Shown: piece by piece, positions 1 to 64,000 of the stretch | Layout of the letters: every line of letters begins with the position of its first letter | How positions within the stretch are numbered: the stretch's first letter is position 1 | IMG/VR virus record: IMGVR_UViG_3300043077_000092 | Strand: one strand, 5' to 3' | DNA from: a virus | Lineage: Duplodnaviria; Caudoviricetes | DNA length: 64,000 bases | The notes under the pieces: generated by a model | What the model was told of the DNA's origin: nothing | Database searches by the model: none | What the model saw: the letters and a program-made list of their open reading frames with translations, nothing else | Made by a program: the position numbers and the translations under genes

Positions 1-3000
1 TCCTCTAATTTCTCTGCGACCAGTTTGTCTACAATCTTTGGATCATAGTTTTTTAGTATACCGGTCTTAATAAAGATAAAGTTCTTGTTCTTTGCAAAAT
101 AGTATGGTGAAATCATATACGGCTGTCTATCAAGAAGTTTATCGTTACCAGCGGAAATTACTGATGCAATAAACTCTGAGCAGAAATACTTATCCTCTCT
201 GGAAGAACCTCTACCAAAGATAAAGTTTGTAAGCCCAAGTACGTTATACTTTAACTTATTTCTCTTACCAAGTAATTCATCTACAAAGTTTCTCATAGAA
301 TCATACTCAGACGCAGTAGCCATATACATGTAGAGAGAATACCTAATATGAGCTGAGTTCTTCTTATAGATATCCTTTCTGATATTCTCATCAACCATCC
401 CATCACCATTAAACGAAACCATATTCTCTAAGTCTGTATCAAATGACAAACTTGAATGAGCATATGGATCATGGGTGAACGCTTTAATCAGTTTTGCAAC
501 ATTGGTTCCAGTGTAAGATAAGAAGATAAAAACAGGATAATATCTACCACCATCCTTAGATGCTTCTATATAAGTAGATTCTTCTACAGGAGTATCCTTA
601 TTGAGTGTCATAAATAACATTGCTGGAGTTTCTTTGTAAACTTTAAATCCTCTCTCCTTGTAAACCTTCTGAGCAATCTTATTGGATTTTGCTACAGAAA
701 GATATCTTGCATCGAAATCGTTTACTGCAATCAAAAGCATCTGATGAGATAAACCATATCCTCTATAATTAGGATTGATTTCAAATGCTTGTATCCAAGA
801 AGTACCATCATCTTTATGCTCGACGTTTAAGTATCCGACAACTTCTCCATGGTATGTCCAGATATATCCAGAAGTTCCTTCAATCTTTACATGACATAAT
901 CCTGAACTCTGGTCTTTGTATTTCTTAATAGCTTCAGGAGTCAAATACTCTCTTCTGAAAGAACTAAGATTTCTATGACCAAGACTCTTGTAATCTGGTT
1001 TCAATTCTGAAGTAACGCTGGTTTCTAATAAAGCAGATTCTGTAACCTGTCCTCGAAACCAATTTAGATGTTTCTCATGATCCAGATAATACTTTAAGAT
1101 ATTGGTATCTCCAGTTCTTAATGCATCCTTGAGGGAATCCCTCTTAAATCGTCGAAACATGGAAGTTGCAACTGAAGTTCCTTTAATTATAATAGGAAAC
1201 TTTTCGATATCAGGGTAATCATGAAGATGACCCGGAATCTGAACTCCTTCTACTATAAATAGGAGATTGGGATTTTTATTTGCATATCTAACGATTTCCT
1301 CAAATACATCAATCACGAGATTATGGAAATTATCTCCATTTAACGTATTAGAGGTTTTCAGTCTTGGACCAAACTTTTTACTAATATCCTGCCATAATCC
1401 ATAGTTTGGAGTCTCTGGAGAATTTGCCATATGCTCTGGCTGGCTAATCCAATCAAGTTGGAATACTTCAGCTTTGTAATCATAAGCAAGTTCATATCCA
1501 GTTGAAGTCTTACCAGAACCACTAAGCCCTGTAATAAGAAGTATATTTTTTCCAGCTTCGTGTTTCCATTCTTCCATATTGCATTGAATGTCACCCTTAC
1601 TGATTAAGTATGCTTCAAGAGATGGTTCAATTATTCCCGCACTTTCATCTACAGGTAAAAACATCTGGGTCCCACCATCTTTGGTCTTTACAGGGTCTTT
1701 AAAACCGAGACTCTTTGCAAGAGCTTCTGATTTATCATTTCCTTTATCAAATCCATACTCAATTCTCTTTGCCCAAGAGGGTTTCTTAGACTTCATAAAT
1801 CTCTTAATGAGAATTGTTGCATATCCACTTCTGCGGTATTCATCACCAGCTCGTGTTGCAACTACAATATGAGCCGTATCTCTCATCTGAGGGTGACGAT
1901 ATACCTCAATAAATGCAACAGGTATACCTGATACAACCATTACTTCACGATAGAATACGGTGTTCTTCCAGTAATTTTCATAAGGTGGATTAGAACGACC
2001 GATATATTCCCTTTCTTTATCGCTTAACGTCATTACAATATCAAGCATCTGGTTAGGGTCAGTTGTGTAATCATACACTCCATTTGTCGGTTTGTGAGTA
2101 ATCGCTTCAGTGAGTATTGCACCCATAACAGGGTAATCATCAACCCCATAAGATTCTTTAACTGGTTTCTGATCTGGCGCAGTTGCATCCATATACTCCA
2201 GAAATCTATTGACTTCTTTTAGAGCCTTCTTAGCCTCATATTTCATTCGTTCATCATTCTCATTAGAACCGTTTATAGTTCCTTTAAGAATGATCTGAAC
2301 ATTCTGAAGTTCCATATGAATACTCATCCATTCAACATCAGTCAATCTCTGGTGAAATAGTTTCTTCCTATAATAAAGAAGTAATGTATCATAATTAATC
2401 ATCGGGTCATTAAGGAGTTGGTTTCTCTTTACGAGATTAACTTTCCCATTAATCTTCCCAATAATTCCTTCAGAACCTTCCTGTATAGTTACAAATTCAG
2501 GGTCAAGGTCATCTAATTCAACCTCTTCCTGATAGTCCCATTCGAAATAGTATTTAGGGTCTTTGGAATCCCAGAATCCCTCTACCCAAACTGTAATCTT
2601 TCCAAGTAGAACTGTCGTATAGTTACGACCCATAGCGTATACAAAAAAATGATAGTCTGCATTAGGTTTTTCAACCTTATGCTCGTATTCAAGACCCGGA
2701 ACAATTTGATTTAGCATAAGTTTAATCTCATCATCCAATGTCTTAGAAAATTGCTCTTCATCTACTCCACCCTTTACTTCATACTCATCAATATGATAAG
2801 AACCAAAGTAAGTAGACCAATCCACATCAGTTGGTGCATAAGAATCCATTGTAGGTTCTAATTTCTTTTCCCACTTTGGTAAAGGACAAACATCCTGTTC
2901 CTTTAATCTGGATAACAAAGCAAAGAACTCAGCATAATCCTTGTTACAGATTTTGATATAGTTGACCTGATCCTTTATGGATTCCATCACTTCATCTTTT

Positions 3001-3656
3001 GCTTTTTCCTTTACTTTATCAACTGCCTGAATCTTTGGATGCATATTGGGATTATCTCCCCCATCTTTAAGCTCAACTTCCAGATTTAATGAACTGATAT
3101 ACACATCTGGTATATAGAAGTGCTTTTGTCCCTCATATTCATAATAATAAACATGGGGAGAGGGGGCAATAATATCCGCTCCACTCCAGAAGAGAAACGT
3201 ATCAATCATTTCTAAGAAATCACGACCATAGCTACTATCGTACATAGCTCTGTATTTCTTACCAGTATCTTCATCTTCGAAGATATAAGTGCCGCTGGTC
3301 TTTCTTCCATAAATCATCTTTGCCTGCTGTTCAGGATCATTTATGGAATAAATCTTTCCATGTTTTCCTATATAGTTTTTGCTCGCACGTTCTCTCGCTT
3401 TTCGTTTACACTCTTCACTACCACACATACGGTTATACTTACCAGTAGTCTCATTCCAACTGGTTGGAGTTTTACACTCAACACATCGACCTTCTGTCTT
3501 ACCAGTCCGCAGATAGTTTTCGTATCGTGCAGGAGTCCAACCCTCGGGGATAGATGATGCATGAGCTTTCTCAATATGATCAATGAGTGACTTCTTTGAT
3601 ACAAATTTCTTCTCACAAAGAAGACACTTTACTTGTCGTGGTCTTTGAGTTGACAT
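1..3656 (-). CDS. Multidomain polyprotein, 3'-partial (>=1218 aa): C2H2 Zn finger + TnsA/PD-(D/E)xK-like nuclease, GNAT, P-loop kinase, second GNAT, permuted papain-like (YiiX/NlpC-P60) domain
   Basis: Not in the ORF track because its stop lies outside the window. ATG at 3656 follows RBS AGGAAGGAG and the frame is open to the window edge. Hand translation gives CLLCEKKF..LIDHIEKAH; YIPDVYISSLNLEVELK; VATRAGDEYRRSGYA; LLITGLSGSGKTS; FEINPNYRGYGLS..SNKIAQKVYKERGF; YAHSSLSF..YFCSEF. Confidence 0.85.
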   Translation of the reverse strand, partial: MSTQRPRQVKCLLCEKKFVSKKSLIDHIEKAHASSIPEGWTPARYENYLRTGKTEGRCVECKTPTSWNETTGKYNRMCGSEECKRKARERASKNYIGKHGKIYSINDPEQQAKMIYGRKTSGTYIFEDEDTGKKYRAMYDSSYGRDFLEMIDTFLFWSGADIIAPSPHVYYYEYEGQKHFYIPDVYISSLNLEVELKDGGDNPNMHPKIQAVDKVKEKAKDEVMESIKDQVNYIKICNKDYAEFFALLSRLKEQDVCPLPKWEKKLEPTMDSYAPTDVDWSTYFGSYHIDEYEVKGGVDEEQFSKTLDDEIKLMLNQIVPGLEYEHKVEKPNADYHFFVYAMGRNYTTVLLGKITVWVEGFWDSKDPKYYFEWDYQEEVELDDLDPEFVTIQEGSEGIIGKINGKVNLVKRNQLLNDPMINYDTLLLYYRKKLFHQRLTDVEWMSIHMELQNVQIILKGTINGSNENDERMKYEAKKALKEVNRFLEYMDATAPDQKPVKESYGVDDYPVMGAILTEAITHKPTNGVYDYTTDPNQMLDIVMTLSDKEREYIGRSNPPYENYWKNTVFYREVMVVSGIPVAFIEVYRHPQMRDTAHIVVATRAGDEYRRSGYATILIKRFMKSKKPSWAKRIEYGFDKGNDKSEALAKSLGFKDPVKTKDGGTQMFLPVDESAGIIEPSLEAYLISKGDIQCNMEEWKHEAGKNILLITGLSGSGKTSTGYELAYDYKAEVFQLDWISQPEHMANSPETPNYGLWQDISKKFGPRLKTSNTLNGDNFHNLVIDVFEEIVRYANKNPNLLFIVEGVQIPGHLHDYPDIEKFPIIIKGTSVATSMFRRFKRDSLKDALRTGDTNILKYYLDHEKHLNWFRGQVTESALLETSVTSELKPDYKSLGHRNLSSFRREYLTPEAIKKYKDQSSGLCHVKIEGTSGYIWTYHGEVVGYLNVEHKDDGTSWIQAFEINPNYRGYGLSHQMLLIAVNDFDARYLSVAKSNKIAQKVYKERGFKVYKETPAMLFMTLNKDTPVEESTYIEASKDGGRYYPVFIFLSYTGTNVAKLIKAFTHDPYAHSSLSFDTDLENMVSFNGDGMVDENIRKDIYKKNSAHIRYSLYMYMATASEYDSMRNFVDELLGKRNKLKYNVLGLTNFIFGRGSSREDKYFCSEFIASVISAGNDKLLDRQPYMISPYYFAKNKNFIFIKTGILKNYDPKIVDKLVAEKLE

Positions 3657-3792
3657 ATCTATCATCTCCTTCCTAAATTTTATGCTTATAAAATCCCTAA
3701 TTTATTGGGATTTAAGGCTTATTTTCTTGTGGAATACGGCTGAAATTAAGAATTGTGCAGGTTACATATAAATAAAGAAACGGGGTGTTAAA

Positions 3793-4224
3793 ATGTTAAA
3801 AAGAGAGATTGATTTTACAACGGATAAGTATAATGATCCAGTGTATTTATCAAAGCGTGACTCTGTTGCGCAACTCGTAGAAAACGCACTATTTATGAAG
3901 AAGGGCAACCTATTAAGCCACCCCGACCGATATGTCGATATTGAAAGATATCTCAACAAACCAGTTGATTCTATTGATGAGCTAAGGATATTAGCTGATT
4001 TGAAAGCAACAATTGGTGAAGATTTGGTTGGGAATGACATAAAGTCTCTCACATTCAATGTCATTACTACAGACGTTAATGGAGTTGACATGGAGGTTGC
4101 GCTAATAGTAGTCAGTTTATCAATTGATAATACTGACGATTTGATGGCTATTGCTTTACAGCGAGAAAAGGACAACGTCGTCCGCTATCAATACAGTTTT
4201 ATTAACGAAGACGTTCCGGTATAA
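3793..4224 (+). CDS. Putative gp25-like baseplate wedge / sheath-initiator protein
   Basis: 143 aa. The segment LVENALFMKKGNLLSHPDRYVDIERYL resembles the gp25 core (L..lL.T.kG....PdfG.dl..yl), and the gene sits in a structural cluster. Confidence 0.55.
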   Translation: MLKREIDFTTDKYNDPVYLSKRDSVAQLVENALFMKKGNLLSHPDRYVDIERYLNKPVDSIDELRILADLKATIGEDLVGNDIKSLTFNVITTDVNGVDMEVALIVVSLSIDNTDDLMAIALQREKDNVVRYQYSFINEDVPV

Positions 4225-4250
4225 TTTTTTAGGAAGGAGGATTCTAACAC

Positions 4251-6410
4251 ATGGCAACGCATAAAGAGGGAAACCTCGACATGAATGCATTATTGAAAGC
4301 TTCAAGAGAACAGCATAGTGAACGCCAGAACAAACCAGTTCAGACAAGGAAACCACCCGGACCTGCGGCGGAACCTGTAAAGGTTATCAATAGCAGTGCC
4401 GATGTTGCAAATGCACAGCATGGTGAATATGTTCAAACTGCGGATGGTTATGGTGCAATCGTTGTTGATCATGAAGAGCAGATTAAGAAGATGCAGGAAA
4501 ACGACAAGACAGGAAAGACACTTCTTGCATTGGTAGATTCTTCTACCCTAATATCAGATGCAAATGATTACGTACCTGATTACGGAGAAGAGGCACCAGA
4601 AGGATACAATCCGGGTGAACAATGGATAACCGAAAATCCTTATGACCCAAAGGCGAGAACTTTGGTCGATATAAAAAAGGGGTTTTCGGAATTAACCTTT
4701 GGTATAAACGGTTTAGTAGATGCAAACTCAGACGAAGGACGTTCTGTAAACGAAGCTATGGAAAAACTTCGTTCTGGGGAAATTGTATTACCTACACCAG
4801 AGGAATATGAACAACAGAAAGCTGAAGCCGCTGAGAGGCGAAAACAAAGACAAGAACGTTTAGCTAATCAGAACAAAGAAGAGGCTGAAAAGAAAAAAGA
4901 GGAATCAAAACCATCGAATGTTTCAATAGAACCAACTATAGAGGAACCTAAGATGGCTGAGATGCCTGAACATGCAATTATGAAGAAAGGGGCTATAGAG
5001 CAAATGAGTGAAATTGTTACAATGAATCCGACTACTGGTAACCAGAGACAGGGAACTCCTGTATCAGTTGCAGTACAGGAAGAGAAGAAAACGGAAGAGC
5101 GAGTTGCAGTAAAACCCGTTCAAACTCCCGAGGCTACAAATGTTGTAGAGAGTAATGTTCCAACTAAACCTACTCCTAATGAAGAACCTCAGGGATTATT
5201 AATCGATACTCCTGAGCCTGAAAATAAGGCTACAGGACCTCTTAATTTGGGTGCTTTAGAGGATGAGATGGAAGAGGCTAATGCATCCGCTGGTGAACAG
5301 AAAAAAGAAGAGGAAAAGAAAGATCCGAATACACCGGAAGTATTAATCAATGTACCTGAAGGTGGTGCATCTGATGTAATTCAGGCATTACCACTCAGTA
5401 CCTACGATAAAATCGTTAGGTCTAAGAGTATTCAGGTAAACGAGATTGAAAAGAAAGATGTTCCGGTTGCAACCAGACGTATTACAAATATCGCTGATTA
5501 CCGTGCACTTGCAAACAGACGTAAAGCATCTAAGGATGTGGAGATTACGGAGAGAGTGCTGGTAAATTCAGGTCTTATAATTACATTAAAATCCGCAACA
5601 TCTCTTGAGATGGCAACCATCTTTAAGTCAGTTGCAGATTCTGAGACCGATTGGTCTAAGATGTATTCATTCGTATATGAACATCATACAGGCACATCTA
5701 TCGGAAAGCTCAGCTACAATGACTTCGTTCAGAAGATCAGCCCAAGTGACATTGAGACATGTCTTGATGGTATCTATGAAATCTCTGAGACGGATGAAAG
5801 AAAGGTACAGCTTAACTGCGGTATCGGTGATGGTGGATGCGGTGCTCCATACGAAGTAACCATTAAACCGGCTACATTACCTTGTGTTGACAGACTTCCT
5901 GAGGCATCTAAAAACAGAGTTAAGGAAATCGTCAGTGTAAGAAACAACATCGAAGAAGCCAGAAAGGTTCAGGAGAGTTCTCCTACTATGATGGCGAAGT
6001 ATGTTCAGTTTGGTGACAGAACACTTTGTGTTCGTTCAACCACTGGTCATATGATTATTGAGAGAAATGATCAGCTCGAAAACATTACAGTTAACTACAA
6101 TGCACTTATTGCATTGCTCGTTCTTTACGTTGAAAGTATCAAGATTTCTTACAGTGTAAGAGAAGATGCTGCACCGGAAGTTATTGAGATTGATGCGGTT
6201 GATTTGATTTGTGAAGAGTTAAAGACTTTAAACGATGTCGAGTTGGAAGAGTTAAAGCAGATTATTGCTGAAGGACTTAACGATTATGAACCGGTTAAAT
6301 ACTCTCTTAAGGGTACATTCAGATGCCCGAACTGTGGAAACACTAAGACCGAAGTTGATTGCAACATCTCTGACCTGATTTTTCAAAAAGTCCAGCGGAT
6401 GTTGGAGTAA
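4251..6410 (+). CDS. T4 gp26-like baseplate hub/tail assembly chaperone with long disordered N-terminus
   Basis: C-terminal domain DIETCLDGIYEIS..LNCG..GCG..V.I and terminal FRCPNCG..ISDLIF match the gp26-family pattern. The N-terminal ~360 aa are E/K/P-rich. Confidence 0.55.
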   Translation: MATHKEGNLDMNALLKASREQHSERQNKPVQTRKPPGPAAEPVKVINSSADVANAQHGEYVQTADGYGAIVVDHEEQIKKMQENDKTGKTLLALVDSSTLISDANDYVPDYGEEAPEGYNPGEQWITENPYDPKARTLVDIKKGFSELTFGINGLVDANSDEGRSVNEAMEKLRSGEIVLPTPEEYEQQKAEAAERRKQRQERLANQNKEEAEKKKEESKPSNVSIEPTIEEPKMAEMPEHAIMKKGAIEQMSEIVTMNPTTGNQRQGTPVSVAVQEEKKTEERVAVKPVQTPEATNVVESNVPTKPTPNEEPQGLLIDTPEPENKATGPLNLGALEDEMEEANASAGEQKKEEEKKDPNTPEVLINVPEGGASDVIQALPLSTYDKIVRSKSIQVNEIEKKDVPVATRRITNIADYRALANRRKASKDVEITERVLVNSGLIITLKSATSLEMATIFKSVADSETDWSKMYSFVYEHHTGTSIGKLSYNDFVQKISPSDIETCLDGIYEISETDERKVQLNCGIGDGGCGAPYEVTIKPATLPCVDRLPEASKNRVKEIVSVRNNIEEARKVQESSPTMMAKYVQFGDRTLCVRSTTGHMIIERNDQLENITVNYNALIALLVLYVESIKISYSVREDAAPEVIEIDAVDLICEELKTLNDVELEELKQIIAEGLNDYEPVKYSLKGTFRCPNCGNTKTEVDCNISDLIFQKVQRMLE

Positions 6411-6436
6411 ATCTTGTCAATCACGACAGAGATTGG

Positions 6437-6649
6437 TTGTATCTGACAAAGGACCTTGGTATCTCACTTCCGCTGTGGGAATACGATTCTCTATCGAGAA
6501 AACGTATATCACGACTTATGGAAATACAAGAAAAGCGGCTTGAAGTTGAACGTGAAGCGAAAGAACAACAAATGAAAGAGGCTGAGCGTAGAGCAAAGAG
6601 TGCCGCTAGATCAAATGGACGAGGGGCTCAAAGAATACCCCTAAATTAA
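6437..6649 (+). CDS. Small chaperone-like ORF, probably translated as a -1 frameshift extension of the upstream gene
   Basis: TTG start with no good RBS. Its frame (-1 relative to the upstream gene) is open back to 6374 across ATTTTTCAAAAAG. Charged helical C-terminus. Confidence 0.5.
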   Translation: MYLTKDLGISLPLWEYDSLSRKRISRLMEIQEKRLEVEREAKEQQMKEAERRAKSAARSNGRGAQRIPLN

Positions 6650-6659
6650 AAAGATAATG

Positions 6660-6702
6660 GAAAGACCTCTGGGTTTAATTTTTATACCTAGTGGTCTTTC
6701 TT
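6660..6702 (+). terminator. Imperfect stem-loop, putative intrinsic terminator
   Basis: GAAAGACC...GGTCTTTC inverted repeat after the 6649 stop. Confidence 0.5.
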
Positions 6703-6738
6703 AACCAAAAGATATGAAAATTGGAGGAAACGAGTAAA

Positions 6739-7059
6739 ATGATTAAATTAAATGACAGATTGCAGTTTATTGATCAGTGTGTCGCCGGTGAAAAGACTCG
6801 TTTTCAGAAACTCCTATCCATAGCAGTATTCGATGGCTTTAGTAGAAGCTACGAAATATATCGGGATTATATCCGTCAGAAGAATAACATTGATGACATC
6901 AGTTGTGATGTCGACGAAGAAATTTTAACACTGCATCTTGTATCTGGTGCACCTATGGATGATTTATTATCAGAGAATTTTCCGAAGAGAGGAGTAACCC
7001 CTGTGATAACCGACAGAGGGGTTGATTTAAACATCAAATTAATAGACAATGTGCTATGA
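6739..7059 (+). CDS. Hypothetical protein
   Basis: ATG at 6739 after GGAGG; ~106 aa. Confidence 0.7.
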   Translation: MIKLNDRLQFIDQCVAGEKTRFQKLLSIAVFDGFSRSYEIYRDYIRQKNNIDDISCDVDEEILTLHLVSGAPMDDLLSENFPKRGVTPVITDRGVDLNIKLIDNVL

Positions 7060-7078
7060 AAGGAGATGTTATCATCCA

Positions 7079-8698
7079 ATGAAAATATGGTTATTACCAC
7101 AAGAAGAGTTTCAGTCACTGAATAACCTAAAGGAAGTAACAAATCCAGTACCTTTCGAGAAAGGAATGGTTCCGACTTCTGATGGTCTGTTTTCAACAGA
7201 GATATTCGGTATGAACACGTACGACAGAAAGCACAATTGGGCGTATATTGATTTAAAAAATCACTATCTCACTCCGAAAGTCTACGTTACTCTCAAAGCA
7301 TTAAACCGTAACTTTGAAGCTGTAATATACGGCACGAAGAAGTTTCGTATTGAGAATGGCGTACTCGTTTTGGATGAAGAAAATGGTGGTACAGGAATTG
7401 AATGGTTATACAAGAATTGGGATAAGATAAACTTCCAGAAGAATGACAGTAACAAAAGAAATTCCAGAATTGATATGCTCAACAATTACAAGAGAGACGA
7501 AATCTTTATTACGAAATTTGGAGTTAATCCAGCGTTTTATAGAGACGTCAATCTTCAGGGTAATTCTAGCGGAAGACCAAAGATTCCAGAAATCAACGAC
7601 ATGTATGCGGCAATTATTCGTAATGTAAAGATGATTGAAGACGCAACAAGTTTTGATATCTTGATTAATTCCGTTATAGGAAAAACCCAATCTACATTAA
7701 ACGAAATATATGACCTAATGAAAGAAAAGATTAATGGAAAGAATGGATATCTTAGACGTTCAATCCTTGGCAAATCTATCGATTATTGCGGTCGTATTGT
7801 TATTACAGCAACTCCGTATGATAATGAATCAGTGGAAGATCAGCATATCAACTTCTACTATACTGGAGTTCCATTATCCCATTGCTGTGCTCAGCTTACA
7901 CCTTTCATCATTTGGTGGTTAAAGGGATATTTCAGGGCAAACGTATTTGCTCATAAAGATCAGTTTCCTGTTCTTGATGATAAACTCAATAAAGTCTATG
8001 TTCATTTGGATAACCCTGAGATTGTTTTCAATGAGGATTATCTGGATAGATGTCTTACAAGATGGATTAATAACCCCTCTAGTAGATTTGACTTGATTGA
8101 GCTACCTATTAAAGAAGAGGACAAAAAGAAATACAATATCAGAAAGCCACGGTATCTGACGCTTGTTGGTAATAGTTACCAAACAACAACTATGGCTAGA
8201 AGAGCATATTCCACAAAAAGTATTGAGGGAGTGCGTTATATAGAACGTCCCATGACATGGACTGACTTACTTTATATGGCGGCGTCTGACGTATCAGAAG
8301 ACAAACATGTTGAGATAACTCGTTATCCGATGTTGGACTACCTTGGAACATTCATCTCTAGGGTATACGTTATTTCAACAAGAACAACTACACCAATGAT
8401 TATCAATGATAAGTTATACGAGACATATCCAGTAATTGATGTTAATTGTGCAAAGGGACGTATTGAAGCTCAATTCATCGATTCTTATAAAATTTGCCCT
8501 CTTTATCTTCCGGGTTTGGATGGTGACCACGATGGTGACCAGATTACCTCTAAGATTATATTTACAAAAGAGGCAAACGAAGAGGCAGAACGTATCATGA
8601 CAAGTAAGTCTAATATTCTTACAATCGATGGAGCAAGTATTCGTTCTATTGGTAATGAGGGTATTCAGACTCTCTATACAATGACAAAGTTTCACTGA
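7079..8698 (+). CDS. rpoC: Phage multisubunit RNA polymerase beta' subunit, N-terminal/catalytic half (probably virion RNAP)
   Basis: Motifs GLFSTEIFG, GKNGYLRRSILGKSIDYCGRIVI, RYP and catalytic LDGDHDGDQ. No N-terminal Zn-ribbon cysteines. ATG 7079 follows GAAAGGAG. Confidence 0.92.
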   Translation: MKIWLLPQEEFQSLNNLKEVTNPVPFEKGMVPTSDGLFSTEIFGMNTYDRKHNWAYIDLKNHYLTPKVYVTLKALNRNFEAVIYGTKKFRIENGVLVLDEENGGTGIEWLYKNWDKINFQKNDSNKRNSRIDMLNNYKRDEIFITKFGVNPAFYRDVNLQGNSSGRPKIPEINDMYAAIIRNVKMIEDATSFDILINSVIGKTQSTLNEIYDLMKEKINGKNGYLRRSILGKSIDYCGRIVITATPYDNESVEDQHINFYYTGVPLSHCCAQLTPFIIWWLKGYFRANVFAHKDQFPVLDDKLNKVYVHLDNPEIVFNEDYLDRCLTRWINNPSSRFDLIELPIKEEDKKKYNIRKPRYLTLVGNSYQTTTMARRAYSTKSIEGVRYIERPMTWTDLLYMAASDVSEDKHVEITRYPMLDYLGTFISRVYVISTRTTTPMIINDKLYETYPVIDVNCAKGRIEAQFIDSYKICPLYLPGLDGDHDGDQITSKIIFTKEANEEAERIMTSKSNILTIDGASIRSIGNEGIQTLYTMTKFH

Positions 8699-8707
8699 AA
8701 AAGATTT

Positions 8708-8744
8708 GATAAGTGGCTAAGTTTCTTAGTCACTTATCATTTTG
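8708..8744 (+). terminator. Intrinsic terminator
   Basis: GATAAGTGGCTAAG-TTT-CTTAGTCACTTATC followed by ATTTTG. Confidence 0.7.
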
Positions 8745-8794
8745 ATCGTTACACCTAGTTAAAGCTTATATAATTAAGGAGGGAAATATTTAAT

Positions 8795-10522
8795 ATGAAG
8801 AAAGAAGAGCGTAACATTCAATCTACGAGAGATTGGATTGTTGCAAAAGCTATTTTAGACAGGAAGTTCAATATTCCTGAAGCATTATACGCTGAGATAA
8901 ATGATGAAGTTATGATACTTATTATGGAAACCCCTGTATCAGAAAGAAAATGGTTCCATAATGAGTTTATCCATAATGAGCATTTCAGGGAATTTGCCAA
9001 ATACGTACGTGAAAATGTAAGACGTAAGAAAGATGGGGTATATAAGTTTTTAACTGGTACGGGATTTGTTCATCAGAGAGAAATACTACAACTCATATTC
9101 TTCCGTCAGTCTGATTGGGCTTTATACGTAAAGTCTATGAGAAGAGAATACATGGCAATGTACGTGAATGCTGAAATGATTAGAATTTTGGAGTTCTTAT
9201 TATGTGAAGAGGACTTTAAATTCCAGATTATGAGCATCTATAACACTCTGAAATGGTATACCTCAAAACAAGAGGTAATCCGTCAATTAAGGGAAGATGC
9301 ATATAACAAAGACTATCGTGTCAATGTTGATAATGCAGTGGAATTTGCATATATGGTCAATTGTAATGAATCATATGCAGATTCAATGTTCTGTATTGAC
9401 AATGGTATTCCTGTTTTATATAAGGATTACGATATATCATTGTTACATATGTATCTGGAAACTGTTCTTGAATGCGGTTATCGTGGATTATTGGATTCAG
9501 TATTGTTAAACCTCGGGTCTTTACCAGTTGAAGATAATTCCGAGAAGACTAAGCTGTCAAATTTTCTATGGGAGATTGGTGATAGTCTTAATCAGAATAA
9601 CATGATTTACTATTGTATCTTTACAAAAGAGAAGTTCAATACTGCAACAATGATGGATATTATGACAGATGATAACCTGCGTTATAATGAATACGGTTGG
9701 AGAATGAACGCTCCCGGTTATATCAAGAATTTTAAAGATATAGTCCTTATGCATGGGCAGAATAAAGCAGGATATTCTATCGAGTTACAGGTATTATTCC
9801 TACAGCATAGTGGTGATGTGACATCTATGTTTGATGATAACGGTAAACTATTGGATGAGGCTAGTATTATCAAGATGGCAGACCAGTTACCAAGGTTGAT
9901 GCAGTTATTATCAACCAACAGTCTTAGATTTTTACTCACAAACTCACCAGAGTTTGTTAAGAACATAATGACTTCTGCTTCATTATCAATGGCTAGTTAT
10001 ATCGCTATTGCTAGAGCATTATTACCAATTCCAATTGACGAGGAATTATGGAAAGTTCTAAATGAGTATGAGTCAACTGGATTAATGGAAGTCACTGGTG
10101 GACAAATGGACTATCGTGTATTTCTCGTTACGCATATCGTATCAGAGATTTCAACTGATGTGTTATTCAACAATGTACCAGAAGCAATGGTTTATATTGA
10201 ACCTAGTGTTCTTTATATTACAAGAAATATGTCAGATGAAACAATGTTATACGCACCAGTTCATAGATTGGTTCCATATTTAAGAGCTTATCTTGAAAGG
10301 AATGATTACAAGAGACTTAATCTCTTTTGTAATGGGGAGTATGTCTCAATTACTACAGCAGTTGGTGGAGACATTGATTTCATAGTTGACCTTATGATAA
10401 AGGAGGAAAGATATGGGTATATCTGCGATATCAAATGTGATAATTTGGCTGTACTCATTGATTCGCTTTCATTAATGGTTGAACTTGGTGATTATAAGTT
10501 CTCAGAATTTAAAGATTTATAA
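8795..10522 (+). CDS. Hypothetical protein (575 aa, helical)
   Basis: Long ORF with RBS AAGGAGGG and a late-type promoter TACA-N6-TA at 8750-8761. Confidence 0.8.
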   Translation: MKKEERNIQSTRDWIVAKAILDRKFNIPEALYAEINDEVMILIMETPVSERKWFHNEFIHNEHFREFAKYVRENVRRKKDGVYKFLTGTGFVHQREILQLIFFRQSDWALYVKSMRREYMAMYVNAEMIRILEFLLCEEDFKFQIMSIYNTLKWYTSKQEVIRQLREDAYNKDYRVNVDNAVEFAYMVNCNESYADSMFCIDNGIPVLYKDYDISLLHMYLETVLECGYRGLLDSVLLNLGSLPVEDNSEKTKLSNFLWEIGDSLNQNNMIYYCIFTKEKFNTATMMDIMTDDNLRYNEYGWRMNAPGYIKNFKDIVLMHGQNKAGYSIELQVLFLQHSGDVTSMFDDNGKLLDEASIIKMADQLPRLMQLLSTNSLRFLLTNSPEFVKNIMTSASLSMASYIAIARALLPIPIDEELWKVLNEYESTGLMEVTGGQMDYRVFLVTHIVSEISTDVLFNNVPEAMVYIEPSVLYITRNMSDETMLYAPVHRLVPYLRAYLERNDYKRLNLFCNGEYVSITTAVGGDIDFIVDLMIKEERYGYICDIKCDNLAVLIDSLSLMVELGDYKFSEFKDL

Positions 10523-10540
10523 AAGGTGGTGAATTAATAC

Positions 10541-11812
10541 ATGTCGATTGTAAATCTACTCGGTAGTGGTTCAAATAAATGGAAATCTTGCAAGTACGAG
10601 GTTAATATTGAGATAAAGTTCTCTAGTGGAACTACTAGAACACTAAAACCTGCTCAAATAACTGGATTATATTGCGAGAAAGACTATGACAATGACCATC
10701 ATCCGATATTAATGCTCGACGTTGCATTGAGTAAGATAGACTCTAATGCTATTAATGATGAAACGGAATTTCATATCCGTATTAATCAGTTTTATAAAGA
10801 ATCTGAAAATGGGGAAAAGAAAGACCCTAAGATTTACCTGAATGATACTTTCGTGAAACTCAATACAAAATCAGATGCTAATTCAGATTCTAGTACTAAG
10901 ATAGAGAAATCTATTAGAAAAGCAAACCAGATGACAGATGATGATGTTGCACCTGAAGATTTAGCTAATCAGGAAACAATTCCACTTGTAAAGAAAGACG
11001 ATCAATCTCTGACAAAGAAGATGATTAATGGGGTATTATCAAATGTATCTCAATTGGAACTTATGGCTTGGATGTTATCAAAAGCAGGTTGTAGAAAACC
11101 AATGATGTTGTCTAACTTTACAAATCCTTCAAAGTTAAGTGAAGTGATTGTTCATCCAAAGACATTATTGGCAAATCTTCTTGAGATGGAAAAAGAATAT
11201 GGTTGGCATCAGGAAGGTACTTACATATTCTTTGATTACAATATGCTATACGTTACTCGTATGAATGGGTTATGTACAGCATGGGCTAAGAATGAGCCGA
11301 AGACTGTAAACTTCTGTATTAGCGATGCTTCATCAAGTGATAATGTACCTAGCGGTGTATTAATAAAGGATAATGCTGTTTATTATAACATTGGTCTTGA
11401 CCAGTATCAACAGTCAAATGCATCATCTGTTAGTGATCAGGTTGAGGGTAATAATATGCTCTTAATCAATACTACAAACGGTGGTTCATCAAATGTCAGT
11501 TCGGGAGTTACTTCTACATATGGTTCTGGTTCTTACAACACCAAGACATACCATGGTCATAACCCATATGAGGAAGAACAATACAAAAGAAGAAAACTGG
11601 AACAGGAAAACCAGATAAAGTTTACCTGCTTAAATGGTGATATAAGTTTCTTAACACCAAATAAGGAGTATAAGGTAGTTACAGACGTTACCAGTATTAT
11701 AAAGAACTTTAGTGGCAACTATAGATTGTCATCATTCAAAGCATCATTTGTAAAGAATGGTGATTACTTTGACTCATCTACAGAGATTGTTATAAAAAGA
11801 GTCTCAAAATAG
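10541..11812 (+). CDS. Putative baseplate hub protein (gp27/VgrG-like fold)
   Basis: Pattern EKEYGW..GTYIFFDYNMLY and a C-terminal GNYRLSSFKASF..GDYFDSSTEIVIKR typical of hub proteins; structural context. Confidence 0.5.
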   Translation: MSIVNLLGSGSNKWKSCKYEVNIEIKFSSGTTRTLKPAQITGLYCEKDYDNDHHPILMLDVALSKIDSNAINDETEFHIRINQFYKESENGEKKDPKIYLNDTFVKLNTKSDANSDSSTKIEKSIRKANQMTDDDVAPEDLANQETIPLVKKDDQSLTKKMINGVLSNVSQLELMAWMLSKAGCRKPMMLSNFTNPSKLSEVIVHPKTLLANLLEMEKEYGWHQEGTYIFFDYNMLYVTRMNGLCTAWAKNEPKTVNFCISDASSSDNVPSGVLIKDNAVYYNIGLDQYQQSNASSVSDQVEGNNMLLINTTNGGSSNVSSGVTSTYGSGSYNTKTYHGHNPYEEEQYKRRKLEQENQIKFTCLNGDISFLTPNKEYKVVTDVTSIIKNFSGNYRLSSFKASFVKNGDYFDSSTEIVIKRVSK

Positions 11813-11815
11813 AAT

Positions 11816-11852
11816 AAGATGGAAGAGAATTGGATTTTCTCTTCCATCTTTA
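11816..11852. terminator. Bidirectional terminator between convergent genes
   Basis: Perfect inverted repeat AAGATGGAAGAGAA / TTCTCTTCCATCTT. Confidence 0.8.
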
Positions 11853-11857
11853 TCGTT

Positions 11858-14179
11858 TTATTTCGACTGCGTCTTTAATGCCTCAGCATCCTTTTCTTTC
11901 TCTTTCTTCTGATTAGCCTTTGAGATATACTTATCGTTCTTATCGAACTTAGGTCTTGAACCATCAATATCAGAAAGAGCGTTGATGTATGCTAAGAACT
12001 GTTCCTCTCTAGCTTTGATATAGAGAGTGATACAATTCTTGAAGAAACGATCTACGTTCTTCTTATAAGTAACTGCTGAGTTGTTAGTCTTCTTTTCTCC
12101 GATACCAGTTTCATTGGTATTCTTATTGGCATCATCTTTATCAGTAGATTCAACTCCAGTTGCAGATACTGCATCTTTAGCATTGCCCTTTGCATCCTTT
12201 TCTCCAGCGGCTCCAGTAGCCTTTGCAGAGTCACCGATACTTGCATTGGCTCCTTTAAGACCAGCATTTCCACGTCCAATCTTTACGTCTCCAGCTTCAG
12301 TTACAATAGAACCTACACTTTCAGATACAGGTGAGAAAATTGAATTGTAGTCTGTACAGAGAATGATATCACTCTCGCATACTGTACGACCAATTAAGTC
12401 AAGATAAGTACTACCTGTAATCATAGATTCTGTTACAGGGAAACCTTCACTTGATGACTTAAATGTACTGCTGATATTCTCTGATGGTTTTGTTACAGTA
12501 GAACCATACTGTTCGATATATTTAATCATATCCGGAACTTTACCAGCAAGTTTATCACCAGTTAAAGTAACCTGATCAAGTTTCTCATCTGCTTTTCCTG
12601 TACGGAAGTAGTTAAGCATAATGGTTCTACTAGAGTCATCATTGATTTTATCAAAGGAATCAAATGAATTGATGATATCCTTTGCGAAAGATACATCCTC
12701 ATAGTTCTTAGAGGAATAAGCTTTCTTAATGGCTGAGGTGATCTTTGTAGCCATACCATTGTAATCAGCATCGGCAAAGTTTGCCATCTTGAACTCCTGT
12801 TTCTGTTTAGCCTTATCAGCTAATCCATCTTTGATTTCATCAATCCAAGGTTTGTACTTAGTAGCATCTCCCATTGCTTTCTTTCTGAAAGTTGCTACAA
12901 CGGATTCAATGATGTCTCCAATTAAAGCTTTGGCTTTACCTGCACCAGAGTTCATATCAGCTTCCAATAACCAGTGAACCTGCTTTGTATTGATAGATTC
13001 CGTTAAGAATACAGCCTCATTTACAAGAGCTCTCTGAGCTAACTGGTCATAGTAACGATGGTCAAGAATAGATGATTCCATCGCATAACTGATATAATCT
13101 CTTCCTTCGTATCCAGTATTCTGGAATACAGGAATAACTGATTCATTAATCTTATCAGTCTTATCCTCACCAGTACCGTTTGATGAGAAAAGACATTTTC
13201 TAAGAATAACACGTTCCTGTTTAATCTGGTCTCTTAATGCATTAACTCTTTCACAAGCAACCAGATTAATCATAGATGCAATCTTGTTTACCTGTCTTGA
13301 TTTGAAAGTTGCATAAGTACTAAGTACTTTCATTGAAGAGTCGTTTACGTTCTGATAGTTACTGGTTGTAGAAAACCTGTTGTTAGTGGTATCAATCTTA
13401 GCAGTATTTGCCTGCAACTGATTACCTTTGTACATCGTAGGTAATGACTTGCTAAAGAACGTCTCCGATTTGGATAGTAATGTAACAAGCTGGTCTCTAT
13501 CCTTAATGGATGATTTCTTTGTATCCTCAAGTTTCTTTGCATGAGAGATGATACCATTGACGTAAGAGTTATCAACCTTGATATCATGGGTATCCTTTTC
13601 TCCATCTCTGTAATAAGAACGAACGGTTTCCAGATACTCGTCTTCCAAGATATTATCATTGGTACCAAGGACTTCCCCTCTTAACTTGTCAAGATGATTA
13701 TCGCTCATCCAATCGATAATCTTTTTCTTAAGTTCTGCGTCTTTGAGTTTTGAAATATCATCCATATCAGAATTATATTCTGAAACGATATTCTGAAACT
13801 CTTTCATATTTGGACCAGACTTATCAAGAACAGTGAACTTATAACCATCAATGGTAAAGTCAATGGTTTTATCCTTTATAACTTTCTTTACTTCATCAGC
13901 AACCTTATCCAAGTCAGCAGATGCAGAAGTAATATAAAGCATAACTTTCTTGAAGAATTCTTTTACACGTTCAATGAACTTTTTGATTCCATCTGCAATG
14001 GTTTTGAATATGTCGGAAACTCCTTCTAATACAACGTCATATGATGCACCAGATTCCATAAGATATCCAGAATATACAAATGATTTGAATGTCTCTGTAT
14101 CAGACTCCTGTACACCGTAGATGATAGAGAGAGCTTCGCATGTCCCATCAAAGGAATCAAATTCCAATAATGCATTCAT
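11858..14179 (-). CDS. Putative internal head protein (paralogous family, probably two tandem copies of the domain)
   Basis: LEG..FKTIADGIKKFIERVKEFFKKV block shared with the 14303 and 15601 genes; many hydrophobic-x-E|S/A/G motifs; late promoter at 14211-14222. Confidence 0.6.
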   Translation of the reverse strand: MNALLEFDSFDGTCEALSIIYGVQESDTETFKSFVYSGYLMESGASYDVVLEGVSDIFKTIADGIKKFIERVKEFFKKVMLYITSASADLDKVADEVKKVIKDKTIDFTIDGYKFTVLDKSGPNMKEFQNIVSEYNSDMDDISKLKDAELKKKIIDWMSDNHLDKLRGEVLGTNDNILEDEYLETVRSYYRDGEKDTHDIKVDNSYVNGIISHAKKLEDTKKSSIKDRDQLVTLLSKSETFFSKSLPTMYKGNQLQANTAKIDTTNNRFSTTSNYQNVNDSSMKVLSTYATFKSRQVNKIASMINLVACERVNALRDQIKQERVILRKCLFSSNGTGEDKTDKINESVIPVFQNTGYEGRDYISYAMESSILDHRYYDQLAQRALVNEAVFLTESINTKQVHWLLEADMNSGAGKAKALIGDIIESVVATFRKKAMGDATKYKPWIDEIKDGLADKAKQKQEFKMANFADADYNGMATKITSAIKKAYSSKNYEDVSFAKDIINSFDSFDKINDDSSRTIMLNYFRTGKADEKLDQVTLTGDKLAGKVPDMIKYIEQYGSTVTKPSENISSTFKSSSEGFPVTESMITGSTYLDLIGRTVCESDIILCTDYNSIFSPVSESVGSIVTEAGDVKIGRGNAGLKGANASIGDSAKATGAAGEKDAKGNAKDAVSATGVESTDKDDANKNTNETGIGEKKTNNSAVTYKKNVDRFFKNCITLYIKAREEQFLAYINALSDIDGSRPKFDKNDKYISKANQKKEKEKDAEALKTQSK

Positions 14180-14238
14180 GAGAATTACTCCTTTCTAAGA
14201 TTTATTCTATTAATAGATTGTATTTGGTACAAAAGAAC

Positions 14239-14270
14239 AAAGGACAGGGGGAATTACTCCTCTGTCCTTT
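14239..14270 (-). terminator. Intrinsic terminator
   Basis: AAAGGACAGGGG / CCTCTGTCCTTT stem with a T-rich tail on the minus strand. Confidence 0.65.
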
Positions 14271-14302
14271 ATTACGTGTATCCCTATTCGGGATGGGGTC
14301 GC

Positions 14303-15598
14303 TTATAATCTGTAAGCGTTTGCAACTTCAAGAATACTTGCAATTGCAGACTCTGTAGCACATTCAGCGGTATCATCCTTAGAAGAACCGCCCTTGCCAC
14401 CGTCATCAGCGCCAGTATCACCGGTATCCTTTCCATCGTCAAGGATATCATCCGGTGTATCAGATTCAATTGTACCAAGTGCTTCCGGATCAACCAGATC
14501 CTCATCAGTTGCGCTCTCGAATGCACCCTTGTTACCTTTGAAGTTGTAGAACTTCTTGAGCACGCCGAGCCACTCTTTGGCAATGGTCTTATTCATACTG
14601 ATCTGAACATTGCATGGGATCTTGTAAAGGTTCAGATATGCCGAAATAAGGCTGGATACATAAGATGCATTACGAACCTTGTTCTCTCCGCCTTCTTCGC
14701 CATCCTTTGCAGCATACTTATCGAGTTTACTGATAACTTTCTTCACATTCTCTTCATACTTTGTCAAATCTTTCTGATACGTTGTGATTTGAGAAGAAGA
14801 GTTTTTGAGGAAGTTGATCATCTTATCGATGCCGATACCCTCAAAATCCTTGATATCGCTCTTGCTGCTTGCTCCGCCCTGATATACTTCTTCCAGATCA
14901 GACTGATACTCTGATGTATCATTCGCTTTGAAATCTGTGGAAAGAAACTGATCAACTTTGTCAGAAACCGATGTCTCAGCAGATTCATCAAATTTGGCAC
15001 CAAGGGTGGCATCAATTTTCTTGTGAAACTCCTTAGTGTCCATTGGTTCCAAACCAACATCGTAATCTGCAAGCAGTTTCTTGATCACTCCGTCGACTTT
15101 ATCTTTGTCGGCTTTGGCTTTGTTGTCACCGGCTGTATAATCGTATTTGAATCCGGTATAATGGAAGTCTTTTACTTTCTTAGACTTATCCTGAAGCATC
15201 TTTCCATATCTCTTCACAAAATCTTCAGAGTTAGAGAACATGGCTTTGAACCACTCGATTACTCTCTTGTAAAACTCTCTGATCTTTGCGATGAATTTGT
15301 GGAATGCATTCTTGATCTTCTCGATTCCACTCTTGACAACACCCTCCTGAATGGAGGTAATGTATGCGTTATCAACAGTATTACCGATTCTGCTCTCATG
15401 AATAACCTGTGCAGCACCAACAACATCAGCTACCATGTAACTCATGTCAGCTTCCATAATGTCACTGAATAATGTCGCACATGCAGAAGTCAGAAAGGAA
15501 GACTCAGCAACGATACTGTTACTAAAATCATATCCCATACCAACTTCACCAGAAGGAACACTCGCACCTTCCATAATAATTGAAGCAAGGTTAGACAT
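14303..15598 (-). CDS. Putative internal head protein (paralog)
   Basis: MSNLASIIMEG start nearly identical to the 15601 gene; IQEG..IEKIKNAFHKFIAKIREFYKRV..FSNSEDFVKRY. Confidence 0.6.
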   Translation of the reverse strand: MSNLASIIMEGASVPSGEVGMGYDFSNSIVAESSFLTSACATLFSDIMEADMSYMVADVVGAAQVIHESRIGNTVDNAYITSIQEGVVKSGIEKIKNAFHKFIAKIREFYKRVIEWFKAMFSNSEDFVKRYGKMLQDKSKKVKDFHYTGFKYDYTAGDNKAKADKDKVDGVIKKLLADYDVGLEPMDTKEFHKKIDATLGAKFDESAETSVSDKVDQFLSTDFKANDTSEYQSDLEEVYQGGASSKSDIKDFEGIGIDKMINFLKNSSSQITTYQKDLTKYEENVKKVISKLDKYAAKDGEEGGENKVRNASYVSSLISAYLNLYKIPCNVQISMNKTIAKEWLGVLKKFYNFKGNKGAFESATDEDLVDPEALGTIESDTPDDILDDGKDTGDTGADDGGKGGSSKDDTAECATESAIASILEVANAYRL

Positions 15599-15600
15599 AA

Positions 15601-16668
15601 TTACTTACCTCCTTTATGTTTTCTGGCATACGCAAATGCACCAGTAAGCGCAGATTTGTACGCATGATTTCTTTCTGAAAGTGCAGATTTAGCTGCCTGA
15701 TAAGCCGAGTTCTGTGCTGTCTGCATTTTGGATAATGTAGACGAAAAAACTCTAAGGGCTGCTGACGCCTGAGCAACAGCTCCTGCATTACCCGTCTTAT
15801 CGTTGACTTTAAGGCTATTGGATGCATTATCAACCAATTTAACCGCAGCCGTATACATTGATTCGGTCTTGCTGATCGCCGTATCATATGCAGACAATTC
15901 ACTTGAGGACTTCTTAAGAGTATCGATCATCATGTTGATATTTGATGCAACAGGGAGATCTTCTTTGTCTTTTTCATCATCTGCACCACCACGCATTTTT
16001 GACCAAAGAGCCTTTGCCAGCTCGTCTTCATCGATTGATTTACCAACTAAGTCTTTGATAAAACCGAGATAATCCTCCTTGGCCTTGTCATTTAACGCGT
16101 CCTCATCAACTGCATCGTTGCGTCTCTTTAACGAAGCAGTGCGGATATCTTTGATTGCATCATCAGTATCCTTAGTGAGTGAAGTTGCCTTTTCAGCAAG
16201 CTGCGTCTTTGTCAATGCCGGAATAATCTGGCTGTAATCATACATCTTGACCTTGTAGTCCTTCAGATCGGCGGAGTTAATAGCCTTAAGATCTTTCTCA
16301 TAGGTTTTCACCCATTTCTCGTCGTTGCTGAAGATACCGGAGAGGTAACGTTTGATGTTGTGAATGAATTCTTTGACCTTGTCCTTCAAGTTAATGAAGA
16401 ACTGTCTGATCTTTTCAAACGCACTGTTTACTGCTGCCTCCATGATAGCGGAATGCGTAGCAGATTCCTCTACACTGGAATATCCTTCCATTGCGGCGGC
16501 AATAGTGCATGTATTAGGCGTATAGAAGGTAGCCTCGAAGATGTCTCTAAGAGCTTCGGCACTTTCCATAGCAATCAATCCAGCGCCGTTTTCATGATCG
16601 TAATGTCTCTGAAGGTGTCCCGTCCCAATGGACGTACCTTCCATAATCATAGTCGCCAAATTAGACAT
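15601..16668 (-). CDS. Putative internal head protein (paralog)
   Basis: MSNLATMIMEG; IMEA..FEKIRQFFINLKDKVKEFIHNI..FSNDEKWVKTY. Confidence 0.6.
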   Translation of the reverse strand: MSNLATMIMEGTSIGTGHLQRHYDHENGAGLIAMESAEALRDIFEATFYTPNTCTIAAAMEGYSSVEESATHSAIMEAAVNSAFEKIRQFFINLKDKVKEFIHNIKRYLSGIFSNDEKWVKTYEKDLKAINSADLKDYKVKMYDYSQIIPALTKTQLAEKATSLTKDTDDAIKDIRTASLKRRNDAVDEDALNDKAKEDYLGFIKDLVGKSIDEDELAKALWSKMRGGADDEKDKEDLPVASNINMMIDTLKKSSSELSAYDTAISKTESMYTAAVKLVDNASNSLKVNDKTGNAGAVAQASAALRVFSSTLSKMQTAQNSAYQAAKSALSERNHAYKSALTGAFAYARKHKGGK

Positions 16669-16721
16669 GATTACTTACCTCCTTTTCATTAACTTTGTAT
16701 TTTGTACAAAATGCAAAATTC

Positions 16722-17741
16722 TTAAACGATGGTGAAACCTGTTCCATCCATCTTGTTCGAGAAAATTTGCTTTTCGATGTTTTGCAATGAGAAACCTTTG
16801 TTGTCATTGGCAACCTGTTTCTTTGCGAGGGCACCGATATCCTCATCATTGATTTTGAGCTTGTCGGATCTTCTCCGACATTGAAGAATTATTTTTTCCT
16901 GTTTTTTAAGTATGTCCTTTTTCTGCTGTGCAGATTTGTTCGATGCTTGAACACCGAGTTTGTTGAGTTCGAGGAAATCCGCCTGCATATCTAAATAGTC
17001 AGACAGTTGTACCCTCGTTCTGTAATAAAAATAGATGAGCTCCCTTGTAATCGGAACAATGGAAACCAATGCCGTGATGACAATCCCAGTGATAACAACT
17101 CCAGTTCCAGTGAAATTTTTCCTCTGGGCATCTAACAAATAGTTCGCCATCGTTTCAAAGTGACCCACCTTAACTTCCCCATTAAATCTCTGAAGATTAT
17201 CCAACGAAATCCTCCCACGACCCTTGTCGTTCTTTGACTTAACGGTATCGTACTGAGACTGCTCGGGTCCCAATAGATAATTCATGTAGTCGGCGATAAT
17301 CATTGACGTTGCGTCGATAACCGCCATTACGATTGTGTTATAAAACAAAATCAAATAATCTTGTTTTAACTGGAAAGCTAACTCGAAAGTTGGCTTAAAT
17401 CGTTTGATATTTGCGACTGATTCTTTCACAATATCAACGTCTGTTGTCGGAACCGCATTCTTAACCATAAGTTCCGTAAGTACATCTAAACTTTCCTGCG
17501 TTGACTTGTAATATTTACATTTGGCGATATCACCCTTTGAGTCAGGAATATCTCCAAAATCGCAATCTTTTCTGTCCAATACGCTCTTATAGAGCTCTCT
17601 CACCAAGGTACCGTTTACCTGATGGATATCATCCTTATTCATACCCTGAATATACTTCTTATCTTCGGGAGTAGATGCTTCCGTTACGATAGAAGATACC
17701 TTTACAATATCAGGGTACCAACTTCTGCTTGTCATCATCAC
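16722..17741 (-). CDS. Putative virion structural protein
   Basis: 339 aa in the late minus-strand operon; VTEA motif near the N-terminus; one hydrophobic stretch (GVVITGIVITALVSIVPI). Confidence 0.55.
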   Translation of the reverse strand: MMMTSRSWYPDIVKVSSIVTEASTPEDKKYIQGMNKDDIHQVNGTLVRELYKSVLDRKDCDFGDIPDSKGDIAKCKYYKSTQESLDVLTELMVKNAVPTTDVDIVKESVANIKRFKPTFELAFQLKQDYLILFYNTIVMAVIDATSMIIADYMNYLLGPEQSQYDTVKSKNDKGRGRISLDNLQRFNGEVKVGHFETMANYLLDAQRKNFTGTGVVITGIVITALVSIVPITRELIYFYYRTRVQLSDYLDMQADFLELNKLGVQASNKSAQQKKDILKKQEKIILQCRRRSDKLKINDEDIGALAKKQVANDNKGFSLQNIEKQIFSNKMDGTGFTIV

Positions 17742-19162
17742 ATACTCCTTCCTAACATCTTCATCATGTTCTTAAATGCTTTATCATCGCTCTGATTCTC
17801 CCTGCGGAGCGTATCATAAGTGTAGGTATCAGTTGTTTCAATACCATCGAACCTGAAAGTTGCTCTCTGAGTAACAGGGTTTACAACGATATATCCGAGC
17901 AAAAAATAAACGTCCATCATTCTATTGATGATACGTTCATCGGATAAGTCATATCCATAGGTATCTCTGATATACTCGATAGTCGGCTGAGATATAACCA
18001 AAGAAGCATTTGGTAAAATGGAGTTCTTTGATACGTGAAGAGCCGATCTCGATGCATTCTTTCTTCTCTTTAATGCAGGTCTCCAACCGGTTACATCATT
18101 ACCAGCATCTTTTGCATCCATCTTAATGGTATCGATGGCAAATAAGAAATCCTTAAAGAATTTAATCTCGCCAGTTGTCCAACGAATAAAATTGAACACG
18201 ACGTTTTCATTACGCATACCTGCAACTGTCATACGGACAATCTCATCAACTGGAATTGGATGAAGAGTTGCCTTTACACCCATGATGAAATCAATCGGAG
18301 TAAGTTCCTCTCTTGTATATTTATCGATAGGATAAACTCTGATATGAAGAAGGGTCGGGACTAAGTCGTTTGCCTTCTTGCAGTCATTATCCGTGAGAGG
18401 TTTCCACTGAGCACCTCTGTCTCTAACATTCTGCTTTATAGCAGCCTGTTGTTTCGTTTCGGGCATTTTGTTTGTAACATTGACCGTTGGAGTGACATTA
18501 ACGTTGTTATTGGTTGTATGACGTCTGTCATTTACAACTGCGTTAGGACTTTCGACCTTAACATCTCCACCGCCAGTGTTGAGATTTGCAACAGCCGTAC
18601 GCTTATCGACAAACGTATCAGCTTCCATAGTAGGTGCTGAAATACGAAAACGATCGTTTAACGTATAAGGGGTTGTAACCTCTTCAATTGTATAGTTACA
18701 GCGAACGTTAATATCCTGCGGTATTGAACGAGCTACCCCTTCATAGATTGCAGTTGCCAGACGAAACGCTTCACTCTCCATTGCGGTGTACTCAACATCT
18801 GTTGACTCATTGATGAAATCGGTCAGACTAATGTGAAGACCTTTCGTAGCATCTTTCACACGTATATTCTGATGGAACTGTTTCAAATAATCAGCAGCGT
18901 TAGGTGTCTCACCCTTTGTCACCTCAAGGTAAGGTTCCATGGTAAGTACCGTCAATAAGAATGATGCGAATTTCTTTTCTGCTGCTCTTGAGATGAGCAG
19001 ACTGTCATCTATGGGAGTAGAATCATCTACCAATACAGGGAAGTTTGCTGTACCTTCCATTGCAGATGCAGAAATTGAACGTTTGGTGCTATAGATACCT
19101 GCTGATGCAGCAGTTGCTTTAAGCTCTGTTAAAGTGTCAATAGCATCTCTAATTTCGCCCAT
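17738..19162 (-). CDS. Putative virion structural protein
   Basis: 474 aa; INES/AMES/TMEA motifs; late promoter AACA-N6-TA at 19192-19203. Confidence 0.55.
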   Translation of the reverse strand: MGEIRDAIDTLTELKATAASAGIYSTKRSISASAMEGTANFPVLVDDSTPIDDSLLISRAAEKKFASFLLTVLTMEPYLEVTKGETPNAADYLKQFHQNIRVKDATKGLHISLTDFINESTDVEYTAMESEAFRLATAIYEGVARSIPQDINVRCNYTIEEVTTPYTLNDRFRISAPTMEADTFVDKRTAVANLNTGGGDVKVESPNAVVNDRRHTTNNNVNVTPTVNVTNKMPETKQQAAIKQNVRDRGAQWKPLTDNDCKKANDLVPTLLHIRVYPIDKYTREELTPIDFIMGVKATLHPIPVDEIVRMTVAGMRNENVVFNFIRWTTGEIKFFKDFLFAIDTIKMDAKDAGNDVTGWRPALKRRKNASRSALHVSKNSILPNASLVISQPTIEYIRDTYGYDLSDERIINRMMDVYFLLGYIVVNPVTQRATFRFDGIETTDTYTYDTLRRENQSDDKAFKNMMKMLGRSM

Positions 19163-19255
19163 AATTTATTTCACCTCTTTCTATATAATATTAATCTTTT
19201 GTTCCATACGTTAAAATAGAAGCAACCTAAATACTCACTATATAAATATACAAAA

Positions 19256-19297
19256 AAAATATAGAGGGGTGACTTTAATCATCTCCCTCTATATTTT
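19256..19297 (-). terminator. Bidirectional terminator closing hairpin-peptide module A
   Basis: AAAATATAGAGGG..CCCTCTATATTTT inverted repeat. Confidence 0.75.
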
Positions 19298-19324
19298 TAA
19301 TAATTAATGACGTATCTTAATACA

Positions 19325-19537
19325 CTAAGATAATGCATTCAATATGAATCGCATATCCCGAGAAAATGATTCGGGGTCATCATTAATGTGAGCACGGTTA
19401 TATTCGTACTCACTCATGAAACTTTTGGTCGTGGTCGGACTTCGAGTTTCACGATATTGGTTCTGGGAAATCAGAGATCCTGGAACAACACCAACAACAG
19501 AGTTGTTGATATTACCAAATAGATGGTCAGTTATCAT
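19325..19537 (-). CDS. Small peptide, hairpin-module family copy A (70 aa)
   Basis: RBS GAAAGGAGGTGA; paralogous to the 43501, 43845 and 45908 ORFs; synonymous substitutions relative to copy D support coding. Confidence 0.8.
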   Translation of the reverse strand: MITDHLFGNINNSVVGVVPGSLISQNQYRETRSPTTTKSFMSEYEYNRAHINDDPESFSRDMRFILNALS

Positions 19538-19584
19538 ATTAGGTCACCTCCTTTCATGATAACTGACCGTTTGTTGTTTCTAGG

Positions 19585-19767
19585 TTACAAGCGAAATACT
19601 CTATCACTGTTATTCAACCAATTTCGCACTTCATCGGCTGAATGAAATAACTCATCTTCAGATACGTTACAGGCTCTTGCAAGTCTGATGCTGTCTTCCA
19701 AGGATACATTCTTTGGGTCGATTGAGTTTAGTATAGTTTCTACTTTATCAAAATTAATATTTGACAT
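19585..19767 (-). CDS. Small protein resembling the C-terminal helices of an XRE-type HTH
   Basis: SLEDSIRLARACNVSEDELF; ATG 19767 after GGAGG; early-type TATATTA at 19815-19821. Confidence 0.5.
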   Translation of the reverse strand: MSNINFDKVETILNSIDPKNVSLEDSIRLARACNVSEDELFHSADEVRNWLNNSDRVFRL

Positions 19768-19890
19768 ATTCATTACCTCCATTAGAACGGTTTACTTGTT
19801 TCCATATAAGTATTTAATATAGTAATGAATATTTACACAATAAGAATTTCCCATATCGATACAAAAAAATAGAAGGTGGGACAAACTGAG

Positions 19891-19936
19891 ATAGATAGGT
19901 AAGAACTATAGTTACATCAAGTTCTTACCTATCTAT
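19891..19936. repeat. 17-bp perfect inverted repeat (terminator or other hairpin)
   Basis: ATAGATAGGTAAGAACT / AGTTCTTACCTATCTAT. Confidence 0.7.
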
Positions 19937-20074
19937 TATTTTACGGAATCCCATGAATCCAATTGACTTCATGATACTTACAAATTACAAGTATATCCGC
20001 CCAGTTCTTAACTAACTCCTAATATTCCCATTAAAATAACTTACATAAACTTCTTCCTTCTATATTAAAACATT

Positions 20075-20398
20075 TTAGATGTTAAATAAACCACTGAGAA
20101 TCCCCCCAATAGCATTAATTACGCTATCCCCATTTGCTATTGTTGTATTATTTTCCGTGTTTTTTACTACCCTATCATCATTGAGAACTTGCGACCGAGC
20201 ATCCACCGATACGTTATAAGTAAGCGATAAATTTACTGGTCCCTCCCCAAGTACAGTAATACATGATGTCGGAAAATTGATATGAGTTCGGATCTCATTT
20301 CCCTCACGACGAACTGATATAATCTCAGAGTTATCAACCTCTTTTAAATCTGAACTAGTTTGCGCCAATGTTGCACGCTCTGAAATATCATTGGGCAT
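20075..20398 (-). CDS. Hypothetical protein
   Basis: 107 aa with RBS GAGAGG. Confidence 0.7.
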   Translation of the reverse strand: MPNDISERATLAQTSSDLKEVDNSEIISVRREGNEIRTHINFPTSCITVLGEGPVNLSLTYNVSVDARSQVLNDDRVVKNTENNTTIANGDSVINAIGGILSGLFNI

Positions 20399-20615
20399 TG
20401 TTATTTTACCTCTCTTTCCCTTAAATGCTTTTTAAAAGACTGTAATCTTGCGGGGGAGAGATTATTAAATTTACAAATACCTCCTTAGTACACAAATTGC
20501 AATTTAGATTCCCTTTCTACATTGCAATCGTTTAATATCGTTCTGTTCTGTTCTTTGAATTATGTCGTTCTCCACAAAAATCTAAGTGTAGATGAAACAG
20601 AAAGGAGGTATTTGG

Positions 20616-21902
20616 ATGGCGACTTCAACAATTCAAATCGCTTATAAAGACAAAGACGGAAATGTCAAGTACCAGAATGTCTCTACAAACAGTGCGATTG
20701 TTACAAGGAATTACAATTCCACTGGAAGTAGTTCGACAGAGTATTCAATCCCTACAACGGATTCGAATAAGGTATATTCTTTTGAAAACTTATCCGTAAG
20801 TAAATACACTAAATCTACATCAAAACCTGTAACGAGTACAAGGAAAGCTGATACGATAATAACGAACGATAATAGCTACCCTACATACAAAGGGAAGAAC
20901 GCAAATACTGGTCGTAATATATACGATTATACAGTAACCATACAGAAAGACATCTTAGATAGTATCAAAGCAATTAAGAGAAATCTGAATGTTCCTTCTG
21001 CATATACACGCTTGGAATTAAACAAATTATTCCATACGCAATTCAATCGTTTTCGTATTCAGTATCCTGATTACTTTATGAATAATACAATTGGTTACGT
21101 TGTATTCACCAGACCTGATTTAAACTTATATAGCGGAGATCAGATTCTTTCACAGGTTGCAAACGACCCTCAGTTGTATTATATTATGAAGGCAAACCCC
21201 CAGACTGCAAAATCTCTTACAAAGGGTTTTTCTTCTGCTCATCATTTCAATCCATTATTGTCAAATACGATAATGTCATTGGATGTATCAGATGAGTCTA
21301 TCGATACACTGGAGACGGGTGAGACATTTACTGGATATAAAACCCAGTATGCAAAGAGTAACATTCGTTCTATGACAGCAGGTACGATAAGTTTGACGTT
21401 CCCTGAGACATATAATGCCGCCATTACTCACTTACACCAGCTTTGGTGTGCCTATGAGAGTGGGGTGTACAGAGGTTCGCTTAAACCAAAGGACGATTAT
21501 ATTTGGGGGAAAGAATTAGACTATGCTTGTGATATCTACTATTTCTTACTCGATGCAGAAGACATGATTATCAGGTATTGGTGTAAATATACTGGGTGTT
21601 TCCCTCTTAATGTAAATAAGAGTGTATTCTCATTCAATGGAGATACTCAGCTCAATCATCCAAGTTTGAATGTATCTTATGCATATTTTGCAAGAGAGGA
21701 TATGAGCTTGGTGAACTTAAACGAGTTCAATAATAATAGTGGAGGTAGTTCTTCTAATTTCCGCTATAAGGCAAACTATATTCCTGATATTGGAAGTGGT
21801 GGTAATACTTGGAGCGGAACTCCATATGTTGCATCTATAACCAAGGGTACAGGATTTAGCAGGGATGCGGAGCTTTATGCATTACGGTTCCGTCCATCTT
21901 AA
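20616..21902 (+). CDS. Tail-tube-fold protein (gp19/gp54-like tube or tube initiator)
   Basis: GTISLTFPET..LHQLW..Y.CDIYYFLLD..YTGCFPLNV..LNVSYAY is a tube-fold signature; ATG 20616 after AAAGGAGG; late promoter at 20573-20584. Confidence 0.6.
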   Translation: MATSTIQIAYKDKDGNVKYQNVSTNSAIVTRNYNSTGSSSTEYSIPTTDSNKVYSFENLSVSKYTKSTSKPVTSTRKADTIITNDNSYPTYKGKNANTGRNIYDYTVTIQKDILDSIKAIKRNLNVPSAYTRLELNKLFHTQFNRFRIQYPDYFMNNTIGYVVFTRPDLNLYSGDQILSQVANDPQLYYIMKANPQTAKSLTKGFSSAHHFNPLLSNTIMSLDVSDESIDTLETGETFTGYKTQYAKSNIRSMTAGTISLTFPETYNAAITHLHQLWCAYESGVYRGSLKPKDDYIWGKELDYACDIYYFLLDAEDMIIRYWCKYTGCFPLNVNKSVFSFNGDTQLNHPSLNVSYAYFAREDMSLVNLNEFNNNSGGSSSNFRYKANYIPDIGSGGNTWSGTPYVASITKGTGFSRDAELYALRFRPS

Positions 21903-21938
21903 TTTCTACTTATTATAAAAGAAAGGAAGTGAATAGAT

Positions 21939-24587
21939 ATGAGTACGACAGATTACAGTTCGGTATATACGATCAAAGATTTCTATCAGAAAGAAATTCT
22001 TCCTTTATATTTTGATACTGACCAATTAGCATTAGCTTCTGTAGGTACGCTTGGAATGTTCTTAGACATTACTGGTTCAACGACAGAAGACATGATTAAT
22101 ATCATGGGAAGGTATATTAACGAGAGTATGCCCGGACAAGCAGAACTCCCTGATTTCATTTATGGAGAGGCTGCGAACTATGGAGTTACAGATATACTTG
22201 CGGCTCCAGCAAAAATGTCAATGCTCTTACTCGTTAAAGAAGATAACGTCATAGAGTATTCAACTGCGGTTGAAGACCATACAGAGTTTACCCTTGATGC
22301 GGATATGTCTATCTTGGTAGATGACTTAAGGTATAGTATTCCTTATAACATCAAAATCCGTTCTACCTTATATAACGGAGAGTATAATCACATGGCATTT
22401 TATGACATGGATCATGTTAATGAAATTGCCTCTGAAGATGTACCGTTTATCAAGACAATGAAGACATTAATCAATGGTGATGTTTGGCTTGTAATGCGTG
22501 TCAACGTCTACCAGTACCAAAGAAAAACTTTATATGAACCTATCAATACAAATAGCATTCTCAATATTCCTTATATTGATTTGAACTTTGATAATCAATT
22601 ATGCAATTTTGAGGTGTTTTATTCGGAGGCTGGAAGTTCCGTAGAGACACAATTGACAAAGAAAATGGATACAACGGCTCCAATTACATCTCCATTCTGT
22701 TATTATAAGATGACAGGAGATGATTCATTCCGTTTATCATTTGCAAATGATGATAGATATTGGGTTCCTGCTTATAACTCTACGTTAAAGATTTATGTCT
22801 ATATGACTAATGGTGCGGCTGGAAACTTCGGGTTCTTTAAAGACGGTATCGATGTCTCTATTAGAGCTGCAACAGATGACGAGAGTATTGCATACAACAG
22901 AAATATTTTCCCTATGGGATTAACCCAAGGTAGTTCTTCTGGTGGAAGAGATCAACTTACCTTGGATAACATTAAACGGCTTACAGCAGAGGCTCAGGTT
23001 ACGGTTAAATCCTATACAACGGATAATGACCTTACAACCTATTTTACAAACTTTGCCTCTATATACGAGCATAGTGCTGTATTTGTAAAACAGAGAGATG
23101 ATTACGCTGGAAGAGAATACGGTTGCTTCACTAGAATCGGTGATGGGATAGATATCTTCCCTACGAATACTCTCAATGTTAGATTAGCAGTAGCTGATGT
23201 TGATGAGCACTTTGAATCTCTTCGTCAATATATTGTAAAACCGGGTACAGTATTTCGATATGAGGATGATGAAACTGCATCTATTGTCGTAAAGAAACAT
23301 GCTGATGATCCTGATGAGGATATCGAGTATGCATTATCGGCATTAATGGTTATTACAACCAAACCGAATAAGGTTAATTACTACATGAATACAGTGAATA
23401 AGAATGTGGAAATGGATTATACCTATTTCAATCTGAATTCACCGTTTAACTTTGTTATAAATAATCTCAATATTTGCCGTGATGCAATTCATGGTGAAGA
23501 TGGGTATACGATTACACTGAAACTTGCAAGAGTTGATGGTGTATTCAACGACATTCAATCTCAGAATTTCCAGTTACAGTCTTCCAATGGAGATATTGAT
23601 ACTTCTAAAATGGAAGTGTTGATTGTCTTTAATACGGTTATTGGAAATTACGTTCGTATGACATATGACCATGCAGATAACGTATCGGATGATTATATCT
23701 ATACGTTCATTGCAAGAATTGGTACATCTGATATGATAGACAACGAGAGAATACTTCTCACTGGTTTATCAAAGCGTGAAGATGATGGTACTGATGAGAG
23801 ACTAATCGATATGATGAGTCCTGATTTACACTTTGCTATTTTCTACGTTTATGACGATCAGGATGGTGGAGACCATAATTATACAGATATTGACATCGTA
23901 AAGGATTCTACTCTCTGCAATATTTATACACCGCAGGAAAATGAATTCTACTTCGCATATCCATTAAATCTGGTAAGGTCTCATGTCGTATTTGAAGATA
24001 AGCCAGAGACCTCTGCGGGATTTGGGTTCTTCATTAAGCAGGTTCCATTATTTGGTGCTAAGTTCTTGATGTCAGATGATTGTGACATTGACCAGATTCT
24101 TACAGATATTTCATCAGAGCATGACTTTCTTACAAAAGTTACAAATTCTTTGCATGGAATGTTTACTATCAACATGAAGTTCTATTGCACATATGGTCGT
24201 AGTAGAAGTTTCTACATTGGATATGGTCAGGGAGAAGAGATTATCAACCGTGTCAATTGCGATATTGCAATTGGTATTAAGTTCTATAGTGGTATTATAC
24301 AGGAAGACTACTTGGAACAGGTTCGTATCTTTATCAAAGATTTCTTTGAGAAGATTAACAAACTTTCTACTGGAACGAATCAGGCATTTATATCTATCTT
24401 AGACTATAAGCTTCATAATACCTTTACAGATCAGATTGAATATGCTATATTCTATTCAATCAATGGGTATGATTCGAAGTATCAGGTTATTCGGATGATT
24501 AATGAGATGGATGACAGTCCTCAACCTGATTTTGTACCGGAGTATTTGACACTTAAGGCAAGCGACGTTACAATAACCACGCTTTAA
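21939..24587 (+). CDS. Baseplate wedge protein (T4 gp6-like)
   Basis: YMTNGAAGNF..SSGGRDQLTLDNIKRL..TTDNDL resembles gp6/baseplate-J (T.G..GN..GG.D.es.e.Ik..vT..Dy); 882 aa. Confidence 0.65.
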   Translation: MSTTDYSSVYTIKDFYQKEILPLYFDTDQLALASVGTLGMFLDITGSTTEDMINIMGRYINESMPGQAELPDFIYGEAANYGVTDILAAPAKMSMLLLVKEDNVIEYSTAVEDHTEFTLDADMSILVDDLRYSIPYNIKIRSTLYNGEYNHMAFYDMDHVNEIASEDVPFIKTMKTLINGDVWLVMRVNVYQYQRKTLYEPINTNSILNIPYIDLNFDNQLCNFEVFYSEAGSSVETQLTKKMDTTAPITSPFCYYKMTGDDSFRLSFANDDRYWVPAYNSTLKIYVYMTNGAAGNFGFFKDGIDVSIRAATDDESIAYNRNIFPMGLTQGSSSGGRDQLTLDNIKRLTAEAQVTVKSYTTDNDLTTYFTNFASIYEHSAVFVKQRDDYAGREYGCFTRIGDGIDIFPTNTLNVRLAVADVDEHFESLRQYIVKPGTVFRYEDDETASIVVKKHADDPDEDIEYALSALMVITTKPNKVNYYMNTVNKNVEMDYTYFNLNSPFNFVINNLNICRDAIHGEDGYTITLKLARVDGVFNDIQSQNFQLQSSNGDIDTSKMEVLIVFNTVIGNYVRMTYDHADNVSDDYIYTFIARIGTSDMIDNERILLTGLSKREDDGTDERLIDMMSPDLHFAIFYVYDDQDGGDHNYTDIDIVKDSTLCNIYTPQENEFYFAYPLNLVRSHVVFEDKPETSAGFGFFIKQVPLFGAKFLMSDDCDIDQILTDISSEHDFLTKVTNSLHGMFTINMKFYCTYGRSRSFYIGYGQGEEIINRVNCDIAIGIKFYSGIIQEDYLEQVRIFIKDFFEKINKLSTGTNQAFISILDYKLHNTFTDQIEYAIFYSINGYDSKYQVIRMINEMDDSPQPDFVPEYLTLKASDVTITTL

Positions 24588-24634
24588 ACCATTCAAAAAC
24601 AAGCATATAATTCAAAGAAAGGAGAAACAAGGCA

Positions 24635-26938
24635 ATGGCAAAGGAAAGTGTTTTTAGCACACCAAGACCACAGACTCAAACAGCATCTCAGATGCTTGAG
24701 AGTAAAATCAATATGCGTAATGCGCAGAGACGAAATGTAGTTGCATTGACCGAGGCGAATAGATTAGGAAACTCAACACCGGATTTTACAGCGGCATTAG
24801 AGGCTGCTAATCAGGCTACGGAACAGCAGTTACAACTCACATCAACTATGGAATCTGCGGCATACGCTCAGGGTGGTAAGAATATTGCAAAGTACCAACT
24901 TGGTATGAGACAGCGTCTCGTTCAGGAAGGTACTGAGTATCTTAGACAGAAGGTTCTTTATGAGATGATTTACGAGGCTTATTGGTTAGATGATGAGTTG
25001 AAAGACTCTACTTCAGACCAGATCGAAGAATCAATCTCTGATGTACTTGGATACATTGACGATAACTGCGAAGACTCTAAGGTTGAGGAGAGTAAGTGGA
25101 CTCCGTTCCTACAGAGCATGAAGTCTGTAATCGAGGCAACTGTAAACAAAGCAGTTACAAGAATCTGCGAAGAGGCAGACGAGACAGGCGATATCTATAA
25201 TGAGTTTGATTTAACGGATGCTGAGGAAGATGAACTTGACAATAAGTTGATTGACCTTGGTAAAGACGAAATCATTGACCTCATTAAGTCAAAAGTTGCT
25301 GATGTTGTTCAGGATGAGAAAGAAAAGGGTCAGGAACGTGCAGATATGTTCAAGGAGATCGACCAGATGTCTCAGATTGATAGCATCGAAGACCAACCTA
25401 CTGAAACAGAAGAGTCACTGGCTGAAAAATTAGCCAACGGTGAAATCACATTGGAGGGTGCTAACGTAGAGTCTCTGAAAATATATTTCAGTAAACTTAG
25501 GACAGACGGCTCCAAGACTTTAAAAGAAGCCAACAAACTGTATTCTTCCGGGCAGTATAAATTGGCGGCTGAAAGGTATAAAAAGGCAAGAGACATGTTC
25601 GCAGACCTTAACAAGAGATTGGTGGACATCGACGATTCCTTGGTATCATCAGTTGTTTCATGGTCTTACATCGCTACGATGATAAACGGGTTCATTAGTT
25701 TAATCGATACTATCAACGCTAGAGGATTTGCCTCAAACGGTGATGTTACTAAAGCCCACGATGAGTCAAGTACATGGAATAGCGTAAAACTGATGTGCTT
25801 GGCTAACGTAAAGAAGGTAATACGTTTCTGCGATACCAGAATCAACGCATCAGAGCGTTTAGCTGACGAAGAAAATGGTAAGAAGAGAGAATATAAGTAC
25901 TCTCTGGACTCAACCATCTATACAGCAAACGAACGTCGCATGGCTTCATTGCTTGAGTCTGATGCTGAGGTAAGACTCTTTGACGACCCAACTTGGGGAG
26001 AATTTAAGTCTACCGTATCCTTACTCTGCAAGAACATTAAGTCCGTATTGGAAGGACCCGAGACTCTCGGAAGAAATGTTGCTACAGACGAACCACCTGT
26101 AACAAAGTGGGAAACTGCTAAGCATTTCATCGAGGAATTGGAGAACGTCTTATCTGGTGTTCCTGAGACAATTCCGGGTGAAGTAAAAGAATTCGTTATG
26201 GGTATGGTAAATCTTATCTACATGGCAGTTCCTGCTGATGAAGTTATTATCAGCAGATTTGGAAACCCGATGGGTTCTCCTGATGTAAAATCAAGTAACC
26301 CTGCAATTGATATGATGACGGTAAGCTGGACAGATCTGTTCGTAAACATCAAGACTAATTTAAACTCTGTTAAAGGGTATCTTGATGATAAGATGAATCC
26401 GGCTGTAATTGATGACACTGATCTGAACAATTCGGATTGTCCTGTATCTGGAAGAAGTGCTCTTTCTCAGATGATTGCAAGAAACCAGTCACAGATTCTT
26501 GCAAGAAACATCGGTGGTTCATTGTTCGAGGCTATGATGATTGGTTCGATTCAGTCTTGTAGTAAAGCTGCAATGGAATCGGGAGTTGGTATCACAGATG
26601 ACGATGTGAATGATGCTGCACTTATTGAGACTCTTCTCAATTATACAGTATTTGAAACATTGGACACAATGGGTCTGTATAAGTTCAGACTCAACGATAT
26701 CAACAATGCAAAGCGTAAGTTCATGAATCCTGTTACAGAGGGAGATGTTGTTGCATCTAGTAAGGGTTCTGATATGACCAACAACAACGCAGTATCTTCC
26801 GGAAGTTCAATGACCTCTGGGAAAGATTCAAAGGGGTTAAAGAAAGTCCGTATCAATGTAAGCAAGATGAAACAAAAGAGAGACGTTATGAAGTCTAATA
26901 CACCGATTAACGCAGAGCGTTCTGTTATCAACAGTTAA
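24635..26938 (+). CDS. Putative virion head protein with many E|S/A/G processing motifs
   Basis: MLES, LTEA, ALEA, TMES, VQEG, TLEG, LLES, LFEA, AMES, VTEG; late promoter AACA-N6-TA at 24598-24609. Confidence 0.55.
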   Translation: MAKESVFSTPRPQTQTASQMLESKINMRNAQRRNVVALTEANRLGNSTPDFTAALEAANQATEQQLQLTSTMESAAYAQGGKNIAKYQLGMRQRLVQEGTEYLRQKVLYEMIYEAYWLDDELKDSTSDQIEESISDVLGYIDDNCEDSKVEESKWTPFLQSMKSVIEATVNKAVTRICEEADETGDIYNEFDLTDAEEDELDNKLIDLGKDEIIDLIKSKVADVVQDEKEKGQERADMFKEIDQMSQIDSIEDQPTETEESLAEKLANGEITLEGANVESLKIYFSKLRTDGSKTLKEANKLYSSGQYKLAAERYKKARDMFADLNKRLVDIDDSLVSSVVSWSYIATMINGFISLIDTINARGFASNGDVTKAHDESSTWNSVKLMCLANVKKVIRFCDTRINASERLADEENGKKREYKYSLDSTIYTANERRMASLLESDAEVRLFDDPTWGEFKSTVSLLCKNIKSVLEGPETLGRNVATDEPPVTKWETAKHFIEELENVLSGVPETIPGEVKEFVMGMVNLIYMAVPADEVIISRFGNPMGSPDVKSSNPAIDMMTVSWTDLFVNIKTNLNSVKGYLDDKMNPAVIDDTDLNNSDCPVSGRSALSQMIARNQSQILARNIGGSLFEAMMIGSIQSCSKAAMESGVGITDDDVNDAALIETLLNYTVFETLDTMGLYKFRLNDINNAKRKFMNPVTEGDVVASSKGSDMTNNNAVSSGSSMTSGKDSKGLKKVRINVSKMKQKRDVMKSNTPINAERSVINS

Positions 26939-26950
26939 AAAAATACAAAA

Positions 26951-26984
26951 AAGAAGCATCTGGGATTCGTTCCAGATGCTTCTT
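26951..26984. terminator. Bidirectional terminator
   Basis: AAGAAGCATCTGG / CCAGATGCTTCTT between convergent genes. Confidence 0.8.
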
Positions 26985-27003
26985 CTCATTATGCTTTCTT
27001 TAT

Positions 27004-27390
27004 CTACTTAATGTGGTTGCTGACAATGTAACTAACATTGGACTTGGCAATCTCGACACCGTTGTCACTGTTAATCACACATGCGGCGTACGGTATGATG
27101 CTCTTCAGTGCCGATATCATTATCTCCGATGTTATACCTGCTGAATTTGGTCGTGGTAATTCACAGAGATAAACCTTAATCTCAAGAGTACCGGTTCCGT
27201 CACTATTATAGGCACCATTGTATGACAATATTATATGTGGCGATATCACTCCGGGCTTGAAAGCCTTCATATCCCCATATAACTCTGTGACGATTCGTTT
27301 GCTCTCGTCAACGATAGAGCTGAACATATCAAGTGTAACTCCATCGAATTTAGCGTTTGCAAGGTTCTTTGCTTGTTCCTCTTTTAACAT
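27004..27390 (-). CDS. Hypothetical protein, paralog of 27482-27925
   Basis: Shares AKF.GVT..M...I....KRI..EL.G, GTL.I.V and LK.IIPYAACVI..D.G; early-type ATATATTA at 27446-27453. Confidence 0.75.
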   Translation of the reverse strand: MLKEEQAKNLANAKFDGVTLDMFSSIVDESKRIVTELYGDMKAFKPGVISPHIILSYNGAYNSDGTGTLEIKVYLCELPRPNSAGITSEIMISALKSIIPYAACVINSDNGVEIAKSNVSYIVSNHIK

Positions 27391-27481
27391 ATTTATTCCC
27401 TCCATAAATTGAAATTAATTTTATTGGTTTCGTTATATACAGATTTAATATATCAATAAATATGTCTCAAAATGGATTTTA

Positions 27482-27925
27482 CTATTCCGAGCATTTCTCA
27501 TTGTCGCCACAATTATTTTTATTAGCATTGATTTTCACCATGGCATTAATATAATCGGTGACTTCAATACCATCATCACAGCTAATCACACATGCTGCAT
27601 ACGGTATAATACATTTTAATATTGAAACCGCTTGGTTTTCCGTCATCCCTTGCGGCACCTCCGCTATATAAGTATTGACATCAATTTTGAGAGTACCTTT
27701 ATCACTACCAAATGAACCTTGCCTGTACCAAAAAGCTATATTAGATTGGATCAATTGTCCAATTGGTTCGCGTGGATCAACACTAAAATCTTGTAAATCT
27801 GGAGTAATTCCAAACAATTCTTCATAGATACGTTTACCTGCATTTATAATTTTATCTAACATATTAGATGTAACTCCATAAAACTTTGCACTTGTGATAT
27901 TTGCATCATATCCTGTTTCAAACAT
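27482..27925 (-). CDS. Hypothetical protein, paralog of 27004-27390
   Basis: Same shared blocks; RBS AAGGAGGG. Confidence 0.75.
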   Translation of the reverse strand: MFETGYDANITSAKFYGVTSNMLDKIINAGKRIYEELFGITPDLQDFSVDPREPIGQLIQSNIAFWYRQGSFGSDKGTLKIDVNTYIAEVPQGMTENQAVSILKCIIPYAACVISCDDGIEVTDYINAMVKINANKNNCGDNEKCSE

Positions 27926-27971
27926 TCTTAATTCCCTCCTTAATTATTTTCATAGTAATAAAATACAAAGA

Positions 27972-28013
27972 AGTCTCATAGACCAAATATCTCACTAAAT
28001 GGTCTATGAGACT
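27972..28013 (-). terminator. Stem-loop terminator
   Basis: AGTCTCATAGACCA / TGGTCTATGAGACT. Confidence 0.65.
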
Positions 28014-28021
28014 CCTCTAAT

Positions 28022-28273
28022 TTACATAAATACGAGCATATCTGCTCTACATGTAACGGATACATCAAACTTGTCCCGTACAACCTGAGCAATCTTCTCA
28101 TTCATATAATCGTCACGACTTTTCTTAACGATAACCGACTGTGGTGTATGGATAATACAACTGATGTCAAGATTCAGTGGTTCTGATCTTAATGTATCGG
28201 TGATATCTCCCACAGAAAACGGCAGTTTCTCTGATTTCTCTGTAACGTCGTATACAGAATGTAAGTTATTCAT
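28022..28273 (-). CDS. Hypothetical protein
   Basis: 83 aa, RBS GGAGG. Confidence 0.7.
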   Translation of the reverse strand: MNNLHSVYDVTEKSEKLPFSVGDITDTLRSEPLNLDISCIIHTPQSVIVKKSRDDYMNEKIAQVVRDKFDVSVTCRADMLVFM

Positions 28274-28290
28274 ACTGATTATTCCTCCAA

Positions 28291-28968
28291 TTAAATAATA
28301 TAACCCAAATCCTTTAGGGTCTTCTCATTTTCCTGAAACGATTTTCTTTTTTCTACTGAGCGTTTATTATATTTGCAATCATATTGCCTCATGAATCTAA
28401 CTGTAACCTCTATACGAGGTAAAACTGAATAAAACTTTTGAACACAACCCCGAAATACTAAGCTATCATTACTCACCAATACTTCCTGAACCATATCACT
28501 ATAAGTCTTACCCAAATTATCCCAATCTGGAGCGTTGATATTGTGTACAACCCCTAATTCGGCTGCCACCTTTTCTTCAATAGACATTCCAGCAGGAGTT
28601 TGGATATAAACTTGTGTATCCATAGAACATGGTGTTGATATTACGCATTCCATTTCAGAATGTTGTTCTACAAAGTTTCTGAATATATCCTGATTCATCT
28701 TTGCACCGCTAACGTAGAAGTGATACGTATTCGGAGCAACCCTTGGTCTTGGTGTAGGTTTTGGTGTCATATAAAAAATGTACTTTACTTCATTCCAATC
28801 AGCATTCGCTAATTGGTCAAGTTTTTCTAGCAAGTCTGCTAAGTGTTTTTGTTGGAAACCAACGTCTTGGTAAAGCCATGCCAAGCGTTCCATATAATCC
28901 TTTGGGATATTACCATACTGCTCATGATAATCAAACGCTTCCTGCATGGCACTCTTTTTCTTTGCCAC
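28291..28968 (-). CDS. rusA: RusA-like Holliday junction resolvase
   Basis: PKPTPRPR, PDWDNLGKTYSD, VSNDSLV and PRIEVTV are RusA catalytic-region motifs. Confidence 0.8.
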   Translation of the reverse strand: MAKKKSAMQEAFDYHEQYGNIPKDYMERLAWLYQDVGFQQKHLADLLEKLDQLANADWNEVKYIFYMTPKPTPRPRVAPNTYHFYVSGAKMNQDIFRNFVEQHSEMECVISTPCSMDTQVYIQTPAGMSIEEKVAAELGVVHNINAPDWDNLGKTYSDMVQEVLVSNDSLVFRGCVQKFYSVLPRIEVTVRFMRQYDCKYNKRSVEKRKSFQENEKTLKDLGYII

Positions 28969-28985
28969 TACAATTGCCTCCTTAA

Positions 28986-29495
28986 TTATCGTCTACGGTC
29001 ACCAACGATATTATCATATACCCACCCTATAACTTCAGGACGTCTCTCCTTTAAGAGTTTTAGTTGTTCTAAGACTGTATCGCACTTATCGATGACATGA
29101 TCCCAGTTAATGTAAATTTCCGTATACCACATCTTATCGTCGGTACTAACTTCCTGTAGACTTTCTTTCGTGTAATCAAACAAATCTCTGTCAAATGTGC
29201 ACTCTATAATGTATGTGAACCCAGATATCATAGTTTCAACATCATGACAATGCTGTCCCCTTACGCCATCTGTAACAAAGATTGTATTCCAATGAGCCTG
29301 TTTAAATAAGGTTCTTGTATTTTTAGTTGGTAGTACATCCAAGTCCTGTGAACATGAGAGATGGTTCACTGCATTTTTCAGTCGTTGATGACAGTCCTGA
29401 TACTCGGGTGAATTAATTACACTGAGTAGATGCTCAATCTTTCTACGATCTTCTCTATCTTTTTCTATTTCTTCGTTTGTCATATTTCCCTCCAA
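28986..29495 (-). CDS. Hypothetical protein
   Basis: ORF in operon; true start probably MTNEE (~29483). Confidence 0.7.
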   Translation of the reverse strand: MEGNMTNEEIEKDREDRRKIEHLLSVINSPEYQDCHQRLKNAVNHLSCSQDLDVLPTKNTRTLFKQAHWNTIFVTDGVRGQHCHDVETMISGFTYIIECTFDRDLFDYTKESLQEVSTDDKMWYTEIYINWDHVIDKCDTVLEQLKLLKERRPEVIGWVYDNIVGDRRR

Positions 29496-29978
29496 TTATA
29501 TAATGTCGCATATATCGGTACCATTTTCAACGAGGTCTACTTTATCTCTCCATATATCGAGATAGTATTCGGTACTATGAATCGTTTCTTTCATATTGAT
29601 AATCTGTCTAACGATTTCATCATACCGCTCGTCAATAAATGGAATATCTACTAATAAACCGTAATTCCATTCATTCTTAGGACCCGATCTATCCGCTAAG
29701 ATGACGTATGATGCACCACGGATACCGACATTATATTCTAACAAGGTTGATTCAGTCTTTGGATAATATACTTTCCCTGCATAGAAATTAACGGTACCGT
29801 CTGTACGAAATACATCATTGGTATCAAGTGTAAATTCTGAATTGCATGAACTGGCTAAGTCAGGATCTCCTTTAAACAACTGAATCGTATTAAAGTACTT
29901 TTCATGTCGTAATTTGTCAATCTTTTCTCTCTGACTATCAGTAAGTGTATCGTATAGTGGAAAATTTGGATCAAACAT
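29496..29978 (-). CDS. Hypothetical protein
   Basis: 160 aa, RBS GAGGTGG. Confidence 0.7.
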   Translation of the reverse strand: MFDPNFPLYDTLTDSQREKIDKLRHEKYFNTIQLFKGDPDLASSCNSEFTLDTNDVFRTDGTVNFYAGKVYYPKTESTLLEYNVGIRGASYVILADRSGPKNEWNYGLLVDIPFIDERYDEIVRQIINMKETIHSTEYYLDIWRDKVDLVENGTDICDII

Positions 29979-29996
29979 TAATTACCACCTCTCTTA

Positions 29997-31517
29997 TCAA
30001 TTTATTACATTGAATAACCCCTGTATCTTACTCTTAAAGTACTGCTGAATATCGTATGGTTTTGATGTAAATCTGTCAGTAAAGTTATTCGACAAAACAG
30101 TTGCCCAAATCTTCATTCTATCTGAGATATTTTGTCTTGTAATATCAACTCCGCAGTTTACCATAAGAAACTCAAGCATACCTGTACTAAGAAACGTAGC
30201 AGGTTTTTCGTAAGGTTCTACAGGGATAGACAATGTTGAATATAAGTCTTTTACAGATAAGCTTACCTTAACCTCATTTGGTAACCCACCTACATTCCAA
30301 GAACTATCAGCACCTTTATCAATACTAACGCTATCGATAATACCGAGGTTACAGTTAAACCAACCCGGTGAATAGCATTTAACAAGATAAGGTGATTTGT
30401 AAGTGTTTGCAGATAACTGCTGAGGTAAGCATAATCCTAAAATGTGCATAAGTGGAACCCCAATGTTGAGGAACCACGCCTCAGGACAACCATATGGAGT
30501 TGATAGTGTAATTGAGAATGAATAGTTCTTACTGTATTCTGAAGATGACCATATCTCAGGAATTAAGAAATTACCACCACTGATAATGGATTTTGTTGCA
30601 CCAGATATTCTGCTAAGCATTGTTGCTATTGCACCATCACCGGTTGCATATTCTTGAATATAACTATCTACAGAAGAAGCGGAACTACTTGCCAATTCCT
30701 GCACATCAACACCAGTCATCCCTGATATTGTATCAAGCTCTTTTGCAACCCCTTCCAGTTTCTCTGTATAACTTTCAAGTATAGAAGTGGTTGTAGAGTT
30801 AGAGTTTGATTCTCCAAAGGAAGTGTTACTGTCTACATAAAAACGAACCCATTCATTATCTTCCATAAGTGATTTACCTGCGGAAGTCATGGCATTCTTT
30901 ATAAATGCTCCGACCGAGCCACTTCCTGATTTTGTATTAAACGTAACGTCATTAAACTGGTTTTTCAGTGTATAATAACGCCAATCATATTTACCAAAAG
31001 TAACGTTACCTTTTGCCCATGGAACTTTCGTATCAGATATTCCTAAGAATACTGCCATAAGCTTACAAAGGACATTTACCTTTGCCATCATTTCACTGTA
31101 ACATGATTTATGCTGATAATAAAGAAGTGTATCTTCATTATCAGAGCTAATGTTTGAAAATACACTACTGAGTGAACCATTGGAATTGACCGCATCCAAT
31201 ACACCATTTAAGAAACTATTCTTCTGAGAATCTGACATTCCGGGAAGAAAGTCTGCAACACCGGGTTTTAGAGCTACAATCGGTGCTTCCATAACAATCC
31301 TCTCAGCAAAGCATCTTCCCAAATTTGATTTATCTCCAATTCTAGGGTCATTATGAGCAATAAACTGATGGGGCATTCCAAATAAACGCATGGAGTTATC
31401 AACCTTATCTTCTAATGCTGATGTAGAATAATCTGATGTATAAATTGTATTCGTCGTTGATGACGCTGATGTACTTGATGAACTTGATGATTTCTTCGAC
31501 GTCTTTGTCGTTGCCAT
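29997..31517 (-). CDS. Putative baseplate/tail-tube-related virion protein
   Basis: PEIWSSSEYSKNYSFSITLSTPYG..SPYLV..GIIDSVSIDKG..GLPNEVKVSLSVKDL resembles gp48/tube-cap-type folds; lies just downstream of the tape measure gene. Confidence 0.5.
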   Translation of the reverse strand: MATTKTSKKSSSSSSTSASSTTNTIYTSDYSTSALEDKVDNSMRLFGMPHQFIAHNDPRIGDKSNLGRCFAERIVMEAPIVALKPGVADFLPGMSDSQKNSFLNGVLDAVNSNGSLSSVFSNISSDNEDTLLYYQHKSCYSEMMAKVNVLCKLMAVFLGISDTKVPWAKGNVTFGKYDWRYYTLKNQFNDVTFNTKSGSGSVGAFIKNAMTSAGKSLMEDNEWVRFYVDSNTSFGESNSNSTTTSILESYTEKLEGVAKELDTISGMTGVDVQELASSSASSVDSYIQEYATGDGAIATMLSRISGATKSIISGGNFLIPEIWSSSEYSKNYSFSITLSTPYGCPEAWFLNIGVPLMHILGLCLPQQLSANTYKSPYLVKCYSPGWFNCNLGIIDSVSIDKGADSSWNVGGLPNEVKVSLSVKDLYSTLSIPVEPYEKPATFLSTGMLEFLMVNCGVDITRQNISDRMKIWATVLSNNFTDRFTSKPYDIQQYFKSKIQGLFNVIN

Positions 31518-31554
31518 AGAGCATTCACCCCTTTCCATTTTAATTAACAAAGAG

Positions 31555-31585
31555 CAGAGTGATAAGGTTGTTCCTTATCACTCTG
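31555..31585 (-). terminator. Stem-loop terminator
   Basis: CAGAGTGATAAGG / CCTTATCACTCTG. Confidence 0.65.
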
Positions 31586-31604
31586 TCTTAAATCACATGA
31601 TTTT

Positions 31605-34600
31605 CTAGCTGAGTAAGCCTGCGGCTACTCGCTTTGCCATTGAGTACTCTGACCTATCAGCGGTTTTATCCCTATCGGAACTATTATCGCTTTTGTCTGT
31701 TGTACCCACTAAGTTGTTTGTAGTATTCACCTGAGAGTAACTACCACCGAAGTCTTTGCTATTAAGCTCTTCCAACTCAGTATTTGTGTTTCCTGTGTTA
31801 TCAGCAATCTTAGACAGATAATCCAATGCTAATTTAATCATTTGTGACATGTCATTGGTGTTCTGAGTAGCATTGCTCTTAATCTTATCAATTGCTGATG
31901 AAGCAGACTCTCTGATAGACGATGTAACTTGAGATACTTTACTCTCTCCACGTCCACCAATTTGATTCTGTTTATTACTTAATGACTGAGAAACTCTCTT
32001 GATAGGCCTACCACCATCAAGTCCACCAGAACCACCATTAGCATACTCGTTATAGAATCCCTTCGCATATGCGACACGCTTATCAATACGGGGCCATGAA
32101 GCACGTTCAACTGCTGCCTCAAACTGCCTTGTAGCAGTATCAACATCTGTCGAGTTCTTCCAAGCATCGAATGTGGTAGGCGTTGTACCAGCTACCTCAA
32201 AGTTGGTTTTCCCTGCGGCGCCATGTCCTACATTAGAACCATAGGTTGCTTTCTTGTTGAAGTATGCAACAGATGAATCTGGTAATTCAGTGGCAAGGTA
32301 TCCAATCTGAGGTTCAATGGTGTACCATTGTGCACCCATCTTATTAGCGTAATTCTTAAGATTAGCGAATCGTCCAGTCTCCCATTGGAATATACCATGG
32401 GCTACTGCACTATCACTCTTACCAGATTCTGGATTAATACCAGACTCCTGTTGAGCATTACCAAGAATAGCTGCTGTTGCTGCTTTGGAATATCCGTTCT
32501 GTGTAAAGTAGTTCCAAATCTTCTGGGCATTAGATGAACCAGTAACACTAGCTGCATCAATTGTTGTACCCGTATAAGCTGAACTATCAGATGAAGAACT
32601 ATCATAACTTCCACTAGAAGTTGATGTTGAGGTTGATGAATCATCACTCGTATCAAGACCAAATGCTTTCTTGATTGGGCTTATTGCAGCATCTGCTAAT
32701 CCACTTAATAATTCAGTGAAACTACTAAATGAACTTCCTGATGAAGAAGATGCTACGGATGAAGATGACGACGAATCCGTATAGGAAACATCTGCCGTAC
32801 TAGAACCATCAACTGCATATGATGATAATGCATTATCTCCTGCGGCACCGCATCTCCAAATTGTCTTATATGCACTATGACCAGATACTGTAGGAACGGC
32901 ACTGTTACAAGACTTATCAGAACCGCAGTTATAAACATAATGCTGTCCATTCTGGTTATATGCAAATATTTCAGTATGTCCAGTTATACCAAGGATATCA
33001 CCCTCCTTCAAGTTATCCCAACCGGGCCAGTTGTAAGGAGTAAATCCAGTAGCTTTCATTGTTGAGTTTCCAGCATTCTGGACATCAGAAGAAGTTAAGT
33101 TCTTTCCTTCATCCATTACACCGAAGTACTTCAAACATGTCTGAACATATCCTGAGCAGTCAGTACGTACCTTAATAGAACGTCCACCAACTGTAATCGT
33201 TGTATATCGAGACTGAGAATATCCAAGTTGTTGAGCTGCTATTGCTTGCTTAACTGCTCTAACGATAGATATCCACTTAGATAGTGCCGTAGTTGCAACA
33301 TTTGTTGATGTTGAATCATCATCTGTATCAGATGCATATACTGTTGCACCGCGTCCACCTCTTAAGAGTCTTGATGCAGTACGTTTAGCACCACTGCCAA
33401 AACCACCTGCTTGTCCACCGAACGACCAAGCTCCAGTTGTATCGTTCATAACATCGGACATTCTGTATTCACCAGAGTATTCTTTACCTCTTGGATCATT
33501 GATGATTACATTATTTCCATCTATTCCAGTCGCTGTTACATAGTGACCTTCTGATGTATATGGGCTATTGTTTGAACCGCCTTTTGCGCCCTGTAATATA
33601 ACAGGATTTCCATTTGCAAGAGAGGTTTGTACTGACTCTGCTGTTGGAGAAACCTGCTGATTTGGAATACCAAGAGCATTTCCAGCAGCACTAAAGTATC
33701 CCGGTGTTGTACCAACACTGGTACTGTAGCCACCGTCTTCAGCCATTCGAGCCATTGTAGCAGGGTTATAATCTCTACCAGTGAATTTAGATGCAACCAT
33801 TGCCATTGCAGTAGGTCCGCAACCACTATCACCGATTGTATCATCACCACTACCAAAACCACCTGTCTGCCTGTACGGTTTATTCTTATATCTAGGATCA
33901 TTCTGAGAGTAATAAGGCATTCCATTGAGTTCTTCTCCAGAACCACCTTTTCCTCCAACTGGACGACCACCATCGTTTCCACCTCGACCGAGGTTCATGA
34001 TAGCAGTTCCTGCTGAATTTACCTTGTCTGATACCCAGTTAAGTGCACTAGATGCACCAGATTTAACCGTACTTGCTGCGTTTGATACACCCTCTTTTAC
34101 GTTGTCTACTGTATCAGATACACCTTCTTTTATATTGTCAACAGCATCACCAACGAAATCGAATGCATTCTTTACACTTCGTACAATTCCTACATAAACC
34201 CACATTACCTTCTTAATGATAGAGGACAGTACGCTACCAACTACATCATCATCGCTTGTAGCCATGGATTCGTTATCCCAACCACTAAGGTCTTTATCTG
34301 GGTCAGTGTATTGATTTAACTTAGATACGAATGTACTAACTGATGTGCCGTAATCTTTTACGGCTGTAACTTTTTCTCCGATGAAAGATTTAATCTTCTT
34401 ACCAACGGAAGTTACCATTGCAAGAGGTGTGAGTAATACTTTCTCAACACCCAATACAGCGTTTGCAAAACTACCGACTGGGTTACCCTCTTCATCTACT
34501 TCTGCATATCCCTTTAATCCTTCTACATCTCCTGATATAGCAAGACTTCCAAGGTCTGTAGAACCTGTAATGATTTGAGATCCCGTTGATGCTACTGTAG

Positions 34601-37600
34601 TAACAATTCCCTTTACTCCCTCGACAATCTTCTTACCACCAGCTACTACAAGAGCTAACGGATAGTGGAAGATACGGGATACTCCAACCATTGCACTTAC
34701 AAATCCAGATACTGGATTATCTTCCGAAGTCGTAACTTCGTAATTTCCGAGACCGTCCAAATCTCCAGATAGAGAAAGTTGATTCAAAGTGGAGACATTT
34801 GTACTATAATCGGTAGCAGCACTCTTAACTCCAGAGATAATTCCCTTTACTCCCTCGACAATCTTCTTACCACCAGCTACTACAAGAGCTACTGGGTAAT
34901 TGAATACTCTAGTTACTCCGAGTAAACCAGATACAAGTCCGCCTAATGGGTCATCTTCAGAAGTAGATATTTCGTAACTAGACAAACCTGCTACATCACC
35001 TGAACGAGCTAATTGATTAATATTAGCAAGGTTTGTACTATAATCAGAGAATACAGTCTTTCCTGTGTTAAGAAGCTTGCCAACTCCGTCAGCAATTGCT
35101 CTACCAACTTTCTTAAGTATTCCTGCAACTAAAAGCTTCGGGAACATAGTAAATTTAGCAATATTGAGAACGCCACCAACGATACCGTGGAATGGATTAT
35201 CCTCATCAACTGTATTTACATCTGATTTGAAGTAATCTGCAAAACTATTGTCCTTATTATAGAAGTTATCTTCAATTGTCTTATATCCAGTTGCAAGTCC
35301 CTTAGCCGCATCTACGCCAGATTTAGCAATGTTGCTTATAGAAGAACCTACATTACTGAATATCTCCTTACCTTTGTTGAATACAGTTGATACTCCAGTA
35401 CTAATTGCCTCTTTAGCAGTACTAATACCACCAGAAACAGCTTGACCAACCTTACTATTTTTAATAGCAGAACCAACTCCAGTAACTTTATCCTTAACCC
35501 AAGAACCAGCACCAGATACAGCACTAACGACTGTTGAACCAGCTTTCTTAAGTCCAGAACCAACTCCTTTAACTGCATTTCCAATTCCTTTACCGACACC
35601 TTTGACAGCATCAAATCCTCTCTTAAAGAGAGACTTATTGGTATTAGAATTGTACTCACTTCTCGTTGTAGACAAATCAGATGCTTTAAAGTCTTCGAGG
35701 GACATTGCCTCTTGACCTTGTTCCTCTGTACTCTTAACGTACGCTTCGTATTCTTTCTCAACGTAATCCTCATATCCCTTTGTGAAGTCTTCCTGTTTTG
35801 CATCAAGTGCCGCAGCATCTTCATCATCAGAGAATAATTTATACGTATATGAAGCAATTACCTTGATAAAGTTCATACCAAGGATTTCATAAATCATACT
35901 ATTGATAAAATCGATAATAGAACCAACTGTTGTACTCATAAGACCACTGAATACAGCAGAAATGAGTCTCATCTTGGTATCTACGTCTTCCGAATTAACC
36001 TCAAAGAGATATCCCGCATTAGCAGCACCATTGACGACACCATATACCGCAAATCCAACGTCGAGTGCAATTGCAACAGTACGTCCACTGATTTTACCCA
36101 TAAAATTAGCAATCTTCTCTTTAAATCCTGCAAGAACATCGCTCTTGAAGAATTTCTCAGAGAGCATCTTTGTTATATCATCAAAACTACTAACTGGAAT
36201 ATTAAGACCAAGTTTCTCTCCAGCGGCAGCTAATTTAGATATAAGGAATTCTATTGCACTCTTACCTTTTTCAATAAAGGTTTGAATGACTTTAGAATCA
36301 CCAACTTGTTTAACCGCATTATCTGCAACTTTAGTTATACTAGATACAGCGTTATCCGCAACACCTACAACTTTACCTGCAACCTTCTGAGCAGTACCAG
36401 CTTCGCTTGCGAATGCTGAACCAGCAGCTTTTAGAGCATTATAATCTCTACCAGAAGTTACGAAGTTAGTTGCCGCAGTCTTAGCTGCGGATACAGCAGT
36501 TGATGCAACTTTCTTAGTACCCTTAACAACCGCCTTACCTGCTTTACTATTAAGAGCTTTATCGACTTTCTTAATACCATACGACAATCCCTTACCAGCA
36601 AGTTTTACAGTTGTACCAGAAGTACCAGTCCATTCTTTCTTATTCTCCCACTTACCAGTTTCAGTATCAATTCTAGTTCTAGTAGGAGTAAGAGCCGCAC
36701 TAATACGACTAACTTTATTTGTTTCTGTAACGAGATTTCCATCTTCATCGTATACAAGATTTCCATCATCATCAACCTGATAAGTAGTTTCCTCTCCAGT
36801 AGCGACTGATTCACCCTGAGTTATTTTCTCTTTGAGATTATTAATTGCACCACTAATTCCACCAATCTCAGACCAACCATCTGTAACGGTTTTTGCTAAG
36901 CTTACTAATAAGTCACCAAGTTTAAGGTTCTTGAATAACTTAATGAAGATTGGAAGTAATGCAATAATACCAGCCGTAATTAAACCTTTCTTGCTGAATA
37001 TGCTACTAAAGAGTGACTTATGTTCTTCAGTACTCTCAGAGGTTCTACCAAGATAAGTAAGCATCTTTGTTCTAAACTCAGATTCTTCTTTGTCTTTATC
37101 TGCCGCAGCAAATCTTGAAAGAAGAGAGGTTCTTGAGCCTTTATCAACCTGAGATTGTCTATTGGCAATCTTCTCACTCATCTTATCTCTGAAGTTACCG
37201 ATTGCAGAACCACCTGTAGCCTCGACATTGTCTGTCTTATCGGTATCATCATCGGCAGGTCCACCAGCGGTTAAGTTTGTACTAACTGAAGTATCTCCTG
37301 CATTATTGTCTATCATATCTGGTTTAGTAGGAGTTCCTTCTTCACCACCACCAAGACCAAATAAATCTGGCAATGCACCAGCTTTCATTACGCTTACACT
37401 ACCAAGAGCTTTCATAATATTCCTGATAGCAGATTTAGTTACTCCATCTACAATTACATGAAGTTTGGATTGTTTCTTACGTCCAAATCCACCAGTAAAG
37501 TCAGATACAGAAGTACTTATTGGAGCTGGCTTGATAGGCTTGATTGGTTTACCGCCATCATTACCACCAGAACCGCCAAGTCCCTTAACTTCCTTCACTT

Positions 37601-40600
37601 TCTTTACAGTCTTTACTAAATCAAGTGTACCACTATCTACGATAACGTGCTGAACTTTACCTCTACCTAATAGTCCTTTGCCAGCACCACTGAGTAATTT
37701 AAACGGTGCAGATGCAACATTTCCAACGACATTGAGCGCTGTTTTTCCTACAGCTTTTGCGCCAGTCCATAATCCTTTAAGAGCTTCGGCTCCAATCAAT
37801 CCCACTGATTTGAGGATACTACCAAGCCCAGACATTGCTCCGCCAACCAATTGACCAAATCCCTTAGCGGCTCCAGCTATTGTATTTCCGATTGCTTGTA
37901 CACTATCAACTACAACCGAACCAGCAACCTTTAATCCATCTCCGAGTAGAGATACTCCTGTCTTTAATACTTCTCCGATAGCAGGTAATGCTGAACGAAT
38001 AGCAGACAGTGCTGTATGAGCTATATCAAGAGGTAACTTGACAAGTTCTTTTAATATACTTCCAACGCCCTTTGCAATTCCACCAAGACCACTTATTAAA
38101 GACTTACCAGCTTTTGATAAAAGCCCACCAATGTTCGTAATCCTCTTTACGAATGAATGACCAATATCTGCAATCTTTCTAAACGGTGCAGTTATAATAT
38201 TTCCAATTGCTTGGAACGGACGATTTAATGCTGTACGAATCCTACCAAAGAATCCAACATAAGACTTATTATTATCTCCCTTGATATCTTCGTCTTTCTC
38301 ACCAAATTTCTTCAATAAGAGTCTGTAAATCTTATTGATGTTACTACCAACACCATTCAACTGACCATATACAGAATTTGCAATTTGAGATACATCTTTC
38401 TTTACGCTAGTATAGAAATCGGAGTCAATTTTAGGTGCAGAATAATTCTGACTCTTTGATGTACCTTGTGACTTAGAACTCTGATCAGCAGGAGATACAG
38501 ATACTTTCGTATTATCTGGTTCATATCCGCTTGTAGTTTCAGATTTCTTAGTCTTATTCTTAAATGCACCGGTTGTATTACTCTTTGCAGATGCATTAGG
38601 CGACGTTGCATTAGTAGACTTAGTCTTAAACTTATCTACAACACTTTCTGGGATTGACCAAGACTCACCATTCTTAGTAGCCTGAATCTCACCGGACTTT
38701 ATCATACGTCTAACTTCAGCTCTACTTAATCCAGTACGTCTAGCAAATTCACTTGCAGAAATACCGCTTGGTTGATTTGTAGATACCTTAGTTGCTGACG
38801 AATTAGTTCCACCAGTAGGTGGTGTATAAGAAGGTGCAGAAACAGATGTACCATTTCTGATAGCCATATCCTTTGCAGCAACTCTAGCTCTAACAGCAGC
38901 CTGTTCTCTGGCTTGACGTTCATATCTTTCGACAGTCTGACCACGCTCATAATAAGCACCTTGGTCACTAAACTGAGCAGCATTTCGTTTATCTTTGTCA
39001 TATTTCTCTTTGTTCATCTTTGACCAGAGACTTACTCTCTCTGGAGTTTTACGAAGACGAGCAAAGAATCCTAACTTCTTACCGTTCTCATCAGTTAATA
39101 GAGCATCTCTGTCTGATTTATACTTCTCGTCAACTCCCTGCTCATATCCTTTGACTCCACGTTTCTTCTGTCCTTCATAAGCGGATTTACCTACACCACT
39201 TATTGCTCTAAACGGAGCCGCTATAATATTACCGATGATCTTACCAAGACCACCAAAAATTTTGCTTAAAGTATTCTTCAAAGGTTGAATGAAATGTTTA
39301 TCAACCGCTTCACCAATTGGTTTTGTTATGTTTGTATGAATAGATTCTTTGACGGAATTAAATAATCCGTCTACTTTCTTTTTGATTACTCCACCAAGAT
39401 GCTTTGCTTCAGTTACAATTGGATCGATTGCATACTTAAATGGGATAACCATGTTCTCTTCAACAAATCCCATTATATGGTTTTGGGCGATTTTAACTGA
39501 TTTAGCAAGAGGAGTAAATAACTTTTCCTTTGTAAAATCTGTAAACTTAGTGAGAACTCCACCCTTTCGTTTTCCAGTACCGTCATCTTCTCCAAAGAAC
39601 CAAGTCTTGAATTTATCAGTTGCAGTACCAACGGATAAAGCAGAGCCTAATAATGCATTAAGAATGGGACCACCCGGTAAGAAGAATGAACCAACAAGAC
39701 CTACACCAGCGCCAATACCAGCGTCTATTGCAAGTCCTTTCATGTTCTTATCTTTACCGAATATCTGCTTTAACTTAGCAGTAATTCCACCAGTAGGATT
39801 ATCCTTTGTACCACCTTCTCCATATAAGAGGTTCTGGAACTCAGTCGTCTTTGTTGCAAGCGATACAGCTCCACCAACAAGTGCTCCACCAATTGGACCA
39901 CCCGGGAAGAAGAACGAAGGTAATAGACCATAAGTTGCAGCTAATCCACCAAGACTACCAACTGTTATACCCGTCTTATTATTCTTGAAGAAATCCTGTA
40001 CTTCCTTGGTGATAAGCCCACCGGTACGATAAGTATTGCCGTTTTCGTCTTGATCTTCAGGTCCAAATAAGTAATTCTTTAAACCTGTTGATTTAGATGC
40101 AATACCAATTCCTGCTCCGAGTAATGCTCCACCAATCGGACCACCCGGTAAAAACATAGAGCCAAGTAATCCCATATGTCTATGGAATACCATGGTTCCA
40201 ACGGCACCAAGTACAGCAGATGCACCAACGTATCCTTTCTGACCTTTCATATCCTCTTTGAACTGCTTTACGAATTCTGAAGAGTTTCCAGTCTGTCCAA
40301 ATACGTTATCAGAGAATTCATTTGTACGTTCTTTTAATCTATCAAATACTGCATCTATTCCAGTAGAAATTCTTGTACCAAGACTTTCTTTTGGTTTATC
40401 TGCATCTAATCCAATAGCTGAACTAACAGATGAAGTTACGTTATTGAACATACGTTTTATATTTCCAACAACGCTATTATCCTGCTCAAGTGGTAAAGGT
40501 TTTCCATCAGGTCCTTTCTCACCTAAGATGACAATCTTAACATTAGCCCCCATATTCTTCAGTTCATTTGCAGTTTCACTAAATAAACCACCTGAACGAA

Positions 40601-43346
40601 GTCCATCAGAACCTTTTTCTCCTAAAAGGAAAGTGCCAGCTTTACTGGTTAAATCTTTAAACTTTGAAGATACGGTTTTCCAGAATTCAGTCTGTTTAAT
40701 CTTATTAAAGAGACCATCATCTCCAAATAAAGACTCCTCTAAAGGAGATATAATCTTTGCATCGATGAATGTAGAGAATTTAACAAATCCAGCTTTTAAT
40801 GTACCAACCGTCTTGTCAAATATTGCACGGATACCTCTCTGACCATTCTCATCGCCAAATACGATGGCGAATAAAGCACTATCTGCCTTTTTGAATGCAT
40901 CAGTTACTACATTCTTGGATTTATCAACTCCACTATTCAAGTGAGCTAAAATCTTACCAAGCCCAGTATCTTCTGGTACCATGCTGAGAAGTTGAGCGAA
41001 TGCTCCGGGTTTTGAATCCTTTACACTCTTATTTGCAGTATGGTAAGCAGATGCGTGTGATTTGGCTTGATCGAGATTAAATTCATCGCTTACATCAAGC
41101 TTACCATTCTGCTTATCTTTCTCACGTTTTTCACTTGTATATGATGAAGTTTTGTCCCTTGGTCTAGTAGATTCATATCTATCTTTGTCAGTTCTAAATG
41201 ACGTAATGACATCTCTACGTCTTGCAGATATTGCATCTACAAAAGAGTTACTCGGTTCACCCTCTCCATTACCTGAGCTACGATTCCGTTTACCGCCGAC
41301 TGGTACTACATATATACCAGTATTGAGGGTCTGTAAAATCTCTCTAAGGTAATAAGTCTGATTATGACCAAATTTATCAGTTACACCACTAGCGATACCA
41401 GATGTGGCGCCAATAATAGTCGTACCGTCTTTTGCATAATTTAAGTGAGAGTCTGTAAAGGAGCCATTTGCTTTGCCTTTACCACTCTTACTATGCTCGC
41501 CTAATCCAGTATTCATATACATGGTATTATATTTAACTGGATCAGCCTGCATTTCTCTCATGGTACGGTCTACAAGAGCACGTTGTTCCTGAGGAAGACG
41601 TCCGAATAAAGCAGTAAGTTTGGCATTGTCAACACCAACCATACCTTCTAAGTATGCACGAACTAATTTAACGCTGGCATCTTCTGATGAAGTTTTACCC
41701 ATCAAATCACGAATATCATCTCTACCAGCTTCTTTGCCACTACGTCCACCTTTACGGAAAGTTCTACCACCAGCAGAATCCATTGTAAGCTTAACTAAGA
41801 ACTTCTCAAAATCTTCTGAGAACTGTTCTCTCTGCTTTCTATCAGCCGCTACATTCTGTTCAAGAAACTCTTTAAACTCTGCTTTATAATCAGAATATAA
41901 AGAAGTCTTTCTGGAGATATCATCTTTCTTAAACTGGGTTTCCATATCACGTAACTTCGTGAATGTACCCTTCTCATAATCAAATACTAATTCCTCTGAA
42001 CCAGAGATAGATGAATGAATTTTCCTCAATAAAGTTGGAATAACATTGGTGAGTGCCTGATGGTCTGTACCTGTCCAAGATGTTGCACCTTTATTATACG
42101 CGCCCTTATCAACCGAGGAAATAGAAATCTTATTTTGTACTCCGAATATTTTACCAATTGCATTAAGAACCGCATTATCAGATCTCTGTAATCCAGATAC
42201 CTGATTTAAAGCTGCAATGGCTGTTTCCTTCAACTGGTTATCAAATTCTGTAATAACCGACTTTACTGTATTTGGAATAAGTTGCTTTGTAATAGCTTTT
42301 GGAATAAAAGATAATGGATTCTGAGCCATCATCTTAAGAGTATCTTTTTCACCAGCTACGAACTTGAGCTGAGAAAGAATCATGTTGCTATCAATGTAGT
42401 TATTGAGCTGCTTTTGCACAAGTTTCTTATAGGCTTCACCATTAATGCTTCCACCCATAGAGAACATTTCCATTACGTCATTATAGTCACGGAATTTTCT
42501 TGTATTGATTTCTGTATTAGGAGCCTGAGCTTTAACAGCTTCCAATATCTGAGTCTGAAGACTGATACTGTCCTCATAATACTTTGCAGATAACGCTGAA
42601 CTCTTTGAAAGAGTATCTCCAACTACCGTTGCTATAGTAGCTACGTTTCCATTAATTGCAGATAACGATGCATTGAGTTCGTTACGCATACCACCAAGAG
42701 CAGTATACATTGCTCTTGTATTTGCCTTATCATAATCTACAATAGCTCTACCAACATTAACCATCGTTTCTGTCTGATAGTTCGTAGCCTGATATAAGGC
42801 ACTGTCTTCACCGAGATTAGTATTTACAACGATACTAGTAGCTTCGTTGTTACCACCTTTCTTACGGTGAAACGATGCATGAGTCTCTCCATCTGAAGAG
42901 TCTAAAGATCCACTGAAGTCATCTTCTCCAGCATCGAAATCTTCAAAATCTCCCCAATCATCACCCATGTCCATCATGTCGTCGTTCATATCACTGAAGA
43001 ACTTATCTGCTCTTTCTTTATTATAGAACTTACCAGACTTCAAGTCTTCCAGTGAATTCTTGAATACCTCTCTACCTAATCCAACGTAGTAGTTACGGTC
43101 AACTGCGTTCTTTAGAGTATTAGCAGAGGATCTCGTCTTTTTAATCGCTTCAACTGCATCTTTACCTGCTGATGCTGTAGTCTTTGCGACATCAATCGTA
43201 GATGGCATTAATTCAGAAAGTACATCAAAGGTTGAATATCCTACAGACTTAACTGCATTTGCTACCCAAGAACCAGACCTCTGAGCAACATTACGAGTTT
43301 TCGTAGTAGGTTTCTTGACGTACTTACTAAGACTATCTCTTGCCAT
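31605..43346 (-). CDS. Tape measure / tail-associated lysin (~3913 aa) with C39-like peptidase, NlpC/P60-like amidase and phage tail lysozyme domains
   Basis: Long G/A/S/K helical repeats; 3x PGGPI(GG)AL glycine zippers; PYYSQNDP..SGCGPTAMAM..GHYV..INDP; TDCSGYV..GDIL..GHTEI; IWNYF..G.S.AATAAILGNAQQESGINP..GIFQW. ATG 43346 follows GAAAGGAAGTGA. Confidence 0.85.
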   Translation of the reverse strand: MARDSLSKYVKKPTTKTRNVAQRSGSWVANAVKSVGYSTFDVLSELMPSTIDVAKTTASAGKDAVEAIKKTRSSANTLKNAVDRNYYVGLGREVFKNSLEDLKSGKFYNKERADKFFSDMNDDMMDMGDDWGDFEDFDAGEDDFSGSLDSSDGETHASFHRKKGGNNEATSIVVNTNLGEDSALYQATNYQTETMVNVGRAIVDYDKANTRAMYTALGGMRNELNASLSAINGNVATIATVVGDTLSKSSALSAKYYEDSISLQTQILEAVKAQAPNTEINTRKFRDYNDVMEMFSMGGSINGEAYKKLVQKQLNNYIDSNMILSQLKFVAGEKDTLKMMAQNPLSFIPKAITKQLIPNTVKSVITEFDNQLKETAIAALNQVSGLQRSDNAVLNAIGKIFGVQNKISISSVDKGAYNKGATSWTGTDHQALTNVIPTLLRKIHSSISGSEELVFDYEKGTFTKLRDMETQFKKDDISRKTSLYSDYKAEFKEFLEQNVAADRKQREQFSEDFEKFLVKLTMDSAGGRTFRKGGRSGKEAGRDDIRDLMGKTSSEDASVKLVRAYLEGMVGVDNAKLTALFGRLPQEQRALVDRTMREMQADPVKYNTMYMNTGLGEHSKSGKGKANGSFTDSHLNYAKDGTTIIGATSGIASGVTDKFGHNQTYYLREILQTLNTGIYVVPVGGKRNRSSGNGEGEPSNSFVDAISARRRDVITSFRTDKDRYESTRPRDKTSSYTSEKREKDKQNGKLDVSDEFNLDQAKSHASAYHTANKSVKDSKPGAFAQLLSMVPEDTGLGKILAHLNSGVDKSKNVVTDAFKKADSALFAIVFGDENGQRGIRAIFDKTVGTLKAGFVKFSTFIDAKIISPLEESLFGDDGLFNKIKQTEFWKTVSSKFKDLTSKAGTFLLGEKGSDGLRSGGLFSETANELKNMGANVKIVILGEKGPDGKPLPLEQDNSVVGNIKRMFNNVTSSVSSAIGLDADKPKESLGTRISTGIDAVFDRLKERTNEFSDNVFGQTGNSSEFVKQFKEDMKGQKGYVGASAVLGAVGTMVFHRHMGLLGSMFLPGGPIGGALLGAGIGIASKSTGLKNYLFGPEDQDENGNTYRTGGLITKEVQDFFKNNKTGITVGSLGGLAATYGLLPSFFFPGGPIGGALVGGAVSLATKTTEFQNLLYGEGGTKDNPTGGITAKLKQIFGKDKNMKGLAIDAGIGAGVGLVGSFFLPGGPILNALLGSALSVGTATDKFKTWFFGEDDGTGKRKGGVLTKFTDFTKEKLFTPLAKSVKIAQNHIMGFVEENMVIPFKYAIDPIVTEAKHLGGVIKKKVDGLFNSVKESIHTNITKPIGEAVDKHFIQPLKNTLSKIFGGLGKIIGNIIAAPFRAISGVGKSAYEGQKKRGVKGYEQGVDEKYKSDRDALLTDENGKKLGFFARLRKTPERVSLWSKMNKEKYDKDKRNAAQFSDQGAYYERGQTVERYERQAREQAAVRARVAAKDMAIRNGTSVSAPSYTPPTGGTNSSATKVSTNQPSGISASEFARRTGLSRAEVRRMIKSGEIQATKNGESWSIPESVVDKFKTKSTNATSPNASAKSNTTGAFKNKTKKSETTSGYEPDNTKVSVSPADQSSKSQGTSKSQNYSAPKIDSDFYTSVKKDVSQIANSVYGQLNGVGSNINKIYRLLLKKFGEKDEDIKGDNNKSYVGFFGRIRTALNRPFQAIGNIITAPFRKIADIGHSFVKRITNIGGLLSKAGKSLISGLGGIAKGVGSILKELVKLPLDIAHTALSAIRSALPAIGEVLKTGVSLLGDGLKVAGSVVVDSVQAIGNTIAGAAKGFGQLVGGAMSGLGSILKSVGLIGAEALKGLWTGAKAVGKTALNVVGNVASAPFKLLSGAGKGLLGRGKVQHVIVDSGTLDLVKTVKKVKEVKGLGGSGGNDGGKPIKPIKPAPISTSVSDFTGGFGRKKQSKLHVIVDGVTKSAIRNIMKALGSVSVMKAGALPDLFGLGGGEEGTPTKPDMIDNNAGDTSVSTNLTAGGPADDDTDKTDNVEATGGSAIGNFRDKMSEKIANRQSQVDKGSRTSLLSRFAAADKDKEESEFRTKMLTYLGRTSESTEEHKSLFSSIFSKKGLITAGIIALLPIFIKLFKNLKLGDLLVSLAKTVTDGWSEIGGISGAINNLKEKITQGESVATGEETTYQVDDDGNLVYDEDGNLVTETNKVSRISAALTPTRTRIDTETGKWENKKEWTGTSGTTVKLAGKGLSYGIKKVDKALNSKAGKAVVKGTKKVASTAVSAAKTAATNFVTSGRDYNALKAAGSAFASEAGTAQKVAGKVVGVADNAVSSITKVADNAVKQVGDSKVIQTFIEKGKSAIEFLISKLAAAGEKLGLNIPVSSFDDITKMLSEKFFKSDVLAGFKEKIANFMGKISGRTVAIALDVGFAVYGVVNGAANAGYLFEVNSEDVDTKMRLISAVFSGLMSTTVGSIIDFINSMIYEILGMNFIKVIASYTYKLFSDDEDAAALDAKQEDFTKGYEDYVEKEYEAYVKSTEEQGQEAMSLEDFKASDLSTTRSEYNSNTNKSLFKRGFDAVKGVGKGIGNAVKGVGSGLKKAGSTVVSAVSGAGSWVKDKVTGVGSAIKNSKVGQAVSGGISTAKEAISTGVSTVFNKGKEIFSNVGSSISNIAKSGVDAAKGLATGYKTIEDNFYNKDNSFADYFKSDVNTVDEDNPFHGIVGGVLNIAKFTMFPKLLVAGILKKVGRAIADGVGKLLNTGKTVFSDYSTNLANINQLARSGDVAGLSSYEISTSEDDPLGGLVSGLLGVTRVFNYPVALVVAGGKKIVEGVKGIISGVKSAATDYSTNVSTLNQLSLSGDLDGLGNYEVTTSEDNPVSGFVSAMVGVSRIFHYPLALVVAGGKKIVEGVKGIVTTVASTGSQIITGSTDLGSLAISGDVEGLKGYAEVDEEGNPVGSFANAVLGVEKVLLTPLAMVTSVGKKIKSFIGEKVTAVKDYGTSVSTFVSKLNQYTDPDKDLSGWDNESMATSDDDVVGSVLSSIIKKVMWVYVGIVRSVKNAFDFVGDAVDNIKEGVSDTVDNVKEGVSNAASTVKSGASSALNWVSDKVNSAGTAIMNLGRGGNDGGRPVGGKGGSGEELNGMPYYSQNDPRYKNKPYRQTGGFGSGDDTIGDSGCGPTAMAMVASKFTGRDYNPATMARMAEDGGYSTSVGTTPGYFSAAGNALGIPNQQVSPTAESVQTSLANGNPVILQGAKGGSNNSPYTSEGHYVTATGIDGNNVIINDPRGKEYSGEYRMSDVMNDTTGAWSFGGQAGGFGSGAKRTASRLLRGGRGATVYASDTDDDSTSTNVATTALSKWISIVRAVKQAIAAQQLGYSQSRYTTITVGGRSIKVRTDCSGYVQTCLKYFGVMDEGKNLTSSDVQNAGNSTMKATGFTPYNWPGWDNLKEGDILGITGHTEIFAYNQNGQHYVYNCGSDKSCNSAVPTVSGHSAYKTIWRCGAAGDNALSSYAVDGSSTADVSYTDSSSSSSVASSSSGSSFSSFTELLSGLADAAISPIKKAFGLDTSDDSSTSTSTSSGSYDSSSSDSSAYTGTTIDAASVTGSSNAQKIWNYFTQNGYSKAATAAILGNAQQESGINPESGKSDSAVAHGIFQWETGRFANLKNYANKMGAQWYTIEPQIGYLATELPDSSVAYFNKKATYGSNVGHGAAGKTNFEVAGTTPTTFDAWKNSTDVDTATRQFEAAVERASWPRIDKRVAYAKGFYNEYANGGSGGLDGGRPIKRVSQSLSNKQNQIGGRGESKVSQVTSSIRESASSAIDKIKSNATQNTNDMSQMIKLALDYLSKIADNTGNTNTELEELNSKDFGGSYSQVNTTNNLVGTTDKSDNSSDRDKTADRSEYSMAKRVAAGLLS

Positions 43347-43440
43347 TGTTATCTCACTTCCTTTCAAGTTAGATTAACTTATTGTGAAAAATAAAAGTGA
43401 GCCAACGGCTTTTATTTTAATCATTATGGGAGTTTAATTG

Positions 43441-43448
43441 ATATATTA
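43441..43448 (+). promoter_or_regulatory. Early-type phage promoter core ATATATTA (representative of 7 copies)
   Basis: Recurs upstream of non-structural genes; resembles the phiKZ early promoter core TATATTAC. Confidence 0.6.
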
Positions 43449-43500
43449 GATATGAGTAAGCAAAGAAAGATTGGCTTACCAAGAAAGGAGGTGAATCCTC

Positions 43501-43707
43501 ATGGCAAACCAAAAAGGGTTTGGTAACACGGCATCATTACCGTGTTACCAACCAGTCAACACCCAACCTAGTTGGGTACATGGATATCCGAGCACCAATC
43601 GGACGTTCATGGATGAGTACGAATCACATCGTGCTCATGTTAATGACAACCCTGAGATGTTTGCACGAGACGTAAGTGTCATTATGAACTTACTGAGTGC
43701 AATGTAG
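43501..43707 (+). CDS. Small peptide, hairpin-module family copy B (68 aa)
   Basis: RBS GAAAGGAGGTGA; RTFMDEYESHRAHVNDNPEMFARDVSVIMNLLS; early-type ATATATTA at 43441-43448. Confidence 0.8.
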   Translation: MANQKGFGNTASLPCYQPVNTQPSWVHGYPSTNRTFMDEYESHRAHVNDNPEMFARDVSVIMNLLSAM

Positions 43708-43723
43708 CTAGGTTTGTCTCATC

Positions 43724-43766
43724 AAAAATATAGGGTGGATGAGTTATTGTCCACCCTATATTTTTT
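43724..43766 (+). terminator. Bidirectional terminator closing module B
   Basis: AAAAATATAGGGTGGA / TCCACCCTATATTTTT. Confidence 0.8.
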
Positions 43767-43844
43767 GTGTAAAGCAACTTTGTTTATTATAAAGTTCATA
43801 GATAAAAAACAATGCTGATTTGACAATAGAGGAGGTGATTCCTT

Positions 43845-44090
43845 ATGGCAAACCAGCATTGTTGTGATAATGGTGGCATGTACCATTACCAAGTTCGTAC
43901 ATCTCCCAGTTATGGGAATCATAGATATTCGAGCACCACCGATCGAACATTCTTAGATAAATACGAATATGCGTCTTATCTTGAACGCATTACTGTAATG
44001 TATCATGAATTTCACAAAATTAAGAATGGGTGGGTAACTTCGGTTCCCACCCATTTTTTTGTATTACTATTTCGGATTTCAACCTACTAG
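43845..44090 (+). CDS. Hairpin-module family copy C, probably degenerate
   Basis: MANQ start and STTDRTFLDKYE match copy B, but the conserved C-terminus is lost and the frame runs through the terminator at 44025-44060. Confidence 0.5.
   Translation: MANQHCCDNGGMYHYQVRTSPSYGNHRYSSTTDRTFLDKYEYASYLERITVMYHEFHKIKNGWVTSVPTHFFVLLFRISTY
44025..44060 (+). terminator. Intrinsic terminator closing module C
   Basis: AATGGGTGGG / CCCACCCATT followed by a T-tract. Confidence 0.75.
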
Positions 44091-44165
44091 ACAATCTGCA
44101 AATATATTAATTATATAGGATACAGAAACCACGGAATCTTAAATATAAAAGAGGAGGTAAGATAT

Positions 44166-45866
44166 ATGAAATATCTTAAAGAGGCAGCGTTCAAAACAAA
44201 ATCGGTGTATATAATCGCCGTGAGTGTAGTAATCTCTATAGTATGTACTACTATAAATACCGAGATACTCATTTGGATTTCCAATGCAGTTACTAATTAT
44301 AAAGATCCAATGCATTGGGTTAATCTGGTTATAATCGGTTGTGTTTCTATAATAGTACTTGCTATAGTTAGACCATGGTTTAATAATATAGGAAACCATA
44401 AAGTCTACACTTACCTTTATAATCGACTTACTGACAAGTTGGTTTGCGCTGATTATGATTTGTACACGAAGTTCTCGCCGGGTGAAATAATCACTACAGC
44501 AGAAAGTTTATGGAACATAACTCGTCTAGTCATATTGTCACTTAATATGATTAGAAATCTGATTACATTCATCATTACTATGATCGCAATCGGATTAATT
44601 GCGCCTAAGGTAATCGTTCCTATTGGTATTGTCTATATAATAGCTGCAATTGTATTGTATATTGCAACTAAGAAATGGAACGAGGCTGACGAAGAGTTAG
44701 ATTCTAATAAGCGTAAACGTAATAGGGAACTTGACGAGATAATAAATGGATTTGCTGAGGTACGCTCATTTAGTCATGCAGTTGAGCATCATCAGAAGTC
44801 GATAACAAGCATGAACAACAGTGTTCTCTCAATGATTGGAAAGAGAATCAGGGTTGATTCATTCATAACTGTTTGGTATCAGGTAATTGATGGTGCAGTT
44901 ACAGTCGGCATATTGGCATACGTTATCCTTGCACTGAATAATGGTTCTATGACATCATCTGCAACGGCAGTGACTTTAGCAATGTATGCTTGGAGATTGA
45001 TTGAACCTATGGCTTCATTTGTTGACTCTCTTAGCGAAGTATCTTCATGTAAAGCACCGTTACCAAAATTTGAACGTGTGATGAATTATGAGAATACTGT
45101 ACCAACTGGTTCAATTGATCTTGAGTCATTTGACAGGGAAATTCAGTTCAACCATGTAGATTTCTCATACGATAAGTCTAGTTACGTATTGAACGATGTT
45201 TCCTTCAGTGTAAAGAAAGGAGAACATATCGGAATATGTGGACCAACAGGCGGAGGAAAATCTACGTTGTTAAAGCTTGTTCCAAAGTTCTATGATGTAA
45301 CTGGTGGTTCGATCACAATTGATGGGATTAACTTAAAGGATCTTACAACTACATCAGTTAGAGAGCATATCGGGATAGTACACCAGTCTCCATACATTTT
45401 TGATGGTTCTATTATGAGCAATATTAAGTATGCTGGTTTCAATAGAACGTCTAGTGGAAACTCAGTTACTGATGCAGAAGTTATTGATGCTTGTAAGAAA
45501 GCGTCAATCTATGATTTTGTAATGTCACTTCCAGATAAGTTCGAAACCCAGGTTGGACCAAGAGGTCTCAAACTTTCTGGTGGGCAAAAGCAAAGAATAG
45601 CATTAGCTCGTTTATTCATCAGTAATCCAGATATCATAATATTGGACGAAGCTACTTCAGCGTTGGATAATGAAACGGAGAGATTTGTACAAGATTCTCT
45701 AAATGCATTTAGAGATAAGACTATGATAGTTGTTGCTCATCGATTATCAACTATAAAGAATTCAGACAAGATTATTGTAATTGATGAGCATCGCGTTGTG
45801 GAACAAGGTACTCATGAGGAACTCATCGAGAAGAAAGGATTATATGAATCCATGTATAATAACTAA
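44166..45866 (+). CDS. ABC exporter, fused transmembrane + ATPase (MsbA/ABCB type)
   Basis: N-terminal TM helices; Walker A GPTGGGKST, signature LSGGQKQR, Walker B IIILDEATSALD, H-loop VAHRLST; early-type ATATATTA at 44102-44109. Confidence 0.95.
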   Translation: MKYLKEAAFKTKSVYIIAVSVVISIVCTTINTEILIWISNAVTNYKDPMHWVNLVIIGCVSIIVLAIVRPWFNNIGNHKVYTYLYNRLTDKLVCADYDLYTKFSPGEIITTAESLWNITRLVILSLNMIRNLITFIITMIAIGLIAPKVIVPIGIVYIIAAIVLYIATKKWNEADEELDSNKRKRNRELDEIINGFAEVRSFSHAVEHHQKSITSMNNSVLSMIGKRIRVDSFITVWYQVIDGAVTVGILAYVILALNNGSMTSSATAVTLAMYAWRLIEPMASFVDSLSEVSSCKAPLPKFERVMNYENTVPTGSIDLESFDREIQFNHVDFSYDKSSYVLNDVSFSVKKGEHIGICGPTGGGKSTLLKLVPKFYDVTGGSITIDGINLKDLTTTSVREHIGIVHQSPYIFDGSIMSNIKYAGFNRTSSGNSVTDAEVIDACKKASIYDFVMSLPDKFETQVGPRGLKLSGGQKQRIALARLFISNPDIIILDEATSALDNETERFVQDSLNAFRDKTMIVVAHRLSTIKNSDKIIVIDEHRVVEQGTHEELIEKKGLYESMYNN

Positions 45867-45907
45867 AAATAAACAAGTGATCAGTAAATTGAAAGGAGGT
45901 GATTCCT

Positions 45908-46117
45908 ATGATTACTGATCACTTGTTTAGTGATCCCAACAAGACAAGTCTTGTTGGGTCGGTTCCATACTCAATGAGTAATAGGAACCAGCGTCATGAT
46001 ACTCGGTCCCCAGATTTGAGTTTCATGACAGGGTATGAGTCTAATCGTGCCCGAATAAGTGATAATCCCGAAGCATTTTCTCGGGATATGCGTTTCATAC
46101 TAAACGCATTATCTTAA
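45908..46117 (+). CDS. Small peptide, hairpin-module family copy D (69 aa)
   Basis: ATG 45908 after GAAAGGAGGTGA; MITDHLF..FSRDMRFILNALS ends identical to copy A. Confidence 0.8.
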   Translation: MITDHLFSDPNKTSLVGSVPYSMSNRNQRHDTRSPDLSFMTGYESNRARISDNPEAFSRDMRFILNALS

Positions 46118-46140
46118 TGTATTAAGGTATATCACAATTT

Positions 46141-46180
46141 ATAGGGGAGATGGTTTTATTCATCTCCCCTATATTTTTTG
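46141..46180 (+). terminator. Terminator closing module D
   Basis: ATAGGGGAGATG / CATCTCCCCTAT followed by ATTTTTTG. Confidence 0.8.
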
Positions 46181-46213
46181 TATGAATTAACAACCCCTCG
46201 GAACATACAAAAA

Positions 46214-46250
46214 ATGAAGCAGAACAAGATTTACACTCGTTCTGCTTCAT
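46214..46250 (-). terminator. Intrinsic terminator
   Basis: ATGAAGCAGAAC / GTTCTGCTTCAT with a T-tract on the minus strand. Confidence 0.7.
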
Positions 46251-46274
46251 TCACGCAGCGATATTTAACCGATC

Positions 46275-46799
46275 TTACAGGTTCTCTTTAAGATTGTCAG
46301 GGCATGTACTCTTTGCCTTAACCTTGATGAATTCACCCTGACGCTGTTTGGTCTTCTGAGCATCACCCGGACGACGTACTTCCTTGATCGAAGCCTTTAC
46401 TGTTGTAGCCTCGATGCTTGCCTGCATATTCTCCTGTCTTGCAAACGGGAACTTCTTTCCCGTACCAACGATGTATTCACGGACCGTAGACTCAACATAG
46501 TCATACAGCGGTAACTTCGGGAACTGATGGTCTGCAACCAACTTCTCCTGTTCTGCCGCATCGCAGCCGGAAGCCTTTGCAACCGATCCGATAAGACTCT
46601 TTCTGAGATCTGCGATAGGGTTTGACTTAACCTCTACCAACTCACCGTTCTTTACCTTCATCTCAACTTTCTCGTATCCCGGATCATTGAGCAGTGCTGT
46701 ACCGAGCTCATTGAAATATGCCTCATTGAAAGTCTTCTTGTTTCCAGAGCTCTCACATTCTTTGATAATCTTTGCTTTTGTTTCTGCAAATTTACCCAT
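46275..46799 (-). CDS. Hypothetical basic protein
   Basis: ATG 46799 after AAGGAGG; K/R-rich C-terminus; GC-richer third codon positions than neighbours. Confidence 0.75.
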   Translation of the reverse strand: MGKFAETKAKIIKECESSGNKKTFNEAYFNELGTALLNDPGYEKVEMKVKNGELVEVKSNPIADLRKSLIGSVAKASGCDAAEQEKLVADHQFPKLPLYDYVESTVREYIVGTGKKFPFARQENMQASIEATTVKASIKEVRRPGDAQKTKQRQGEFIKVKAKSTCPDNLKENL

Positions 46800-46960
46800 T
46801 GTAGTATCCTCCTTATTAAAAAGATTATTTTGTTTATCGGGTTTACTACGATGTAAACTCAATGAAAACTTATTACTACCGTAATCGCACCCAATTTATT
46901 AAATAGTTATCGTGATTGTGAAAATAAATACAAAATTTGCACAAATCACGACGAACTAAT

Positions 46961-47572
46961 TTAATCGTACTTCATAATGGTGAAATTACCTGTCGGGTAA
47001 TGGACTTCATAATCGGGAGAATCAGAATCTATCTCTTCAAATAACTCCTGATCTTCTTCTCTCATACTACCAGAAGAGTTTTCTCCAGATGCTGCACTAT
47101 AAGACATACCGTTATAGATCTGACTATATTCACAACCGTCACATTGTCCATTTCGATATTCCATACAAGTTTCGCAATCATCACATATGTCACATACTTC
47201 TGGTAGATACCGATTATCGTACTTTATCTTGTTACAATACTCGCATATATATCCTTCGTCAGAATCATCAATCAAATCCTGTTCATTATAAACAAATACC
47301 CCACGCTCAATATTCGAGAGTGGTCTGTTATCCTTCCCATTACAATTCTTCTGACAGCCTGTACATTGGCTACCAGTATAACTACTAAGATCAACTCCTT
47401 TTTCTTCAAGCTTTGCTCGCTTGAATTTGTTAATCCTTTCATTTGTAACTGGATCGTAGATTGCTTTTCGCATATGCGATTCTATACCGCTCTCTTGTTG
47501 TGCAGATATAATCATGTCAATGATTTCATCAACGTTCTTGGATCTAGGACTAAACTCATTAGTGATTGCCAT
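46961..47572 (-). CDS. Cys-rich putative metal-binding protein
   Basis: CTGCQKNC, CEYC, CDICDDCETC, CDGC; early-type ATATATTA at 47607-47614. Confidence 0.7.
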   Translation of the reverse strand: MAITNEFSPRSKNVDEIIDMIISAQQESGIESHMRKAIYDPVTNERINKFKRAKLEEKGVDLSSYTGSQCTGCQKNCNGKDNRPLSNIERGVFVYNEQDLIDDSDEGYICEYCNKIKYDNRYLPEVCDICDDCETCMEYRNGQCDGCEYSQIYNGMSYSAASGENSSGSMREEDQELFEEIDSDSPDYEVHYPTGNFTIMKYD

Positions 47573-47682
47573 ATCCTTACAACCTCCTTTCAATTAATCA
47601 CTCTTTTAATATATATTCAAAAGGGAGAACGAAGTTCACATTGGAAATTCGTTCTCCATAAATTGTAACTTAGATGGTGCAA

Positions 47683-49449
47683 TTACGCCTTTTCGTTTTG
47701 ATCTTCTACTGCAATTGGACTCGGAATTTTTATCAGTAGTCTACGCTCAATTGATGGAACGGATTGAATTAATGCACCTAATGTAATTAACTGTTCTGAA
47801 TCGGCGGAACTAAGTCCAGTAACTAATTCAGTACTATAGTTATTACCGATTAGGCATTGCCTTGATTCATCTATAATGTCTTTGAGTTCCGGACCCTGAA
47901 ACTCCATAGCTTTAACAAAACCGTTCACGGCATTTTCATATCTTTCAGTCTTATCTCTCTGATAATTGAGTCGAATCTCCAAGTCCTCAATAGTTTTCTT
48001 TAAGTCTGCAACCAAATCAATAATCCGCTGGTCATCTTCCGCAAAGTTAAAGAAAACTTTATGAGAAATTTCATCTGAGACTTTAGTACTAAGCTTATTA
48101 ACCATATCATTAATCTGATCAACCATCTTATTCATTACATTAGCGATTATTTCAACCGCATGATTTCCTGCAAAGTAATCAAGATATTCAGATGATATAG
48201 CATATGGTACATCACCTCCTGACTGTTGAAGTGTTTTAACCATATCAGTCAGTTCTTCATATAAACTCTTATTATTCCTGATAAACTTTACCATCAGTTC
48301 TTCATTTTTTCGTATATTATGAAACTGGGTAAGATTATTATCGTTGGTATATAAGAGATGTAGTATGGCATCAGGGAAATACTCAATCATCCGAATATGC
48401 ATACCATACAACCCTTCACTTTCAATCTTATCAGGAAATACAATTTTCAGTAAATCCATAATTCTGGTGTACTGGTCTGTTTCGTTCTTTGCAATAAACT
48501 CCAGTTTTACTCTAAGGGCCTCAACAGCATCCAAAATACGAGTAGTTTCTTCAGATTGCGGCTCTTTTTTATTCTCATCAATTAGTTTACTGATTCCATC
48601 ACAGAAGTATTTCATTATGCGATCATCTTTGGATTCAGACGAATCAGACGAAATCGAGTTAATGTCGGTTGGTATTGGCTCAGCCGGAATAGAAGCCTTA
48701 ATCTTCTCAAACAGTTCCGGTGTACCTTTAGCAAAATCAACAAGGTGTTCCCGTTCAGTTTTCATCGAATGAAGCTGATTACTCAGGGATATATTCTGGA
48801 TATAAAGTGACGAAATTGTATCAAGCATTCCAATCAACAATTCCGAAGCATTAGTTATACTGATACCCTTTTTCGCCGCAGTACAGAATATCTCTTCAAG
48901 AACTGCACGATCCGTCTTAATACGGTTAATGACCAGTTTAGCCGCTACCAACAGTGCTTCATTAGTACAGTCAAATATCACCTGAGTTGTTTCATTCTCA
49001 TCAGATGTATCTTCCTTAGAAGTTTCACTCTGCGTTGTATAGATCGCACCAGATGATATACTACGGGCAAAATCAATTATCGGTTTTGCAATAGTTTCAT
49101 AGTAGCTTTCTTCAGTTCCACAGTATGACCTAAATCTAATGGTAACCTCTTTCTCTGAATCAGCTTTCTCTTCTTCCTGAGTATCTACTTCTTCACTATC
49201 ATTATTTGGTGCCAGTACTAAAGAAGATTCACCAGTGGGGTGATTAACAACCAAGATCTTAACACTCTCCGATTTAGATTGCGTTGACTTTAACAGTACA
49301 ACCGTATATTCGTAGTTAGGGGGAAGCAGACTTGTCATCTCACTTCTTGTGATAACGTAGTCACGTCCATCCTCATCCAAACTCTTTAAAAATCTCTCTA
49401 AGTTAGTTTTTCCAGTTATATTAACTTCACTATCTACTTCATATTTCAT
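47683..49449 (-). CDS. Hypothetical coiled-coil protein
   Basis: 588 aa with heptad-rich segments; RBS AAAGGAG. Confidence 0.75.
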   Translation of the reverse strand: MKYEVDSEVNITGKTNLERFLKSLDEDGRDYVITRSEMTSLLPPNYEYTVVLLKSTQSKSESVKILVVNHPTGESSLVLAPNNDSEEVDTQEEEKADSEKEVTIRFRSYCGTEESYYETIAKPIIDFARSISSGAIYTTQSETSKEDTSDENETTQVIFDCTNEALLVAAKLVINRIKTDRAVLEEIFCTAAKKGISITNASELLIGMLDTISSLYIQNISLSNQLHSMKTEREHLVDFAKGTPELFEKIKASIPAEPIPTDINSISSDSSESKDDRIMKYFCDGISKLIDENKKEPQSEETTRILDAVEALRVKLEFIAKNETDQYTRIMDLLKIVFPDKIESEGLYGMHIRMIEYFPDAILHLLYTNDNNLTQFHNIRKNEELMVKFIRNNKSLYEELTDMVKTLQQSGGDVPYAISSEYLDYFAGNHAVEIIANVMNKMVDQINDMVNKLSTKVSDEISHKVFFNFAEDDQRIIDLVADLKKTIEDLEIRLNYQRDKTERYENAVNGFVKAMEFQGPELKDIIDESRQCLIGNNYSTELVTGLSSADSEQLITLGALIQSVPSIERRLLIKIPSPIAVEDQNEKA

Positions 49450-49507
49450 ATTGTTCCACTCTCCTTTATTTTTATTTAGGGTTTTGTAAAAATAGACTTA
49501 AGAATAT

Positions 49508-49538
49508 AAGAGTGGTACTCAAATTAGATACCACTCTT
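49508..49538 (-). terminator. Stem-loop terminator after RNAP beta
   Basis: AAGAGTGGTA / TACCACTCTT. Confidence 0.6.
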
Positions 49539-49549
49539 AATCCGTCCGT

Positions 49550-52500
49550 TTAAAGAACTAATCGCTCTCCATAGTAAATCACATCCTTTGCAACGTAAGC
49601 GTTTACCGTTGAATCGAGTTCAATATTGGAATTATATCCCTCTTCCAGTCTGGAAAGATTCATCTCGAAGATGGAACGATTCAATTGATCCTTAAAGTCA
49701 AGTCCAGCAAATACAATATCACCCTTGGAGTATTCCTTAGATGCCTCGTACTTGTCATCTGAACTTCTTATGATGTCAAATGTTGTTTCAAGGATAGAAA
49801 GTTTGTTCTTGACCGCTTCTATCTTTTCAGGACTAAAGGATTGATACATTGCAGACTCCTTTGTCGGAGTTGGCTTTGAACCACCATGGACGTCCATATA
49901 CGGTCTATCCTGTTTTTGTTTCTCATTCCAATCAATTCCTGTAAGCATTTCAAATACTGAACGCTTAAGTTCAATCAGAACTTTATATCCCATCATTACG
50001 GTAAGTATAGATGGAGTACCTCTTTGTAGTATTGCAGATGGCGCTAATGGGACATCAATTTCCTCGTATGGTCTAAACATTGTATACGGTTCCAATCCTC
50101 TTGGAATCATATAACCGTTTGTCGCTTTATTAGCAGACATATGAGCAAATTTATCACCATCTGATACTTCATCATGATATGTGACGAAAATCTCAATTAA
50201 GACTCCGTCATGAACATCAACACCTGCAATTTTACCATATTGGTCTGGTTTTATCGTCCCTACAGACTCGTTGAAGAATATTCCACTTCGATAAACGGAG
50301 TTTTTATTCTTATCGTACTTATCCATATAGGAACGACGTTTCCTTTCGTGTGCTTGTACATTATTTACAACCTTTCTTAACGACGGTGTCATCTCTTCAG
50401 GTTCTACCGCAGGGTATACTCTGATACTTGCAACAATTCCATCGTGTTTAGTTGTATATTTGCTCTTTCCAAGGTTTACGATATCTTCCTGTAAGTCCTG
50501 TCTGATAGAATGCATTAATTCACTCATCTCTTCATCCGTATAAGAAGTATCAAACCTAATTAAGTCATCTCCATTATGAACTCGGTCTCCAACTTTGACA
50601 ATAAAGTCAACATCAGAATTTTTACCAAGTACAACGGAAACTTCTTTCATTGTAATATCGGTTGACATTGCACGGCTTAGCCTATAGGTAGACCACATTG
50701 AGTCTTCATAGGTTGCCATGTTAGACAGACAAGCCGCCTTTACCTTTGTACCATACGTAAGTTTGTTACCAAGTAATCCAGTATCTTTGTAGTAATGCTT
50801 ATCAAAAGCAAGGATGGCATCTTTCTTAAACTTATCTCCTTTCTTGAAAGAAGAATCAAGCTTGTTATCAAGATAGAATCCACCGCCACCATTTTGAACA
50901 ATCTTCTTATCCAAATCAATAGCCTGAGTAGTTCCATCTTTGTATTTGATTACCATGATATTTACGTCATCATCTCTGTCAATAACTTCCCCATCCTGTT
51001 TTGCTACATAGGAGAAATCATTTGAAGTACGATACTGAATTGTAGAGTCAAACCCATTTGTGATAAGACATGGGCATTGATCCTTTACAGGAATTGCATG
51101 GCATGATTGCTTACTTGTCATTGCTGTACGGTTAGGGTCATCATGGGCAACTCCCATTGGATATGTCATTTCCTCGGTTGTCATAAGTTTAGTAGCATCT
51201 AAATTCTGAGCGTTTTCACGTCCAACAACATCGAGCATACCATATGCGTTTACAACATTCGGTTCTACAACCAAATGTCTCTCTTTACCACAGTTTCCAG
51301 ATATATCAGTTGAAACTCCGATAAGTCCAACCATATTGTCATGGTAATTACGTTTTTCTTCGCTGTAACTGCGGTCTTTATTCATTCCCACGTAACCTTT
51401 CATCGAAGTTACACCAAATTGCTTTACTTCAACGATTGGAGATAAGGTGCTATAAGAATCAACTGTCGGAAGACTATTCAAAGCCTTAATTACGCAATCG
51501 GGATCGACAGTAAGCTTTGCAGGATTAGCATTGTTAGCTGTCTTTCTATATCTTGCATAAGACTTTGTCATTTCCTTATAGAGAATTGCAGGAATAATCT
51601 CAACATTTCTCAATCTGTAAAGTTTCGGATCAGTATCAATAGAGAAAGTACTATCCGCAAGCATATTACTTGCAAATATCATAAGCGATACCAAATCCTC
51701 TGGATAACCAAGTAACTTCAAGATATCAAGTGTCTTAAAGTCAATCATGAAATCATAGAAGTTGATAAAACCACCTGCATAATATCCACTTCCTAAAAGC
51801 TGTTCAAAGATCGTGATATACGTATCTCTTGAGTCCATCTCTTCAAAGGTAAATTCCTTCATAATAAGGTCAGTGAACCCATTAAAGAGAAGACAAGCTT
51901 CCAGATTGTTCATAGGGTACTTTAAGTATCCATCAGCAAACTGAATATACATGTAGTTGTCTGACTTATTCTCCTTATCAACAAATTCAACCTGAGTTGA
52001 ACCGTTTAAAGTATTGAACTTCTGAACTACAGTTGTTAATCCTTCAAAGAAGCAAACTGCAAATACAAGTGGAAATTTCTTCTCCATCATCTTTACGTCA
52101 TTATGAACGTACTTACGTCCAGAAGATAATTTCTTGAACTCGTCATAATAATCAGGCATAGATTCATTAACGATAAGAGAAACCATATCCTGATGCTCTG
52201 CATTTTTTGTATTATAGACAATAGGAGTTTTGTCTTTGGTATGATAACCAATGATAGACTCTTCAAGTGTAGAGTCTTTATACTTATCTCCAAGTTCATC
52301 TTTGAGCATATCTACTGAGAATACAAAAACGCAATCATTAATAACGATCTTATTGTACTTAGAAGCCAACTCATCATATTCCAAGCAGGTTAAGTAAGGT
52401 TGATTGATAACTGAGTTATCCCCCTTATATACACGAATGGTTGTTCCTGCCGGTCTTTTATCCTGATCAATTAAGACCTTCTTGAATCTTTCCATATTCG

Positions 52501-54280
52501 GATTAAATCTTGTTCCCTGACGGTTCATCCAAATCTTATTGTAATTGGTTACAATCTGTAATTCATCAGGTCCAGTCTTAATTACTGGTAAACCGACAAG
52601 CTGTTTTTCGATTACACGTTTCTTACCATTTATAATAAGAAACTTATCATCAACCAACTTCGGAATGTTGACTTTCATAGTGTGACGTTTACGGTTCTCA
52701 TCTTCAAACTCGATTGTATAGGTATCCTGATAAACCATCTCAGTTGAGGTGTCTTCAATCGTAACATTGGTGACATTTACGTTGATACCTTTGTCGTTGA
52801 ATGAAGTAATGGCTCTTGCCATATCTCTATCGAACTGCTCGTTGATATAAGCGGATTCAAAGTTGTAGAACCTTACGTTCTTAAGTTCCTCATTATCCGT
52901 TGTATTGGTTTCAATTTTTACCTCAGGAATCTGAGGAGGCTCTGGTATATCTACCACTAATTCACCGATAGGCTTATCGTGAATCTTAATCTTCATCTGC
53001 TGTTCTCTAAGCATCTCATCACGCTTTAGTGATGCAGCCGATTTTGTACCACGACGTTTATCTGCTACTGACTTTATATATTTCTCTTTCAGTTCTTCGT
53101 TGGTTTCGATTTCTTCTATCGTATCATCAATGGCAGTCTCTTCATCGATAGTATCATCATCTGAAGAAGATGTATCGTCATCGTTAAACTCGATATTTAG
53201 CTTTTCAGCCTCTTCTTTCTCACGGCGTTTCTCTTCTTTCTTTGCCTCTTCTTTATCAGCTTCAGTATCCTTTGTTAAAGTAACTTTCTTCTCAATCTTT
53301 CCACCAACAAGGTCAGTTGCAATGGTTGGAATACCCTTTTCTAATTCAGAAGAATTTGGAACTGCTACCTGAGAGCCAGTAAAGTTCTTTGTAATCTTTG
53401 CTGTAATTGTCTCATCATAGTCATTCTTGATGATTGTATCATACTTTTCTTCAGCTCCTATAAAGCTTGGCTTAATACGCTTTGTGAAGTTGATAAGCTT
53501 TGTATAATTTTCCCTCTTGAAATCTGTAGCCGTATTAACGAGAATATATCCCTTAGATGTATAAAAGAGAATTTCAAACTCAGGAACTGACATCATGATC
53601 TTGTAAATCACATTATCAGACTTCCTCATAAGAAGCATCATATAATCATAGAAAGAATAATCCGTAAGTTCACACTTTGGATTATACTCATCCAGATCAA
53701 TAAAGATTGGTGACTTCTCATAATCTTTGAAGTTTAACTGAGTATAAAAAATACCGATTGTTTCAAAATACATACGAAGGCGTTCTATTAACGGCATCTT
53801 CATAAGTTTCTTCTGGTACTTTAATAATCTCGTAATCGGTTCCATATCATAGACAAAATTCTTATTTGCAAGAACGGTTAAACTGATTGGAGTTATCGTA
53901 TTCTGAGAACTCTCTTGCATAGAACCATAATCAGTCAGTCGTTCCCGTTTAAGCTCAGACTTTGTCTTTCCCGGGTTCTTAACCCTTCGTGACTTGATAC
54001 AAGTACGAAGTCTAATATGATCATAGTAATAACCCTTGTAACCAGTGCCAAGATTCATGAGTCTTGGGTGTTTATTGTTAAGTACAATAGCGATATCTGA
54101 TATCGATGTATTTAAAAACGGTATAAACATTCCCTTATTCGAATCACCTTTTCTTGGCAATTGAAGTTTCTCTTTGGTGACGGTAAAATCCTGTACTCCA
54201 TCGAGACGTTTCATTTCTAAAACTGTCTCTCGCACTTCATTTGCATTTGCAGGAAGACCGTCAAAAAACCCAAATTTCAT
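49550..54280 (-). CDS. rpoB: Phage multisubunit RNA polymerase beta subunit, unsplit (probably virion RNAP)
   Basis: IPKL..FLIINGKKR; RNYHDNMVGLIG.STDISGNCG; HDDPNRTAMTSKQ (cf. HDDANRALMGANMQ); YEDS; DGDKFAHMSANK (cf. GDKMAGRHGNK); late promoter at 54305-54316. Confidence 0.92.
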   Translation of the reverse strand: MKFGFFDGLPANANEVRETVLEMKRLDGVQDFTVTKEKLQLPRKGDSNKGMFIPFLNTSISDIAIVLNNKHPRLMNLGTGYKGYYYDHIRLRTCIKSRRVKNPGKTKSELKRERLTDYGSMQESSQNTITPISLTVLANKNFVYDMEPITRLLKYQKKLMKMPLIERLRMYFETIGIFYTQLNFKDYEKSPIFIDLDEYNPKCELTDYSFYDYMMLLMRKSDNVIYKIMMSVPEFEILFYTSKGYILVNTATDFKRENYTKLINFTKRIKPSFIGAEEKYDTIIKNDYDETITAKITKNFTGSQVAVPNSSELEKGIPTIATDLVGGKIEKKVTLTKDTEADKEEAKKEEKRREKEEAEKLNIEFNDDDTSSSDDDTIDEETAIDDTIEEIETNEELKEKYIKSVADKRRGTKSAASLKRDEMLREQQMKIKIHDKPIGELVVDIPEPPQIPEVKIETNTTDNEELKNVRFYNFESAYINEQFDRDMARAITSFNDKGINVNVTNVTIEDTSTEMVYQDTYTIEFEDENRKRHTMKVNIPKLVDDKFLIINGKKRVIEKQLVGLPVIKTGPDELQIVTNYNKIWMNRQGTRFNPNMERFKKVLIDQDKRPAGTTIRVYKGDNSVINQPYLTCLEYDELASKYNKIVINDCVFVFSVDMLKDELGDKYKDSTLEESIIGYHTKDKTPIVYNTKNAEHQDMVSLIVNESMPDYYDEFKKLSSGRKYVHNDVKMMEKKFPLVFAVCFFEGLTTVVQKFNTLNGSTQVEFVDKENKSDNYMYIQFADGYLKYPMNNLEACLLFNGFTDLIMKEFTFEEMDSRDTYITIFEQLLGSGYYAGGFINFYDFMIDFKTLDILKLLGYPEDLVSLMIFASNMLADSTFSIDTDPKLYRLRNVEIIPAILYKEMTKSYARYRKTANNANPAKLTVDPDCVIKALNSLPTVDSYSTLSPIVEVKQFGVTSMKGYVGMNKDRSYSEEKRNYHDNMVGLIGVSTDISGNCGKERHLVVEPNVVNAYGMLDVVGRENAQNLDATKLMTTEEMTYPMGVAHDDPNRTAMTSKQSCHAIPVKDQCPCLITNGFDSTIQYRTSNDFSYVAKQDGEVIDRDDDVNIMVIKYKDGTTQAIDLDKKIVQNGGGGFYLDNKLDSSFKKGDKFKKDAILAFDKHYYKDTGLLGNKLTYGTKVKAACLSNMATYEDSMWSTYRLSRAMSTDITMKEVSVVLGKNSDVDFIVKVGDRVHNGDDLIRFDTSYTDEEMSELMHSIRQDLQEDIVNLGKSKYTTKHDGIVASIRVYPAVEPEEMTPSLRKVVNNVQAHERKRRSYMDKYDKNKNSVYRSGIFFNESVGTIKPDQYGKIAGVDVHDGVLIEIFVTYHDEVSDGDKFAHMSANKATNGYMIPRGLEPYTMFRPYEEIDVPLAPSAILQRGTPSILTVMMGYKVLIELKRSVFEMLTGIDWNEKQKQDRPYMDVHGGSKPTPTKESAMYQSFSPEKIEAVKNKLSILETTFDIIRSSDDKYEASKEYSKGDIVFAGLDFKDQLNRSIFEMNLSRLEEGYNSNIELDSTVNAYVAKDVIYYGERLVL

Positions 54281-54304
54281 GCTGTAATTACCTCCCTTCT
54301 TAAT

Positions 54305-54316
54305 TAAAGAATTGTT
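54305..54316 (-). promoter_or_regulatory. Late-type phage promoter nACA-N6-TA (representative of 11 copies)
   Basis: AACA-ATTCTT-TA upstream of RNAP beta; matches the AR9 late promoter pattern AACA-N6-TA/G. Confidence 0.7.
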
Positions 54317-54334
54317 AAATACGCGTTATTATAC

Positions 54335-54537
54335 AAAAAAGACAACGAGCCGACGAACCTCACACCTCGGTGAAATCCGTCGACTCGTATCTCATTTTGG
54401 GAGGCTAGTACGATTCTGATCGGCATCATCATAACTCAGCATTCTCTGTCTAAGTTACCCCATGCGGGCGCCTATCTTCGCCACACGCGCTGGCGCCCGC
54501 CGCCATTCATCGCCGATAACGTACACTCATCGCCTCT
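54335..54537 (-). ncRNA. Structured GC-rich small RNA (~160 nt plus terminator), possibly 6S-like
   Basis: Late promoter AACA-TATTTT-TA gives +1 at 54537. Nested stems GAGGC/GCCUC, GUACG/CGUAC, AUCGGC/GCCGAU, GCGGGCGCC/GGCGCCCGC and UAACUUAG/CUGAGUUA. Terminator ACGAGUCGACG..CGUCGGCUCGU + U-tract. No ORF. Confidence 0.7.
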
Positions 54538-54573
54538 AAAAATATGTTGTATACTAAAAGATTTATTATACGT

Positions 54574-55215
54574 TTATTTTAAAAATGATTTTGACTCTCT
54601 GATACTATAAAATGGATTGCATCTTAAAATCTCAACTGCAATAAACTGTTCACATAGAGCAGGTTCATCCCATATATAGAAGATATCAGTGATACTTTTA
54701 TATGATGAACCTACTCCAAACTTTTTACTTACAATCGAATGTATCTCTCTTAATCTCTTTATTAATTCAAATAGAACTAATGAATCAGATGTCTCTTTAA
54801 TGTAGCTATATAGATATTTGATTGAGTAATCTGAGCATAGTCTATATAAATCGTGAGATAACTTGCGAATCTCTACTGGACTAAATGCCACCTCTTGAAA
54901 GAATTCATATTCAACTTCAGGTACTACAATCATTGATTCACTATTAGACTTTCCATATACGGAGACTAATTCACAAAGTGCAACTTCTACAAAGTTATCT
55001 GTCATGTTAATACCAGAATTCTCTATCACATGTTCCATTGCAGCCATACATTTACTACCTGTATCATACTCAACTACAGGCATTATATTCTTCACTTTAA
55101 ACTTTTCCATTAATTCGACATACTTACGAAACCGAAATGGGTTATCTGTAAACCCAGAAAATCTCTCTTGTAGGTTTACTGAGTCTGGTACGAAACCATA
55201 ATACATATAATTCAC
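54574..55215 (-). CDS. Hypothetical protein (divergent tandem family)
   Basis: 213 aa; N-terminal Y-hydrophobic..GFTDN..RKY pattern shared with neighbours. Confidence 0.75.
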   Translation of the reverse strand: MNYMYYGFVPDSVNLQERFSGFTDNPFRFRKYVELMEKFKVKNIMPVVEYDTGSKCMAAMEHVIENSGINMTDNFVEVALCELVSVYGKSNSESMIVVPEVEYEFFQEVAFSPVEIRKLSHDLYRLCSDYSIKYLYSYIKETSDSLVLFELIKRLREIHSIVSKKFGVGSSYKSITDIFYIWDEPALCEQFIAVEILRCNPFYSIRESKSFLK

Positions 55216-55220
55216 CTCCT

Positions 55221-55874
55221 TTACTTAAGAAACTCATAAGAAGTTATCCAGACTTTCATCATCTCACATGGATCAATCGTAACCCTTGACCTTATATCAT
55301 ATGGATCTTGAAGTAATCTAGGTAGTACATCTAATATCATTTCTCTAAATTCAATTAATGATTTATTCTCTTGCATTTGGAAAATGTAATTATTGAGTTC
55401 TGTGAATAGATATGTCAAACGAAGCATGATGGACTGTTCGCATCCAGTGAAATGGATTGAATCAAATAGTTCATTCATAGCTTCTGAGCAAATAAGAAAA
55501 TCTCCATTAACCAACGGTTGTTCTACAAGAACTGGCATTGTTGCAGCCACTGTCCATGGCAAATTTGTATTGCAATCATACGGATTTCCGTTATTATATA
55601 GAGATAAAGCTATAGTTGATAGTTGACCACTATCAACGACATCACCCACTGCATCAATATCAATGTCAATATTGGTATATTTGAAAGTTTTGAGTTTCAC
55701 CAATCCTTTTGTAAGATTAGATAAGAAATCATAGTATCGTTTCATATAAAACCAATTAGTGGTACATCCTCTAAGAATATCTCTATGAAGATAAAATTGG
55801 TCTGCAAGATTATAATCTTCTGGATCATAGATTTCTTTATCTAATCGGTCTATATCTATAATGTAGATATCCAA
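55221..55874 (-). CDS. Hypothetical protein (divergent tandem family)
   Basis: 217 aa; IYII..RGCTTNW.YMKRY. Confidence 0.75.
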   Translation of the reverse strand: MDIYIIDIDRLDKEIYDPEDYNLADQFYLHRDILRGCTTNWFYMKRYYDFLSNLTKGLVKLKTFKYTNIDIDIDAVGDVVDSGQLSTIALSLYNNGNPYDCNTNLPWTVAATMPVLVEQPLVNGDFLICSEAMNELFDSIHFTGCEQSIMLRLTYLFTELNNYIFQMQENKSLIEFREMILDVLPRLLQDPYDIRSRVTIDPCEMMKVWITSYEFLK

Positions 55875-55895
55875 TTATGTCACCACCTTTACGTG

Positions 55896-56555
55896 TTAAT
55901 TTAAAAGAGTTTGATCATATACGAAATAGATAAGTTCATATAGCATAAAGTAAGTAGGGTCAAATCCCATTTCCTCTGGAGAAGCTCCCCAATATTGATT
56001 TTCTTTATAATTAAAAGCTATTGCACTATCAGCAACGCTTTGCAATATATCTAGTATCTTATCAAACATTTCAACCAATTCATTATCTTTAATATAACTG
56101 ATAATTTTACGTATACCTTCGAATCCTTCTTCGGTCTGGTTAAAGATTCCTACATCAGAATCTTCATAATAACTATCCATAACCAAATGATTTAATATAA
56201 CTTCCATTTGATCTAATACAGGACTATGAGATTTCATAATACAGATTTCATGTTCAAGTTCCAAATCTGGATGAATTTCTTCTATACCATAATGATCAAC
56301 TATCCAATCAATCATCTCTCCTGAACTATAATTTATATAATCTGGAAATTCATATTTTACAATACGAAGTTTAAGCTTACTAAATGAATTATCAAACCAT
56401 CTATCAATGAAGTTCATATAGAGCTTTACTATATATTCCGACCTATGCCAACCTTGGAATAGATAGAAGTTATTTAGTATAGTATATGCTATTGAAGTTC
56501 TAGGTGGTAACGATTCATTATAAGAGCAAGGGTGTACTGCGTATATACATTTCAT
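55896..56555 (-). CDS. Hypothetical protein (divergent tandem family)
   Basis: 219 aa; IYAV..QGWHRSEYIVKLY; early-type ATATATTA at 56588-56595. Confidence 0.75.
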   Translation of the reverse strand: MKCIYAVHPCSYNESLPPRTSIAYTILNNFYLFQGWHRSEYIVKLYMNFIDRWFDNSFSKLKLRIVKYEFPDYINYSSGEMIDWIVDHYGIEEIHPDLELEHEICIMKSHSPVLDQMEVILNHLVMDSYYEDSDVGIFNQTEEGFEGIRKIISYIKDNELVEMFDKILDILQSVADSAIAFNYKENQYWGASPEEMGFDPTYFMLYELIYFVYDQTLLN

Positions 56556-56634
56556 CTTAATTCACTCCTTTCTTTTTCACATGCTATTAATATATAAATA
56601 AAGCAACAAACGGGATTGAAGGTAGGTGATTTTT

Positions 56635-56829
56635 ATGGAAAACAACCCCGAAACAGAAGCAGTTAAAGACATTAGTAATTCAGTTCGCATTATGTTAAAT
56701 GGCGACCGTATTGGATATTGCCCTTGGTGTAAAGCTGCTGTATCAATGAGAAGCTTCCCAGTATCGAGATGTATGGTTTGCTGGCATTTAATTAATTGGG
56801 ATATAAATGGACTTAGAAATGAACAATGA
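56635..56829 (+). CDS. Small zinc-ribbon protein
   Basis: CPWC..CMVC..INW; RBS AGGTGA. Confidence 0.65.
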   Translation: MENNPETEAVKDISNSVRIMLNGDRIGYCPWCKAAVSMRSFPVSRCMVCWHLINWDINGLRNEQ

Positions 56830-56830
56830 C

Positions 56831-56875
56831 GAAAGTGGGATACCGAACTCCATCCGTGATCGGTATCCCACTTTC
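56831..56875. repeat. 16-bp perfect inverted repeat
   Basis: GAAAGTGGGATACCGA / TCGGTATCCCACTTTC. Confidence 0.75.
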
Positions 56876-56979
56876 CCATGCGTCGTAGTTACATGAAAGC
56901 TTGAGGATAAAATATTTCTTTTATGTAATGAGATTCCCGATTGACTCTCATTAAGATTAATGTATATATTTTGACAAGA

Positions 56980-57890
56980 AATAATGACAGGCATTACATA
57001 ATCTTAATGTAGAAAATGGGTGTATCACTTTCTTGATATTACAATAGCATCCGACACCAAAAATCCAGATATGCATATCTGGAGTCGGCACAAGATATGC
57101 GAAGTAATTCAGGATATTACGTGTATGAGCCTGTGAATATGCAGGACGTGGAGTCGCCAGTTAGAAATAATTGGTAACGAATGCTGTAAGAACTGCCACT
57201 TATTTAAAATGCTTCCCCGACTATTGGTATAGACGTTTTGTAGAGTTCGGAATACTAGGTCATGTTCAGAAGAAACCACCCTAGGGAAGCGGGTGTTTTG
57301 TAGAGGTAGCAACGCATACTTCCGAGGCAGAGCCACTATAGATATATGAAAAGAGACTGAAAAAGACTTCTATAGGGGAGGCGAGAGCTGGAATCACCGA
57401 GGAGGGATGTAGCCCTATCCTATGAAATAACTGGGTGTCGGTCCTTTAGGGGCAGGTGCGTTCAAACGTAGAGAATAGGAATGCGGAGTGGCGGTCACTA
57501 GCCTGACCTGCAATTTCATAACTATGACTATGGAATTGGGACCCGGTCAACTCAATCGTGGGCTTTACAAGGATAAAGCAGACGGTCGCCTAGGTAGCGA
57601 CTAATTAAACTACATCTCATACACCTAGATTCGGTTGGTTATAATAGAATCTCATTGTATCTAAAGAATAAAAGAAACCATCTTTATGGAAACTACAAAT
57701 CGGGGGCACCTGATTATCATAATATAAGTCAGTTGCAAATGACTTATCATTGATTTGCGATACGATGGAAAATAGGAGTTGAGTTAGGAGCATCATAGTC
57801 CATCCCTAATTCGATTATCTTATTATACCGGAAAAGAAATGATATCATTGGTGATATGCGGTTCTTTCTTGTGGGACCGCATGTTATTTA
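56980..57890 (+). ncRNA. Candidate large structured non-coding RNA (~900 nt)
   Basis: No credible ORF, GC content above the flanks, >12 hairpins with G-U pairs on the + strand, a GAAA tetraloop, long-range and pseudoknot complementarities; boundaries approximate. Confidence 0.6.
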
Positions 57891-57999
57891 CACTATTTAT
57901 ACGCCTAATAACAGGGTTATTATTTCTCACGAAAAATAACTTTTTAGGATATAATACACAATATAAACTCCTTGGAGGGTAAAAAATGACAATAAAAAT

Positions 58000-58560
58000 G
58001 AAATACGGGTATTCAGGCTAAAGATGAGACAAAGCTCAAAAATAGCTAGAATACCCGTATTTCTCGTTGTTCTACCAATTTATTTTTGTAAAGGAATGGT
58101 TTTTCAATTTTCTTTCAAAAAAGAAAAGAAAGTACCAAAGAAAAGAAAAAATTACAACAAAAAATAATGCCCAAGGGTCCCCAAACCCCTTGGGCATTAT
58201 TTTTATGTTGTTAAAATTTTATTTATTAGATGAAAAATTTTAGAAAAATTGAAAATTTTTAAAAGAAAAATAATTTTTGTATTAATTATATTAAAAATAA
58301 TATTTTTAATGAAATATATTTAATAGAATTCATATTAGAAAAATTCATTTTTATTTAAAGAAAAATTATTTCATTAAATAGAATTTTTATAAAGAAATTT
58401 TATTTAGACAAATTTTAGTTAAATCTCATGATTTTAAGAAGTGGAAATAAAATCTCCTGTTCGGAGATTTTATTTATTGATTTTTCGCTTACGCTCATTA
58501 TGTTACGTAGACCGATTTTATTAAAAGAAAATTTTTATCTCATAGAAAAATTATATATTA
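58000..58560. other. Extremely AT-rich intergenic region with three inverted repeats; candidate replication origin
   Basis: Inverted repeats at 58000-58063 (15 bp), 58154-58211 (17-bp core) and 58445-58475 (13 bp) around an almost pure A/T tract at 58210-58440. Confidence 0.45.
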
Positions 58561-58592
58561 AAAAGAAAATACAGGAAAGGAGATGATTTTAA

Positions 58593-59042
58593 ATGAGAAA
58601 TTTTGATTACGAGATTTTTGTTGCATATAGAAATTCCGAAATATTTGCTTATTCATATAATCTAAATGAATTTTTCGGATTTCTTAGAAGTTTCTATAAA
58701 TATCATGGAAATTTAGAACTCGAAATTTGCAAATTGAAAAACCCAAAAGAAATTATCGAGTTTGAAGGAAAATTTTATGGCGAATTTGAAATCGTCGAAT
58801 TTTCCCAGAATATTTATTTACGAAATTTTGAATATAAGGTTTGGGATTCTTATTTTAGAGAATTATATGCTAAAGTAAGAGAGGTTTATAAAAACCCTAA
58901 TAAGAAGTATTTGGATTATTATGAAGGATTTTTGAATTATCTTGGAGAAGAAAAGATAGAAAGTATTATTAGAAAAACTGGTTCCGTAGAAGAAGAATAT
59001 AAGCTGAAACGAGACTATCTGCGGAAAATTGAGGACAATTAA
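58593..59042 (+). CDS. Hypothetical protein
   Basis: 149 aa, RBS GAAAGGAG, early-type ATATATTA at 58553-58560. Confidence 0.75.
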   Translation: MRNFDYEIFVAYRNSEIFAYSYNLNEFFGFLRSFYKYHGNLELEICKLKNPKEIIEFEGKFYGEFEIVEFSQNIYLRNFEYKVWDSYFRELYAKVREVYKNPNKKYLDYYEGFLNYLGEEKIESIIRKTGSVEEEYKLKRDYLRKIEDN

Positions 59043-59075
59043 CTAAATGATTATATTGAAAGGAGACAACGTACT

Positions 59076-60983
59076 ATGATAAAATTTGATTTATCTGAAA
59101 TCTTAGAGCAATCTGGATTGTCTATTTTCACAAATGATATTCAATCCTTATTGTACACGCTGTCCGTCCAGACAACAAATTATCTGGCTTACTCTGGTAA
59201 CTTAAGAACTGGAGTAAAACCGGATGAAGGACAGCTTATATCAAATTTACCATATCCTGATGCAACAAAGGAATTTATCTCTCGTGCAATACTATTAGAG
59301 CAGAATTCCAATGAAGATGCTTTATCCGCTGTATATACGGATACTGTATTCCAACTTTTGGTTGCGTCTGGATATCTTCCTATTGGTTGGTTATCTTTAA
59401 CGAAATCTGCTGATATAAAATTTGACCAACTCAAGGAATCTTGGGATATGATTGTATCCGGTTCCGTAAATGCAACTTCAACTGAGTTTATCTATACCAG
59501 AGTAAAATCTTTTGGTATGGTAATCAGAAAAGTGGTTGGTCATGATGAAGATGACCTTCTTTATTTTTTGATTCCAGTTACAAATGCGGATAGAGAATAT
59601 CTTACCTCTTGGGTTAACAACCTTCATATCCGCAATGTCATTATTATGGATGAAACTACTTATGCCACCTATTTGGTTGACAAAAACTATACTTTTTTGT
59701 TCAAGTTTGATAGTGTGGTTAGCACATATGACGGAGTTACATTCCGTGCAAAGGTCAAATTAACAGAATCAGTACCTACCTACCTTATAAGTATAGGGTG
59801 TGACCAGAAATGTGTCTTTCTTGATAAGGGAGACTCGGATAAATACGAGATTGTTAATTCTCACTATAGAACTATTGAAGTTAAACGTAATGAGCCTATT
59901 GACCTTACCGTTAGTATTCCTCAGAACTACGTTATTGATTTCGTATCTATTGACGGATATATGTATTTCGTTGGAGATGGGGATATCGGAGCAGTTGGAA
60001 TTTCTGTATCGGAAGTTTCGGATACGGTTATAAACGGATATAAGATTTATGATGTTATTATCCGTGGAATATCTAGCTCTTCAAAGGTTTATATCGGAGC
60101 TTGTGAAGATTTGACAGGTAAACCTGCAACTTTCAAAGTAATCTCTACTAAACGATCTGCAATTGAAGTTCGTGAAGAAGATGTAACCATTAACCTTATC
60201 TTCAATGACCCATTCATCTATTTCAACAGAAATTGCATTCATGTATATGCAAGAAAGGATGATGAGTCTGAGGTTGAAGAGATTGATACATTTGCTATTA
60301 TGGTTGATGGTCAAAGTTACAGAGAAAGAAAAGCAGTATTTGGTGTAACCGCCTTCCCACATGGTGATCATGTTGAAGTTAAACCGGAATTTCCACCCAA
60401 ACCTATGTATACTGGGTTCGTTCACAGAAATAACCCATATGAGAAATCTTATCTCTCAAGACGTCGTCATATGAACGTTCCTATGGAAGCAAAACCGGAA
60501 AGCAGAGCTATATTATATGGAGTTTCAGAGTGTGGTTCAATCATTATATCCATATCTGGATATACGGATTATAAATACTTTGGAGTATCGTTTGATGATA
60601 GGGCTCTTATTACACATCATAAAGTTCCGGGTAGAATGGATGATGGAGTTGATATGATTCCGGTTATCGAGTCAATTAACTTTGTCAATGAAACCGTTAT
60701 TGATGATACAGAGGAACCAAAGGAAGAGACTACAAGCACAGGAGATAATAATTCCGAAACGAATGTAGATACTTCTGAGGTATCTGGTGGAGAAGATAAC
60801 GTAACCCCTACAGAACCATCAGAAGATTCAGGTAAGATTGAAACTGATGAATCGGATAATAAAGATGATTCATCCGATAATCAGAATTCTACAGAGGAAT
60901 CATCATCAAAGGAAGAACCCTCTACAACAGAAGGAGATTCTGATAAGAACAGTGAAGAGAAATCTGACGCAGAGTCAGTATAA
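59076..60983 (+). CDS. Hypothetical (probably virion) protein with beta-rich middle and acidic disordered tail
   Basis: 635 aa; late-type GACA-N6-TA at 59034-59045. Confidence 0.7.
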   Translation: MIKFDLSEILEQSGLSIFTNDIQSLLYTLSVQTTNYLAYSGNLRTGVKPDEGQLISNLPYPDATKEFISRAILLEQNSNEDALSAVYTDTVFQLLVASGYLPIGWLSLTKSADIKFDQLKESWDMIVSGSVNATSTEFIYTRVKSFGMVIRKVVGHDEDDLLYFLIPVTNADREYLTSWVNNLHIRNVIIMDETTYATYLVDKNYTFLFKFDSVVSTYDGVTFRAKVKLTESVPTYLISIGCDQKCVFLDKGDSDKYEIVNSHYRTIEVKRNEPIDLTVSIPQNYVIDFVSIDGYMYFVGDGDIGAVGISVSEVSDTVINGYKIYDVIIRGISSSSKVYIGACEDLTGKPATFKVISTKRSAIEVREEDVTINLIFNDPFIYFNRNCIHVYARKDDESEVEEIDTFAIMVDGQSYRERKAVFGVTAFPHGDHVEVKPEFPPKPMYTGFVHRNNPYEKSYLSRRRHMNVPMEAKPESRAILYGVSECGSIIISISGYTDYKYFGVSFDDRALITHHKVPGRMDDGVDMIPVIESINFVNETVIDDTEEPKEETTSTGDNNSETNVDTSEVSGGEDNVTPTEPSEDSGKIETDESDNKDDSSDNQNSTEESSSKEEPSTTEGDSDKNSEEKSDAESV

Positions 60984-60992
60984 CAAACAAAA

Positions 60993-61028
60993 AAGAGTAG
61001 TTGGATGTTTTTTTATCCAACTACTCTT
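60993..61028. terminator. Bidirectional terminator
   Basis: AAGAGTAGTTGGAT / ATCCAACTACTCTT between convergent genes. Confidence 0.8.
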
Positions 61029-61057
61029 AAATTTGTATTATATTCATATGATAGAAA

Positions 61058-61801
61058 TTACGCCTCTTCGACACTAACTTCAAGGGCTGCACTTTCAGCT
61101 TTCTTCTCTTCAGAAGTAGCATTCTTCTTAGAGTTTTTTCCTTTACCCTTAGAAGACTTTGCAGTATTGGCAGTATCAGTCTTTGCTTCCGATACCACAT
61201 TCTCAGCATTAGCAGGTGCGGCTGCGGCATCTGTATTAGGTTGTCCAGCTTCAGTATTCTCATTTGCAGGAGTAACTGTTTCAGTAGGAGTTTCCCCAGA
61301 TGACTCTGTTACCTGAACAGGGTTCTCCTCTGATGGAGCTACGCTCTCGTTAGTAGCATCAGCCTTTTCTTCAGCTTTTGCTTCCGATACCACATTCTCA
61401 GCATTAGCAGGTGCGGCTGCGGCATCTGTATTAGGTTGTCCAGCTTCAGTATTCTCATTTGCAGGAGTAACTGTTTCAGCGTTCTCGTTACTGGCTCCCT
61501 CCTGTTTGGGTTCTTCCTGCTTACCCTCTTCTTTTTCAGGCTCATCGTTCTTCTCCTCTGTAACAACTACCTTCTTAGGTACGTTATTATCCTGATCAAA
61601 ATTCTGAGCGTTAAGCTGTACATCAGTTCCGTTTGAGAGTCTCTCCCAAACATCTGCTCTGTCCTGAGTAATCATAGACCAGATACGGTCGGTTGACTCA
61701 AGATAAGGTGTTCTAATTGGTGCCATGAAACGACCACGACTTGTAGTTACGTTACCACGACTTCTAACGGTAATCATCTTTGATGATATAGTTCTTCCCA
61801 T
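61058..61801 (-). CDS. Hypothetical protein: small N-terminal domain plus acidic low-complexity tail with an internal duplication
   Basis: 247 aa; ETVTPANENTEAGQPNTDAAAAPANAENVVSEAK occurs twice. Confidence 0.75.
   Translation of the reverse strand: MGRTISSKMITVRSRGNVTTSRGRFMAPIRTPYLESTDRIWSMITQDRADVWERLSNGTDVQLNAQNFDQDNNVPKKVVVTEEKNDEPEKEEGKQEEPKQEGASNENAETVTPANENTEAGQPNTDAAAAPANAENVVSEAKAEEKADATNESVAPSEENPVQVTESSGETPTETVTPANENTEAGQPNTDAAAAPANAENVVSEAKTDTANTAKSSKGKGKNSKKNATSEEKKAESAALEVSVEEA
61182..61479. repeat. 103-bp perfect direct repeat (61182-61284, 61377-61479)
   Basis: Identical in-frame nucleotide copies inside the CDS. Confidence 0.9.
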
Positions 61802-61844
61802 TTCGTTTTAAATCCTCCTTCTTTATAATTTTTAATATGTCCGG

Positions 61845-62138
61845 TTAGATACCTTCCGGAATGAAACTTTCTGTAAGGTTCTCGACCTCGTCCTCTGCCA
61901 TTTCATCAGAAGGTGGAATCTTTGCTAAAAGCTTTTCCATCTCAGCCTCATCTCCGACCCCGTCGCCTTCCATGTCATCGTCAACAGTATCGTTATCGTC
62001 GCCTGTCAAAGCATCAATGATATCATCATCGATTGCCTCTTCAAACATTGCTAACTGTTCATTACTACTGTCTTCTGCACGCTGGCTCTGATTAATTGCC
62101 TCCATTAATGTAGACAAACCATGTGATGCGATTCCCAT
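61845..62138 (-). CDS. Small acidic protein with LMEA/FEEA/LTES motifs (scaffold-like)
   Basis: 97 aa, D/E-rich; late promoter AACA-N6-TA at 62195-62206. Confidence 0.6.
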   Translation of the reverse strand: MGIASHGLSTLMEAINQSQRAEDSSNEQLAMFEEAIDDDIIDALTGDDNDTVDDDMEGDGVGDEAEMEKLLAKIPPSDEMAEDEVENLTESFIPEGI

Positions 62139-62206
62139 GATATTATCTCCTTTCTAATAAAATTATAGTATGTAATCTTAAATTACACCTTGATTACTTG
62201 CGTGTT

Positions 62207-63451
62207 TTAAGAGTATGAATTATTGAGGTACTCTCTGTACGCAATTAAAATGTATAGAACAATTGGTACCAGATAGAAATAGGTCTCTGAATAATCTGGT
62301 TCAAGTATTCCCTTAAGATCTTTTAAATCTTCTTCTGATAAGAACTTTTCAAATGTATTAGTCTGGAAATACCGAATGATGATATTCTCCAGAATTGTAA
62401 CTGAATTAGATTCCCTTATATGCTTTAAATCATATAACCAATTGAAATCCATATACTCATTTCTTGGATGTCTTGCATTCTTATCTATATAAGCGTGAAT
62501 TAAATAAACATTCTCTTCACCCCAATAAGAAAATGGGTTCGTTCGAGTTCTAGGAAAATCAGTTACATCATATAGAAGCTGATTGATACGATTAATATCT
62601 CTCATCTCTACAGCACGAAATACTGTCTTATTGTATTCTCCTCTAAAGGATTCATCCTGTTCAATTACAACTGGTTGTAAGATTTCAGTATAGTAATCCA
62701 ACAAGTCATGGTTTAATATAAACTTTGTCAGATATGGATCATAGACAATATACTTCCCATTCGTATATCCTCTAAAGATAAACGAATTGTATTTTCTACT
62801 AAAGAAAGTATCAATGTAATCTGACATAGCCTGACCTATGATATCCTTTATCTCTACTACGGTATCAAATACCTTATTGGAGACAACACACTTCTCATTA
62901 GAACCGACATTATCCAAGATAACTTTCATATCCTGAACTGTAATATCAGCCAATTGATTTTCGTAATCTTCAGAGTCAATATCAACAACGTGCATTGGTA
63001 CTTTATAATAGCCGCCAATCTTCATTGTCGCAATCTGGACATTATTAACCCTGAACATGATACTTCTTCCAGATGAGAATTTGTATAGCATATAATCATA
63101 TGCGTTTGGAATGATTGTTCCGGGTGGGATAAGAGGTTCAATTTCAACTTCCATATCCATAATGCCATTATCATCCAATCGCATTTCGATATTCTGCATA
63201 TCTTTTGTAACACCAAAGAGTGGTAATCCTTCTATCTTATTATAACGGAATGGTGAATCTTTTCCAATAAGATTATCAGCGGTTTCTGTTCCTTGGGTAA
63301 CTGTACTCTTCTTATCATTGACATTAAACCATGTAACAAGAATTGGATCACCCAAACCAGTGATACTAATAGAGGAACCACTCTGGAGTATCTTATCAAG
63401 TTCAGACATCGTATTCTTTACAATAGCATCCGAATTTTGTAAATATCCCAT
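62207..63451 (-). CDS. Putative virion structural protein
   Basis: 414 aa; RBS GAAAGGAGG; the structural assignment rests on context only. Confidence 0.5.
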   Translation of the reverse strand: MGYLQNSDAIVKNTMSELDKILQSGSSISITGLGDPILVTWFNVNDKKSTVTQGTETADNLIGKDSPFRYNKIEGLPLFGVTKDMQNIEMRLDDNGIMDMEVEIEPLIPPGTIIPNAYDYMLYKFSSGRSIMFRVNNVQIATMKIGGYYKVPMHVVDIDSEDYENQLADITVQDMKVILDNVGSNEKCVVSNKVFDTVVEIKDIIGQAMSDYIDTFFSRKYNSFIFRGYTNGKYIVYDPYLTKFILNHDLLDYYTEILQPVVIEQDESFRGEYNKTVFRAVEMRDINRINQLLYDVTDFPRTRTNPFSYWGEENVYLIHAYIDKNARHPRNEYMDFNWLYDLKHIRESNSVTILENIIIRYFQTNTFEKFLSEEDLKDLKGILEPDYSETYFYLVPIVLYILIAYREYLNNSYS

Positions 63452-63996
63452 TAGTATCCCTCCTTTCTTGAATCAATATCACTTGTCTTTTGCTTCAAGA
63501 ACCAATTCACGAATCCGAGCAATATTTCAAAAGCTGAAACTAAACCCGCACGATCATCTAAGAATATATTATAGAAAATCTTATTATCGTGCTCGTATTC
63601 TCTTTCAGCTTTAATTGCATCAGATTCTTCGTTTACATAATCACATTTGATATTTAACTTCTTACAAGTATCTTTCACCATATTGATATCAGAGTTTAAA
63701 GTTCTTGCAGTATAGCATATCATTGTAAACCCTAAAGCACTACAAACCTGAAGAAGTTTGACGACAGGCTCACATGAAATACCCCCTTTAGACGGCTGTA
63801 TCGTATCGTCAAAATCAAATGCGACGATAATATTACCATGCTCTTTATAATCATTGATTAATACGTCAATAAATCTTTGGTTTGTAAAGAATTCTTCGTA
63901 AAATCTATCCATTTCATTTAACGATTGCATTCGTTCTTTTATATCAGGCATCGTATCTGATTTAGTCAGATAATCTGCCACGGTTTGTAAAATCAT
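63451..63996 (-). CDS. HAD-superfamily phosphatase
   Basis: Motif I IIVAFDFDDTI, motif II YTAR, motifs III/IV K..IFLDDRA. Confidence 0.8.
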   Translation of the reverse strand: MILQTVADYLTKSDTMPDIKERMQSLNEMDRFYEEFFTNQRFIDVLINDYKEHGNIIVAFDFDDTIQPSKGGISCEPVVKLLQVCSALGFTMICYTARTLNSDINMVKDTCKKLNIKCDYVNEESDAIKAEREYEHDNKIFYNIFLDDRAGLVSAFEILLGFVNWFLKQKTSDIDSRKEGY

Positions 63997-64000
63997 TTAA

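Follow-up and report, generated by a model that had tools for sequence, protein, structure and literature searches.

A palindrome around the ribosome-binding site of a jumbo-phage mini-gene family, a candidate RNA hairpin for both strands

Introduction

AR9-type jumbo phages switch between two multisubunit RNA polymerases, and the shut-off of their early genes is poorly understood. The locus described here raises a double question: what is the role of a palindrome of ~60 nt that surrounds the ribosome-binding site of a small gene, and on which strand does it act? The stretch of DNA that was analysed (the window, 64 kb) corresponds to positions 54913-118912, minus strand, of an IMG/VR virus record of 220,062 bp whose completeness is estimated at 93%. 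Its products include virion proteins, a tail-type protein of 3920 aa and an ABC exporter. The initial annotation had described, in four modules of the window, a hairpin that locks translation in cis and/or terminates an antisense RNA, as in type I toxin-antitoxin loci. The parts of that description fare differently.

The peptide family

The four small genes of the window (A, B, C and D) belong to a family with three further copies elsewhere in the genome (E, F and G), i.e. seven copies in total. The family peptides are 65-72 aa long in this genome and 65-86 aa long overall. They share a C-terminal motif, FM.EYE..RAH...P..F.RD.RFI.NALS, while their N-terminal half is variable and polar. The genes in the window are:

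19325..19537, minus strand: peptide gene A, 70 aa, hydrophilic, with the conserved C-terminal motif
43501..43707, plus strand: peptide gene B, 68 aa
43845..43998, plus strand: peptide gene C, a decayed copy that has lost the conserved middle part of its C-terminal domain by deletion
45908..46117, plus strand: peptide gene D, 69 aa

The ancestral C-terminus of gene C, RLILNALL*, is still legible in the other frame (43972-43998).

The family has no match in Pfam, PHROG or the PDB, and a search of the ESM Atlas with the peptide returned sub-threshold matches only, together with a low-confidence model. Rfam has no match to the window. Among cultured phages no relative of the family was found, either by DNA or by protein, and no homologue of the peptide was found in AR9. 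Scans of IMG/VR with protein patterns and a DNA pattern, and a scan of GTDB genomes, did not return any relative either. A profile search of 1.8 billion representative proteins did yield ~15 more small proteins with the same C-terminal motif, and flanking DNA was retrieved for 11 of them.

A selected hairpin at the start site

The palindromes of the four modules are located as follows:

19518..19582, minus strand: module A palindrome, sense 5' arm 19556-19568, loop 19538-19555, sense 3' arm 19525-19537
43471..43512, plus strand: module B palindrome, arms 43471-43481 and 43502-43512, nine Watson-Crick and two A.C pairs
43808..43863, plus strand: module C palindrome, arms 43808-43825 and 43846-43863, 16 Watson-Crick, one A.C and one A.G pair
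45860..45929, plus strand: module D palindrome, arms 45870-45887 and 45912-45929, 18 bp perfect, ATG at 45908-45910

All the arms quoted in the initial annotation are found, including the perfect stems of A (13 bp) and D (18 bp). Pairing of the upstream arm extends over the start codon and codons 2-7 in A, C and D, and the resulting stems measure 13-18 bp (-22 to -28 kcal/mol). Windows of 91 nt around these three sites fold at -24 to -31 kcal/mol on either strand, with z-scores of -3 to -6.7. In module A, the ATG (19537-19535) lies within the 3' arm and a 12-nt Shine-Dalgarno sequence within the loop; in module D, the palindrome starts 3 nt past the stop codon of the ABC-transporter gene. Overall, the fold consists of a lower stem that leads through an internal loop into a short upper stem. 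The Shine-Dalgarno sequence, said earlier to be left in the loop, is partly masked in most copies, where its AGGA is paired to a UCCU immediately 5' of the AUG.

The claim of a hairpin in all four modules stands for A, C and D, while in B the antisense version of the hairpin is stable (-19.1 kcal/mol) and the sense version weak (-9.2 kcal/mol). There, the sense minimum-energy fold prefers the upstream stem GTAAGC/GCTTAC, the very alternative that had been proposed for B, and the antisense fold makes the start-site hairpin.

The exceptional character of these hairpins appears from a genome-wide score, calculated for 272 crude ORFs from the ungapped pairing of the start-codon region with the sequence ahead of the Shine-Dalgarno element. 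D (36), A (34), C (29) and E (27, outside the window) occupy ranks 1-4, for a median of 12 and a 95th percentile of 18, and copies F and B are within the top 13. Five homologues possess a palindrome of the same type, with arm sequences that are wholly different and matched to their own N-termini:

Homologue P0009: N-terminus MITNRLF, stem of 19 bp, perfect
Homologue P0010: N-terminus MANTLIW, stem of 17 bp, perfect
Homologue P0021: N-terminus MSNDHLF, stem of 20 bp, perfect
Homologue P0017: N-terminus MATTLKW, stem of at least 12 bp (contig end)
Homologue L019: N-terminus MANTFKW, stem of 12 bp plus 4 more, two G.U among them

When D, A, P0009, P0021 and a close relative of D are aligned, 10 of 18 stem pairs are seen to have changed on both sides. 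None of 500 shuffles reaches this number, and sliding the partner by 1-3 columns reduces it to 0-1. The earlier observation that the upstream arm varies with the N-terminal codons is thus borne out by compensatory changes. Perfect stems of other sequence in homologues and compensatory pairs in excess of the shuffles indicate that, as judged from comparative data, the hairpin is real and under selection.

The sense strand: early promoters and leaders

The motif TATATTA(A/T)-N6 occurs 30-60 nt upstream of many gene starts in the genome and fits the early promoter consensus of phage AR9, AAATATATATTAT-N6-G(+1), i.e. TATATTAT-N6-G (PMC5312081). One example precedes gene B:

43442..43461, plus strand: early-promoter-like motif of module B, TATATTAG at 43442-43449, predicted +1 at G43456

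This predicted +1 is the first base of a 5'-terminal stem, GTAAGC (43456-43461), whose partner is GCTTAC (43474-43479). Among members with an early motif, the predicted start site is located 0-5 nt upstream of a hairpin in 11/11.

Two leader designs can be distinguished. In type I leaders (A, C, D, P0009, P0010, P0021, L019 and P0017), the 3' arm of the hairpin is the start of the ORF. In type II leaders (B, E, F, G, P0008, P0011, P0012, P0013 and P0018), the Shine-Dalgarno sequence is preceded by a distinct 5'-terminal stem; two further small genes on contig L013 also have leaders of this design. Seven members have the 5'-terminal stem only, without a start-site palindrome. The type II stem covaries as well, e.g. 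GGTAAGC/GCTTACC versus TACTCAGA/TCTGAGTA, and harbors G.U pairs possible on the sense strand only in two homologues (L013:125 and P0011). When aligned, the leaders of B, E, F and P0008 show homology to the 5' arm of C, plus an extra stem upstream.

The three longest Shine-Dalgarno matches of the genome belong to this family (12-13 nt, perfect to a Bacillus-type 16S tail), with a computed anti-Shine-Dalgarno duplex of -22 kcal/mol. A predicted unpaired probability of 0.00-0.15 applies to the AUG or codons 2-5 at the type I sites of A, C and D, whereas the folds of B, E, F and P0008 do not predict a closed start. The proposed lock on translation in cis is thus predicted for A, C and D, module B being the exception within the window. 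A lock of -25 kcal/mol on a gene with the strongest Shine-Dalgarno sequence of the genome is hard to reconcile with expression. The locked type I mRNA might be opened by ribosome loading on the very long Shine-Dalgarno sequence during transcription. Alternatively, the base of the stem might be melted by a ribosome terminating 3-16 nt upstream, as could happen in D, P0010 and A; an upstream stop codon is found at this distance ahead of the arm in D, P0010, L019 and A.

These features give weight to the main rival explanation, which involves the sense strand only. The hairpin would be part of a nuclease-resistant, hairpin-tiled early mRNA, where it would protect the 5' end, hold a ribosome on the long Shine-Dalgarno sequence in the manner of STAB-SD or aprE leaders, and gate initiation, for example to one round during transcription or to the time when the ribosome of the upstream cistron has melted the stem base. 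The antisense features described below would then be by-products. This explanation, considered rather unlikely as a full account, draws on the abutment of the predicted +1 and the 5' hairpin, on the seven members devoid of a palindrome, on the sense-only G.U pairs and on the upstream stop codons. It also draws on the mRNA as a whole: in the MITDHLF clade, the entire message is tiled with covarying hairpins and folds better as sense (-86.6 kcal/mol) than as antisense (-75.7 kcal/mol), and its ORF hairpins contain 26 sense G.U cells versus 13 A.C. From these comparisons, a 5' hairpin is clearly needed by the sense mRNA. Against the explanation by the sense strand only, the palindrome of A, D and P0010 is internal to the predicted transcript and not 5'-terminal.

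Two papers on Bacillus (PMC4113751, PMC5737220) establish a stabilizing role for strong Shine-Dalgarno sequences and describe 5' stabilizers, or STAB-SD, that resemble the present leaders: a stem a few nt from the +1 (predicted here), followed by a GAAAGGAGG-type strong 30S-binding sequence. Type II leaders fit this scheme well. However, several copies of the present family lie inside longer transcripts and, as the 3' arm is the ORF start itself, a stabilizer would also block initiation in the palindrome-bearing copies.

Start-site hairpins are also known from phage T4, where the start sites of e, soc, 49 and I-TevI are sequestered in early read-through transcripts, and open transcripts arise from a late promoter located within the 5' arm (PMC3014915). 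In the present family, the promoters are early rather than late and the predicted early +1 is ahead of the arm. A T4-like internal late promoter is rejected, since neither the 5' arm of A, C, D and P0021 nor the sequence following it revealed a sense-strand NACA-N6-T(A/G) motif when read by hand. A terminator on the sense strand is rejected too, the sense tails not being U-rich.

The antisense strand: a late-promoter-like motif at the stop codon

The late promoter consensus of AR9 is AACA-N6-T(A/G) (PMC5312081). Its counterparts upstream of gene starts in the present genome were counted:

CACA-N6-T(A/G): 21 observed, 3.1 expected
AACA-N6-T(A/G): 30 observed, 12 expected
TACA-N6-T(A/G): 26 observed, 15.1 expected (weak enrichment)

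GACA-N6-T(A/G) is not enriched upstream of starts, nor are spacings of 5 or 7. The strict 6-nt spacing and the AACA/CACA enrichment indicate that the late grammar of this genome matches the AR9 consensus. Strict AACA alone gives few antisense matches, and the first base was relaxed to N only on the strength of this enrichment. Matches of the form NACA-N6-T(A/G) with six A in the spacer, at +44 to +57, arise from terminator tails.

With this relaxed motif, a putative late promoter is found facing back over three of the genes in the window:

19321..19332, plus strand: TACA-N6-TA antisense to A, predicted start at 19332, 8 nt inside the stop-codon end
43991..44002, minus strand: TACA-N6-TA antisense to C, predicted start at 43991, its distance to the ancestral stop being that seen in A and D
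46110..46121, minus strand: TACA-N6-TA antisense to D, predicted start at 46110

The predicted antisense RNAs of A and D would extend from motif to palindrome over ~250 nt. Counting a motif when its predicted start lies within ~20 nt of the stop codon, 11/19 family members possess one, versus 12/268 other ORFs (~4.5%; p ~1e-10, or ~2e-5 by clade). Small ORFs outside the family that show an antisense motif are mostly artefacts of crude ORF calling. The offsets relative to the stop codon are distributed as follows:

Offset -8: A, C, D, F (TACA), P0008 (AACA), P0021 (CACA)
Offset -5: P0010 (CACA), L019 (TACA)
Other offsets: P0013 (AACA, -3), P0009 (TACA, +3), E (TACA, +19)

As its position moves with the local sequence, the motif is not simply inherited; its retention at differing positions and in differing surroundings argues for selection on the motif. 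About 6/11 of the motifs are of the TACA form, the one weakly enriched upstream of genes, and this applies to all three in the window; AACA and CACA are found in P0008, P0013, P0010 and P0021. Matches to a sigma-70-type antisense promoter occur at chance level only. The earlier statement that no convincing antisense promoter could be found holds for this type, and has to be completed by the late-promoter-like motif at the stop codon.

Motif and palindrome tend to occur together: the motif is present in 10/12 members with a palindrome and in 1/7 without (Fisher p = 0.006). Module B has neither the motif nor a good tail, and its antisense stem is the weakest. The sense strand by itself would not explain the presence of a promoter motif at the stop codon, nor its association with the palindrome.

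The antisense hairpin as a putative terminator

Antisense stems of -19 to -29.5 kcal/mol are calculated for 12/12 palindrome-bearing copies. A run of four or more U follows within 10 nt of the antisense stem in 7/11 hairpins, versus 6.2% of control windows. In module A, the tail GUUUCUAGG comes directly after the palindrome; in C, it is a U6 tract (43807 down to ~43798), and in D, UUUUUAG (45869 down to 45863). The U-rich antisense tails reported for the four modules are thus present in C and D but interrupted in A and B; in homologues P0021 and P0009 the tail is A-rich and poor, respectively. On the sense strand, these tails are an A-tract ahead of the arm, for which an early-mRNA function offers no account.

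The reading of these hairpins as antisense terminators gains from the late-promoter-like motif, the U-tracts and the stable antisense stems. On the other side, the antisense loops are atypically long (18-24 nt, reduced to 4-6 nt only if an inner stem of 3-4 bp forms), the stem bases are A/U-rich, and the two homologues lack a good U tail. A terminator consensus scan did not call the start-site hairpins. The ordinary terminators of the phage differ in having short loops and T6GT tails. Such tails are general in the genome, GT following 50/139 runs of T6 or more.

Which strand is under selection

An A.C mismatch on one strand is a G.U pair on the other, and the non-Watson-Crick positions can therefore indicate the strand that has to pair. 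In module A, an extension of the stem (19518-19524 with 19569-19575) pairs only on the antisense (+) strand, through three G.U that are A.C on the sense strand. Copies B, E, F and P0008 have A.C at the non-Watson-Crick positions of the sense helix, which is thereby reduced to -9 to -16 kcal/mol; their antisense helix, at -19 to -29 kcal/mol, is as strong as in type I copies. Maintenance of antisense pairing after loss of sense pairing is a second point that selection on the sense strand alone leaves without an account.

The number of sense G.U in type I stems is 0/70 cells, and 2/133 once every type I copy is included. The ORF hairpins of these mRNAs, by comparison, have 26/264 (p = 0.002 and p = 0.001, respectively). 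In the G.U/A.C cell count, A.C are the only non-Watson-Crick pairs tolerated in the stems of A and C. A stem nearly devoid of sense G.U fits a helix that must pair on both strands; this avoidance, while neighbouring hairpins do use G.U, is left unexplained if only the early mRNA matters.

The argument from A.C over G.U put forward in the initial annotation is correct in its counts (three in the A extension, two in B and one in C), but in terms of events the excess is ~9 versus 3 (p = 0.07), and the family members are related, hence the counts are not independent. Homologue L019 runs in the opposite direction, its two G.U favoring the sense strand, in line with an element of the early mRNA. The strand asymmetry is not decisive, as A.C would also be expected if selection had merely loosened the sense lock through transitions.

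Proposed mechanism and remaining alternatives

The explanation adopted here, tentatively and with slightly less than even confidence, is that selection maintains the ~60-nt palindrome around the ribosome-binding site as an RNA hairpin, read on both strands, in an "early on, late off" mini-gene cassette deduced from sequence. The confidence is limited by the weak strand asymmetry, the case of L019, the poor tails, the long loops, the TACA forms of the motif, the relatedness of the sequences, and the need of the sense mRNA for a 5' hairpin.

Early in infection, transcription would be driven by an early promoter of AR9 type, belonging either to the gene itself or to its upstream neighbour. In the early mRNA, the upstream arm would pair with the AUG and codons 2-7, capping the 5' end and occluding the start codon, while the 12-15-nt Shine-Dalgarno sequence, fully complementary to a Bacillus-type 16S rRNA tail, would be kept in the loop. 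Late in infection, the second phage RNA polymerase is proposed to start at the NACA-N6-T(A/G) motif over the stop codon and to run back across the whole ORF. The mirror-image hairpin and the U-tract would then end this antisense RNA and protect its 3' end just past the ribosome-binding site, so that the upstream gene would not be silenced. Covering the Shine-Dalgarno sequence and the AUG, the antisense RNA would shut off the early message, and the loop AUCACC at its apex, complementary to the sense loop GGUGAU, could be the entry point of a loop-loop contact.

In B, E, F and P0008, the sense hairpin would be opened by the A.C mismatches and by the competing 5'-terminal stem, and the antisense hairpin would remain intact via G.U. 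As start-codon occlusion and 5' capping are lost in these four copies, both functions are proposed to be real but dispensable, and the conserved core function would be that of a 3' hairpin/terminator of a late antisense RNA covering the ribosome-binding site. A more specific version, in which one palindrome made of a gene's own first codons serves two transcripts of two phage RNA polymerases, as start lock and 5' cap early and as terminator and kissing hairpin late, and thus acts as an RNA timer for early mini-proteins in AR9-like jumbo phages, is a possibility put forward with some reserve. Covariation restricted to Watson-Crick pairs would be the signature of selection on both strands under this timer.

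Two other explanations have been considered besides that of an early-mRNA element. The hairpin might be a processing site for host RNase III, formed by a perfect helix of 17-20 bp stacked on the AGGA/UCCU inner stem, cleavage of which would either destroy the message or free a 3' product led by the Shine-Dalgarno sequence. Early mRNAs of phage SP82 reportedly carry RNase III sites along with a polypurine stabilizer. The almost wholly Watson-Crick covariation, the clustering of stem lengths at 17-20 bp and the succession of lower stem, internal loop and upper stem are compatible with such a site. It is nevertheless very unlikely: a staggered double cut would part the Shine-Dalgarno sequence from the ORF, the stem of A is just 13 bp long, B, E and F have no continuous sense helix, and a conserved cleavage motif is not seen. 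An element acting at the DNA level (an operator bound by protein, a recombination site moving the cassettes, or a DNA hairpin in cruciform or single-strand form) would suit Watson-Crick-only pairing, the spread of the cassettes over five genome regions and the swapped order of the peptide gene and its 65-aa neighbour in one relative, but is likewise very unlikely, given spacers of 18-24 nt that disfavor cruciforms, tolerated A.C/G.U positions that are RNA-like and not DNA-like, and arms fitted exactly against the Shine-Dalgarno sequence and the AUG. A common protein operator is rejected, as the completely different arm sequences of the copies leave no common protein site.

Comparison with known systems

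In the sar/ant system of phage P22 and the CopA/CopT system of plasmid R1, a short antisense RNA is directed over the ribosome-binding site of its target. One DNA palindrome yields complementary stem-loops on both RNAs, and their loop-loop contact is the entry point. The cassette proposed here, with a hairpin read on both strands, differs in three respects: the predicted antisense RNA spans the whole ORF (~250 nt), it would be driven by the proposed switch of phage RNA polymerase class, whereas in these systems it is constitutive, and the terminal hairpin is made of the target's own first codons.

The closest experimental precedent is the Bacillus jumbo phage AR9, which has the same early and late promoter grammar, the present locus being compared by prediction. 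In AR9, seven late promoters drive transcription antisense to phage genes, mostly late in infection (PMC5312081). However, no counterpart of the peptide was found in AR9, and the same paper describes neither a terminator over a ribosome-binding site nor a palindrome common to two transcripts (PMC5312081).

Type I toxin-antitoxin systems (ibs/Sib, hok/Sok, aapA1/IsoA1) share with the present modules a small ORF, a primary mRNA that is closed (by prediction in our case) and an overlapping antisense RNA, likewise predicted here. The analogy drawn in the initial annotation fails on the peptide. The family peptides (65-86 aa) have GRAVY values of -0.54 to -0.73, and their best 19-residue Kyte-Doolittle windows range from 0.09 to 1.08, none exceeding 1.1, which does not leave room for a membrane helix. 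Being hydrophilic, they are unlike type I toxins in the defining feature of that class. Moreover, seven copies are present in a lytic-type jumbo phage, and the antisense RNA is predicted to be late, i.e. temporal, rather than a constitutive antidote.

Significance

The element is a variant of known control by antisense RNA and hairpin, not a new category. What is added here is a proposed role of the start-site palindrome, the covariation among homologues and the strand tests. The latter may serve as a method: counts of G.U versus A.C, or the absence of both, can tell on which strand or strands the structure of a palindrome is selected. The peptide family, so far unannotated, combines a conserved C-terminal motif, seven copies and the strongest ribosome-binding sites of the genome, and the peptide is therefore probably an abundant early effector. 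If the proposed cassette is true, it gives a concrete prediction for transcriptomics, and its combination of two convergent promoters, early sense and late antisense, with a common palindrome would constitute a simple and portable shut-off device.

Promoter and terminator signals across the genome

Throughout the whole genome record (G000), the sequence (A/C)TATATTA(A/T) lies 30-60 nt upstream of ~29 gene starts, and a CACA-N6-T(A/G) or AACA-N6-T(A/G) sequence lies ahead of structural genes, the 6-nt spacing being strict. The late consensus of the Bacillus jumbo phage AR9 is AACA, whereas in G000 the CACA form is the more enriched. Within the window, the promoter grammar is exemplified by one site:

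44100-44165, upstream of the ABC gene

Of the 139 T-tracts of at least six residues in G000, 50 run directly into GT (28 into GTA), and the phage terminators seem to end in T6GT. To note, such a tail reads ACA-A6 on the opposite strand and can mimic the late motif.

Start and stop sites of the peptide genes

The three longest matches to the complement of the 16S tail among the 272 ORFs of a crude whole-genome set are all Shine-Dalgarno sequences of the 65-72-aa peptide family, of the form GAAAGGAGGTGA(T/A/C):

19538-19555, peptide-family Shine-Dalgarno site
43483-43500, peptide-family Shine-Dalgarno site
45888-45907, peptide-family Shine-Dalgarno site

Because this match is so close, the antisense loop of the start-site hairpin nearly duplicates the 3' end of the 16S rRNA. 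At the other extremity of the gene, the stop codon lies in a small hairpin whose arms covary, one instance being TCTTAA/TTAAGG around the loop TGTA (46110-46125, 19317-19332), and it is this loop that supplies the ACA of the late-promoter-like antisense motif. Hairpin and motif thus overlap, and sequence alone cannot separate the two.

The layout of a start-site hairpin combined with an antisense motif at the stop codon may have a second example outside the window:

G000:C1:163750-164062, unrelated 66-aa gene

An antisense AACA-N6-TA motif lies at its stop codon, and its Shine-Dalgarno is immediately preceded by a 14-bp hairpin, after which the antisense strand is rich in U.

A profile search with the family matched its conserved motif in 4-5 tandem stretches of three long proteins, P0014, P0015 and P0022 (312, 2336 and 885 aa), the first being a repetitive ENPSTFCRELLEDYENITAKLS array. 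These matches may be chance low-complexity similarity or a repeat form of the peptide domain.

Decay and possible mobility of the cassettes

One in-window copy is a pseudogene-like remnant:

43845-44005, peptide copy C

Its conserved C-terminal domain has lost ~16 codons and changed frame, the ancestral C-terminus RLILNALL* being still readable at 43972-43998. It has a degenerate early-promoter motif and retains the hairpin, the U6 tail and the antisense motif.

In the relative L011, a D-type peptide gene is absent after the ABC exporter gene; a 16-bp palindrome flanked by A6/T6 and enclosing a 38-codon ORF is found there instead (L011:3690-3790), which may be what is left of a lost cassette, or just the terminator. 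Between window 17738-20398 and its counterpart in a relative (L023:449-1784), the flanking genes, encoding a 107-109-aa product and a 474-aa virion protein, are shared, and the order of the peptide gene and the adjoining 61-65-aa gene is exchanged; the mini-gene cassettes may thus be mobile as whole units.

Follow-up and report, generated by a model that had tools for sequence, protein, structure and literature searches.

The window, a stretch of 64,000 nucleotides, is part of a 220,062-base phage record (the 220-kb genome of a giant gut-type phage, with repeated ends) and carries on its plus strand an operon headed by a complete ABC exporter gene (ABC_membrane and ABC_tran domains; 44166-45866), found here in a jumbo phage and under an early promoter. 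That promoter lies at 44103-44118 (+), fits the AR9 consensus TATATTA-N7-R(+1), and would serve both the exporter and the last gene of the operon, a 69-aa ORF under purifying selection that we call unit D (45908-46117, +). Four nucleotides past the exporter's stop codon begins an 18-bp perfect stem (45870-45929) around the RBS and start codon of unit D; read on the minus strand, where a U-tract comes after it, the same stem is a candidate antisense terminator with an anti-SD loop. At the other end of the ORF a late promoter motif faces backward (ACA-N6-TAA, 46109-46120, −; predicted +1 at 46110), and from it would run a late antisense RNA of about 250 nt (45862-46110, −), covering ORF and RBS and starting with a 5′ hairpin. 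The sense terminator is at 46140-46179 (+).

Three further units lie in the window. Unit B has an early promoter with a predicted +1 at about 43456 and a 5′-terminal hairpin (together 43442-43479, +), a 68-aa ORF (43501-43707, +) and a bidirectional terminator (43725-43768, +) whose tail holds only a near-match, with a 7-nt spacer, to the antisense late promoter; its RBS-enclosing stem (43471-43512, −) pairs fully on the minus strand only, with two G-U pairs, and a U-rich tract comes next. Unit A, encoded on the minus strand (70 aa, 19325-19537) as the second gene behind an early promoter at 19821, has a bidirectional sense terminator (19252-19294, −), an antisense late promoter (19322-19333, +; predicted +1 at 19332) and an RBS-enclosing stem (19517-19578) that is better on the plus, or antisense, strand (three G-U pairs) and has a U-rich tail. 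Unit C, which an earlier note on this DNA had listed with a ~70-aa ORF and a strong terminator, has lost most of the conserved region and its frame to a 47-nt deletion, leaving a broken ORF of 81 aa (43845-44090, +) that reads through its own terminator (44027-44062, +); the antisense late promoter (43990-44001, −; predicted +1 at 43991) is intact despite the broken ORF, and the RBS-enclosing stem is again a candidate antisense terminator (43808-43863).

The earlier note described a four-copy family. All four modules are present, but the genome holds seven, the other three (E, F and G, at genome positions 206367(+), 4877(−) and 11119(−)) lying outside the window, and a scan of small ORFs for the cassette features, its thresholds set with the seven units known, returned exactly these seven. 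The RBSs, the terminators and the conserved C-half ascribed to the modules can all be found in the sequence, as can the hairpins listed for D and B and the synonymous differences between the conserved termini of A and D; the first hairpin of D, written with a 2-nt loop, shrinks to at most 10 bp. Early expression, also claimed, agrees with the promoter motifs, since stand-alone units begin with the early motif and a 5′ hairpin directly after it, and A and D each close an early operon. Unit G (genome 10800-10900, L003) has a very long end hairpin with a weak U-tract and more hairpins after it, and its backward promoter is a near-match only.

Beyond this genome, a profile search of 1.84 billion proteins gave 21 hits, of which 18 are small proteins that share the C-terminal motif, and the hits that were traced sit on phage-like or short contigs; no homologue was found in cultured phages or bacterial genome contigs, and pattern scans of viral contigs returned no family member. 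The relatives include at least four copies in one 227-kb phage and a five-unit tandem array (L019:1-1520) made up of two divergent peptides, two ORF-dead units and one intact member. One copy of the family (L011:1290-1610; G001 72528) has a GTG start and a 1-nt frameshift ahead of the conserved region, and in a related phage the site downstream of the ABC exporter that unit D occupies here (L012:3690-3960) holds a different run of long perfect hairpins and a 38-aa ORF only.

The phage groups with the AR9/PBS1-like jumbo phages, which carry a virion and a non-virion polymerase, because its RNAP beta′ subunit is 34-35% identical to those of the Staphylococcus S6 and PALS_2, Listeria LPJP1 and Bacillus Goe21 jumbo phages. 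Its SD type would point to a Bacillota host; the closest bacterial matches of the ABC exporter are mixed and only 30-40% identical, many of them clostridial. The promoter motifs were derived from other genes of the same genome: the early motif is TATATTA-N7-R(+1), with a purine start 8 nt past TATATTA, and the late motif is ACA-N6-TA. Both match the promoters mapped in AR9, with like spacing (PMC5312081). Among 125 large ORFs, the late motif stands upstream of 34 on the sense strand and of 3 on the antisense strand, and the early motif is found at 27, giving the combination of AT-rich early and ACA-N6-TA late motifs upstream of genes that marks an AR9-type two-polymerase promoter system. Genome-wide, 26 of 45 predicted terminators end in a T-run and then GT, a tail specific to this phage. 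Judged by eye, the genome intervals 215466-217752 and 176829-178076 hold an RT-like ORF beside an Avd-like ORF, which together look like a DGR, and a tubulin-like ORF whose leader is structured.

The peptide and the folding of its coding region

That the peptide is under selection, as had been proposed, is borne out by its last 30 codons, where all pairs together give a pN/pS of 0.42 and the closest pairs 0.1-0.2, and where frame 0 is free of stops; the other five frames give values of 0.64-1.33 and contain stops in 14-19 of the 19 sequences. Third codon positions are the most variable. The units are in this sense a protein-coding small-ORF family, under purifying selection in one frame and with several diverged copies per genome. 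The peptides, 52-106 aa long across the family, are non-hydrophobic, as claimed (GRAVY mostly −0.2 to −0.9; best 19-residue hydropathy window at most 1.1), they have no membrane-spanning stretch, and their last helix is amphipathic. AF2/AlphaFold models are of low confidence over the N-half and contain a confident helix-turn-helix at residues 40-49 and 55-69; the C-terminus is predicted to be a soluble helical hairpin. The earlier view that no described family has this design agrees with searches of Pfam, PHROGs, NCBIfam, PADLOC and the PDB sequences, which gave chance-level hits and nothing significant; Rpb6/omega was considered as a relative and rejected, the PDB sequence hit being weak (E about 1) and sharing few motif residues. 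Fold searches reached at best Z 3.0 and TM below 0.4, with a 30-residue hairpin query that is too short to decide, and the ESM Atlas gave no usable hit.

The coding regions fold more strongly than permutations of their synonymous codons, as the earlier note had expected, with z of −4.0 for A, −5.7 for B, −2.9 for C and −6.1 for D. In all 16 of the 16 members tested, none of 100 synonymous shuffles reached the observed energy (z −2.9 to −7.6), against a coding baseline for this genome of −1.3 ± 1.2, with 7 of 80 fragments below −3; the variable N-half likewise folds above expectation in most members. Ordinary genes of the phage also fold beyond their synonymous shuffles (mean z −1.3), a general folded-mRNA bias. 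The statement that almost every nucleotide lies in a hairpin goes too far: minimum free energy structures pair 64-73% of bases, compared with 57 ± 5% in random windows, and the excess is concentrated in confident helices (confidently paired bases 40-65% in the units, 29 ± 10% in random windows).

Nor are the hairpins of different copies equivalent, as had been suggested; mostly they are not. When the conserved region is folded as an alignment, 5 pairs remain, with a covariation term of −0.14, and no body-wide consensus with covariation emerged; Rfam gave no match, and scans for tRNA and tmRNA returned nothing. Since covariation is missing from the coding hairpins of the 19 members, a function of its own for a conserved RNA fold, and with it the earlier idea of a dual-function RNA, is unsupported. 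Since the conserved region has no shared fold and shows little compensation, selection seems to act on foldedness itself rather than on one shape. Much of the folding would be accounted for by convergent late antisense signals, that is, by 5′ stems and terminators belonging to two RNAs of opposite strand, both predicted.

Late promoter motifs and a stem that favours the antisense strand

These convergent late antisense signals are the main feature of the units and were missed by the earlier account. Within −15 to +60 of the stop codon, an interval set after the first cases had been seen and applied to a short motif, the late motif occurs backward in 15 of 21 units, which are homologous, so that the counts are not independent, compared with 3 of 169 control gene ends. 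Among 14 ends that share the T-tail, 1 carried it; on the sense strand 1 of 21 units did, and shuffled sequence would give 2.0. The motif lies at −7, −2, +20, +22, +42 or +45 to +58 from the stop codon, and so many different offsets argue against one inherited accident; six of the 21 units, B and G among them, have no exact backward motif. The bases past the stop codon are conserved, and on the other strand they read as a late promoter, which in D, A, E and F has no opposite-strand gene upstream to serve. In units A, C and D the predicted antisense start falls at base one or two of a hairpin; the hairpin listed earlier inside the ORF of D would then be the 5′ stem of an antisense RNA. Both ORF-dead units of the tandem array, which were left out of the 21, keep the backward promoter and the antisense terminator, and one of them is without the U-tract of the sense terminator. 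Read from the sequence alone, the promoter and terminator signals of a putative cis-antisense RNA over ORF and RBS are strongly enriched.

There is a mapped parallel in AR9, where late promoters fire antisense to genes; in the part of Table S3 considered here, the start at 75478(−), opposite the 61-aa ORF g090, has the highest step height (PMC5312081). It resembles the present units in its promoter class, its backward orientation just past a small ORF, and its strength, as far as that part of the table goes, but g090 is not homologous, is single-copy and has a coding region that is not unusually folded (z −1.7), and a long hairpin soon after the start means that the RNA may not span the ORF. 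The antisense RNAs at AR9 g125/g126 were rejected as analogues because they overlie virion genes.

The 5′ end of the unit supplies a second line of evidence. With a strand-neutral definition of the stem, the RBS-enclosing stems show 17 A-C and 2 G-T oppositions on the sense strand, compared with a balanced 32 and 38 in controls, and wobble oppositions in the coding hairpins are balanced between strands. The 17 A-C mismatches of the sense strand become G-U pairs on the antisense strand, a bias with p of about 0.02 after rough de-duplication of homologous units. The stem is the only covarying one in the unit: the type of Watson-Crick pair varies at 15 of its 20 positions, the arms covarying with the first codons. 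On the antisense strand the hairpin carries the anti-SD in its loop and is usually followed by a U-rich tract, and stems scoring at least 12 were found at 1 of 144 other genes. About half of the units have no such stem, and there the antisense end is undefined. Sequestration of the RBS is predicted in A, C, D, P8, P9 and relatives, and not in B, E, F or G-type units. Units A and D and one relative have the start of the locking stem 4-7 nt past the upstream stop codon, which suggests translational coupling; the same position may also shield the upstream gene from the predicted antisense RNA. Pairing of the 5′ loop with the ORF start as a conserved pseudoknot was considered and dropped, as it fits the antisense hairpin better.

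Proposed timing by two polymerases, and its rivals

From the established features (selection on the ORF, the folding excess, the motif positions and the strand bias of the wobble pairs) we propose, with a probability of roughly 0.55, that each unit combines an early mRNA with a late, full-length cis-antisense RNA that silences it, the two being timed by the two phage polymerases. At entry the virion polymerase would make a short, stable early mRNA composed of a 5′ stem, a very strong SD, a hairpin-rich body and a terminator; it would encode a soluble peptide whose working part may be the C-terminal helical hairpin and whose most likely role is to bind a protein of the host or the phage during takeover. 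As soon as the non-virion polymerase is present, the late promoter at or just past the stop codon would yield an antisense RNA of about 250 nt across the ORF, ending in about half of the units in a terminator with an anti-SD loop, and this RNA would pair with its own mRNA, block the RBS, shut the peptide off and probably send the duplex to RNase III. A brake of this kind would be needed because an mRNA that is long-lived stays active after its transcription has ended. The D-type stem, perfect on both strands, should itself repress translation, so bulk early expression fits poorly unless an upstream ribosome opens the stem.

In its mode of action the unit would come closest to phage antisense timers, of which P22 sar is one; P1 c4/icd-ant is likewise a phage antisense RNA acting on its own phage's gene. 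In P22, sar lowers expression of ant during infection (PMC2629481). Both of these differ from the present units in being short RNAs directed at the RBS only, made by the host polymerase from a single locus of a temperate phage, with an antirepressor as target. Literature searches found no description of the design proposed here, and on our best reading the layout is like that of Ibs/Sib, with the two predicted RNAs split between two phage polymerases. The phage peptides (52-106 aa, soluble, with a predicted helical hairpin) differ from the Ibs membrane peptides, which are 18-19 aa long. What is alike in Ibs/Sib of E. coli is the multi-copy small-ORF repeats, the convergent transcription and an antisense RNA, here predicted, over the whole ORF and RBS (PMC4147584); there is no homology, and the two phage RNAs would come from different polymerases at different times. 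That a soluble, non-membrane protein can be under antisense RNA control is known from SymE/SymR and RalR/RalA, whose proteins are exceptions to the rule of hydrophobic type I toxins (PMC4147584), but those are single-copy nucleases, and the phage family has no Pfam or NCBIfam match.

The layout could also belong to a true type I toxin-antitoxin module, an addiction system in which the peptide would arrest or kill the cell unless the late antisense RNA were made continuously. We regard this as unlikely, although the five-copy Ibs/Sib loci, with an antitoxin over ORF and RBS (PMC4147584), have just this layout, and the multiple copies, the tandem array and the broken copies that keep their antisense signals all fit, orphan antitoxins being known (PMC11264685). 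The locked RBS of D-type units agrees with it too, as does the limited exact sequence shared between copies (at most 8-28 nt), which would limit cross-talk. The peptides, however, are not small hydrophobic membrane-spanning toxins: they have no transmembrane stretch, unlike almost all type I toxins, and the RBS is open in many units. It is because the hydrophobic-toxin feature is absent that we do not file the units as members of this class. If they did belong to it, they would penalise a host that degrades the phage DNA once early transcription has taken place, could maintain a carrier state, or could allow a resident phage to silence a superinfecting relative's early peptides.

A further possibility, to which we give little credence, is that the unit chiefly makes the late RNA, which would act in trans as an anti-SD small RNA and dampen the translation of many host or early phage messages, the peptide having a second, independent function. 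The antisense loop mirrors the 3′ end of 16S rRNA, the ORF-dead units retain their antisense signals, the antisense RNA opposite AR9 g090 begins with an anti-SD tract, and in a second peptide family of a related phage (G001) three tandem SD motifs give three unpaired anti-SD tracts on the antisense strand. Yet the simplest target of such an RNA is its own fully complementary mRNA, its body tracks the ORF with no conserved fold, and in the first family the anti-SD is partly paired inside the terminator loop.

The proposal of the earlier note, in which the fold of the early RNA would itself be functional (as a scaffold, a decoy or a nuclease-proof message) with no antisense transcript at all, now seems very unlikely. 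It would draw on the strong folding excess, on the sense strand folding better than the antisense strand in 13 of 20 coding regions, and on the many phage terminators that end in TTTTTGT, which is ACA on the opposite strand and could make the backward motif a by-product of terminator tails. Against this, only 1 of 27 such terminators in the genome completes the motif, and that one lies in a unit; in six units the motif sits at the stop codon, off the tail; the wobble pairs of the RBS stem favour the antisense strand; and no fold is shared. That the peptides are RiPP-like or signalling precursors exported by the adjacent ABC transporter is scarcely credible, for although the variable N-half and conserved C-half might be core and follower, and three units flank the exporter here, one unit also flanking such a gene in two related contigs, transporters are distant from most copies, the exporter is absent beside most of them and so is a neighbour rather than a constant part of the unit, no peptidase domain was found in it (44166-45866), no radical SAM enzyme, the one class of modifying enzyme searched for, was found in the genome, and the antisense signals would be left unexplained.

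The same layout in unrelated peptide families

The reading of an early mRNA under a late antisense brake can be extended to other families. Two related phages carry further multi-copy peptide families that are unrelated in sequence and lie behind a common early promoter block; their coding regions are folded as well (in G001, z −4 to −7.7), the tail of the terminator again holds a late motif facing backward, and several of their copies are broken, with sequencing error as a possible cause. Doubtful as the generalisation is, AR9-like jumbo phages may carry a class of cassettes with interchangeable early effector peptides, each licensed by a late, copy-specific antisense RNA. Such a class could serve as a dead-man switch where the host aborts infection, or could give competing phages a sequence-coded immunity against each other; the hypervariable N-halves would be identity codes and the ORF-dead copies orphan silencers. 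Two-polymerase jumbo phages are thought to time their genes by promoters alone, and a sense/antisense cassette would add a post-transcriptional layer. At least three undescribed multi-copy peptide families that apparently need silencing would be good candidates for effectors of host takeover or counter-defence.

The third family, in G002 (173970(+), 187713(+) and 86621(−); L047-L058), has the same layout, one copy with an in-frame TAG and another with a frameshift, for which decay, sequencing error or read-through are possible explanations. A 55-aa ORF of G002 with this layout was set aside as a homologue, homology not being detectable (probability 1.5%). The second set, in G001 (17360(+), 52587(+), 160942, 174956, 184146 and 195660(−); L034-L046), gave no PHROG match and shares the layout and a common early promoter block of about 45 nt; in three of its copies the leader contains short upstream ORFs and three SD motifs in tandem, and one copy is nearly leaderless.

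Follow-up and report, generated by a model that had tools for sequence, protein, structure and literature searches.

What does a jumbo phage make from about 900 nt that hold no conserved reading frame? The question arises at positions 56980-57890 of the window, the 64,000-nt stretch of viral DNA analysed here, where an initial annotation had described an ORF-free, relatively GC-rich region and proposed a pseudoknotted RNA, either GOLLD or ROOL or a new class of large non-coding RNA. The window comes from a 220-kb virus record of an AR9/PBS1-type jumbo phage, and the 1576-aa gene at 49550-54280 encodes the jumbo-phage RNA polymerase beta subunit, whose closest cultured relatives are found in Staphylococcus SA1-like and Bacillus PBS1-like phages (about 31-33% identity). 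Strong AAAGGAGG ribosome-binding sites suggest that the host belongs to the phylum Bacillota, and the record name of at least one relative gives a human gut sample as its origin; the phages that carry the RNA are a clade of uncultured giant gut phages. The region is indeed free of conserved ORFs, with only short ones (44-75 aa) on the minus strand; gaps between its homologs are rarely multiples of three (248 of 2186) and no reading frame is shared. Its GC content is raised as described, but only modestly (0.41 vs. 0.375 genome-wide). No tRNA or tmRNA was found in the window by ARAGORN.

Between this region and the polymerase gene lie three adjacent minus-strand genes of 213-219 aa (54574-56555), a block that is kept in all carriers of the RNA. 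The three matched no known family and have no detectable similarity to one another, and no Pfam family was matched by the genes neighbouring the RNA. Just upstream of the RNA promoter, a 67-aa ORF on the + strand (56626-56829) has two CxxC motifs, is zinc-ribbon-like and is conserved in four relatives; a perfect 16-bp inverted repeat (56831-56875) follows it. Another inverted repeat (56913-36/57647-70) was rejected, its upstream arm not being conserved. The gene-free gap before the polymerase gene (54300-54575) is GC-richer (0.45) and gave zero nucleotide matches among 19 related loci; since several relatives have fewer than 100 nt there, it is not conserved.

Relatives were collected through the polymerase gene, and the RNA was then located in them by a profile. 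No other part of the neighbourhood matched nearly as strongly at the nucleotide level as the RNA stretch. All loci that reach the site and have a polymerase at least 64% identical gave a profile match at the same place, except for L048 and L049, where the polymerase is 69% identical and the region is locally rearranged. This yielded 13 distinct sequences including the window, with aligned spans of 850-913 nt and pairwise identities of 46-87%; the 12 homologs are 46-75% identical to the window, and the RNA is present in a single copy per genome where tested. The flanking proteins of the carriers are merely 22-45% identical and so less conserved than the RNA. No match to two covariance models was obtained in relatives whose polymerase beta is at most 47% identical, including four near-complete genomes. 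Searching viral, metagenome and bacterial-genome collections by sequence pattern added no homologs, the extra matches being coding or chance, and BLASTN against cultured phages and plasmids returned chance 40-nt matches or nothing. As far as these searches reach, the RNA family is narrow and belongs to one AR9-like jumbo phage clade.

Three related loci deserve mention in their own right. In L048 (2300-2910 and 8262-8553), the rearranged region keeps an origin-like tract, and the RNA is absent at both syntenic junctions; this phage may have lost the RNA or have it relocated. A 47%-identity relative has a 1.3-kb gene-free stretch with many inverted repeats upstream of its polymerase gene (L045:1-1291), which the RNA models did not match. 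Finally, 5.3 kb without called genes (L037:18026-23379) stand where relatives start a protein of about 4000 aa of the lysozyme/peptidase type, possibly through a frameshift, an intron or an assembly error.

The RNA lies 2.3-5 kb from the virion-type polymerase beta gene and the three genes of about 215 aa in 13 of 13 carriers. This setting would suit an RNA that scaffolds phage proteins in a ribonucleoprotein. It could, for instance, regulate the virion RNA polymerase, whose gene is 2.7 kb away in the window, or work in the packaging motor like the pRNA of phi29, and its many invariant unpaired bases could then be protein contacts. However, the synteny may be plain inheritance, and the RNA is missing from L048 despite its 69% identity and from the relatives at 47% or below, which include near-complete genomes; hence, it is not needed by all phages with such a polymerase or motor. 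We consider this role unlikely.

In a subclade of the relatives, IscB-like (RRXRR) genes occupy one site (L037:3752-5086, L039:3880-5211, L040:2684-4006, L050:3503-4819 and L066:1501-2040), 1.2-2.1 kb downstream of the RNA in these five carriers, as could be expected if the RNA were an OMEGA (IscB) guide or the relic of a mobile intron. This explanation is largely refuted and hardly credible. The RRXRR gene is absent from the window's genome and from two other complete carriers, and the IscB-like genes (39-82% identical) have a conserved upstream element of their own, about 300 nt long and omega RNA-like in each aligned copy. In addition, neither the HEARO model nor the group I and II intron models matched, and the RNA is intergenic and interrupts no gene. 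In all four aligned IscB-like proteins, the HNH histidines appear to be absent and the RuvC-III aspartate is presumably replaced by asparagine, which suggests that they are domesticated, nuclease-dead RNA-guided DNA binders.

We then looked at where the RNA would begin and end. An AT-rich phage promoter element (56961-56972, + strand) contains the octamer TATATATT at 56963-70, which occurs in 10 of the 121 regions upstream of the phage's genes, against 1.9 expected. The octamer resembles the AR9 early promoter consensus, which is read by the virion polymerase, and this would place +1 near 56979 (PMC5312081). A spacing of the AR9 late type overlaps the octamer and would give +1 at 56984, and homologs retain the TGTAT core only (11 of 13), so that the promoter may be of the early or the late class. 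Transcription would thus start at about 56979-56984. At the other end, sequence conservation stops at 57886. The terminal hairpin (57855-83) lacks a U-tail, is not called by terminator prediction and engages its loop in a long-range pairing; it is therefore taken as part of the RNA fold. No internal terminator was found on the + strand within the RNA. The locus would therefore be a stand-alone gene for a large structured RNA of about 900 nt (approximately 56980-57886, + strand), with an AT-rich promoter of its own that a phage-encoded RNA polymerase would read, probably from early in infection.

Is the fold of this RNA under selection? The folding energy of the stretch was lower than that of shuffles on the + strand (z -3.3) and less so on the minus strand (z -1.3); since z for the + strand ranges from -1.0 to -5.5 across the homologs, folding energy alone is moderate evidence. 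A model of 129 pairs in 26 helices was scored on a structure-blind alignment of the 13 sequences. In this model, 95.0% of the cells are paired and 67 of the 129 pairs are compensatory; none of 500 shuffles reached its score, and slid controls stood at about 40%. Counted on the tree, same-branch Watson-Crick double changes numbered 83, compared to a null mean of 8.6 and a maximum of 19; selecting the helices from the very alignment used for scoring inflates these pair and double-change counts, but this bias is too small to explain a tenfold excess. G-U cells far outnumber A-C cells (222 vs. 16), implying a constraint on the + strand RNA and not on DNA cruciforms. There are 157 invariant columns, 75 of them unpaired in the model, and the invariant unpaired bases cluster in 57136-57209, in two UGAAA pentamers and in the loop 57732-39. 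In summary, the region is near certain to encode a structured non-coding RNA, with the boundaries and strand drawn in the initial annotation, and the alignment shows selection for a + strand fold in which crossing long-range pairings would lace the 5′, middle and 3′ parts into a compact body.

At the 5′ end, a domain on the + strand (57008-57143) is formed by the helices 57008-11/57140-43 and 57016-21/57129-34 (two of four and four of six pairs compensatory), around an internal loop which we take to be E-loop-like; its interior is variable. Within it, 57089-57095 pairs with the last hairpin's loop (57867-73) and so forms the 5′ arm of a long-range pseudoknot (95.6% paired, three pairs compensatory, better than the control in 13 of 13 sequences). 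This 5′-to-3′ crossing pairing had not been noticed before. The last hairpin itself (57855-57883) is compensatory in six of six pairs. The most conserved core of the RNA follows at 57136-57209, with the helices 57148-51/57196-99 and 57156-60/57171-75, both 100% paired, and 18 of the 75 invariant unpaired columns; it is a candidate for the functional or catalytic centre. In the covariation model, a central pseudoknot comes next (57210-57291): the helix 57210-17/57284-91, with six of eight pairs compensatory, encloses the hairpin 57218-62 and is crossed by 57277-81/57433-37, paired in all 13 sequences. The loop of the enclosed hairpin (57237-43) kisses 57693-99, a pairing that beats its control in 11 of 13 sequences, and the hairpin does so in 10 of 13. 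The initial annotation had correctly paired 57211-17 with 57284-90 as a pseudoknot, but the helix that it crosses is another than the one drawn, as 57277-81 had been assigned to a local hairpin with 57290-94.

Further downstream, the hairpin 57336-57375 (six of seven stem pairs compensatory) carries a large loop with the two UGAAA pentamers. The region 57440-57549 holds the crossing helices 57440-44/57539-43 and 57505-08/57545-48, with three compensatory pairs each, and the model hairpin 57511-38, whose loop (57522-26) is complementary to 57794-98, the loop of a long hairpin of model helices at 57771-57824. Because this pairing is invariant, it has no support from covariation; the kissing contact is plausible. 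The model places three small helices and the helix 57627-32/57647-52 in 57553-57652. In the same part, a weak candidate pseudoknot, 57499-503/57633-37, beats its control in only four of 13 sequences. The self-complementary loop 57590-94 also lies here. It covaries with 57281-84 (through its bases 57590-93), even though 57281 and 57284 have other pairing partners, and a base triple, an alternative pairing or a second self-kissing loop could account for this. The 3′ multiloop domain (57653-57767), in which one helix has seven of eight pairs compensatory, ends in a hairpin with the 8-nt palindromic loop GUUGCAAA (57732-39).

All the hairpins and complements named in the initial annotation exist in the sequence, and the homologs separate them. 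Besides the terminal hairpin and 57156-60/57171-75, the hairpins 57511-38, 57562-79, 57585-601, 57724-47 and 57781-812 are borne out by the 13 sequences. The long-range pairing 57121-29/57616-24 is kept in part (better than the control in eight of 13), whereas 57051-58/57434-41 is formed in just two to seven of 13 sequences per pair and has its 5′ arm deleted in six homologs. The hairpins 57130-35/57140-45 (five of 13, its strands pairing with the 5′ end instead) and 57452-57/57506-11 (two of 13) likewise fell away, as did the local hairpin 57277-81/57290-94, whose 5′ strand pairs with 57433-37. About one third of the pairings originally drawn thus appear to be chance complements, and several conserved long-range pairings had been missed. 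At least five crossing pairings hold up, and those with compensatory support are 57089-95/57867-73, 57277-81/57433-37 across 57210-17/57284-91, 57237-43/57693-99, and 57505-08/57545-48 across 57440-44/57539-43.

As the fold is modular and its linkers are variable, the region might instead hold two or three smaller RNAs in tandem, processed from one transcript. However, conserved pairings join the would-be parts (57089-95/57867-73, 57237-43/57693-99, 57277-81/57433-37 and 57522-26/57794-98), and neither an internal + strand terminator nor a match to a ribozyme model was found, which makes separate RNAs very improbable. The pairing of the two ends also bears on a possible role in replication. 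At 58113-58600, downstream of the RNA, a purine-rich repeat and a GC-capped inverted repeat (58160-58204), found in at least five relatives, are followed by the genome's lowest-GC tract, and this region is a candidate replication origin. The RNA could then act as a replication primer or origin activator for this AT-rich tract, like ColE1 RNA II or the T4 origin transcripts. The tract (15-17% GC, about 58300-58600) lies 0.4-0.7 kb downstream of the RNA, a similar AT tract follows the RNA in nine of the ten loci examined, and an inverted-repeat element (58113-58209) is conserved. Yet, a conserved pairing holds the 3′ end to the 5′ domain, which is ill suited to an R-loop primer. Moreover, the spacing between RNA and tract varies from 350 to 930 nt and in L050 includes an inserted gene; in L048 the AT tract is present but has no RNA next to it; and a strand-independent skew switch was not seen at the locus. 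We regard a priming role as improbable.

The two UGAAA pentamers (57347-51 and 57358-62), both present in 13 of 13 sequences on a strongly covarying stem, are of the T-loop type and may be T-loops. [quoted passage not shown] These have been described as a convergent elbow-binding motif, and it has been suggested that viral RNAs be searched for them (PMC4810234, PMC4919913). As in RNase P, T-box stem I and the L1 stalk (PMC4810234), two such motifs, here invariant, sit atop a conserved stem, with the difference that here both are in one hairpin loop. A tRNA-binding and possibly catalytic RNA can be envisaged, which would hold the tRNA elbow with the tandem pentamers and act on, measure or sequester host tRNAs with its invariant 5′ core. 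The 75 of 157 invariant columns that are unpaired would agree with such an activity, as would the finding that the carrier phages encode no tRNAs: none was detected in four carrier genomes, while the control was positive in 14 of 14. On the other hand, the pentamers are about six bases apart within one loop, whereas in known double T-loops a helix separates them. Moreover, T-loops can simply pack against other parts of their own molecule, as they do in raiA. RNase P and T-box models gave no match even at E<=10, and the P4 consensus of RNase P RNA was not seen in the alignment. We judge tRNA binding rather unlikely and are equally doubtful that the RNA would be a fourth, independently evolved elbow-gripping RNA with a double T-loop, be it a tRNA-processing ribozyme or a tRNA-sequestering particle in phages free of tRNA genes. 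The putative tandem T-loop offers a concrete and cheap way into the function of the RNA.

Our best explanation is that the RNA self-assembles. The loop GUUGCAAA (57732-39) is invariant in 13 of 13 sequences over a covarying closing stem, and its self-duplex has an energy of -5.9 kcal/mol. It could therefore form a symmetric kissing bridge between copies of the RNA, which, by analogy with ROOL and GOLLD, would assemble into an RNA-only dimer or cage and, inside infected cells, act as a scaffold or sponge. ROOL is an octameric nanocage, in which the loop L18 forms the symmetric kissing bridge B6, and GOLLD is a 14-mer nanocage (PMC12286853). In both, pairings initially modelled as pseudoknots turned out to link separate molecules, and some of the loop-loop pairings described here may likewise form in trans. 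The loop 57732-39 differs by one base from ROOL L18, whose numbering is from a machine-read sequence and good to about one base (PMC12286853). Size and host type agree with those of ROOL and GOLLD and count for an oligomer; the tRNA-free carriers (four genomes), unlike the usual context of these RNAs, count against it. Covariation cannot demonstrate self-pairing of a loop that never varies, and two invariant stretches, 57174-78 and 57185-89, could pair with it intramolecularly, so that self-kissing is an analogy. We see compact folding with oligomerisation through the palindromic loop as an evenly balanced proposition. An earlier idea, that this loop mimics the anticodon loop of tRNA-Cys, was dropped because the covarying closing pair makes it 8 nt long.

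How does this RNA compare with known families? At the gathering score, Rfam gave nothing in the window or in 17 related loci; at E<=10, nothing meaningful was found inside the RNA stretch, the weak matches lying almost all in the AT-rich flank, and no ribozyme model matched in the stretch. A published description of the family was not found in a literature search that covered few subscription journals. A 2023 survey of viral candidate RNAs extends to 151 nt only, so small pieces of the RNA could be listed there unrecognised (PMC10690425). OLE is likewise large and ornate and belongs to Bacillota, as the host here probably does, but it is chromosomal, and the neighbours of our phage RNA have no Pfam family; its model (RF01071) gave no match at E<=10, in a direct search in which no positive control matched. 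GOLLD is phage-encoded and of the same size class (>800 nt), as is the RNA of about 900 nt from the 220-kb record, and both have self-complementary GC-centred loops. However, GOLLD has separable domains, conserved 3′ and variable 5′, whereas here both ends are conserved and paired together and the most conserved core is 5′; tRNAs adjoin GOLLD and none adjoin this RNA, and the model of the conserved GOLLD 3′ domain (RF02032) had no match at E<=10 in the genome or region. ROOL is also phage-borne, large and multi-pseudoknotted, with intertwined 5′ and 3′ parts, but it measures 570-660 nt against about 900 nt (850-913 in the homologs), its helix order and conserved motifs differ, and it is often near tRNA islands, in contrast to the carriers here. 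Its model (RF03087) gave no match at the gathering score or at E<=10, in a direct search that matched no control genome either.

In summary, neither the ROOL nor the GOLLD model matches the RNA, which departs from ROOL in length and from GOLLD in domain plan and lacks the tRNA context of both. On the comparisons made here, it is therefore an undescribed class of large ornate phage RNA and a member of neither family; of the two identities first proposed, the new class stands. To our knowledge, very few RNA classes of bacteria or phages are this large and complex, and no function is known for ROOL or GOLLD. The large classes that have been assigned a function are ribozymes or central machines, while ROOL and GOLLD are RNA-only cages. 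With a well-supported fold, this 900-nt class is a ready target for cryo-EM and biochemistry, and its setting in AR9-type jumbo phages with their own polymerases and no tRNA genes makes it a test of whether the tRNA linkage is essential to such RNAs.
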